Shown here piece by piece: positions 1 to 47,538 of a DNA stretch of 47,538 nt. The stretch's first letter is position 1; every line of letters starts with the position of its first letter. Origin of the DNA: a virus; the IMG/VR virus record IMGVR_UViG_3300048919_000044, positions 1-47,538 of that record, one strand, 5' to 3'. Below the pieces are notes generated by a model. The model was not told the DNA's origin. It searched no databases and saw only the letters and a program-made list of their open reading frames with translations. A program made the position numbers and the translations under genes.

Positions 1-127
1 TGGCCGTAATGCATCCGGCGCGCTCTTGGAGCCAGATGTCTGAACCCTGCGTGCAATTGACGACGATCATTGCTGAGCCTCCAGTGTTGCTTTCTGCTTG
101 GTCACGGCAACCTTCACCGCGTCATAA
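1..127. repeat. Terminal overlap copy 1, identical to 47412..47538 (circular contig closure)
   Basis: Read directly: both copies run tggccgtaatgcatccggcg...accttcaccgcgtcataa. Confidence 0.95.
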
Positions 128-828
128 CCGGCAACGTCGCCGGCCTCTTTAAGCGCTTTGACGGATGCCTGCCACACGTCTTTCAGTTCGTCCGCAGTGG
201 TCGTGCTTTCGACCTGAGCAACAATGCCGGCCACCACTTCAGCTCGATCCGCCGCGCTGTCCGATCCGTCAGCCGTTTGCGCGTCATCGTCCTGAGCATC
301 GCTCGTGGTGATGTTCAGCAGGGCGCACATGACATAGCGCTTGCCGTAGGTGGTGGACGATCCGACCGACTGAACATCGTTGCGACCTTTGCCGACATCC
401 AGCGGGAGGCGCATAGTGGTCTGCTCGCGATGGCCGCCGCGGTGCATCAAGATCCCCGTAACTTCGATAGCCTTCTCGGCGTTTTCAACCTTGAAGGTGA
501 TCGCGAACCCGTGCTGCTGCATGATCGGCTTGATGGTCCGGGTGATGTCGTCCAGGGTGGCGTAGGAGTTTCCCGTGTGCAGATTGATCGCCCCTTCGAA
601 GACGGTCGGGATATCGCACTGCATCTGCGCCATCCCAGCGTTAAACGCTTGCTCGGCGTCCTTGGCCTGCATGCGCTCGTGCATCTGCAAAAGTCGCTCC
701 ATCTTGTCGATGTCACAGGACGGGTCGGCGGCGGCCCGGCTGATAACGGCCATGAGGCTGGTGTCTTGCTGGCCTGCTGGCGCGACTACTTGGCGGCGCT
801 GCTCGGGGACGATGATTTGTCCGGTCAT
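67..828 (-). CDS. erf: ERF-family single-strand annealing recombinase
   Basis: 253 aa. GSSTTYGKRYVMCALL resembles the TY-x-(R/K)RY core of P22 Erf-type proteins. RBS GAGGAA. Its stop overlaps the exonuclease ATG (ATGA) once the circle is closed. Confidence 0.8.
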   Translation of the reverse strand: MTGQIIVPEQRRQVVAPAGQQDTSLMAVISRAAADPSCDIDKMERLLQMHERMQAKDAEQAFNAGMAQMQCDIPTVFEGAINLHTGNSYATLDDITRTIKPIMQQHGFAITFKVENAEKAIEVTGILMHRGGHREQTTMRLPLDVGKGRNDVQSVGSSTTYGKRYVMCALLNITTSDAQDDDAQTADGSDSAADRAEVVAGIVAQVESTTTADELKDVWQASVKALKEAGDVAGYDAVKVAVTKQKATLEAQQ

Positions 829-838
829 GCTTGATTCC

Positions 839-1939
839 TCAGAAGTTTATGGTGACGTTCGGCACTTCGCCTCGAGCTATCTTCAGGACGATGGCCTTGG
901 CCAGTTCTTCGGATACGTTCATCGATATGATGGATTCCTTCGCGGCGCCAAGAATTTTGGACTTGTGCGCAACGTCGGCCTGGCGGACTTTCTGCTGGCG
1001 GATGATTTCGTCCGCCGCTGCCTGTTGGCGGGCCTGCTCATCAAGTCGCGCCTGCTCTACCGCTTGCTTCTCGCGCTCAATAGCTGCCAGTCGTTCCTGC
1101 TCTGCCTTTTGCTCAGCCTCGACCCGCTCGCGCTTTGCTTGCTCGGCGCGGCGATCCGACTCTGCAGCCTGTAGCTTCAGATCAGCTTCACGCTTCTCGG
1201 CGGCGGCCTGGTCGTCACGGGCTTTCTGCTCTTGTGCTTCACGCTCACGCTGCGCCTTCTCTTCCGCCTCGCGGGTGGCTTTCTCGGCAGCTTCTCGGGC
1301 GATACGGTCCTCGTTGTCCTTCTTGTCGCGGGCCTCTTTCTCTTCGCGCAGCTTTGCCAGTTCGGCCTGCTCGGCTTCGTATTGCTGGCGAGTGGTGAGA
1401 GCTGTACGCAGCTTGATCAGCGTGGATTCCTTGGCTCGGGCGGCTTCGGTTTCGAACTCTTCCCAGTGATCGCCCATTTGAACGGCTTCAACCGATCCGA
1501 TGGATTCCAGCAGCACCGAGGCGCTGACGTCGGTCAGATCGATGCAAAAGTCATAGATGGCTTGCACCGCATCGACATGCTTGTCCTTGCGGGCGATATC
1601 TGCAGCTTCCCAGTCATCCAGCGGCTTGCGCACTTCGTCCTTCCACGCATCCAGCAGATCACGCATCCGCTTGCGCTCGGCGTCGATCTTCTTCGGCACG
1701 TCCTTCAGCTCGGCAACCAGCTCCTTGCCGATGTTGTCCAGCGCGGTTTTCGAGCGAGCTACCGAGTGAGCGATAGATGCGATTTCCTTCCGACCTTTGA
1801 CGGTGGTGATATCTGGTACAAACCCATCGATTTCTTCGCGGATCTTAGCCAGGTACGGGTCAAGGCCGCTGGCCGCGCTGAATACCGCCAAGGCGTTTTC
1901 TTTCGATGGAACAACTGCAATTTCTGTTGCTTCTGACAT
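839..1939 (-). CDS. Coiled-coil early protein, DUF1351-like
   Basis: Start trimmed to ATG 1939 (MSEATEIAV), preceded by GGAGAAGGG. Long E/A/K/Q/R coiled-coil centre. It sits next to the recombinase, as DUF1351 genes often do. Confidence 0.6.
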   Translation of the reverse strand: MSEATEIAVVPSKENALAVFSAASGLDPYLAKIREEIDGFVPDITTVKGRKEIASIAHSVARSKTALDNIGKELVAELKDVPKKIDAERKRMRDLLDAWKDEVRKPLDDWEAADIARKDKHVDAVQAIYDFCIDLTDVSASVLLESIGSVEAVQMGDHWEEFETEAARAKESTLIKLRTALTTRQQYEAEQAELAKLREEKEARDKKDNEDRIAREAAEKATREAEEKAQREREAQEQKARDDQAAAEKREADLKLQAAESDRRAEQAKRERVEAEQKAEQERLAAIEREKQAVEQARLDEQARQQAAADEIIRQQKVRQADVAHKSKILGAAKESIISMNVSEELAKAIVLKIARGEVPNVTINF

Positions 1940-1998
1940 TTCCCTTCTCCCACGAAAAAGCGCTTTGGGGTTGCCCGGTGGAACTCTGTGAATAACCT

Positions 1999-2064
1999 GG
2001 ATCGACGGCTTGTCGGTCAGACACAGAACGGGCAACTCCAAAACGCTTTGATAGCCGTCGATCC
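1999..2064. repeat. Perfect 12-bp inverted repeat GGATCGACGGCT / AGCCGTCGATCC with a 42-nt spacer
   Basis: 1999..2010 is the exact reverse complement of 2053..2064. It lies in the ~200-nt untranslated gap of the leftward operon. Confidence 0.85.
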
Positions 2065-2141
2065 TGATAATTTGCTTTGGCGTTCCACGGCCTTGGCGAG
2101 ATGGATAATACCCTAAAACTTAACTTCCTCAACCTGTTCGT

Positions 2142-2258
2142 TCATCCAGTGATGTGGCCGGCCAGGGCGCTGGCGATCATGAACCCAGTGCAGGCGAGAA
2201 GCGCGATCGCACTCCCTCTCCAGTACGCATAGCGCTTGGCGCGCTGGTAGCTGGTCAT
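2142..2258 (-). CDS. Small membrane protein (38 aa, MTSYQRAKRYAYWRGSAIALLACTGFMIASALAGHITG)
   Basis: Below the ORF-track cutoff. Its ATG overlaps the upstream stop (ATGA), GC3 is high, and it has one hydrophobic helix. Confidence 0.45.
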   Translation of the reverse strand: MTSYQRAKRYAYWRGSAIALLACTGFMIASALAGHITG

Positions 2259-2395
2259 GCTTTGACGATGTAGGTGATTGTCCACTCGCCGCACAGGCAC
2301 GCCCGCTGCGTCCAGGCGTGAACGTTTTCGATACCAGCGTCATAGGCCAGCGACAGAGCGCCAAGCCATGACTTGTGGGTGAAGGCTAGGGTCAT
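2255..2395 (-). CDS. Small hypothetical protein (46 aa, MTLAFTHKSWLGAL...)
   Basis: Below the ORF-track cutoff. High GC3, and coupled to the next small ORF by an ATGA overlap. It fits better than the 83-aa ORF 2113..2364 in the other frame. Confidence 0.45.
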   Translation of the reverse strand: MTLAFTHKSWLGALSLAYDAGIENVHAWTQRACLCGEWTITYIVKA

Positions 2396-2400
2396 GGTGT

Positions 2401-2958
2401 TCATTTGGCCTCCTGCTTGCGGTAGCCGGCGTCGATCATTGCCTCTACAGCAGCGGCAAGAATGTTCCCTCTAACCAGATCATTTGGGAAATGCACTTTT
2501 GAATTGATCGCGGTCAGCGCATTGCGAATCTCATGCAGGCGCTTATCGGCCGCGATCTGCTCGGGCGTGCGGATGGGGCGCATACGCCTCCCCTCATCGC
2601 GATACATGGCGATCTTGTTTCCAAATTTCACCACGCAGAATTCCTCGCGCCCCTCAGGATCTTCGCCGACCGCAACGCAAACGCCTTTGTGCCATATCGC
2701 GAAGTCTTCACAGGCAAACCCTGCTTCTAGTTCAGTCCCAGCTGGCGGCAGGCCTTCTCCGGTCCATTCGGGCCTCTTATGCGCAATGTATTGAACGTCA
2801 CGCATCGAGAAGGACCAATATCCACCGCCCGGATAGTCGTATTCACCTTTTCCCTCGCGAGCCCATCCACTCCGATCCGATCCCTCGCGATGCGGGCGGA
2901 TGTCTTCAAGCCAAATCGGATATCCCTCTGGCGCCTTACTCCAATCAATATTGCTCAT
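2401..2958 (-). CDS. Hypothetical early protein (185 aa)
   Basis: Long ORF with ordinary composition. Its ATG overlaps the upstream stop (ATGA). Confidence 0.75.
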   Translation of the reverse strand: MSNIDWSKAPEGYPIWLEDIRPHREGSDRSGWAREGKGEYDYPGGGYWSFSMRDVQYIAHKRPEWTGEGLPPAGTELEAGFACEDFAIWHKGVCVAVGEDPEGREEFCVVKFGNKIAMYRDEGRRMRPIRTPEQIAADKRLHEIRNALTAINSKVHFPNDLVRGNILAAAVEAMIDAGYRKQEAK

Positions 2959-3179
2959 GCCTTAACTCCCATATTCCGCATCAATTCGATTTGCTCGCGC
3001 TCAATGATCTTTCTGAGCCGTTCCACGTAGTGCCGGTGCAGATGAATATCAATCGCCCCGAGCGTGTAGGCCATTTCGATGGCCATGGATGTCTCGCCGT
3101 GCAGCATTCCCGAGCTGGACGTGACCAGCGCAGAGAATCGCGATTCGATGATGTCTACCGCCTGGTCGTGCCTGTTCAT
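2955..3179 (-). CDS. Hypothetical early protein (74 aa)
   Basis: ATGA coupling at both ends. Confidence 0.65.
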   Translation of the reverse strand: MNRHDQAVDIIESRFSALVTSSSGMLHGETSMAIEMAYTLGAIDIHLHRHYVERLRKIIEREQIELMRNMGVKA

Positions 3180-3328
3180 TCGCCCTCCGGTTCCGCGGCG
3201 TCGTTCTTTGGGCAGGCCGCTACGTGCCGCATCAGCTTATGGGTTGAGCCGAAGGACCCTAAGCAATACGGGCATTCGTGTTCGTCGTCCGGATCAAGCT
3301 GTCTGTCACCGATATAAATTCCATTCAT
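3176..3328 (-). CDS. Small zinc-finger-like protein (50 aa, ...ECPYCLGSFGSTHKLMRHVAAC...)
   Basis: Hand-translated. C-x2-C ... H-x4-H pattern, GAGGGA RBS 7 nt upstream, and the stop overlaps the next ATG. Confidence 0.5.
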   Translation of the reverse strand: MNGIYIGDRQLDPDDEHECPYCLGSFGSTHKLMRHVAACPKNDAAEPEGE

Positions 3329-3348
3329 TCTGAATCCCTCAGTGGTGG

Positions 3349-3510
3349 CTAGATCGAGCGCACAGCTTCTTCGCGCAGCCGATTTTCTTCATCGACTATC
3401 GGATTGATGGGCGATCCGTCGTCAGCCCAAATCTTGTGACGAACAGGCACGAATTTAGCGGGCTTCGGGTCGCGCAGAATGAGGCGGAAAAACCAGTAAG
3501 TGGCGAACAT
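3349..3510 (-). CDS. Small hypothetical protein (53 aa, MFATYWFFRLILRD...)
   Basis: Internal ATG at 3510 preceded by AAGGAG with 8-nt spacing. The longer 150-aa version overlaps the 3590..3922 gene and crosses the conserved hairpin. An alternative start is 3600. Confidence 0.5.
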   Translation of the reverse strand: MFATYWFFRLILRDPKPAKFVPVRHKIWADDGSPINPIVDEENRLREEAVRSI

Positions 3511-3552
3511 TTCGGTGACTCCTTGGGTGAGTTGCTTCCTGTTGTACTGGCA

Positions 3553-3572
3553 AAGCCCCAGGTAAGGGGCTT
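3553..3572 (-). promoter_or_regulatory. Conserved intergenic stem-loop, copy A (AAGCCCC-TTACCT-GGGGCTT on the transcribed strand)
   Basis: 7-bp GC-rich stem. Stem and flanks (CCTCAAGCCCCTT..GGGCTTT) recur at 45635..45652. Confidence 0.6.
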
Positions 3573-3589
3573 GAGGTGGGTAGCTATTG

Positions 3590-3922
3590 TTAAGGGCCAT
3601 TTGAACCTGTTTTCGGTTTAGAGCCGCTTGGTCCGCCGCCACCAATGCAAGTCCATTCGAGTTTTTCTTCCGGCGTCTGGGTATAGAAGCCGGCCTGGCC
3701 AACAAAAATTGGGCCGCTCGGCTTATTGGCTGGCCCTCCACCGCCGGCCCCACCAGACCCTCCGCCAACCAACTGAAATCCATACTGGCCACGCTCAGCA
3801 TTGATGGCCAGGCCGGCGACCTGCAAGCATCTACCGCACAACGGACAGTTGTCGTCGGTGCGAATCACGTTTCCTGGGCCTGGGGAAATATCTTTGTCGC
3901 AGCCGCCACAAATAATGCTCAT
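3590..3922 (-). CDS. Zinc-ribbon protein with Gly-rich tail (110 aa), first gene of the leftward operon
   Basis: CGGC...CPLC pairs. GGGSGGAGGGG and a C-terminal GGGGPSGSKPKTGSNGP. Paralogous C-terminus in 45664..45873. Confidence 0.7.
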   Translation of the reverse strand: MSIICGGCDKDISPGPGNVIRTDDNCPLCGRCLQVAGLAINAERGQYGFQLVGGGSGGAGGGGPANKPSGPIFVGQAGFYTQTPEEKLEWTCIGGGGPSGSKPKTGSNGP

Positions 3923-3979
3923 CTCGTCTTGCTCCGTTGTTTGCAGGTTCTCTTAAGATCCTGCGCTTCGATGGTTCTA

Positions 3980-4008
3980 AATCTACTTAAGCTGGAATCT
4001 TTCGTCAA
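3980..4008 (-). promoter_or_regulatory. Leftward early promoter candidate (PL-like): TTGACG-N17-TAGATT
   Basis: -35 is the reverse complement of 4003..4008 and -10 of 3980..3985. About 50 nt upstream of ATG 3922. CTTAAG motifs at 3951..3958 and 3986..3991. Confidence 0.5.
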
Positions 4009-4012
4009 CCCT

Positions 4013-4041
4013 TTGCAAAAATAAATTTACTAACGCACAAT
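4013..4041 (+). promoter_or_regulatory. Rightward early promoter candidate (PR-like): TTGCAA-N17-CACAAT
   Basis: The -35 hexamer is identical to that of the 5765 promoter. The -10 lies inside the shared 16-bp element. Confidence 0.45.
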
Positions 4042-4051
4042 GCCGACTATA
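4036..4051. repeat. 16-bp element CACAATGCCGACTATA, exact inverted copy of 5788..5803
   Basis: The reverse complement TATAGTCGGCATTGTG is identical to 5788..5803. Both copies overlap a promoter -10 and start region. Confidence 0.9.
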
Positions 4052-4068
4052 CCTAAGGAGCAGTCGAG

Positions 4069-4287
4069 ATGAACAAAGCAGACGTAATCGCCTTTTTCGG
4101 CAACCAGAAGCAGACGGCAATCGCGCTGGGGATCAGCGAGGCGGCGGTGAGTCAGTGGGGGGAAGCGGTTCCAGGGCCGCGCCAGGGGCATGTGCGCCTG
4201 GCCATGGAAGTAGAAACCAAGCGCCGCGCAGATGAGGCGGCGAAAGCAATCAAGAAGGCCAATCGCAAAGCGCGTAAGGCCGCATAG
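4069..4287 (+). CDS. cro: Cro/YdaS-like HTH regulator (72 aa)
   Basis: FFGNQKQTAIALGISEAAVSQWGE is a typical Cro/YdaS HTH. AAGGAG RBS. First gene rightward of the divergent promoters. Confidence 0.75.
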   Translation: MNKADVIAFFGNQKQTAIALGISEAAVSQWGEAVPGPRQGHVRLAMEVETKRRADEAAKAIKKANRKARKAA

Positions 4288-4305
4288 ACAATAGAGGAAC
4301 GAACC

Positions 4306-4590
4306 ATGTACGACAACCCAAAACACCGCAAGCTGAGAGAAAGAACGCTGCGCTTTGACCCGTACCACGACGAGCGGCTATGTCAGGTCGCGGCATCGCT
4401 TGGCCTTCAGCCGGCTGTGTTGGGGCGAGAATTAGTCGAGATGGGGGTGGAGCTGATGGGCGACAAGAACGTCAACGCTCTGGCGAAGAAACTGAAATGC
4501 TCCAAGGCCGCGCTGATCCAGCAACTGGTGGCACAGGGCGCGCTTGAGCTGAAGGCAATGCTCGACGACAAAGAACGCCTAAGGGCCTAA
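4306..4590 (+). CDS. Hypothetical early protein (94 aa)
   Basis: GAGGAA RBS and ordinary composition. Confidence 0.65.
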   Translation: MYDNPKHRKLRERTLRFDPYHDERLCQVAASLGLQPAVLGRELVEMGVELMGDKNVNALAKKLKCSKAALIQQLVAQGALELKAMLDDKERLRA

Positions 4591-4605
4591 ATAGGAGATG
4601 GTGGC

Positions 4606-4779
4606 ATGGCTAACAATGCCGTAACGGGGCGCAAGCCGCATGAAGCGGGCGAAGTCCCGGAATCACTGAAGGGAATGATCCAAGAGGCTGCACGTCGGGC
4701 GAGCCCGAAGGTAGCCGAAGCGCTGTCGCAACAATCCGAAGGCCTGCTGTTTCGCCTACCGGACAAGCTCAGGGCCTGA
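4606..4779 (+). CDS. Small hypothetical protein (57 aa, MANNAVTGRKPHEAGE...)
   Basis: Below the ORF-track cutoff. AGGAGA RBS 8 nt upstream, high GC3, no internal stop (checked codon by codon). Confidence 0.5.
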   Translation: MANNAVTGRKPHEAGEVPESLKGMIQEAARRASPKVAEALSQQSEGLLFRLPDKLRA

Positions 4780-4799
4780 AAAGACCCTGAATTCCACTC

Positions 4800-4828
4800 A
4801 AAAAAAAGCCGCCTGGGCATTGGCGGCT
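4800..4828 (-). terminator. Leftward-facing intrinsic terminator inside the rightward operon
   Basis: The minus strand reads AGCCGCC-AATGCCCA-GGCGGCT followed by T8. On the plus strand there is no T tract after the stem. Confidence 0.6.
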
Positions 4829-4846
4829 CAATGGACAACTGGGGGA
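4800..4846 (-). ncRNA. Candidate OOP-like antisense sRNA (~47 nt)
   Basis: Minus-strand TTGCCA (4881..4876) -N17- CATTAT (4858..4853), then CUCCCCC (anti-SD to GGGGGAG of the 4856 gene), then the terminator. Confidence 0.3.
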
Positions 4847-4855
4847 GATACGATA

Positions 4856-5182
4856 ATGAGCGAAGAAAACGTAATTGGCAAGCCGACGCCAAATCTCGCA
4901 CCACGAAACGCGGAAGGTGAATCTGTGGAGCGACCGAGCACCATCTCCGCACTTGAGAAATTCTCAGGCATGCACGATTGGCCTGAAGAGCTGTATCACC
5001 TGAAAGGCAAAAAGCTTCGGCGCAAGCGTGATGGGGAGATCTATCGCATCAGCCGACCGAGCGGGCAGTGTGTCGGCCGAAAGCCTGCCGCATATCTTGC
5101 GCCTGCTGGCTGTAGCTGGACCGCGCGCAGCCACTGGAAGACCTACGCGAAAATCTTGTCCGACTTTGAGGTAATGGCATGA
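4856..5182 (+). CDS. Hypothetical early protein (108 aa)
   Basis: ATG 4856 (MSEENVIGK) with a GGGGGAG RBS. Its stop overlaps the next ATG. Confidence 0.6.
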   Translation: MSEENVIGKPTPNLAPRNAEGESVERPSTISALEKFSGMHDWPEELYHLKGKKLRRKRDGEIYRISRPSGQCVGRKPAAYLAPAGCSWTARSHWKTYAKILSDFEVMA

Positions 5183-5649
5183 CCATTGATAAATCCGCAC
5201 TGAAGGCGCTGGCTCAGCACGTTATTGATCTTGAGCTGACCGAGGATCAGCCGATCGGCGATGCATGGAATGAATTTGAGGCCGCGGCAAACCCGGCCGC
5301 AGTCCTGGCCCTGCTCGCTGAGATCGATCGTCTAGCGGGCGCTCGCCCTGATGCCTCGCCAAGACCGCCAGAGGGTGAAGGATTGCCGCGCTACGGTCTG
5401 CGCTGGAACGGGCCAACCAGCCCGATCACAGTGCCGATGCCGGACGGCTATTGGACGCCTTGGCACCTTGCCGACCAGCTCAAGGCCGAGAACGGATCTC
5501 TGCGCAAGGACGCCGAGTTAAACAACCGAAGGCTTCGCACTGTCTGCATCATCATTGACGAGATCTGCGAAGCCCTTGGCATCGACAACCACAGCGAGCC
5601 GGACATGATCGTTGAGTCGGCGCGTGAGCTGAAGTCGAAGGCCACCTAG
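5179..5649 (+). CDS. Ead/Ea22-like protein (156 aa)
   Basis: The N-terminus (ALKALAQHV...ANPAAVLALLAEIDRL) resembles Ea22-family proteins. Confidence 0.65.
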   Translation: MTIDKSALKALAQHVIDLELTEDQPIGDAWNEFEAAANPAAVLALLAEIDRLAGARPDASPRPPEGEGLPRYGLRWNGPTSPITVPMPDGYWTPWHLADQLKAENGSLRKDAELNNRRLRTVCIIIDEICEALGIDNHSEPDMIVESARELKSKAT

Positions 5650-5664
5650 GACCGCCCTAACCCC

Positions 5665-5709
5665 AAAGGCGCCCAGCCCGCATAGCGGATGCTCGGCGCC
5701 TTTTCTTTT
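5665..5709 (+). terminator. Intrinsic terminator (tR1-like)
   Basis: GGCGCC-C-AGC ... GCT-C-GGCGCC hairpin with an inner CCGC/GCGG, followed by TTTTCTTTT. Confidence 0.7.
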
Positions 5710-5733
5710 GCCTGTCGCCCACCACCAAAACAT

Positions 5734-5787
5734 ATCGGTACCATTTTATTTACTATCGGTACCATTGCAACTTAGATCGGTACCATT
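5734..5787. repeat. Three direct ATCGGTACCATT repeats at exact 21-bp phasing
   Basis: Copies at 5734..5745, 5755..5766 and 5776..5787. Copies 2 and 3 overlap the -35 and spacer of the promoter below. Confidence 0.9.
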
Positions 5788-5793
5788 TATAGT
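5765..5793 (+). promoter_or_regulatory. Strong sigma70-like promoter TTGCAA-N17-TATAGT for the replication operon
   Basis: -35 at 5765..5770 and -10 at 5788..5793. The -10 starts the 16-bp element TATAGTCGGCATTGTG (5788..5803) shared with 4036..4051. Confidence 0.6.
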
Positions 5794-5828
5794 CGGCATT
5801 GTGATTGATCGCCACCCTAGGAGGGGAA

Positions 5829-6029
5829 ATGAATTTCCGCAAAAGCCTGAAGCTTGCACTGATTCAACATGAGATGACGCAGAAGGCCCTGGCCTTAAAG
5901 CTGGGTATGCGCGAGACCAGCATGAGCCAGCTTGCGGCGCAGTCTTCATGCACCGGGGCGACTCTTCAGAAGATCGCAGACGCCTTCGGAATGAAGGTTA
6001 GTGAGTTCGTTGCCCTTGGCGAAGATTGA
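5829..6029 (+). CDS. Small XRE-family HTH regulator (66 aa)
   Basis: MTQKALALKLGMRETSMSQLA is a classic HTH. AGGAGGGG RBS. Start trimmed to ATG 5829. Confidence 0.75.
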   Translation: MNFRKSLKLALIQHEMTQKALALKLGMRETSMSQLAAQSSCTGATLQKIADAFGMKVSEFVALGED

Positions 6030-6038
6030 GGTGGTGGC

Positions 6039-6791
6039 ATGCACTACTACCAGCACCACATAGGGGACTTTCTGAAGGACACGGCCAATCTCGATGACCA
6101 TCAGTTGGCGACTTACCTTCGCATGATTTGGTCGTACTACGGGTCAGAAAAACCATTCGATGATGATTGCGAAGGCATTGCGTTCGCAGTGCGTTCGGAT
6201 GAAAAAACGGTGCGATTGATCCTAAAGCATTACTTCGAATTGACTGAGAATGAATGGCATCACAATCGGTGTGATCGTGAAATATCGCAGTACCACTCGA
6301 AGGCAGGAAAGGCGCGAGATTCTGCGAACGCACGATGGAAGAATGCGAAGGCAATGCGAACGCATAGCGAGCGCAATGCGGACGAACCTAAAAACGATGC
6401 TAACCAAGAACCAATAACCAATAACCAAGATAAAGATCAAAAGCCTTCTCGCCAAACCAAGGTTTTGGCGTCCGAGTCGTTCGATTCGTTTTGGAAGCTC
6501 TACCCGAAAAAAGCAAGCAAGAAGGACGCCATCAAGGCTTGGTCAAAAATAGAACCTGATAAGCACCCTGAAATCATGCAGGGGCTCGCCAATCACAAAG
6601 TCTGTGATCAGTGGGTCAAGGATGATGGCCAGTTCATACCCAACGCGGCAACTTGGTTGAATGCTGAACGATGGGAGGACGAGGTAAAGCCAGCAAGACC
6701 GGTTGGTGTCAGCAAGCACAGCGGGTTCAGTGGGCAGCGAGATTACGAGGCAGGACTGCATGACAACGGGGACGGTACATATGGATTCTAA
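6039..6791 (+). CDS. DUF1376 (YdaU)-type replication initiation protein
   Basis: The N-terminus MHYYQHHIGDFLKDTANLDDHQLATYLRMIW is typical of DUF1376. Followed by a DnaC-like loader. Confidence 0.7.
   Translation: MHYYQHHIGDFLKDTANLDDHQLATYLRMIWSYYGSEKPFDDDCEGIAFAVRSDEKTVRLILKHYFELTENEWHHNRCDREISQYHSKAGKARDSANARWKNAKAMRTHSERNADEPKNDANQEPITNNQDKDQKPSRQTKVLASESFDSFWKLYPKKASKKDAIKAWSKIEPDKHPEIMQGLANHKVCDQWVKDDGQFIPNAATWLNAERWEDEVKPARPVGVSKHSGFSGQRDYEAGLHDNGDGTYGF
6402..6429. repeat. Four tandem heptamers AACCAAG-AACCAAT-AACCAAT-AACCAAG, then an AT-rich tract
   Basis: Read directly. Located in the low-complexity linker of the initiator gene. Confidence 0.85.
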
Positions 6792-7602
6792 TCAACTCGA
6801 CCTTTCGATCAGCGACATCGAACGCAGGGTGATGAAAGTGACCAGCAAGCAGGCCGCCGAGTGCCAAGAGCATGGAGCATATGCCTCGTACATCACGCCA
6901 AACATTCCTGGCGGCAGCAAGTGCCCTCTGTGTGCCAACAGGGTTCGCGAAGAGGAAGACCGTATCCAGGCCGAAGAAGATCACAAAAAAGCCATGGCGG
7001 CGATCTTGGCGCGCCGCTTGGGTAGCGCAATGATCCCCCCCAGGTTCCAAGGTAAGACCTTCGAGGGCTACCGGCCAGAGGATGACAAGCAACGCAAGGT
7101 GCTTGGCGTTTGCGTCTCGTATGCCGAGCAGTTCAACAAGCACTACAGCGATGGGCGCTCGCTTTTGCTGCTTGGCAACGTTGGCACAGGCAAAACACAC
7201 CTTGCCGCAGCCATTGCGCAGCATGTCATCGCCAACGGCTTCACAGCCGTATACAGGACCGTCTACGGCATCCTGCAGCACGTTAAGGGCAGCTTTGATC
7301 GTGAGGCCGAGTACAACGAGTCGGAGGCCTTCAAGGCGTTCATTGATCCGCACTTGCTGGTCATCGACGAAGTTGGCGCGACGAAAAGCAGTGAGTTCGA
7401 GCAGCAGACCCTGTTCAATATCATCAACGGCCGATACGAGCAGAAAATACCAACGATCGTTATTTCTAACCTGATGCCCGAAGAACTGGTGAGCGCGCTT
7501 GGCGAGCGCTGCGTTGACCGGCTGCGAGAGGGCGGTGGTATTGCCCAAGTGTTCACATGGGGAAGCGCCCGTAAATCAATCAAGATTGGCGACGACGACT
7601 GA
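6781..7602 (+). CDS. DnaC/IstB-like AAA+ helicase loader
   Basis: Walker A GNVGTGKTH and Walker B LLVIDEVG. Start 6781 (MDSNQL); alternative start 6760. Confidence 0.85.
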   Translation: MDSNQLDLSISDIERRVMKVTSKQAAECQEHGAYASYITPNIPGGSKCPLCANRVREEEDRIQAEEDHKKAMAAILARRLGSAMIPPRFQGKTFEGYRPEDDKQRKVLGVCVSYAEQFNKHYSDGRSLLLLGNVGTGKTHLAAAIAQHVIANGFTAVYRTVYGILQHVKGSFDREAEYNESEAFKAFIDPHLLVIDEVGATKSSEFEQQTLFNIINGRYEQKIPTIVISNLMPEELVSALGERCVDRLREGGGIAQVFTWGSARKSIKIGDDD

Positions 7603-7649
7603 TATTCAATTTTGAATTTCGACTAACAACGTGGAAAGGAGTGTTTCGT

Positions 7650-7934
7650 ATGAGCAATGAGGGAATTATGAGTCGTAGCCATCCATTTACAGCTTGGACT
7701 CTTGGCGGGACCTTTATCCCAAAACAGGTAAAGCTTATCTGCACGACTGGATATTCGTACAAGGATTGGCACGTCGAACAAAGCGGCAAGGCCTATCACG
7801 ACTCAAGTCTATTTGAAACCAAAGAACAGGCTATCGCTAGCGGAGAATCTCGCCTTGCTGAGCAGGAGCAAAAAATCCTTAAGCAGCAAGCCAGTATCGC
7901 CAAGAAGCGAGCCAACCTGGAGAAAAGCAAATGA
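7650..7934 (+). CDS. Hypothetical protein (94 aa)
   Basis: ATG 7650 with an AAGGAG RBS 8 nt upstream. Confidence 0.65.
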   Translation: MSNEGIMSRSHPFTAWTLGGTFIPKQVKLICTTGYSYKDWHVEQSGKAYHDSSLFETKEQAIASGESRLAEQEQKILKQQASIAKKRANLEKSK

Positions 7935-8167
7935 GCAAGAATGATGGCGGTCCAGCGTTCGCAAGGCCGTTTTCGAAGTCTGGAGACTTTACGGATTCTC
8001 CAAAGCATGGCGCGCAGGAAGGGCTTTCAATCCGTGATTACTTCGCGGCCAAGGCGATGCAGGCGGTTATTGCTAAGTCGTCTCTGCGGACGGATGAGAT
8101 GATTGCAGCGGCGGCGACAGCATCATACGGTATCGCCGACGCCATGCTCGCGGAGCGTGCGAAATGA
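7931..8167 (+). CDS. Hypothetical protein (78 aa)
   Basis: ATGA coupling at both ends. Confidence 0.65.
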   Translation: MSKNDGGPAFARPFSKSGDFTDSPKHGAQEGLSIRDYFAAKAMQAVIAKSSLRTDEMIAAAATASYGIADAMLAERAK

Positions 8168-8385
8168 CCCCGTCCCAAATAAGTGCAGCATCTCTCTCGG
8201 TTCTGAACCTCAGTTATTACGGCTGCCGTTTGCGCGATCCATCACGTAGCCTGAAATATAAAACAGCTTCGCTAGTGAGTGCGGATCGTTGTTTTGATCA
8301 GTTGACGGATATCCAGTCAAAAGCCAATAGCGGATTCGGTCCAATCCTTCAGCGGTTTGTCGATACCGGGGAGATTTCAGAATGA
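8164..8385 (+). CDS. Hypothetical protein (73 aa), lower GC
   Basis: ATGA coupling at both ends. Confidence 0.55.
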   Translation: MTPSQISAASLSVLNLSYYGCRLRDPSRSLKYKTASLVSADRCFDQLTDIQSKANSGFGPILQRFVDTGEISE

Positions 8386-8594
8386 GCAAGCCGCACTGGG
8401 GCGACGCCCCGCGCTGGGCAAAATGGCTGTGCCAAGACGAGGATGGAGAATGGAATTGGTTTGAGTTCGAACCTGAATGGCTGGCTTCTTTCGGTGGGCG
8501 CCAAGGCTTCTGGCTTTGCAGCGGATCGCGCTATGAATGGGCGATGAAGACGCCGCCCGATAACCCGTCGTGCAGCCTGGAGGCTAGACCATGA
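8382..8594 (+). CDS. Trp-rich hypothetical protein (70 aa)
   Basis: ATGA coupling at both ends. Confidence 0.6.
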   Translation: MSKPHWGDAPRWAKWLCQDEDGEWNWFEFEPEWLASFGGRQGFWLCSGSRYEWAMKTPPDNPSCSLEARP

Positions 8595-8734
8595 AGACCG
8601 AGCAGCAACAGCTGGCAGAATGCCGCGCCCACTGGGAGGCGACAAAACCCGACGCGGTATTCCCGGATTACTGGCTGGGCTGGAAGGCGGCCAGGGAAGC
8701 GGATGCGAATGATGTGCCGGAGGGGTTGGTATGA
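8591..8734 (+). CDS. Small hypothetical protein (47 aa, MKTEQQQLAECRAHW...)
   Basis: Below the ORF-track cutoff. ATGA coupling at both ends. Confidence 0.45.
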   Translation: MKTEQQQLAECRAHWEATKPDAVFPDYWLGWKAAREADANDVPEGLV

Positions 8735-8910
8735 TCGAGGGCCTAACATCGGCAAGCTACAAGTTCAGGCGCCATCGCGTGCGCTACGACGTAGAAGGGC
8801 TTCAGCACTTTGTCGAGCGAAGGGTTCTATTCCGATGGCGCTTGATCGCTAGGTGCGGATCTTTCAAGGACTGCATATGGCTTGTCAATCGATTTGAAGG
8901 GATCGAATAA
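8731..8910 (+). CDS. Small hypothetical protein (59 aa, MIEGLTSASYKFRRH...)
   Basis: Below the ORF-track cutoff. ATGA coupled. No internal stop (checked). Confidence 0.4.
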   Translation: MIEGLTSASYKFRRHRVRYDVEGLQHFVERRVLFRWRLIARCGSFKDCIWLVNRFEGIE

Positions 8911-8959
8911 TTCAAAAACCACTAGCCAAGCAAGTTAACCGCCAGTATGATTTGCGAAC

Positions 8960-9066
8960 AGCCTTGGCGGGCTTTCAATTCAGTAAGGCTAGAGCGATGC
9001 AGTGCATGTACTGAACATGTCCGCCAATTCCAGAAATGGAAACTGCATCGCTCTAGCCTTTTTTGT
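8960..9066 (+). terminator. Structured terminator element E1
   Basis: Perfect 19-bp basal stem 8985..9003/9042..9060 followed by a T6 run. Two inner hairpins: 9005..9019, and 9028..9041 with a GAAA loop. The linker 9021..9027 is complementary to upstream 8964..8970. Confidence 0.65.
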
Positions 9067-9083
9067 GGGGCAAGGAAATGGAA

Positions 9084-9425
9084 ATGTCAGATCGTGAATT
9101 GCTGGAGTCCGCGGCAAAGGCTGCGGGCATGACAAGGCCGGTCGATGATAATGGCGTGTGGTCTGCGTGGGTCGGATCGCCAGAAGCTGGCCACTGGTGG
9201 AATCCGCTTGAGGATGACGGCGATGCGCTTCGACTGGCGATCAAGCTGGGAATTTGCATTCAGTTCATTCCTGAGTGCGACACAGTTCAGGTCTATCAGG
9301 AGCGAAGCGAAACAGGGGAGCCTTTCAACATTCATGTGGGCGCCCTTGGCGATATCGAAACGCGCCGCGTAATCGTCCAGGCCGCCGCCGAGATCGGCAA
9401 GTCCATGCAGGAGCAGGCGAAATGA
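9084..9425 (+). CDS. Hypothetical protein (113 aa)
   Basis: ATG 9084 (MSDRELLESAAKAAG) with AAGGA 7 nt upstream. Alternative start 9078. Confidence 0.65.
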   Translation: MSDRELLESAAKAAGMTRPVDDNGVWSAWVGSPEAGHWWNPLEDDGDALRLAIKLGICIQFIPECDTVQVYQERSETGEPFNIHVGALGDIETRRVIVQAAAEIGKSMQEQAK

Positions 9426-9610
9426 ACCGCGCCAGCCCGGTACAACTCAGGAAATCCCTTGAGGTCGCCAGCGCCTTCGCCAAGGCCGGAATCCGTTTCG
9501 TATGCATGCCGGTAGTTGATGAAGCCGACCATGCGAATCTAGTGGATCAGGCCCAAGAGCGATTGGAGCGGATCGCGGTCATCGTTGAAGCGAAGGAGCG
9601 GATGGTATGA
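9422..9610 (+). CDS. Hypothetical protein (62 aa)
   Basis: ATGA-coupled internal start of track ORF 9275..9610. Confidence 0.55.
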   Translation: MNRASPVQLRKSLEVASAFAKAGIRFVCMPVVDEADHANLVDQAQERLERIAVIVEAKERMV

Positions 9611-9900
9611 GTGATAAATCGCGTAAGGATTTTGAGGCGTGGGCAATAACCACGGGTTTCGAGGATCACCACTTTGCATTGCGCGATGATGGTGAATACG
9701 AAGATTACGATGTTCGTCGCCTCTTTGCGCCATGGCAAGCAAGCCGCGCCGCTATCGAGGTGGAGTTGCGCGAGGCCTATCGAAAAGGGTGGGATGCTTC
9801 CGGAGAAGGTTGGAATGCAGAATTCCCCGGCGACCTCCATGAAAAAGAAAGCTGGCAATCTACGCGAGACGAATCCCTCGGCCTGAAGGTGAAAGCATGA
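9607..9900 (+). CDS. Acidic hypothetical protein (97 aa)
   Basis: ATGA coupled. Confidence 0.65.
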   Translation: MSDKSRKDFEAWAITTGFEDHHFALRDDGEYEDYDVRRLFAPWQASRAAIEVELREAYRKGWDASGEGWNAEFPGDLHEKESWQSTRDESLGLKVKA

Positions 9901-10412
9901 ACGACATGATCTGCCGTAAATCTATGACCCGCTGCATTACGCCGGGGATGTGCTCACCGCATGGCGGCTGCAAGGACCCAGTTACAGACAGCTTGCGCGA
10001 AGTGGTCGAGCAGCAGCAGGCCTTGATCGCCTCGCTGCGTGCTGAGCTTCGGGAGTCGTACGGCATTGATGCTGCCGTGCAAGAAGAGCATATGGATTTG
10101 GAGGCTGCCGCAAAGACGCTGGCGGCCTGTATGGATTACCCATGGGAACACATGCCCGAGCAGGGTCGCGCCTCTATGCGAGAGCACGCTAGGACCATTG
10201 TGAGCGCTGCTCTATCCGCCAGCGCAGAGCCGAGCGCTCCGGTTGTACGGGATGAGCGAGCAGAGTTCGAGTCATGGGTTTCAACTCGCAAGATTTGCAC
10301 TCACAAAGGCGCTACGCTGAAGAAAGACAGCGCTGGCGGTTACATGGAATATCGAATCAACGACCGCTGGCTTACTTGGCAGGCTCGCGCAGCACTGGAG
10401 GCCAGGCCATGA
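9897..10412 (+). CDS. Hypothetical protein (171 aa)
   Basis: ATGA coupled. Confidence 0.7.
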   Translation: MNDMICRKSMTRCITPGMCSPHGGCKDPVTDSLREVVEQQQALIASLRAELRESYGIDAAVQEEHMDLEAAAKTLAACMDYPWEHMPEQGRASMREHARTIVSAALSASAEPSAPVVRDERAEFESWVSTRKICTHKGATLKKDSAGGYMEYRINDRWLTWQARAALEARP

Positions 10413-10690
10413 GCACCCCATGCGAAAAGCACGCCTTGCTTCCAGTAGTCGGCCAGTCCCCGTGCGCAGGGTGCGAGATTGAAAGGCTGAGGGCTGAGAA
10501 TAATTCGCTTCTGACCGCGCTAAAGGGAATGACATCAATGTACGGCTACTGCTGGGACTTGGTTGATGGTGGATTGCTGTGCATGCAGGACAACGTGCAG
10601 CGCTTCGAGGATGCCCATGAGGCGGCGCAGAAGGTTGTCGCCGCTATGAGCAAAGACCCATTGGCCAGCAAGGAGAAACAAAATGATTGA
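10409..10690 (+). CDS. Hypothetical protein (93 aa)
   Basis: ATGA-coupled internal start (MSTPCEKHALL). Confidence 0.6.
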   Translation: MSTPCEKHALLPVVGQSPCAGCEIERLRAENNSLLTALKGMTSMYGYCWDLVDGGLLCMQDNVQRFEDAHEAAQKVVAAMSKDPLASKEKQND

Positions 10691-10886
10691 CGGTCGCCGC
10701 CTGATGGCTGGCCAGCTCGCAATCTCCATGCTTCAGCAGTGGTATTCGATCTGGGAGGATTTCCAGGGTAATCGCTCTGGCGAGATGCGCCGGCTTGCTC
10801 TGCATGCAAAGGCTCGCGGGCTTGTTCATCACGATCGATGCTTGATGCAGTGCGAGGCTTATATGGTGGCCAATCCAGGCCAGTAG
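10683..10886 (+). CDS. Hypothetical protein (67 aa)
   Basis: Overlaps the upstream gene end. Last gene before element E2. Confidence 0.5.
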   Translation: MIDGRRLMAGQLAISMLQQWYSIWEDFQGNRSGEMRRLALHAKARGLVHHDRCLMQCEAYMVANPGQ

Positions 10887-10907
10887 CGGTATGATGTGAG
10901 TTCGGGT

Positions 10908-11036
10908 GTAGTAGCCCGGCGTTAATGGATCGAGGGTAACAAAGGTTTAAGACTGCACCGTTCCTGTTGGGTTGAGCTTCCCCCTCGATCCAGACTCAAC
11001 AGGTCTACTACCGGTGCAGTCTTAAGCCTTTTTTTG
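10908..11036 (+). terminator. Structured terminator element E2 with upstream complements to its loop and bulge
   Basis: 19-bp basal stem 10942..10960/11012..11030 followed by T7. 11-bp inner stem 10963..10973/10993..11003. Loop 10982..10992 pairs with 10926..10936 (11 bp). Bulge 11005..11011 pairs with 10908..10914 (7 bp). Confidence 0.7.
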
Positions 11037-11047
11037 TGGGTGCGAAT

Positions 11048-11758
11048 ATGCGTAGCGCAAATTCTTTTAAGAAAGGCCAGGTATACGCAGTATTGTTTTC
11101 TGATGGCTGGACAAAGATAGGAAGAGGTCGAGTCGCTGCAAATCGAATAGCGGCTCATGTTGGGTCGTCAAAAATACGAGGCGCGACGCTTGTTGATTCA
11201 GTCGTATCGGGAGTTCTATTCGATACGGTAAGCGCAGAGAAAAGGCTTATAGATTACTGCACTGCATCTTGCACAGAAAAGCATGCAAGTTAGTGGTTTA
11301 AGGGTGTCGATATTAAGAGGATTTCAGAAATAATTGACGCCGAGTATTGCGGTGAAATGCCAGAGGAAATAAAAAACTTTGTCGAAGCCGAGAGGGAAAA
11401 GGGAAGGCTGGCTATTTCCAAATATATGAAACACCAGCCTGTGGAGCGCGCAGTATTTGACAATGAGAAATGGGCGGCTTCTATGTCTCATGCGTCTGTT
11501 ATGAGTGCTATGTATGGAGGATGGATGTACGGCGGCGATCTTTTCGCGCCGATAGATGGCGGGCCTAGCAAATTCAAGCTATTTTCTGCGCTAGCTCTAT
11601 ACAGCATGAGCACAGAAGAAATAGTAGACGCCTACATCACGATCAGTGACGATCAAGATGAGGGCATATCTTTTCTGATGAGTGTGGCGGAAACGTCAGC
11701 AAGATCTATCCTCGCTGCCGAGAAAATAGAACCTGAAAAGGCCCTTGGTCATGGCTGA
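11048..11758 (+). pseudogene. T5orf172/MUG113 (GIY-YIG-like) domain gene interrupted by a single in-frame TAG at 11291..11293
   Basis: ORFs 11048..11293 and 11357..11758 share a frame, with 21 sense codons between them. GQVYAVLFSDGWTKIGRG ... KHAS*WFKGV, where the family usually has (G/R)EWF. Visibly lower GC. Confidence 0.55.
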
Positions 11759-12338
11759 CATCGCGTTGATACGCACCTCGCACGGCCTTGTGCCGGCCAC
11801 CGAGGCTGACCGCGAGACTATGCAGGCGTGGAAGTCCGGCCAGACCATTCACGGCAAGTTCACCAAGATGCGGAACGCCGGCTTTCACCGGCGCTTCTTC
11901 AAAATGCTGGACCTAGCCTTTGACTACTTCGAACCTGTTGGCGGTCTGGTGCCGCGGCAGGAGATGCGCGGCATCCAAGGGCTGGCGAAGTTCTTCGAGC
12001 AGGCCAGCGGCAAGCCTGGGCAATTGTCGGATGCAGTCGCGGCCTACATCGCGCAGCTTGAACAAGATCGCGCCGAGCGCTTTCCGGCAGTCGATAAGAG
12101 CCGCGAGGCATTCCGCGAGTGGGTGACGATTGAGGCTGGCCATTTCCACCTGGTACGCACGCCTGACGGGGTTCGCAAGGAGGCCAAGTCGATCAGCTGG
12201 TCAGCGATGGATGAAACCTCCTTCCAGCCGCTATACCGCGACGTGTTCAACGCCTGCTGGCGCTTGGTGCTGTCGGCGCATTTTGAAAGCGAAGAGGCGG
12301 CCATGAGTGCCGCTGATCAAATGGGGAATTTTGCGTGA
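11751..12338 (+). CDS. Nin-region protein, DUF1367-like (195 aa)
   Basis: ATG 11751 (MADIALIRTSHGLVP). The RNAGFHRRFFKML motif resembles DUF1367/NinB-type proteins. The family name is uncertain. Confidence 0.6.
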   Translation: MADIALIRTSHGLVPATEADRETMQAWKSGQTIHGKFTKMRNAGFHRRFFKMLDLAFDYFEPVGGLVPRQEMRGIQGLAKFFEQASGKPGQLSDAVAAYIAQLEQDRAERFPAVDKSREAFREWVTIEAGHFHLVRTPDGVRKEAKSISWSAMDETSFQPLYRDVFNACWRLVLSAHFESEEAAMSAADQMGNFA

Positions 12339-13033
12339 GCATGATTAAACGATTCGAAGCCAATACTGCTGGACGAGACTTCGCAGTCGGCGACATTCAC
12401 GGTCACTTCACCCGGCTGCAGGCCGCGCTTGATGCTATCGGCTTCGATCCGGCCGCCGACCGGCTGTTCAGCGTTGGCGACTTGGTTGATCGCGGTCCGG
12501 AGTGCCGAGACGCGCTGGCGTGGCTGGATAAGCCATGGTTCAACGCGGTGCGCGGAAACCATGACGATTACGTCGTACGCTTCCACACTTGCGACGTGGA
12601 AAACTGGGTCTACAACGGCGGGGCATGGTTCGCCGGGCTAAATCGCGATGAGCAGGAAGAGTTCCGCGTCCAGTTCGCCGAGCTGCCTATCGCTATCGAG
12701 GTCGAAACGCCTGGCGGGCTGGTAGGCCTGCTGCACGCTGACTGCCCGTTCACATCGTGGAACACGCTGCGCCATGAGCTGGGATCTCCAACTGAGGGAA
12801 AAAAACGCCTAAGGCTGGTGCAGAATACCTGCATGTGGTCGCGATCCCGGATTGAGCAGGGCGACTTGTCGGGCGTGCTGGATATCCGGGCGCTAGTGGT
12901 CGGGCATACACCGATTAGTGAGGTTGCTGTCCTCGGCAACGTCTACCACATCGACACGGCTGGATGGGTTCCGGGGCGCGGGCACTTCACGCTGCTGAAT
13001 CTCAAAACCCTTGAATGCGAAACCGCATTATGA
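12335..13033 (+). CDS. Ser/Thr protein phosphatase (lambda NinI-like metallophosphatase)
   Basis: GDIHGH, GDLVDRG and GNHD motifs. GTG 12335 (GTGA overlap) or ATG 12341. Confidence 0.85.
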   Translation: MSMIKRFEANTAGRDFAVGDIHGHFTRLQAALDAIGFDPAADRLFSVGDLVDRGPECRDALAWLDKPWFNAVRGNHDDYVVRFHTCDVENWVYNGGAWFAGLNRDEQEEFRVQFAELPIAIEVETPGGLVGLLHADCPFTSWNTLRHELGSPTEGKKRLRLVQNTCMWSRSRIEQGDLSGVLDIRALVVGHTPISEVAVLGNVYHIDTAGWVPGRGHFTLLNLKTLECETAL

Positions 13034-13614
13034 GCCTTCAAGCCAAGAAGCCGCGCTCGAAGCGCTGCCGGGTCGAATCCTGCAGAACCTTATTCGTCCC
13101 TGCTCGCATGGGTCAGGCTGTGTGCTCGCCGGCCTGCGCGATCATTGATGCACCGAAGAATCAGGATAAGGCGAGAAAGGCGATTCAGCAGGAGGACCGC
13201 AAGAGCCTGAGAGAGGCCAAGGAGCGCGTAAAGACCAAAGGGCAGTACATGCGTGAGGCTCAAATCGCGTTTAACGCCTGGGTTCGCGCCAGGGACGCCG
13301 GACTGCCGTGTATCTCATGCGGAACCACGGCTGATATCCAGTACGCGGCAGGTCACTTCAGGTCGGCCGGCGGGCACCCCGAGTTGCGCTTTGAGCCGCT
13401 GAACGTCCACCTGCAATGCAATCGCAATTGCAACATGGCGAAGTCAGGCAACCTTGGCTCGTACCGAGTCGAGCTGATAAAGCGCATCGGCCAGGAAAAG
13501 GTCGAGTGGCTGGAGGGTCCGCATGAGCCAAAGCGTTACACCATCGAAGACCTGAAAGCCATCAAGGCTGAATATCGCGCCAAGACCCGTGAACTAAAGA
13601 GGGATGCAGCATGA
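13030..13614 (+). CDS. ninG: NinG-like recombination protein
   Basis: N-terminal Cys cluster, then CISCG...AGHF.S.G....RF...N...QC..CN..K pattern. Start 13030 (ATGA overlap). Confidence 0.8.
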   Translation: MSLQAKKPRSKRCRVESCRTLFVPARMGQAVCSPACAIIDAPKNQDKARKAIQQEDRKSLREAKERVKTKGQYMREAQIAFNAWVRARDAGLPCISCGTTADIQYAAGHFRSAGGHPELRFEPLNVHLQCNRNCNMAKSGNLGSYRVELIKRIGQEKVEWLEGPHEPKRYTIEDLKAIKAEYRAKTRELKRDAA

Positions 13615-14015
13615 GACTGAAGAAAGCAGAGCGTGAACAGGTCCGCCTGAAGTATGGCGGCCACTGCGCTTATTGCGGTATCGAATTGGGCGGCCGCTGG
13701 CATGCCGATCATCTGGTCCCTGTACAGCGAGAACTGATCTCGAAACAAAACAAGGACGGAACTTGGCGGCTTGATTCAGGAAAGCCACTCAAACCTGAAA
13801 ACGACCACATTGACAACATGATGCCTGCTTGTGCACCGTGCAACATCAGCAAGGGATGCAATACCCTAGAGGGCTGGAGAGCCTGGATAGCTGGCCATGT
13901 CAACAGCCTGAACAGCTACCACCCTATCTATCGTCTAGCCAAGTCCTACGGACTGATCTCTGAGACTGGTGCGCCGGTAATCTTCTACTTCGAGAAGGTA
14001 AAGACTTTCGGATAA
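13611..14015 (+). CDS. HNH endonuclease
   Basis: CAYCG...HADHLVP...N..PAC..CN..K HNH/zinc motif. ATGA coupled. Confidence 0.85.
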   Translation: MRLKKAEREQVRLKYGGHCAYCGIELGGRWHADHLVPVQRELISKQNKDGTWRLDSGKPLKPENDHIDNMMPACAPCNISKGCNTLEGWRAWIAGHVNSLNSYHPIYRLAKSYGLISETGAPVIFYFEKVKTFG

Positions 14016-14031
14016 AGGTTCTCAAAAGGGC

Positions 14032-14061
14032 TTCACAGAATTAAGTAGGTTGTTCTATACT
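14032..14061 (+). promoter_or_regulatory. Promoter candidate TTCACA-N18-TATACT ahead of the structured non-coding region
   Basis: -35 at 14032..14037 and -10 at 14056..14061. Confidence 0.35.
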
Positions 14062-14381
14062 GGAATCTCTTTGATACCGATATCCAGTGATAGAGGGTTT
14101 GGGCATGAAGCGCGACTGATCAACCAACGCCAGCGACGCGGAGAACAGCTTCCGCCAGCCCGCATCACGCGGAAACCATCGTCTTTATCGAGAAGCCCCC
14201 GGCTTGCAGGCGTAGTAGGCAGAAAGCCGAAACCGGCATAAGTCATCACCGGGTGCTTCTCGATGCAGATGAATGATCTACGAGCGGCTGCTGCTGAACA
14301 GCGTAAGCGGTGACAGATGTTACTGGGATCAGCTCCAGGCATTCGCATCATAGAGTCAGATGAAAATCTGGCTCGCCGGTT

Positions 14382-22808: not shown

Positions 22809-23825
22809 ATGAACTTGCATGATTTGCAGCAAAACGCGGGCATTGTGTTCGCTACCGGCATCGCGCCGACCATGCTTACTGAGGCCGACAAAGCGCGCCT
22901 GAATCGCGAGATTCGTGGCACCGCAATGGACGCCGCGCCTCTGCTCACCGCGCCCAACGCCGGCATCCTGTCGCTGTTCACCACCTACGTGGACCCTCGC
23001 GTCGTGGAGTTCCTGGTTGAGCCGATGAAGGCCGGCCAGATCTTCGGCGAGACGAAAAAAGGTTCGTGGACCGACGACTTCCTGCAATTCCCAATCGCGG
23101 AATCGACCGGCGAAACCTCGTCCTACGACGACTTCTCCGAAAACGGCATGAGCGGCACCAACGTCAACTGGGAAACCCGTGACACCTACTACTACCAGAC
23201 CATCATCGAGCTGGGCGAGCGTGAAGTAGAGCGCGCCGGTGCGGCCAAACTGGATTGGGTTTCGCGCAAGCAGATCAGCGCCGCGCTGACCCTGAACAAG
23301 TTCCAGAACAAGACCTACTTCAACGGTGTCGCTGGGCTGCGCAACTGGGGCATCCTGAACGATCCGTCGTTGCTGGCTGGCATCACTCTGCCGACTTGGG
23401 TTGCTGCTGGCGGTGATGTGGTCTATGCCGGTATCGCTAGCGTGTACAGCGAACTGGTCAGCCAGACTGGCGGCCTAATCGATCGCGAAACCCCGATGAT
23501 CCTACTCCTGTCGCCCCAGGCGGAAGCGACGTTCACCCGTACCAACCAGTACAACGTGAACGTCAGCGATCAGCTCAAAAAGAACTTCCCGAACATGGAA
23601 GTGCAGACCGCGCCGGAGATGTCGACCGGTGCGGGCGAGGCAATCAAGCTGATCGTGAAGAACTACGAAGGCGTGGATACCGTCGAGCCAACCTTTACCG
23701 AGAAGATGCGCGTGCATCCGATGGTGCTGGGTCTGTCCTCGTGGCGTCAAAAGCGTTCGCAGGGCACTGTGGGCACGATCATCTATCGCCCGATCATGGT
23801 AGCCAGCGCACTGGTGGCAATCTAA
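22809..23825 (+). CDS. Major capsid protein
   Basis: ATG 22809 with an AAGGGGG RBS. 338 aa, in the canonical position. Confidence 0.85.
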   Translation: MNLHDLQQNAGIVFATGIAPTMLTEADKARLNREIRGTAMDAAPLLTAPNAGILSLFTTYVDPRVVEFLVEPMKAGQIFGETKKGSWTDDFLQFPIAESTGETSSYDDFSENGMSGTNVNWETRDTYYYQTIIELGEREVERAGAAKLDWVSRKQISAALTLNKFQNKTYFNGVAGLRNWGILNDPSLLAGITLPTWVAAGGDVVYAGIASVYSELVSQTGGLIDRETPMILLLSPQAEATFTRTNQYNVNVSDQLKKNFPNMEVQTAPEMSTGAGEAIKLIVKNYEGVDTVEPTFTEKMRVHPMVLGLSSWRQKRSQGTVGTIIYRPIMVASALVAI

Positions 23826-23832
23826 ACTGTGC

Positions 23833-23852
23833 GGCGGGGCTTCGGCCTCGCC
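23833..23852 (+). promoter_or_regulatory. GC-rich UUCG-capped stem-loop just after the capsid gene
   Basis: GGCGGGGC-TTCG-GCCTCGCC, 8 bp, with no T tract. Confidence 0.45.
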
Positions 23853-23872
23853 ATCACTGACAAGGGGAAAGC

Positions 23873-24208
23873 ATGAGCACTGTAACCATCGGCTGCAAAC
23901 TTCCAAACGGTATCCACATGCAAGTTGGCGATTCGCCTCGCGTGCGCATAAACGGCTGGAACAACAACGAAATTGCCGGTCTGTCGCACGGCATCACCCG
24001 CGAAGTGCCGGCAAGCCTGTGGGAAGCCTGGCGCAAAGAACACGCCGACTCCAAGCTGGTAACTAACGGTTTCATCTTCGCCGAGGAATCGGAGAAGCGC
24101 GCCAAAGACAAGGCCAAGGACAACAAAGAGCAGGCTTCCGGATTCGAGCAGTTGCCGCAGATCAAGGAAACTGACAAGGCCGGCGTACTCGGCAAGTCGG
24201 ACGTTTAA
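23873..24208 (+). CDS. Hypothetical head-associated protein (111 aa)
   Basis: GGGGAAAG RBS. Position in the head module. Confidence 0.65.
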   Translation: MSTVTIGCKLPNGIHMQVGDSPRVRINGWNNNEIAGLSHGITREVPASLWEAWRKEHADSKLVTNGFIFAEESEKRAKDKAKDNKEQASGFEQLPQIKETDKAGVLGKSDV

Positions 24209-24210
24209 CC

Positions 24211-24630
24211 ATGGATGACGTCGTAGTCTTCGACCCGGTTGAATTCCGGGCGCTGTACCCTTCAATCACTGCCACTGACGTGCAGCTTGAGGACTACTTC
24301 GCCATGGCGGAAACCTTCCTCGATAACACCGAATGCAGCGTCGTCAAGGACTTGGGCGCCCGCAAGCGGATGCTCTATCTGCTGGTGGCGCACATCGCCA
24401 CGCTGACTGGCATGGCCGAGAAAGGCAATCCGGTCGTGGGCCGTATCTCCAATGCCACCGAGGGCAGCGTGTCGGTATCGCTGGACTACGGCACCATGGG
24501 CAACAACGAGCGCTGGTATCTGCAGACCCCATGGGGCGCGATGTACTGGCAGCTGACCAAGCGTTATCGCTCTGCCGTCTACCGCATGGGCATTGCGCCT
24601 ATGCCTGTGCAGCGGACGTACACGCAATGA
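24211..24630 (+). CDS. Head-tail connector protein (DUF4054-like)
   Basis: N-terminal F..LYP.......V..YF..A..FL pattern, and position. Confidence 0.6.
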   Translation: MDDVVVFDPVEFRALYPSITATDVQLEDYFAMAETFLDNTECSVVKDLGARKRMLYLLVAHIATLTGMAEKGNPVVGRISNATEGSVSVSLDYGTMGNNERWYLQTPWGAMYWQLTKRYRSAVYRMGIAPMPVQRTYTQ

Positions 24631-25175
24631 GCAAACTAACCGATATGCTGGACAAGTACCGGAAAGGGCCTAATGCGGCCCTGAAGGTCGGCATCATGGG
24701 TGATAAGACGTATCCCGACGGCCAGCTTGTGGCGTATGTCGGGTATGTCAACGAATACGGCTATAAGGGCATGGTGCCAGGCCGCAAGCAGACGATTTAC
24801 CACTCGGTCAATGCCGATGGGTCGATGCGCAATGACGGGCGTTTCGTGAAGGCCAAGAAGGCCAACCTTGAGCGCATCGTTGACGTGCCATCGTATGAGC
24901 TGAACATCCCGTCTCGCCCGTTCTTCAGGACGGCCGTTGCGAGCAACAAGGATGCTCTGAAAGCAGCCATAGCCAGGGCTATTCGCGCAGGCGGCATGGA
25001 GTTAGGCATTCGGGCGGCCGGGGAGTTCATGGTTGACGCCTTGAAAGAGTCGGTCATGACCTGGACCGATCCCGAGAACGCCAAGAGTACGCAGAAGGCA
25101 AAAGGCTATAACGCCCCCTTGCGCGCCAATGACAAGCTCCTGCGCAACTCCTTCACCTACGAGATTGAGCAATGA
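24627..25175 (+). CDS. Head-tail joining protein (182 aa)
   Basis: ATGA-coupled internal start (MSKLTDMLDKY). Confidence 0.65.
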   Translation: MSKLTDMLDKYRKGPNAALKVGIMGDKTYPDGQLVAYVGYVNEYGYKGMVPGRKQTIYHSVNADGSMRNDGRFVKAKKANLERIVDVPSYELNIPSRPFFRTAVASNKDALKAAIARAIRAGGMELGIRAAGEFMVDALKESVMTWTDPENAKSTQKAKGYNAPLRANDKLLRNSFTYEIEQ

Positions 25176-25552
25176 TCAACGTGCGCGGGCTGGCCAACAT
25201 GGCCACGCAGAACGTAAACCCGAATCAGGTCGTCACCCTGGAGGTGAATACCGGGTTTACGGTGGACGATTACGGCAATCAGGTGCCGTCGTTCCTGTCC
25301 GAGCAGATCGAGGTGCAAACGCAGTCCCTCTCATCGAGAGAGAAGTACAACCTCGACCTGGTGAACAAGCAGGGTCAGTTCATCTCGATCTACGCCTACG
25401 GCACCATTACCGGGATACGTCGCTGGCTGCAGAAGGGATCGTCGAAATTCATTTTCCCGGCCTATGGCGAGGAAGACCCGGCCGTGTGGATGGTCGATCA
25501 GGTAGCTGAATCCTATGCGACGTGGACGCGGGTGATCGCATGGCGAGCCTGA
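25172..25552 (+). CDS. Head-tail joining protein (126 aa)
   Basis: ATGA coupled. Confidence 0.65.
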   Translation: MINVRGLANMATQNVNPNQVVTLEVNTGFTVDDYGNQVPSFLSEQIEVQTQSLSSREKYNLDLVNKQGQFISIYAYGTITGIRRWLQKGSSKFIFPAYGEEDPAVWMVDQVAESYATWTRVIAWRA

Positions 25553-26040
25553 ACGTAACGCAGCAGGAGATTTACAAGGACGTTCGCACCTTCCTGCTGG
25601 GGCTGTTCCCTGGCGCAGAACAGCAGGTCATCCAGGCGGCGCAGAACAACAACCCTCTCCCCAATGATGCGGTCGTGATGCAGGTGCTGTTCTCCAAGAA
25701 TCTGGACACCGCTGTCGTTACTCAATTGCCGCCAACCGAGGAAGCAATCAGAAACTCGGTAGAGGTCAGGATGCAGATAGACTTTTACGGCGTGAACGCA
25801 GAAGCGCGTAGCCGGGTCGTGGCCAATCTCTGGCGCACGGGCTACACCTGCGACCTGCTTACCACCTGCCAGCCGCTCTATGTGCAGTCTCACGACCGTC
25901 ACATTTACGTCAACGATTCAAACCAGTATGAAGACCGTTGGATCATTGACCTCGGCCTGCAATACAATCCCCAAGTTACCGTCGCGCAGGATTTTACCGA
26001 CAGCGCCGGTGTGACCATCATCCCAGTATCAGGAGTCTGA
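25540..26040 (+). CDS. Tail completion-type protein (166 aa)
   Basis: ATG 25540 (MASLNVTQQ). Last gene before the sheath. Confidence 0.6.
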   Translation: MASLNVTQQEIYKDVRTFLLGLFPGAEQQVIQAAQNNNPLPNDAVVMQVLFSKNLDTAVVTQLPPTEEAIRNSVEVRMQIDFYGVNAEARSRVVANLWRTGYTCDLLTTCQPLYVQSHDRHIYVNDSNQYEDRWIIDLGLQYNPQVTVAQDFTDSAGVTIIPVSGV

Positions 26041-26041
26041 T

Positions 26042-27514
26042 ATGTCTATCCCGGCAAGTCGCATTGTCACGATCAACCCGTCTGCCATCGGCACTGGCGG
26101 CAATCCGCTGGCAATGAACACCATGCTCATTGTGAGCGGCCCAGAACGCACTATCGGCGTCCAGCAGTTTGGCAGCGCTGCCGAGGGCGGCGCTTTCTAC
26201 GGCCTGACCTCGCCTGAATACAAGTTCATGCAGCGCTACTTCCTCGGTTATGACGGCGCCTTCAAAGTTCCTGGCTCGATCTACACCGTGGAAAACCCTG
26301 CCGCACCGATGCCGGCTATCCTGCGCGGCGGCAGCGTGCGCACTATGACGCTGACCCAGCTCAAGGCCATTGTCGGCGATCTGATCGTGACCATCGACGG
26401 CTCGCCGATCACCGTGCCGGTCAACTTCTCGGCGGTCACCAGTTTCTCCGAAGCGGCCGCCCTGCTGACCGACGTTAGCAACTTCGTCGGCGATTTCAAC
26501 GAGCAGCAGCAGTGTTTCGAGCTGACCACCGTTGATACCGGCGCTACCGCCAATATCAGCTTCGGCTCTGGCGTGGTCGGCCTGGGCATCAAACTCGATC
26601 AAGCGGCCGGCGCCCAAAAGGAAAACGGCCGCGCCGTCATGACCGACGCCGAGTTGATGGCCTACGTCCTAAATAGAACCCAGAACTTTGGTGTGATTGC
26701 TCACGTCGCCGAACAGCTGCGCGCCAAGAAAGAATCCATGGCCGCCTGGGTGACGCTGCAGAACAGCCGATTCGCCTACATCGCGCAAGACACCGACAGT
26801 ACAGCACTGGTCGCCAACAACGAGGCCAGCTTCGGCAAGTGGCTGGAAGATACCGAGCAGAACGGCACGACCCCGTACTACGGCACCATTGAGCAAGTAG
26901 CGGCAGTCTGTGGCGGTATCGCGGCCATCGACTTCAAGCGCACCAACGGTCGTCGCAACATCATGTTCATGAAGCAAGCGGGCATTGCGGCATCGATCAC
27001 GGATGAAGGCGAATACACCGCGCTGATGAGCAACGGCTACACCTTCTACGGCGAGTTCGCGACCGCCAACGACGAGTTCCGCTTCAACGTCAATGGCGCC
27101 GTGTCGGGCCAGTTCAAGTGGCTGGACAACTATGTAAACCAGATCTACCTGAATGCGCAGTTCCAGTTGGCAATGATGACCATGCTGGTTAGCTACGGCT
27201 ACATCCCGTACAACGAAGCGGGCAAGGCGATTCACCGGTCAGCGGCTGCCGACCCGATCAAGGAAATGATCAACTTCGGCGCCATCGTGCCGCTGATTGA
27301 TCCTGCCGCTCTGAGCGATCAGCAGAAGTCGATCATCAACACGCAGGCCGGTTTCGACGTTATCCCGTCGCTGCTTTCGAAGGGCTGGGCAATCGTTATC
27401 CAAACCCCTGACGCGCAGACTCGCGGCAACCGCGGCTCGTTCCCGTTCACCTTCTGGTACACCGACGGCGGGTCGGTGCAGAGCGTGAACATGGCCTCAA
27501 TCAACGTCCAATAA
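26042..27514 (+). CDS. Tail sheath protein (DUF3383-like)
   Basis: 490 aa, followed by tube, chaperone and tape measure genes. Confidence 0.8.
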   Translation: MSIPASRIVTINPSAIGTGGNPLAMNTMLIVSGPERTIGVQQFGSAAEGGAFYGLTSPEYKFMQRYFLGYDGAFKVPGSIYTVENPAAPMPAILRGGSVRTMTLTQLKAIVGDLIVTIDGSPITVPVNFSAVTSFSEAAALLTDVSNFVGDFNEQQQCFELTTVDTGATANISFGSGVVGLGIKLDQAAGAQKENGRAVMTDAELMAYVLNRTQNFGVIAHVAEQLRAKKESMAAWVTLQNSRFAYIAQDTDSTALVANNEASFGKWLEDTEQNGTTPYYGTIEQVAAVCGGIAAIDFKRTNGRRNIMFMKQAGIAASITDEGEYTALMSNGYTFYGEFATANDEFRFNVNGAVSGQFKWLDNYVNQIYLNAQFQLAMMTMLVSYGYIPYNEAGKAIHRSAAADPIKEMINFGAIVPLIDPAALSDQQKSIINTQAGFDVIPSLLSKGWAIVIQTPDAQTRGNRGSFPFTFWYTDGGSVQSVNMASINVQ

Positions 27515-27526
27515 GGGGCACGCATC

Positions 27527-27976
27527 ATGACCATGACTCAAAACCCGAGAACCATCACGGCCGCCAACAGCGTCGTTATGTTCACCGCTGCGGGCTACTA
27601 CGACCAGGCGATTCAGCTTCAAGGCTTCCAGGTCGATAACGCATTTGGCTTCGGTGATGCGACCGTGGGCGAAACCCGTATCGGCGTGGACGGCAAGCAG
27701 TCGGGCGGCTGGGTAGCTCACGAAGTGCCGGTAACGGTGTTCTTCGAAGCGAACAGCGCCAGCCGTTTGCAGATGGAGCAGTACCGCGCCTGGTGCAACG
27801 CCAACCAGGAAACCAGTCTCTGCACGCTGGACATCACCATCCCGTCGATTGGCCGTCGCATCCAAGCCAGCGGCTTCATGGTCAGCCAAGGTGGCGGTCC
27901 GTCCGCGCAGAAGCTCATCAACGGCACGCAGTACGTGTTCAACATGGTCATCAACAGCGAGGAGTCTATCTCGTGA
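27527..27976 (+). CDS. Tail tube protein
   Basis: 149 aa, AAGGGG RBS, and position. Confidence 0.75.
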   Translation: MTMTQNPRTITAANSVVMFTAAGYYDQAIQLQGFQVDNAFGFGDATVGETRIGVDGKQSGGWVAHEVPVTVFFEANSASRLQMEQYRAWCNANQETSLCTLDITIPSIGRRIQASGFMVSQGGGPSAQKLINGTQYVFNMVINSEESIS

Positions 27977-28401
27977 TTACGACCAAGGACGTGACCATCG
28001 AGGACGGCACGGACGCCGGCAAGACGTTCATCGTGAAGAAGATGCCCTTGCTTCGCGGTGATCGTTGGGCCAACCGTGTAGCGCTGTCGCTGTGCAAGGG
28101 CGGGATTGATATCTCCGGCCTGACCACGACCGACGAAAACGGCAAGCTGGTGTTTCGCGGCCTGCTGGATATGGCGGGCGTGGTCAGCGTGGCACTGAAG
28201 GCATTGGGCGGCGTCGATGATGTCACCGCTCAGGCCTTGCTTGACGAAGTGCTGCAAGACGTTCGCCTGCGCCTGCCCAATGGATCGGAACGGCCTTTGA
28301 TTCTCGACACCGACGTGACCAGTATTTCCACGCTATGGAAGCTTCGAATCGAATCGATCAAGGTCAACCTCGATTTTTTAACGGCCGGCGTTACCCAGTA
28401 A
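27973..28401 (+). CDS. Tail assembly chaperone (short, gpG-like form)
   Basis: GTG 27973 (GTGA overlap). Position between the tube and tape measure genes. Confidence 0.7.
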   Translation: MITTKDVTIEDGTDAGKTFIVKKMPLLRGDRWANRVALSLCKGGIDISGLTTTDENGKLVFRGLLDMAGVVSVALKALGGVDDVTAQALLDEVLQDVRLRLPNGSERPLILDTDVTSISTLWKLRIESIKVNLDFLTAGVTQ

Positions 28402-28628
28402 TCGAAACGGATGGGTTGCAGATGCCTCTGAACACCGAGGCGTTTGCAAGGTGCGTAAACCTGAGTGCCCAGGCCTACTATGTCCTCGACAATGGCCTAG
28501 CCACTTACGCCGAGCTTGACTCGCACCTAACGCTTGAAGACGCCATAACGATGATCGAATTTCATCAGGTGTCCGCGCACAACAAGGCACTGATCAAGGA
28601 ATTACAGGATGAGCTCGGTAACCGTTGA
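27973..28628 (+). CDS. Tail assembly chaperone, -1 frameshift fusion (gpGT-like): 27973..28380 joined to 28380..28628
   Basis: Slippery T_TTT_TTA lies in the zero frame. The -1 frame stays open (..FFNGRRYPVIETDG..) through 28628. Confidence 0.65.
28374..28380 (+). promoter_or_regulatory. Programmed -1 ribosomal frameshift slippery heptamer T_TTT_TTA
   Basis: Codons GAT TTT TTA in the 27973 frame. Canonical X_XXY_YYZ. Confidence 0.65.
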
Positions 28629-30873
28629 CGAACTGGTCATGCGCATCGAGATCGAACTAGATAAGTTTCGATCTGAAGCCGGCCAAGCTGAGAACATCGA
28701 AAAGCGCCTTCGGTCTGCACTCAAGGGCACCGAGGAAGCCTCGCGGGATGCCGGCAAGGGCATCGATAAGATGGCCGATAAGGTGGGTGACTCCACCAAA
28801 GCCGTAAGCAAGCAAAATCAGGCACTGATTGCCGCCACCGGTCGCGTCGTTGCGTTCCTCGGCGCGCTCGCCGGCTCTAACGCCATCGTCAAATTCACGA
28901 CCGCCATTTCCAACGCCAACGATCAATTGGGCTTCATGTCCAAGCGTCTTGGCATGGCGGCCCGCGACATCAAGGGCATGGATACCGCTGTCGCCGGCCT
29001 TGGCGGTGCCGGTGCCTCCGCCGAAAACACCATGAAAAGCCTGAACCAAGGGATTCAGGAAATGGTGTTGATGGGCAACGACTCCCTGATCCCGTTCTTC
29101 AGCGCGCTCGGCGTCGGCGTGGTCGATGCCTCGGGCAACGTGCGCAAGATGAATGACGTGTTGCTGGACATGTCCGACTCGCTGTCGAAGATGGACCCGC
29201 AGCAGGCCTATGCGATCGCATCGGCGATGGGGCTGGATGACGGCATGGCCAACGCCCTGATCCAGGGTCGTGATGCCATGCAAGAAATGCTCGACATGCA
29301 AAAGAAGGCCTACGTCTCAAGCAAAGAGGATATTGCCGCCAGCCGCGAACTGAGCAAGGCGCAGGCGTTCCTGTCGGCGCAGTGGGAAGGCCTGAAAACC
29401 ATGCTGGCAAACGCCCTGATTCCCGTCCTGCTCAAGATCACGAAAGTGGTGTCGGGATGGATGGATTACCTGGCGCGCAACGAGCGCACGGCGCGGAACT
29501 TCTTTGAGGGCATCGCCATTGCGGTGACGGTGCTACTCATCCCGGCCCTGGTCAAGGCTGGCATCGCCATCTTGGCGCTGGTGGCACCGATCCTTGGAAC
29601 TGCTGCCGTGGTGGCCATTTTGGCCGCTGGCTTCGGCCTGCTGTACGACGACTACAAAACCTGGTCCGAGGGCGGTAAGTCGCTGTTCGACTGGTCGGAG
29701 TTCGACAAGTACATCAAGGGCACCAACGTATCCGTGGACAGCCTGGCCAAAGGCTTTGCCCGCCTGCTGACCGGCTACGACTCGCTGACCGATGCGCAGC
29801 AGGCCTTTTCAAAGTGGCTGCACGAAAAGGGCATCATTGACGAAAACGGCGTCTCCATCCGTGGCCTGGCTAATGCCTTCAAACAGCTGGGCAAGGATAT
29901 TTTCGATTCCGTTCCCGCTATGAAAACCATGCTTGATCTGATCGGCGCCGTAATGGATGGCCGGTGGGGCGACGCGATAGATTTGGCAAAGAAGATCCCA
30001 GGTCAAATGGCTGGAACCCTGCTGGATGCGAGCGGCGCCGTTGCTGGTCATGTGAGCGGCGCAGTAGACACCATGCTGGGGCATGACCCAAAAGAAGAAG
30101 GTACGATTTCTGGCGCGACTCGTGAGGCTTACGGCTGGATGAAAAACAAGCTGGCCGGCTGGGTGGGCTCGCCAGATTCCTCGCCGTCGAGTAATGGCGT
30201 CATGCATCGCGGGCTCTCCACGGAAAATGCATCATCCATATCCAGGGTCGCTAAAGAGATCGGGGTAGATCCTAACGATCTAGCGCAAATTATTTCGTTT
30301 GAGACGGGCGGCACGTTCGACCCCAATGCCAGGAACCCCAGCTCTTCGGCCACCGGCCTCATTCAAAAGATGGCGGACCCGGACGGCAAGTATTACGGAC
30401 ACACCCGAGATGAATTGGGCTCGATGAGCTTTGACGACCAAATGGAGAAGGTGGTTAAGCGCTACTTCCAAGAGCGGGGATTCTCTGATGGTCGAACTCA
30501 CACGGTCGGCGAGGCTTACGAGGCTGTGGCGGGGTCCGGCTACAAGAAGGGCTCGAAAGCCTACGAACTGAATAAGGTGTGGGATACGAACGGCGACGGC
30601 ACGATCGGCCGCCAGGAGGCGGTGGAATCTCCGCAGTTCCAGGCGCACGGAAAGGATTGGATGGGCGCACAAAGAGCCATTCAAATGACCGGAATCCCTG
30701 GCGTGCCAGGTGGCGGCATTTCCAGCAATCAGAATGGCGCGCAAGTTACCATTGGCAGCGTTACCGTGCAGACCTCGGCTACTACCCTGCCAGAAGCTAC
30801 AGCGGCTGGTGTGGCGGCTGGCGTAGCGCGCAGCAGCGAACTTATTAACCAGTTGGGGGGTGGCACGCTATGA
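28609..30873 (+). CDS. Tape measure protein with a C-terminal lytic-transglycosylase-like segment
   Basis: 754 aa with a hydrophobic central region. FETGGTF...SSATGLIQ resembles E(S/T)...GL(M/I)Q SLT motifs. Confidence 0.85.
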   Translation: MSSVTVDELVMRIEIELDKFRSEAGQAENIEKRLRSALKGTEEASRDAGKGIDKMADKVGDSTKAVSKQNQALIAATGRVVAFLGALAGSNAIVKFTTAISNANDQLGFMSKRLGMAARDIKGMDTAVAGLGGAGASAENTMKSLNQGIQEMVLMGNDSLIPFFSALGVGVVDASGNVRKMNDVLLDMSDSLSKMDPQQAYAIASAMGLDDGMANALIQGRDAMQEMLDMQKKAYVSSKEDIAASRELSKAQAFLSAQWEGLKTMLANALIPVLLKITKVVSGWMDYLARNERTARNFFEGIAIAVTVLLIPALVKAGIAILALVAPILGTAAVVAILAAGFGLLYDDYKTWSEGGKSLFDWSEFDKYIKGTNVSVDSLAKGFARLLTGYDSLTDAQQAFSKWLHEKGIIDENGVSIRGLANAFKQLGKDIFDSVPAMKTMLDLIGAVMDGRWGDAIDLAKKIPGQMAGTLLDASGAVAGHVSGAVDTMLGHDPKEEGTISGATREAYGWMKNKLAGWVGSPDSSPSSNGVMHRGLSTENASSISRVAKEIGVDPNDLAQIISFETGGTFDPNARNPSSSATGLIQKMADPDGKYYGHTRDELGSMSFDDQMEKVVKRYFQERGFSDGRTHTVGEAYEAVAGSGYKKGSKAYELNKVWDTNGDGTIGRQEAVESPQFQAHGKDWMGAQRAIQMTGIPGVPGGGISSNQNGAQVTIGSVTVQTSATTLPEATAAGVAAGVARSSELINQLGGGTL

Positions 30874-31580
30874 CGATTCCGGGGCTCCCAAGTATTCCCG
30901 ACTTTAAAGGGCTCGTTTCATCCGGCACGGGCGCGCTAATCAGCTTCGGCGGCGCGACCCTTCTCCGCAAGATTTTTGGCAATCAGTGGGGAGTATTCAA
31001 CCAGTACGGAATCCCAATCATGCTGGCGGATACCGTGTATTCGGTGAAGTATCAGAACGCCAGCCAGATATCTCAGGCACCGGTCGAGAAAGGCACCTTC
31101 ACCAGCTACAACAAAGTGCAGAACCCCTATCAGGCGACCGTGACGATGATCCGCGGCGGTGGCGATGCGACCATGCGCGGGCTGTTTATTGCTCAGCTTG
31201 AACTGCTGGCGAATTCGACGTTGCTTTTTCATGTGGTGACGCCCGAATACGTCCATCTCAATGCGGCGATTAAAGGCTATGACTATGCGCGCATGCCGCA
31301 GGATGGGGCGCGCATGATCGCGGCGAGCATCTATCTCGAAGAGGTTCGCGAAGGCAAGGTCACCTACGAAACCAAGGAAACCGAAAACCCCGAGGACGCG
31401 CCTCCGGTAGACGCGGGCGAACAGCAGCCGAAGCCGGTCAGTGATTCAATCCTGTCGAGGATTAATGGTGCGGTCGAAGATGCGGGCGGGATTCAGCAGA
31501 CACTTCAAACGGTCGGGGAAAAGGTGATGGGCATGTTTGATAGATTCGTAAACGGAACGCCGGGAGCGGTTACGCCATGA
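30870..31580 (+). CDS. Tail/baseplate protein (236 aa)
   Basis: ATGA coupled, directly after the tape measure gene. Confidence 0.65.
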   Translation: MTIPGLPSIPDFKGLVSSGTGALISFGGATLLRKIFGNQWGVFNQYGIPIMLADTVYSVKYQNASQISQAPVEKGTFTSYNKVQNPYQATVTMIRGGGDATMRGLFIAQLELLANSTLLFHVVTPEYVHLNAAIKGYDYARMPQDGARMIAASIYLEEVREGKVTYETKETENPEDAPPVDAGEQQPKPVSDSILSRINGAVEDAGGIQQTLQTVGEKVMGMFDRFVNGTPGAVTP

Positions 31581-31849
31581 CGCTGATGAATATCCCGCTT
31601 CAGCCGATCCCTAATCAGTCGGTTTCGTTCCTGCTGAATGGCACGCCGTACACTATTGAGGTGGATACCCGGCTCGAAAACATCTACATCTCGATCTTCC
31701 AGGCAGGGCAATACGTGCTGCGTAACCGTGCCCTACGCGCCTATGCCCCGGTGGGGTTCGGCCTGCAGCTGGCCGACACGTTGGGTACGGATGATCCGGT
31801 GTACACCGGTCTTGGCTCGCGCTGGCTGCTGATGGGATTGCAGCAATGA
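31577..31849 (+). CDS. Small tail/baseplate protein (90 aa)
   Basis: ATGA coupled. Confidence 0.6.
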   Translation: MTLMNIPLQPIPNQSVSFLLNGTPYTIEVDTRLENIYISIFQAGQYVLRNRALRAYAPVGFGLQLADTLGTDDPVYTGLGSRWLLMGLQQ

Positions 31850-32724
31850 ACAAGAAGATCATTCGCACCACCATCACACTGGTCGGCGACACCCTGGCGG
31901 ATGGGAGTAATCAGATCATCACCGAAGAGCTGCGCACGCTGTGCGTTATCAACTTCGGCAATGGTTCAGTGGTGCCGACGGCCGAGGTCATCATCTACGG
32001 CCTTAACATGCCGGCCATGCTCAAGCTGATGCGCATCCGCTGGCGTGATATCCGCAGCATGCAAAACACGATCAAGGTTGAGGCTGGCGAACAAGGCAAA
32101 GAGCTTGTTACCGTGTACGAAGGAAACATTACCTTTGGTTACGTGGACATGAGCAACGCGCCCGACGTGGCGTTTCGGATCACCAGTTCGACCGCCATCC
32201 TCGACATGTACACCGCGTCATCACCTGTCACGTTCAAGGGCGTCACTCCCGTGGCTCAGGCGCTTGCAACCATCGCCGACAAGATGGGTTACGAGCTGGA
32301 AAACAACGGCGTTCCTGACTCCTTGACGATGACCGACGTGACCCTGACCGATACCGACTTGAACAAGATCCGCACCCTGTGCAAGCGCTACCAGATTGAC
32401 CTGTACGTCGAGCAGAAGAGAATCAGCATTGCGCCTCAAGGGGCGCCACGAAGCATCCCTGTCGCCACGCTACGACCTGGTAGCGGTCTTATTGGGTACC
32501 CGGCCCCGACGATGCAGGGCGTAGACGTTCGCTGTCTGTTCAGCCCAGCGATTCGCTTCGGCGGCGTCATCCGCATTGCTGACTCGATCATGGCCACATG
32601 CAATGGCGACTGGCGGGTGTTCGGGGTTACACTAAACCTTGAGTCCGAAGTGCCAGGTGGTAATTGGTTTATGGACATTCGCGCCACTCACAACGAGCCC
32701 AACAATGTCGCAATCAGTCGCTAA
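31846..32724 (+). CDS. Baseplate hub-like protein (292 aa)
   Basis: ATGA coupled. Position upstream of the spike gene. Confidence 0.6.
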   Translation: MNKKIIRTTITLVGDTLADGSNQIITEELRTLCVINFGNGSVVPTAEVIIYGLNMPAMLKLMRIRWRDIRSMQNTIKVEAGEQGKELVTVYEGNITFGYVDMSNAPDVAFRITSSTAILDMYTASSPVTFKGVTPVAQALATIADKMGYELENNGVPDSLTMTDVTLTDTDLNKIRTLCKRYQIDLYVEQKRISIAPQGAPRSIPVATLRPGSGLIGYPAPTMQGVDVRCLFSPAIRFGGVIRIADSIMATCNGDWRVFGVTLNLESEVPGGNWFMDIRATHNEPNNVAISR

Positions 32725-33349
32725 GCCGTTTCGCGCCGAGGATTCATCGGGCGGCCCACTGGAAGCCGAGTTCATCCTTGAGCGGCTAATCGGTCGCGCC
32801 TATACCATCACGCTGGTTAAAGTGAACGAAGTACAGCCTGGTGGTACTGGGTCGGTAGGGTTTCTGTCTGCAACCGATCTGATCCAGCAAATGGACGGCA
32901 ACAACCAGGGCATCCCCAACGTGCCGATGGAAAACCTACCCTACTTCCGCCTGCAAGGTGGCGCTAACGCGATCATCATCGACCCGAAGCCGGGTGACAT
33001 AGGCCTGGCCGCGTTTGCCCGCCGCGACATTACCGTCACCAAGCAAAACAAGACCGAAGGTCCGCCACCAAGCCTGCGCACGCATGACGTATCGGATGGT
33101 CTGTACTTGGGCGGCCTGCTGAATGGCGCGCCGTCGCAGTGGATTCAGTTCCTCGACAGCGGCATCAAGATCAAAGCCACGGCAGCGGTTACAATCGACG
33201 CAACCCTGCTGCAGGTGAACTGCCCGATCACCTCGACCGGCGACATCACCGACCACACCAGCAGCATGCAAGACATGCGCGATCAGTACAACGCGCACAT
33301 CGGACACACACCAACTGGCGGCACTACGCCGAGCGTGCCAATGGAATGA
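32705..33349 (+). CDS. Baseplate central spike (gpV / Mu gp45 / Gp138-N-like)
   Basis: ATG 32705 (MSQSVAKPF). The PKPGDIGLAAFARRDI beta-barrel motif is typical of spike N-domains. Confidence 0.65.
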   Translation: MSQSVAKPFRAEDSSGGPLEAEFILERLIGRAYTITLVKVNEVQPGGTGSVGFLSATDLIQQMDGNNQGIPNVPMENLPYFRLQGGANAIIIDPKPGDIGLAAFARRDITVTKQNKTEGPPPSLRTHDVSDGLYLGGLLNGAPSQWIQFLDSGIKIKATAAVTIDATLLQVNCPITSTGDITDHTSSMQDMRDQYNAHIGHTPTGGTTPSVPME

Positions 33350-33696
33350 GAACTCTATTTCTTCTGCCTGGGCCGTGGGATCTGGCACTTGATTCTTCTG
33401 GTAACATTGCCGTGGCCAGTGACATCTATCAGCAGGCCCAGGACGTGGCCAGCGCTTGCCGCACATTCTCGCGTGATCTGTACTACGATCAGGCAGCCGG
33501 CATCCCCTACTTCGAAAACGTGCTGGGGACGTTTGGCTTCCCGCTGTCGCTGTACAAGATGTACCTGGAAGAAGCGGCCAAGTCCGTCACCGGCGTGGTG
33601 TCGGCCAGCGCTCAGCTACAATTGACCGGGCGCGTAGCCAGTGGCGCCATCCTGTTCACCAATGAAGATAATCAGACCGGGCAAATACAACTATGA
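33346..33696 (+). CDS. Baseplate wedge protein (gp25/W-like)
   Basis: ATGA-coupled internal start (MRTLFLLPGPWDL). Size and position. Confidence 0.55.
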   Translation: MRTLFLLPGPWDLALDSSGNIAVASDIYQQAQDVASACRTFSRDLYYDQAAGIPYFENVLGTFGFPLSLYKMYLEEAAKSVTGVVSASAQLQLTGRVASGAILFTNEDNQTGQIQL

Positions 33697-34877
33697 TTCC
33701 AGTCATCGAGATCACCGACATCGGCCTGGTCGCCCCCACTCGAGAGGCGATCACGGTCGGCCTGTGGGAGATCATGCGCGGTGCTTTCGGCGAGGATCTG
33801 AACGAAGACGCGCGCACGCCACAAGGGCAGCTGGTCACGTCGCTGACGGCGGCCATCGACAACCAAAACAGCGCCATGATCGCCCTCGGCAACAACTTCG
33901 ACCCGCGCTATGCCATCGGCCAGTTCCAAGAGGCCTTGGGCGCCGTCTATTTCCTGAAGCGCAAGCTCGCCACCCGCTCCATCGCCATGCTGGACTTTAT
34001 CGGTATTGGCGGGACGGTCATTCCGCAAGGCTATCTCATCATCGACGAGGCTGGTTTTGAGTGGGAAGTGGCCGCCGCATCAACCGTCGGCGCCGGGTTG
34101 GTAGCCGCGCTGTGCACAACTTCAGGCCCTATTCAGGCCGCGCCTTTGACCATCACCACCTTCAAGGAAACCATTGACGGCCTAGACCGCGTCGAAAACC
34201 CGGACGCTGCCGCAGCAGGTTCTAATCAGGAGTCACGCTCAAACTTTGAGACTCGCCGTTATGAGTCGGTCGCGGCCAACAGCAAGAATATGAACGCCTC
34301 GGTGCGCGGCGCAGTCGGCAACCTGTCCGGCGTCATTGATGTGTTTGTGGAGGACAACCCCACTGACGCATCGATCGTCATTGGCGAGACGAATTACCCG
34401 ATGATCCGCAACAGCCTGCTGGTGTCGGTGGTGGGCGGCGACGACCAAGAGCTGGCCAAGACCATTCTGGTGAAGGGCGGCACCGGCTGCGCATTCGTGG
34501 GCAATACGTCGATTCTCTGGAAAGACGAAGCCAGCGGCGGTGCCCTGCCGCCTGAGTACGTCGTAAAGCTTGAGCGTCCCGGTCACGTCACCGTTTCATT
34601 GCGCCTGACCGTCGTTGATCCTTCGGCCATCTCCTACGCCAACTCGCAGGCCGCCAAGACGCAGATCGTTTCAGACTTCCAGACCGGCGACTACCGCGCC
34701 CGCATCGGCGGCCTGGTGGTGGGCGCGAATTACCTGCTGAATCTGGACAGCGCCCTGCTGCGACCGGTCAAGCTGGAGCTATCCACTGACGGCGTTACAT
34801 GGGAAGAGTTCCAGCGTTTCGGCGTCGATCAGTTCCCGGTCACATCAACCGCCAACGTCACACTGGTGGGCATATGA
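33693..34877 (+). CDS. Baseplate J-like protein
   Basis: 394 aa. Position and overall pattern. Confidence 0.75.
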   Translation: MIPVIEITDIGLVAPTREAITVGLWEIMRGAFGEDLNEDARTPQGQLVTSLTAAIDNQNSAMIALGNNFDPRYAIGQFQEALGAVYFLKRKLATRSIAMLDFIGIGGTVIPQGYLIIDEAGFEWEVAAASTVGAGLVAALCTTSGPIQAAPLTITTFKETIDGLDRVENPDAAAAGSNQESRSNFETRRYESVAANSKNMNASVRGAVGNLSGVIDVFVEDNPTDASIVIGETNYPMIRNSLLVSVVGGDDQELAKTILVKGGTGCAFVGNTSILWKDEASGGALPPEYVVKLERPGHVTVSLRLTVVDPSAISYANSQAAKTQIVSDFQTGDYRARIGGLVVGANYLLNLDSALLRPVKLELSTDGVTWEEFQRFGVDQFPVTSTANVTLVGI

Positions 34878-35500
34878 TCGAAAAAACGATTATGAGCCAG
34901 TATGCCAACAGCCCAAGGCTGATGAGCATTATTACTGGCCTGTGGGGGGCTCTTGATCCTGACAAGTTCACCGATGACTTTTATCGGCTGGTGATGGACA
35001 TCCCGAACGCCAACAGCTACGGGCTGGACATCTGGGGCCGGATTGTTGGCATTGGCCGCACGGTGACGTTCGTTAACCCGGCCGGCGAATACTTCGGCTT
35101 CGAGGATGGCTTCTATCCGTTCAACGAGCGACCATTCAGCGCCCCTGGCAGCGGAACGGATACTTGGGAACTGACCAACGACGCATACCGCGAACTGATC
35201 CTGCTGAAAGCCCTGTCCAACATCGCCTATGCCTCCGCGCCGAACATAAACGCGCTGATGCGGGCCATGTTCGACAAGCCGTGTTACTGCCTGATTACCG
35301 GGCATATGCAGATGCGGTACGTCTTCGAGTTCGACTTGTCGCCGTACCAGCATCACCTGGTTTACGACACCGATATTCTTCCGCGCCCGTGCGGCGTGGA
35401 AATCAGCATCATCATAAGCGCCGATCCGGCCGGTCTTTTCGGTTTTTACGGCTCGGGCTTGCAGCCATTCGGCCAAGGAGTTTTTTATAATGCAACCTGA
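34874..35500 (+). CDS. Baseplate/tail-fibre adaptor (DUF2612-like)
   Basis: ATGA-coupled start (MIEKTIMSQYANSPR). Confidence 0.6.
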   Translation: MIEKTIMSQYANSPRLMSIITGLWGALDPDKFTDDFYRLVMDIPNANSYGLDIWGRIVGIGRTVTFVNPAGEYFGFEDGFYPFNERPFSAPGSGTDTWELTNDAYRELILLKALSNIAYASAPNINALMRAMFDKPCYCLITGHMQMRYVFEFDLSPYQHHLVYDTDILPRPCGVEISIIISADPAGLFGFYGSGLQPFGQGVFYNAT

Positions 35501-37088
35501 TTTGATCCTGATCCCATTTGGCAAAAATGCCACAGCGGGGACTATTGAACCTATTCCGGACACAGCAGGCCCTGGCGACGGCCCGCAGAAAGCGACATGG
35601 AATTATGGTTTTCCTCAAGTCACCATGACGCCGCTGGCAGCTGGCGGCATTCCGCCGCAAGGCCAGGACATCAACGGCGTGCTCAAGGCGATCAGCGAGC
35701 ACACCGTGTTCACTGGTCGCGGCGGCCAATACAAGTGGTCTTCTGCATACGTTACAGCCAGTGGCGGCTACTCGATTGGCGACGTTATCCAAGCCGATGA
35801 CGGGCTGAACTCCTATGTCAGCCTGGTCAATACCAACACGGCCAACTTCAACACTACGCCAGCATCCATTGGCGTTAGCTGGGCGCTTTATGCTGGGCGA
35901 GCCACGCAATCCCAAGCAACCGAAACAGTGGCCGGCATTGCCGAAATTGCCACGCAGGCCGAAGTCACGACCGGTGCCGATGACGCCCGGATCGTCACGC
36001 CGGCAAAGCTGCGAGGCGCCCAGGCAACTCAAGCCGAAGCCGAGGCTGGGACTGACAACACCAAGCTGATGACACCTCTGCGCGCTCGCCAGCAACGCGA
36101 CAAGGCTGGCTTCGCCATCGATACCGGCACCGCCAACGCCTACGTCTGCGCATTCACTCCGGCCATTACCGCGCGCATCGAGGGCCAAGTCCTGAAGTTT
36201 AAGGTGAAGACCACTAACACGGGCGCTTCGACCTTCAATGACGGGGTTGGCGTGGTGGCGCTGGTGGGCGGCGCTCAAACTGCGCTGCAAGGTGGAGAGC
36301 TGGTAGCCAACGGTGACGCTTGGGTCCAGTGGAATACCTCGGTTGGCGGCGGCTCGTACATCCTGCTGTTTTGCACCGGCGCACCGGAACAAGTCGCCCC
36401 CGCCACGCAAAGCCAGCACGCCATGCAGCTCGGGCAGGCAACGGGGCGCCTAATGGGCGCTCCCCAAATATTCAACACGCCTGGAACATTTACCTATACA
36501 CCTACACCTGGTACGAAATTCGTAATTGTAGAGGTTCAGGCGGCAGGTGGTGCTGGTGGCGGTGCGCCAGCAACTGCCTCAGGGCAGAATGGAATCGGCG
36601 CGCCTGGCGGTGCTGGCGCATACGCAAAGAGCCTCCTGTCATCTGGATTCTCAGGTGCGACTGTTACAGTTGGTCTTGGTGGCGTGGGTGTAACGGCGTC
36701 GGCTGGCGGCAACGGAGGAACATCATCGTTTGGCGCCGGTATTAGCTGCCCTGGCGGCAGAGGCGGCCCTATTGCAGGACCGTCTGGCGGGTCATTTGAC
36801 GTTGCATCGTTAAATAGCCCTGCCCCTACGGGTGGAAATATAACTTCAAACGTTGGAAGCGCCAGCATTAACATGATTTCGCTGGCGGCTGGGTTTATAG
36901 TCGGAGCCCTTCCAGGAGGCACAATATTTGGGCCGGGCGCTCAATATATTGCCTCAGGGACTAACGGTACAGCATCAACATCTTTTGGCTCTGGTGGCGG
37001 GGCTACCTCTAACATTCCAAGCGCGGGAAGCTCTCGCATAGGTGGCGCAGGCGCGCCAGGAATTGTAATAGTTTGGGAGTATTCATAA
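35490..37088 (+). CDS. Tail fibre protein with a Gly-rich C-terminal domain
   Basis: AAGGAG RBS. Repeated ATQAE..G.D....TP..L motifs. C-terminal GGAGGGAP...GGAGAY.. Gly-rich domain. GC drops after ~36430. Confidence 0.8.
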   Translation: MQPDLILIPFGKNATAGTIEPIPDTAGPGDGPQKATWNYGFPQVTMTPLAAGGIPPQGQDINGVLKAISEHTVFTGRGGQYKWSSAYVTASGGYSIGDVIQADDGLNSYVSLVNTNTANFNTTPASIGVSWALYAGRATQSQATETVAGIAEIATQAEVTTGADDARIVTPAKLRGAQATQAEAEAGTDNTKLMTPLRARQQRDKAGFAIDTGTANAYVCAFTPAITARIEGQVLKFKVKTTNTGASTFNDGVGVVALVGGAQTALQGGELVANGDAWVQWNTSVGGGSYILLFCTGAPEQVAPATQSQHAMQLGQATGRLMGAPQIFNTPGTFTYTPTPGTKFVIVEVQAAGGAGGGAPATASGQNGIGAPGGAGAYAKSLLSSGFSGATVTVGLGGVGVTASAGGNGGTSSFGAGISCPGGRGGPIAGPSGGSFDVASLNSPAPTGGNITSNVGSASINMISLAAGFIVGALPGGTIFGPGAQYIASGTNGTASTSFGSGGGATSNIPSAGSSRIGGAGAPGIVIVWEYS

Positions 37089-37511
37089 ATGAGAACTCAC
37101 GCACTAATTGAAGACGGAAAGGTTTCCGAGATCATTCCTCCATATGTAAATCCAGATGGCGTGGATGTTCCTATTGAAGAAAGATATACGCCCAACATGG
37201 TTGCCCAAATGGTCGATATCACCGATATGGACCCGCAACCCCAACAGCAGTGGACTTACGACGGTGTTACATTCGCCGCGCCCGCACCTTATCAACCGAC
37301 CCCGGCAGATATTTTGCGAGAAAATCAGAACACCCAGTATTATTTGCTAGGGCAGGCTTCTCAAGCCATGACTCCGCTGCTGCTCGCCCTTCAGCTTGAC
37401 GGAGCAGATGAGGTAACAACAAAAGCCAAGGCATGGCAGGCTTACTACAAGCAGCTCGAAGCAGTTGACGTAACTGTCCCAGTGCCGGATTGGCCGACTG
37501 CTCCGGCCTAA
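37089..37511 (+). CDS. Tail fibre assembly protein
   Basis: C-terminal LQL....E....A.AWQAYYKQLEAVD......WP..P resembles the Caudo_TAP pattern. Low GC. Confidence 0.65.
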   Translation: MRTHALIEDGKVSEIIPPYVNPDGVDVPIEERYTPNMVAQMVDITDMDPQPQQQWTYDGVTFAAPAPYQPTPADILRENQNTQYYLLGQASQAMTPLLLALQLDGADEVTTKAKAWQAYYKQLEAVDVTVPVPDWPTAPA

Positions 37512-37526
37512 GACTTATCACAAGAA

Positions 37527-37557
37527 AGCGCACCCGGCACTTGGTGCGCTGATTTCT
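37527..37557 (+). terminator. Weak terminator-like hairpin
   Basis: AGCGCACC-CGGCACTT-GGTGCGCT followed by GATTTCT. Confidence 0.35.
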
Positions 37558-37569
37558 ACGGAGAAAGCC

Positions 37570-38121
37570 ATGCCCATCACCGCGCAACAACTGCTGCAGA
37601 TCCTCCCTGATTCCGGAAAACAAGCAGGCGTTTTTGCGTCTGCGCTGAATTTGGCCATGGAGCAATTCCAGATCAACAACCGTTTACGCATGGCGGCATT
37701 CATTGCCCAGGTTGGGCATGAGTCCGGCCAATTCCGGTACGTGAAGGAGTTGGGCGGCGATCAGTATCTGAGCAAGTACGACACCGGCACTCTGGCCGAA
37801 CGCTTGGGCAACACGCCAGAGGCCGACGGTGACGGTCAGAAATACCGTGGGCGCGGCCTGATTCAGATTACCGGGCATGACAACTACCTGGCCTGCAGCA
37901 AGGCGCTGTTTGGGGATAACCGCTTGCTGAGTACGCCCGAGCTGCTCGAGCAAGCCGAGTGGGCCTGCAAGTCGGCGGCGTGGTTCTGGAATTCTAAAAA
38001 CTTGAACCCCTTGGCCGATGCTGGCGACTTTGTAGGGCTGACTCGTCGCATCAATGGCGGCACCAACGGCCTGGCAGAGCGCCAGGAGTTCTATGGTCGT
38101 GCGCTGAAGGTGCTGGCATGA
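37570..38121 (+). CDS. Endolysin, glycoside hydrolase family 19 (chitinase-like)
   Basis: AAFIAQVGHESG...YRGRGLIQITGHDNY motifs. No N-terminal TM segment. Confidence 0.9.
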   Translation: MPITAQQLLQILPDSGKQAGVFASALNLAMEQFQINNRLRMAAFIAQVGHESGQFRYVKELGGDQYLSKYDTGTLAERLGNTPEADGDGQKYRGRGLIQITGHDNYLACSKALFGDNRLLSTPELLEQAEWACKSAAWFWNSKNLNPLADAGDFVGLTRRINGGTNGLAERQEFYGRALKVLA

Positions 38122-38630
38122 TCTGGGGCAAGGACTTGGGGGCTGCGGTGATTGCCGTGCTTATCGGTGCCGTCCTGTTTTTCGTCTACAGCTACGGCCA
38201 ATCAGTCGAGAATGCCGAATGGCAGGTGAAGTGGAACGATCGCAATACCATGGACGCTACCGCTAAGGCCGTCAACGAGGCTGCCGAGCGCGCCAAAGAG
38301 CAAGCCCGTCAACTCTCCATCAACAAGGTGATCCAAGATGGTCAGAAAGCCATTGACTCAGCGACTGCTGATGCTGCCACTGCTCGCGCTACTGCTGACA
38401 GCTTGCGCGGGGAAGTCGCTAGAGTCGCCAGCCGTACCGCAAGTCAGGCCGGCAGCCATTCCTGCACTGCCGCAGCAAGCCAAGCAGCAAGCCGCGCCGT
38501 CCTGGTGCTTGCCGAGCTGTTCAAGCGCGCTGATGAAAGAGCGGGAGATTTGGCGGGCGCAGCTGATGAAAGCAGAATCCGCGGACTAAATTGCGAGGCG
38601 TCGTACCGAGGGATAGAAAATGGTAACTAG
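38118..38630 (+). CDS. Rz: i-spanin (Rz-like)
   Basis: N-terminal TM helix and a coiled-coil periplasmic domain. ATGA coupled to the endolysin gene. Confidence 0.8.
   Translation: MIWGKDLGAAVIAVLIGAVLFFVYSYGQSVENAEWQVKWNDRNTMDATAKAVNEAAERAKEQARQLSINKVIQDGQKAIDSATADAATARATADSLRGEVARVASRTASQAGSHSCTAAASQAASRAVLVLAELFKRADERAGDLAGAADESRIRGLNCEASYRGIENGN
38338..38589 (+). CDS. Rz1: o-spanin (Rz1-like lipoprotein) embedded in the +1 frame of Rz
   Basis: Lipobox LLLTAC, Pro-rich mature part, wholly inside 38118..38630. Confidence 0.75.
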   Translation: MVRKPLTQRLLMLPLLALLLTACAGKSLESPAVPQVRPAAIPALPQQAKQQAAPSWCLPSCSSALMKEREIWRAQLMKAESAD

Positions 38631-38657
38631 CAGTACATTACAGGGCGGTAGCCAGGA

Positions 38658-38993
38658 ATGAACAACCATATACAGGGCGCCTCATTCAGCAAGGTTGTAA
38701 CGATCCCTCTGTCTCTCCCGGACGGCTACTTTGTCGGCTGGGTTCCGACCTCACAGATTCGTTTTTTTCGGTTTCACGCAGGGGTGCAGGAGGTAGGCGA
38801 GTTGATAGAGGATCTATCGTGCGTCTGGGCCGATCCGCTGACCACCCGAACACTGCTCGTCCAGGCGGTCGATACAGGCCTTTGGCCAATCACCCGCGTG
38901 TGCTGGGACATCCGTTTCACTCGAGAGTCGGACGGCTTCAAGCGGTCAACAAATCTGACCGTGTTCGGCATCGCTAAAGGGGCCACCCAATGA
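38658..38993 (+). CDS. Hypothetical protein (111 aa), possible tailspike adaptor
   Basis: ATGA coupled to the tailspike gene. Confidence 0.6.
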   Translation: MNNHIQGASFSKVVTIPLSLPDGYFVGWVPTSQIRFFRFHAGVQEVGELIEDLSCVWADPLTTRTLLVQAVDTGLWPITRVCWDIRFTRESDGFKRSTNLTVFGIAKGATQ

Positions 38994-41098
38994 GCGACGA
39001 CAATCTGATCCTCTTGGCTCGAGACGCAACGCCGGATATGCAGATTACCGAGGCCTTGCCTGCTGTCGTGCCAATGGAAATGGCCGCGGTCATCAAAGGG
39101 GACAAGGGTGATAAAGGCGACAAGGGAGATGCCGGAGATATAACGGAAGAGCTGCAGAATCTCGCCGATGGAGTCCTATCCAACGCTGAAAACGCTTCAA
39201 CTTCAGCCGCTACGGCCCAGGACCAAGCTGTTAGTTCTGCTCTGGCCTCTGCCGAATCTGCAGCCCAAGCTCAAATCGCTACGGCCGCAGCAACATCAGC
39301 GATTATCCAGTCCGGGATTTATGCTACTGAAGCGCTCGGGCGTGCGTCCGTCGCTGACGGACAGGACTTCAGGGTTCAGGGTGATAACATCACCACGGCG
39401 GTGATCGTTTACCGAAGGATTGATGTGAATACTTCGACTCTCCTGGCGTCGATTTCCCCGGCCGAGGCGCTGTCTATACTCGCCAGACTGGTTTATCCGG
39501 GCACCTCGAGCAAGTTCAACCGTGACTGTTCTGAGCATCCTTTCGTCATCGACAAGGGCGATAAGCGCCTTCTGTCCCTGCATGATGACGGCGGGGCGGA
39601 TCTTGGCGCGTTGAATCTATCCGTCGTCGATTCGCCAAGGATAACCGGATATGCCGGGCAAACTGTGGTGTGGAAGAATGGCGCCAACGGGGTTCCGTTT
39701 CAGGTGATTTGGATCGACAGTAATGGCCGTCCAGACTTCATCCCCTCGCCTAACCTGCTGGCCCGCTTGAGTGCTGCGCCGTTTTTTCCGCTGTCGGACA
39801 TTCGCGGTAGTTATGCGGTCAGTAACGTTCGAAAGACCGACACCTTCAACATCGCCACCGTGCAGGATAAAGGCGGACAGGTATATGACGGGTTGCAGCT
39901 GCGATCCGGGAGTCTGGACACTATCGTAGTTCGTCGGCTGGCACCTCTGGAGTTCATCCCCGTAGTTGGACAGTCTAACGCCGGTGGGGCTGGTACTGGC
40001 GTTACGGCGGGGCCGAAGCTGACTGCGCCACAGTGGCCGCATAGCGTGCTGTCATTCAACGGTGCCAAGTTCCAGTTCCAAGGCAGCAACGGGCTTATCG
40101 ATGGATCCACCCTGACAGACTTGGCGCCGCTGTACGATCCGGCTACACCGTTGGGGCAGTATCCGGCAACCATGCAGGGGTTTGCTTGGGCCGCGCAACA
40201 GGCCAGGGAAGGTCTGGCGCAGCCGGGGATTGTATCCTTCACAGCTTGGCAGGGCGATACACCGGCTAGTGGATTCCTGTCTGGCACGACCAACTGGACC
40301 AACCTGATGACCTCTACCGCGCGCGCTGTTGCCTGTTCCGCGCTGTACTCGAGGACAGTGGAGGCGTCATGGATCACACGGGTTCAGGGCGAGGCAGGAG
40401 CCAACTATGCGGCAGATTATGCGACCTGGGCGGACACCGTGAAGCCGGCTATTCGCGCGCTGACTGGGCAGGCCTATGATCCTAAGATTGCGTTGTGGCA
40501 AATCGTAGGGGTTGCCCCAGATAACGGGGTTGGCAGCTTGCAGCTGAGTCACCACAATACCCGCGCAGACACCAAGCTGGTCGGGGCCATGTATGGATAT
40601 CCAGTGAGTGACGTTCAGCACCTGACGGCGGAAGGCCGAATGATGCAGGGTGACGTCTATGCTGATTTCCGTCTGCAGTTGGCCCGCGGAAAGACATGGA
40701 CGCCCATGCAGATGTTGACGGCGGTACGCTCCGGGGTAACCGTTACGATATCTTTGGCGTTGCCGCCTGGAGTTGCCGCTGCATCCAAGTGCACAGATTG
40801 GCCGCCTCAGGTCCCACAGGATGGGTTTGTCTACAGGGATAGCGTCGGTGATACGCCGATCACGGCAGTTGCTTATGGTCCTACCACGATCACTCTGACC
40901 CTATCGGCCGTTCCTACAGGATCGGCGCCGACCATTCGATACGGGATGGATGCTGGTTCTGGGGTGGCCGGCTGGTATCAACTGGGGGGGAACGTGTGCG
41001 GCATATCTCGCACAAAAAGCGCCTATTACAATCAAGGTTTCAACGTGCCCGAGTACGTTCGTCACTACTTGGCCCGACACTCTATAGCGGTTTCTTAA
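38990..41098 (+). CDS. Tailspike/fibre with a collagen-like repeat and an SGNH/SASA-type esterase-like domain
   Basis: 702 aa. (GDK)3-GDA-GDI repeat. IPVVGQSNAGG resembles the GQSN(M) catalytic block of sialate-O-acetylesterase-like esterases. Confidence 0.75.
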   Translation: MSDDNLILLARDATPDMQITEALPAVVPMEMAAVIKGDKGDKGDKGDAGDITEELQNLADGVLSNAENASTSAATAQDQAVSSALASAESAAQAQIATAAATSAIIQSGIYATEALGRASVADGQDFRVQGDNITTAVIVYRRIDVNTSTLLASISPAEALSILARLVYPGTSSKFNRDCSEHPFVIDKGDKRLLSLHDDGGADLGALNLSVVDSPRITGYAGQTVVWKNGANGVPFQVIWIDSNGRPDFIPSPNLLARLSAAPFFPLSDIRGSYAVSNVRKTDTFNIATVQDKGGQVYDGLQLRSGSLDTIVVRRLAPLEFIPVVGQSNAGGAGTGVTAGPKLTAPQWPHSVLSFNGAKFQFQGSNGLIDGSTLTDLAPLYDPATPLGQYPATMQGFAWAAQQAREGLAQPGIVSFTAWQGDTPASGFLSGTTNWTNLMTSTARAVACSALYSRTVEASWITRVQGEAGANYAADYATWADTVKPAIRALTGQAYDPKIALWQIVGVAPDNGVGSLQLSHHNTRADTKLVGAMYGYPVSDVQHLTAEGRMMQGDVYADFRLQLARGKTWTPMQMLTAVRSGVTVTISLALPPGVAAASKCTDWPPQVPQDGFVYRDSVGDTPITAVAYGPTTITLTLSAVPTGSAPTIRYGMDAGSGVAGWYQLGGNVCGISRTKSAYYNQGFNVPEYVRHYLARHSIAVS
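39095..39139 (+). repeat. Collagen-like 9-bp tandem repeat encoding K-GDK-GDK-GDK-GDA-GD
   Basis: Read directly. Confidence 0.9.
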
Positions 41099-41108
41099 GG
41101 GGAAAATT

Positions 41109-41858
41109 ATGTACGCAGGAATCCAGCTCCCAGGGGTAATTACCGCGCTGGGCCAGCCGGCCATGCTGACCAAGCAGATTTCCAGTCTCCCTAACTTCAC
41201 CGGATGGCTACAGGCAGACTCGAGATATTGCTCAGTGGTTTCCGGAAAAGTGGCAAGCATGGGCGGCCCCGGCGCCATGCAGGTATCGCAGTCTGTAGCT
41301 GGTAACCGCGGGGTATTGGTGGATAATGCATCGCCAGGTGGCTATTCGGCTCTGGCACTATCAGTGGCAAACTCTAGCAGATACCCGCTGTCCACCGGAG
41401 CTATTGATACAACCCAGCCGTTCACCATTTTCGCACTGATCAAGCCAGATTTACCGGGGGCGTCTTCAGGTGCGTGCATGGGTAGGTTCACCAGCTCTAC
41501 GGCAAGGACTCTTCTTTCGTCAGCGGCCAACGCGACGACACAGATGATTTTCTACTACGCCAGCACACTGATCGGCGTTCCGGTGACCTACGGAGCTTGG
41601 AATGCCATCTGGTTTGGATGGGACGGAGCTAACCTTAAAGTCAGGTCAAACGGGGTTAGTGTGGCAGATGTGGCATCGGTGGCAGATACGACCGTAGGCG
41701 CGTTTGTTGTTGGCGGGTTGAGTAGTGGGGGGCAGTACTTTAATGGGCAAATAGCAGACATGATTTCCTTCAGCGGGAATATGTTTTCACCAGCTAATGC
41801 TGCGGCATTCGCTATGGTCAATACCTACGTGCAAAACGTATACGGACTGCCGGCATAA
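41109..41858 (+). CDS. LamG/concanavalin-like domain protein
   Basis: W..IWFGWDGANLKVRSNG ... FVVGG...GGQYFNGQIADMISF is the usual Laminin_G_3 pattern. Confidence 0.65.
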   Translation: MYAGIQLPGVITALGQPAMLTKQISSLPNFTGWLQADSRYCSVVSGKVASMGGPGAMQVSQSVAGNRGVLVDNASPGGYSALALSVANSSRYPLSTGAIDTTQPFTIFALIKPDLPGASSGACMGRFTSSTARTLLSSAANATTQMIFYYASTLIGVPVTYGAWNAIWFGWDGANLKVRSNGVSVADVASVADTTVGAFVVGGLSSGGQYFNGQIADMISFSGNMFSPANAAAFAMVNTYVQNVYGLPA

Positions 41859-41899
41859 ATATTTTACTGTTTGGGTTTGGCGCATCAGGAAGGAAAAGC

Positions 41900-41923
41900 A
41901 AGCCCCCATTGCGGGGGCTTTTT
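41900..41923. terminator. Bidirectional intrinsic terminator between the convergent late and leftward operons
   Basis: AAGCCCCC-ATTGC-GGGGGCTT with a T run downstream and an A run upstream. Confidence 0.8.
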
Positions 41924-41926
41924 GGT

Positions 41927-41992
41927 TTATCGCTTCGGCCCGGAATAGATCAGCCATGCCATGTAGGCGAGTGCGCAGACTGGAATAATCAT
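41927..41992 (-). CDS. Tiny membrane peptide (21 aa, MIIPVCALAYMAWLIYSGPKR)
   Basis: ATGA coupled and hydrophobic. Last ORF of the leftward operon. Confidence 0.3.
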   Translation of the reverse strand: MIIPVCALAYMAWLIYSGPKR

Positions 41993-42156
41993 GATTGGCT
42001 CCCTGCTTGATATTTGGCCTGGCGCTTCTTCGAGCAGACCGCGTGACTGCCGTGTGACCTGTGCCGGTTGCAATACTCGCAAGTCGGGTTCAGCTCAAGG
42101 ATCGGCGTAGGCGAGCTGTTCCGGCGCACCTCGGCGGTTCTGTAGAGCTTGCTCAT
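41989..42156 (-). CDS. Small Cys/His-rich protein (55 aa)
   Basis: Hand-translated codon by codon. CEYCNRHRSHGSHAVC. ATGA coupled at both ends. Confidence 0.45.
   Translation of the reverse strand: MSKLYRTAEVRRNSSPTPILELNPTCEYCNRHRSHGSHAVCSKKRQAKYQAGSQS

Positions 42157-47538: not shown

Follow-up and report, generated by a model that had tools for sequence, protein, structure and literature searches.

What is the function of a terminator hairpin in which both unpaired segments are exact complements of its own leader? The question is raised by E2, an element on the plus strand of the viral record IMGVR_UViG_3300048919_000044, the 47,538 nt of which constitute the window analyzed here and supply all position numbers given below. 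The window is a lambdoid prophage with a NinB region that is about 75% identical in DNA sequence to that of Pseudomonas phage D3 and related phages, and its host is probably a Pseudomonas-type bacterium. E2 is located in the nin region, with small genes of the DUF1382 and phiTE_015 types upstream, and genes for NinB, a NinI-like phosphatase, NinG, and an HNH protein downstream. The E2 region is an annotation gap for both Rfam and gene callers: positions 10887–11356 (470 nt) were left uncalled, and the Rfam search of the whole window at gathering thresholds returned only a tRNA. The 67-aa and 81-aa flanking proteins had no relatives in viral contigs, the 67-aa protein being present only in two contigs, both identical to the window.

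A sequence-only reading of the window had interpreted E2 as a structured terminator that adopts a pseudoknotted or an antiterminator-like fold, gates the accessory gene that follows it, and may respond to a ligand or a phage protein. We favor a different effector, and assign a probability of about 0.55 to the reading of E2 as a self-addressed switch, in which an RNA similar to C4 and CI governs its own terminator and gates cargo genes that vary between alleles.

Structure of the E2 cassette

The E2 cassette (10867–11040) extends from a promoter-like site to a conserved GTGGG motif. The promoter-like site was identified by a consensus scan and consists of TGGCCA and TATGAT separated by 17 nt (10867–10895); its CCAGGCCAGTAGCGGTATGAT stretch is kept in all modules of the types E2, E5, and E6. 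Transcription probably starts near position 10902. The conserved promoter-like site directly upstream of E2 had been missed by the sequence-only reading, and part of the predicted promoter lies within the sequence for the C-terminus of the preceding gene. For E2, promoter, RNA ends, and possible processing are all predictions.

The leader of E2 folds into a hairpin (10903–10918) with a CGGG/CCCG stem and an 8-nt loop, UGUAGUAG, the last seven nucleotides of which are box a1 (GTAGTAG, 10908–10914). Box b1 (TGGATCGAGGG, 10926–10936) is an exact 11-nt complement of positions 10982–10992. The scaffold that follows begins with the 5′ strand of the basal stem (10941–10960) and encloses an inner hairpin (10963–11003), both of which are supported by folding and covariation. 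The inner hairpin has an 11-bp stem (10963–10973/10993–11003), two pairs of which are G·U, and an apical loop (10974–10992) that carries box b′ (CCCTCGATCCA, 10982–10992). Box a′ (CTACTAC, 11005–11011), which covaries with a1, forms a junction that adjoins, on the 5′ side, the 3′ strand of the basal stem (11012–11031, as positioned by folding). The basal stem 10942–10960/11012–11030 has 19 bp, including one G·U, and can be extended to 20 bp by A10941–T11031. It is followed by a T7 run (11029–11035), the first two residues of which are within the stem, and by the conserved GTGGG (11036–11040).

The E2 hairpin is a real intrinsic-type terminator, and both of its unpaired segments pair with its own leader. 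The stem of 19–20 bp abuts the T7 run, as in intrinsic terminators, and a simple terminator scan missed E2 only because of its 8-nt loop limit. The terminator hairpin is the RNA minimum free energy structure of positions 10900–11040 calculated using the program RNAfold, with −57 kcal/mol and a z-score of −3.9, which none of 200 shuffles matched. When the 100 nt preceding E2 were shuffled with their dinucleotide composition preserved, a complement of at least 11 nt to the loop occurred by chance with P = 2e-4, and a complement of at least 7 nt to the junction with P = 0.053. Two colinear nested matches with a sum of 18 (11 + 7) occurred in none of 3000 shuffles. All four helices are positioned where the sequence-only reading had placed them, and every pairing that it gave is correct, including the 19-bp stem with one G·U and the T7 run, the exact 11-nt and 7-nt upstream complements (the longer one far beyond chance, with P about 2e-4), and the topology, with one long-range pairing nested in the other and both crossing the basal stem. 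Its description of a structured hairpin of the intrinsic-terminator type is also borne out.

The simultaneous formation of both folds in a pseudoknot is sterically implausible, because b′ abuts the 3′ strand of the inner stem and a′ abuts the 3′ strand of the basal stem, with linkers of 0 nt. Of the two conformations that had been proposed, the pseudoknot is therefore disfavored, whereas the terminator-competing conformation is retained, as the predicted nascent folds contain b1:b′ and mostly also a1:a′.

Related cassettes and covariation of the long-range helices

The window contains three paralogous cassettes, E1 and E2 on the plus strand and E3 on the minus strand. They share a plan of a promoter-like site, a1 in the loop of a small hairpin, b1, a basal stem of about 20 bp, b′ in the apical loop, a′ in a 7-nt junction, and then a T-run with GTGGG. 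The type I cassette E1 (8923–9070, plus strand) has a promoter-like site TAGCCA-17-TATGAT at 8923–8951, a1 (TTGGCGG) at 8964–8970, and b1 (TTCAGTA) at 8979–8985. Its 19-bp basal stem (8985–9003/9042–9060) encloses b′ (TACTGAA, 9009–9015) and a′ (CCGCCAA, 9021–9027), and a T6 run (9059–9064) is followed by GTGGGG. The two colinear 7-nt complements of E1 were equalled or exceeded in 45 of 3000 shuffles.

E3 (1949–2132, minus strand) was found by a detector that ignores sequence and looks for the architecture, namely a T-run preceded by a long basal stem, together with an interior that this stem encloses and to which the leader has colinear complements. The cassette has a −35 element TTGAGG (2132–2127) and a −10 element TATTAT (2110–2105), a1 (GTGGAAC, 2088–2082), and b1 (GGATCGACGGCT, 2064–2053). 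The basal stem of about 20 bp (2049–2029/1977–1957) is accompanied by b′ (AGCCGTCGATCC, 2010–1999) and a′ (GTTCCAC, 1984–1978). The tail T5-C-GTGGG, with T5 at 1959–1955 and GTGGG at 1953–1949, is followed by a ribosome-binding site and an ATG. E3 is located in the leftward early operon, where the ATG at 1939 opens a 366-aa ORF for an unknown protein, followed by the gene of an ERF recombinase. The covariance model derived from E2 matches E3 in the window with 52 bits and E = 3e-11. The sequence-only reading knew of E1, but missed the third copy E3 and the likeness to C4 and CI. In the 1.09 Mb of loci for which NinB or the gene after E1 served as the anchor, the detector identified only 12 long-stem terminators, and its shuffled-leader control gave one leader-complementary case in total. 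The pairing of a1 and a′ is orthogonal between the cassettes, with −6.7 to −10.9 kcal/mol for cognate combinations and −5.0 kcal/mol or weaker for non-cognate ones.

Searches of the region, E1, and E2 against cultured phages using megablast and blastn left the elements unmatched, with only NinB matching D3-like Pseudomonas phages. Exact-match scans of 185,579 species-representative genomes gave no occurrence of the E2 scaffold or of the promoter probe, and the E2 scaffold pattern had no matches in metagenomes and matched only an unrelated hairpin family (L001–L005) in viral contigs. Relatives were recovered by the E1 and E3 scaffold patterns and then by the shared promoter and leader probe CCAGGCCAGTAGCGGTATGAT. 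The recovered viral and metagenome contigs carry diverged E2 alleles, the further types E4, E5, and E6, and variants of E1. Almost none of the loci anchored on the gene after E1 (80 loci) or on NinB (80 loci) contained a module; therefore, the cassette is not tied to either gene. The family looks rare, or else restricted to phages of soil and rhizosphere, which are poorly sampled.

The alignment of five distinct E2-type sequences, in which the long-range helices were entered as pseudoknot brackets, has 99.6% of its cells paired and 13 pairs changed on both sides, although the alleles come from related phages and thus represent few independent events. None of 500 shuffles reached this number of changed pairs, and sliding the 3′ partners by 1–3 columns reduced the paired cells to 30–53%. 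Three of the seven pairs of the a1:a′ helix and eight of the 20 pairs of the basal stem changed on both sides, and both helices are 100% paired. The inner stem is 98% paired, with two of its 11 pairs changed on both sides. The 11 pairs of b1:b′ are invariant and 100% paired. Compensatory changes are found in diverged viral and metagenome copies, and this covariation bears out the sequence-only reading in that the long-range pairings are functional.

The combination of a1 and a′ is GTAGTAG/CTACTAC in the E2 cassettes of the window, L191, and L180, GTCGAAA/TTTCGAC in that of L171, and GTCGTAA/TTACGAC in that of L177. It is GTGAGAA/TTCTCAC in E4 and GTGGAAC/GTTCCAC in E3. The hairpin loop that holds a1 and the junction that holds a′ are the same throughout the E2 alleles, E3, and E4. 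The situation is reversed in the E1 type, where a1 and a′ are constant and b1 and b′ vary (TTCAGTA/TACTGAA, TTTGGTA/TACCAAA, and GGATTA/TAATCC). In the E1 variants of L020, L186, and L194, the b1:b′ helix and the stem of the a1 hairpin covary, the latter with the compensatory forms AGCC/GGCT, CACC/GGTG, and CTCACC/GGTGAG. A single substitution in an E1-type a′, from A to G, preserves the pairing as a U·G wobble. Since each of the long-range helices is backed by covariation in one subfamily, the comparison of alleles shows that both a1:a′ and b1:b′ are selected RNA contacts.

The covariance model of E2 scores 188 bits on the forward strand and 27 bits on the reverse strand. Together with the conserved G·U pairs, the weak reverse score indicates that the RNA is encoded on the plus strand. 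The model matches the full length of E4 with 61 bits, E3 with about 50 bits, E5 with about 41 bits, and E6, which is devoid of a U-run, with 29–37 bits, the scores of E5 and E6 being in part due to the shared leader. It has no match to E1, P1 C4, or the L001–L005 hairpins, and a single match in 845 kb of NinB loci. Permissive Rfam searches of E1, E2, E3, and four related loci yielded spurious miRNA-type hairpins and one weak match to c4-a1b1. Retrons, riboswitches, group I introns, integron attC sites, and transposon ends were rejected as identities of E2: there is neither a reverse transcriptase gene nor support from Rfam, the G·U pairs are strand-specific, and the covariation fits RNA–RNA pairing.

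Competing folds and the proposed antisense control

Nascent folding was modeled for nine modules, using transcripts that stop immediately short of the basal 3′ strand. The minimum free energy structures contain the complete b1:b′ helix in eight of the nine modules and the complete a1:a′ helix in six, and the leader-paired fold is 5–16 kcal/mol more stable than the best fold in which a1 and b1 are blocked. E5 has no leader-paired nascent fold. In E2, the predicted nascent fold additionally pairs positions 10943–10950, from the start of the 5′ strand of the terminator, with 10972–10979. When both a1 and b1 are blocked, the inner hairpin is predicted to form and to pre-organize the terminator. 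In the full-length E2 transcript, the terminator fold has −56.6 kcal/mol and the leader-paired fold −41.2 kcal/mol. Readthrough therefore hinges on kinetics, because the full-length terminator fold is more stable by about 15 kcal/mol.

We propose that a sigma-70-type promoter drives the synthesis of a leader that displays a1, in the loop of a GC hairpin, and b1, just before the scaffold. The basal stem of about 20 bp with its U-run would serve as an intrinsic terminator, and the interior of the scaffold would display b′ and a′. While the 3′ strand of the basal stem has yet to be transcribed, b1:b′ and then a1:a′ are predicted to form in the nascent transcript. These leader pairings may lock the 5′ strand of the basal stem in a closed loop, so that the polymerase would read through into the accessory gene. 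Scaffold RNA made earlier would expose a′ and b′ and, by analogy with the P4 CI RNA, the P1 C4 RNA, and attenuation of the pT181 type, could bind a1 and b1 of new transcripts in trans. Such binding would block the cis antiterminator, enabling the inner hairpin and the basal stem to form and transcription to terminate. The free antisense species may require 5′ processing, because boxes and anti-boxes are present together on the primary transcript that starts at the promoter of the cassette. The 3′ end of the E2 RNA is predicted at 11033–11036, and a processed form of about 90 nt might begin near 10941. The cassette would thus control an accessory-gene slot as a switch of the negative-feedback or immunity kind. 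Its specificity code would be carried by a1:a′ in the E2 type and by b1:b′ in the E1 type, and would explain the presence of three orthogonal copies in one prophage.

The closest architectural counterpart of the cassettes is the immI region of phage P1, which was fetched as a comparator together with the Rfam families C4 (RF01695) and c4-a1b1 (RF03163) of clan CL00128. The annotation of P1 immI gives the order promoter P1c4, "putative" a1, b1, the 77-nt C4 RNA, a2, b2, icd, and ant, and Rfam identifies C4 with 68.8 bits and c4-a1b1 with 51 bits; the isrK model matches the a1b1 leader of P1 with 35 bits. In both P1 C4 and E2, the promoter is followed by a short GC hairpin with a1 in its 8-nt loop, then by b1, and then by the scaffold. 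The a1 hairpins, CGGG-UGUAGUAG-CCCG in E2 and CCGG-UUUUGACAG-CCUG in P1, both have a 4-bp GC stem. In both scaffolds, a long basal stem is combined with an apical loop that carries b′ and with a 7-nt junction, just ahead of the 3′ strand of the stem, that carries a′. P1 and P7 C4 have allele-specific a and b boxes, as in their heteroimmunity (PMC12197685), and allele-specific boxes are also found in the cassettes described here. Antirepressors are the class of genes under the control of C4 (PMC12197685); some alleles of these cassettes precede an antirepressor gene, whereas E2 of the window precedes a T5orf172-type gene and other alleles precede DUF551 or unknown genes.

E2 differs from P1 C4 in that the sequence from 11036 to the start of the downstream gene contains no a2 or b2 targets at the ribosome-binding site, and in that the U-run at the end of its basal stem makes this stem the terminator. 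Furthermore, E2 has one inner hairpin and C4 two, the distance from b1 to the scaffold is 5 nt in E2 and 66 nt in P1, the CCACC-type 3′ end of P1 C4, an RNA that RNase P excises from a longer transcript, is absent from E2, and three copies of the cassette occur in one genome, unlike P1 and P7 C4. The C4 model, with its gathering threshold of 45 bits, had no match in the whole window at gathering, and at E ≤ 10 it matched nothing in 10700–11200, 8800–9200, 1880–2220, or four related loci. The c4-a1b1 model matched E2 at the expected place (10870–10922) with 11.3 bits and E = 4.5, far below the gathering threshold of 46.7 bits. In its presumed mode of action, E2 thus fits the C4/CI class, but by the tests that were run it is outside the Rfam families. 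The cassettes E1–E3 resemble the antisense RNAs P1 C4 and P4 CI and belong to an undescribed family.

In the account of phage P4 in PMC4825925, which rests on Sabbattini 1995 and Briani 2000, a small RNA derived from the leader pairs with the upstream seqA in the same unit, resulting in termination. As far as this published description goes, the P4 CI RNA and E2 are alike in that the antisense segment has its complementary box further upstream on one and the same transcript. P4 as described there also uses the downstream seqC, whereas no convincing complements were found downstream of E2. The P4 terminators are described as separate from the CI scaffold, whereas in E2 the scaffold is the terminator and boxes are present only upstream. 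For IsrK and STnc1160 of the Gifsy-1 prophage, a processed downstream RNA has been proposed to modulate the IsrK terminator and to control the antirepressor AnrP (PMC4825925). The IsrK terminator follows leader hairpins, whereas the terminator of E2 is a part of the antisense scaffold, and the isrK model had no match on E1, E2, or E3.

The mutually exclusive folds of the E2 leader, as predicted, also resemble the pre-emptor and terminator folds of the pT181 type. In the attenuation systems of pT181 and pIP501, a leader segment pre-empts the terminator, and an antisense RNA that sequesters this segment lets the terminator form. The antisense RNA of pT181 and pIP501 is transcribed from the opposite strand, whereas the anti-boxes of E2 are downstream on the same strand.

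How much of the proposed control acts in trans is the main point on which explanations of E2 divide. The idea of the sequence-only reading, a purely cis co-transcriptional switch decided by the speed of the polymerase, a protein, or a ligand, is unlikely in our judgment, yet is a rival to be taken seriously. The nascent folds agree with such a switch just as well as with control in trans, the boxes and anti-boxes are on one transcript, and the covariation is equally compatible with action in cis alone. However, the interior of the scaffold is poorly conserved between types outside the paired segments and thus offers no candidate ligand pocket. The a1:a′ helix is recoded between otherwise nearly identical alleles, and three mutually orthogonal copies per genome are typical of trans specificity, as in the heteroimmunity of P1 and P7 (PMC12197685), and are not needed by a switch that acts only in cis. 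The recoded a1:a′ in near-identical alleles, the three orthogonal copies, and the precedent of P4 and P1/P7 argue, by analogy, for the trans step. Given the match to the C4/CI architecture, the RNA itself acting in trans is a more likely effector than the ligand or phage protein that had been suggested. An independent small RNA that uses a′ and b′ as seeds against host or other phage mRNAs, with the leader boxes as a decoy or folding aid, would suit a promoter-plus-terminator unit of about 135 nt with exposed loop and junction sequences. We consider it improbable, as no other convincing target was identified in the window, and a seed directed against the host would be expected to be fixed, yet a1 and a′ are recoded jointly between alleles.

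A canonical translational repressor of the C4 type, in which the scaffold pairs with a2 and b2 at the downstream ribosome-binding site and a1 and b1 are accessory, would account for the architectural match to P1 immI and for the antirepressor cargo of some alleles. It is very improbable here, because no complement resembling a2 or b2 is present from the T-run to the start codon or in the early part of the gene, the near matches at 14790 and 15466 are within ORFs of membrane proteins and not above chance, and copies of one and the same cassette are followed by different cargo genes with different ribosome-binding regions. The least credible explanation is that E2 is an ordinary terminator of the nin region with fortuitous complementarity, or that it acts at the level of DNA, as a cruciform, the end of a miniature transposon, or a site of recombination. 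In its favor, the homology between phages breaks right after the T-run and GTGGG, and the position of E2 just upstream of NinB resembles that of lambda tR2. Nevertheless, this explanation is largely refuted by the compensatory changes in four helices, including the long-range ones, and is further contradicted by G·U pairs that are valid on one strand only, by the shuffle statistics against chance, and by the rarity of long-stem terminators in relatives.

Cargo genes of the cassettes

The homology between phages stops right after the T-run and GTGGG, and identical cassettes precede different genes. Downstream of E2 there is a gene with a T5orf172 domain in the window and in L180, a DUF551 gene in L177, L181, and L194, and an unknown gene for a Cys-rich protein in L191. 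A Rha/KilAC (Rha/ANT) antirepressor (PF03374) is encoded downstream of E2 in L171, with an E-value of 5e-27, and downstream of E6 in L183. The break in homology and the varied cargo indicate that the cassette is a portable regulatory unit placed before accessory-gene slots.

It is possible, although somewhat doubtful, that the cassettes constitute an undescribed family of orthogonal self-addressed antisense-RNA terminators, with up to three channels per phage and in both early operons, which insulate slots for accessory genes and antirepressors. Their recoded boxes would provide allele-specific cross-immunity or anti-immunity between co-resident phages, and the family would explain a1 and b1 of C4. 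In P1 C4, the upstream a1 and b1 are annotated merely as "putative" targets. If the proposal is true, the upstream a1 and b1 of C4-type RNAs serve cis antitermination that is overridden in trans by the RNA. In the present cassettes, this role of the upstream pairing is open to direct testing, as there are no targets other than the upstream boxes, these boxes covary with the anti-boxes, and the terminator is the scaffold itself. At least six specificities are present on a shared chassis (the three a1:a′ codes of E2, E3, E4, the three b1:b′ pairs of the E1 type, E5, and E6), and would provide synthetic biology with a ready-made kit of RNA-controlled terminators. The occurrence of identical cassettes before varied cargo, including antirepressors, points to an RNA layer over accessory genes and induction in temperate phages of soil Pseudomonas-type bacteria.

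The gene after E2 in the window starts with an ATG at 11048, 12 nt past the T7 run, as the sequence-only reading had noted. The T5orf172-like gene (11048–11758, plus strand) contains an in-frame TAG at 11291–11293, which is all that separates ORF 11048–11293 from ORF 11357–11758 in the same frame. The intact homolog in L180, the protein product of which matches PF10544 (T5orf172 family), is 58% identical and aligns across the position of the TAG, which identifies the latter as a nonsense codon. The proposal that E2 gates an accessory gene is thus upheld as regards its position directly before an accessory-gene slot, and in the window the gated gene carries a nonsense codon.

Boundaries and neighbours of the E2 cassette

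A conserved (G)TGGG follows the 3' side of every T-run, both in the three paralogous antisense-RNA-like terminator cassettes of the window (E2, 11036–11040; E1, 9065–9070; E3, 1953–1949) and in all related modules. Because the homology between phages stops a few bases beyond it, (G)TGGG may be a recombination boundary or a component of the terminator.

The T5orf172-type gene behind E2 (11048–11758) is split by an in-frame TAG at 11291–11293, positioned opposite a Glu codon of the intact homologue from the related locus L180 (S*WF aligned with GEWF). The gene is either a pseudogene or dependent on suppression. The segment 10887–11356 is devoid of any call from the gene caller. Upstream of E2, a 67-aa ORF (10683–10886, within the region 10645–10890) looks like an insertion when compared with L180, L171, and L177, which carry E2 alleles. 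In these relatives, the gene upstream of the cassette terminates with ...PLANPGQ*, within the predicted cassette promoter. TGGCCA is repeated on both flanks of the putative insertion (...gacccattggcca before it and gtggccaatccagg after it). The known occurrences of the 67-aa protein are limited to two contigs, both identical to the window.

Pairing specificity and other elements

The leader b boxes of E2 (10926–10936) and E3 (2064–2053) have GGATCGA in common. The predicted duplexes of b1 with the apical-loop anti-box b' reach approximately -14 kcal/mol for non-cognate E2/E3 pairs, compared with -20 to -23 kcal/mol for cognate ones. E2 and E3 might cross-talk at b, with the pairing of leader box a1 to the junction anti-box a' as the sole discriminator.

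The E6 cassette type, found in L183, L185, L186, L192, and L090, shares the promoter and the a1 hairpin with the other cassettes; its own boxes are a1 GTCAGAT and a' ATCTGAC. The T-run is absent, and the 3' strand of the basal stem continues directly into the GGAG ribosome-binding site of the downstream gene, which suggests that E6 control is translational and not exerted by termination. In L183, the downstream gene encodes a Rha/ANT antirepressor.

The viral-contig loci L001–L005 contain a hairpin with a 21-bp stem (for example, L004 2147–2225), which shares a 12-bp stem core (AAGACTGCACCG) with E2, to which it is unrelated. A small HNH-type gene precedes the hairpin, which comes with a terminator of its own. 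The ribosome-binding site region of the next gene shows complementarity of approximately 5+7+4 bp to the hairpin interior (GGGGAUGUCCUGAACGGGG), and the hairpin may be another antisense-type element.

tRNA-like gene

The tRNA-like gene at 14381–14457 (+ strand) matches the Rfam tRNA family with 47 bits. ARAGORN could not assign an anticodon to it, and the loop of the anticodon stem has six nucleotides (c-g-a-a-a-g) instead of the usual seven. A clean terminator is located 3' of the gene (14537–14563). A short distance upstream of the gene is a 24-nt inverted repeat (14179–14272), the arms of which are 83% complementary and 46 nt apart.
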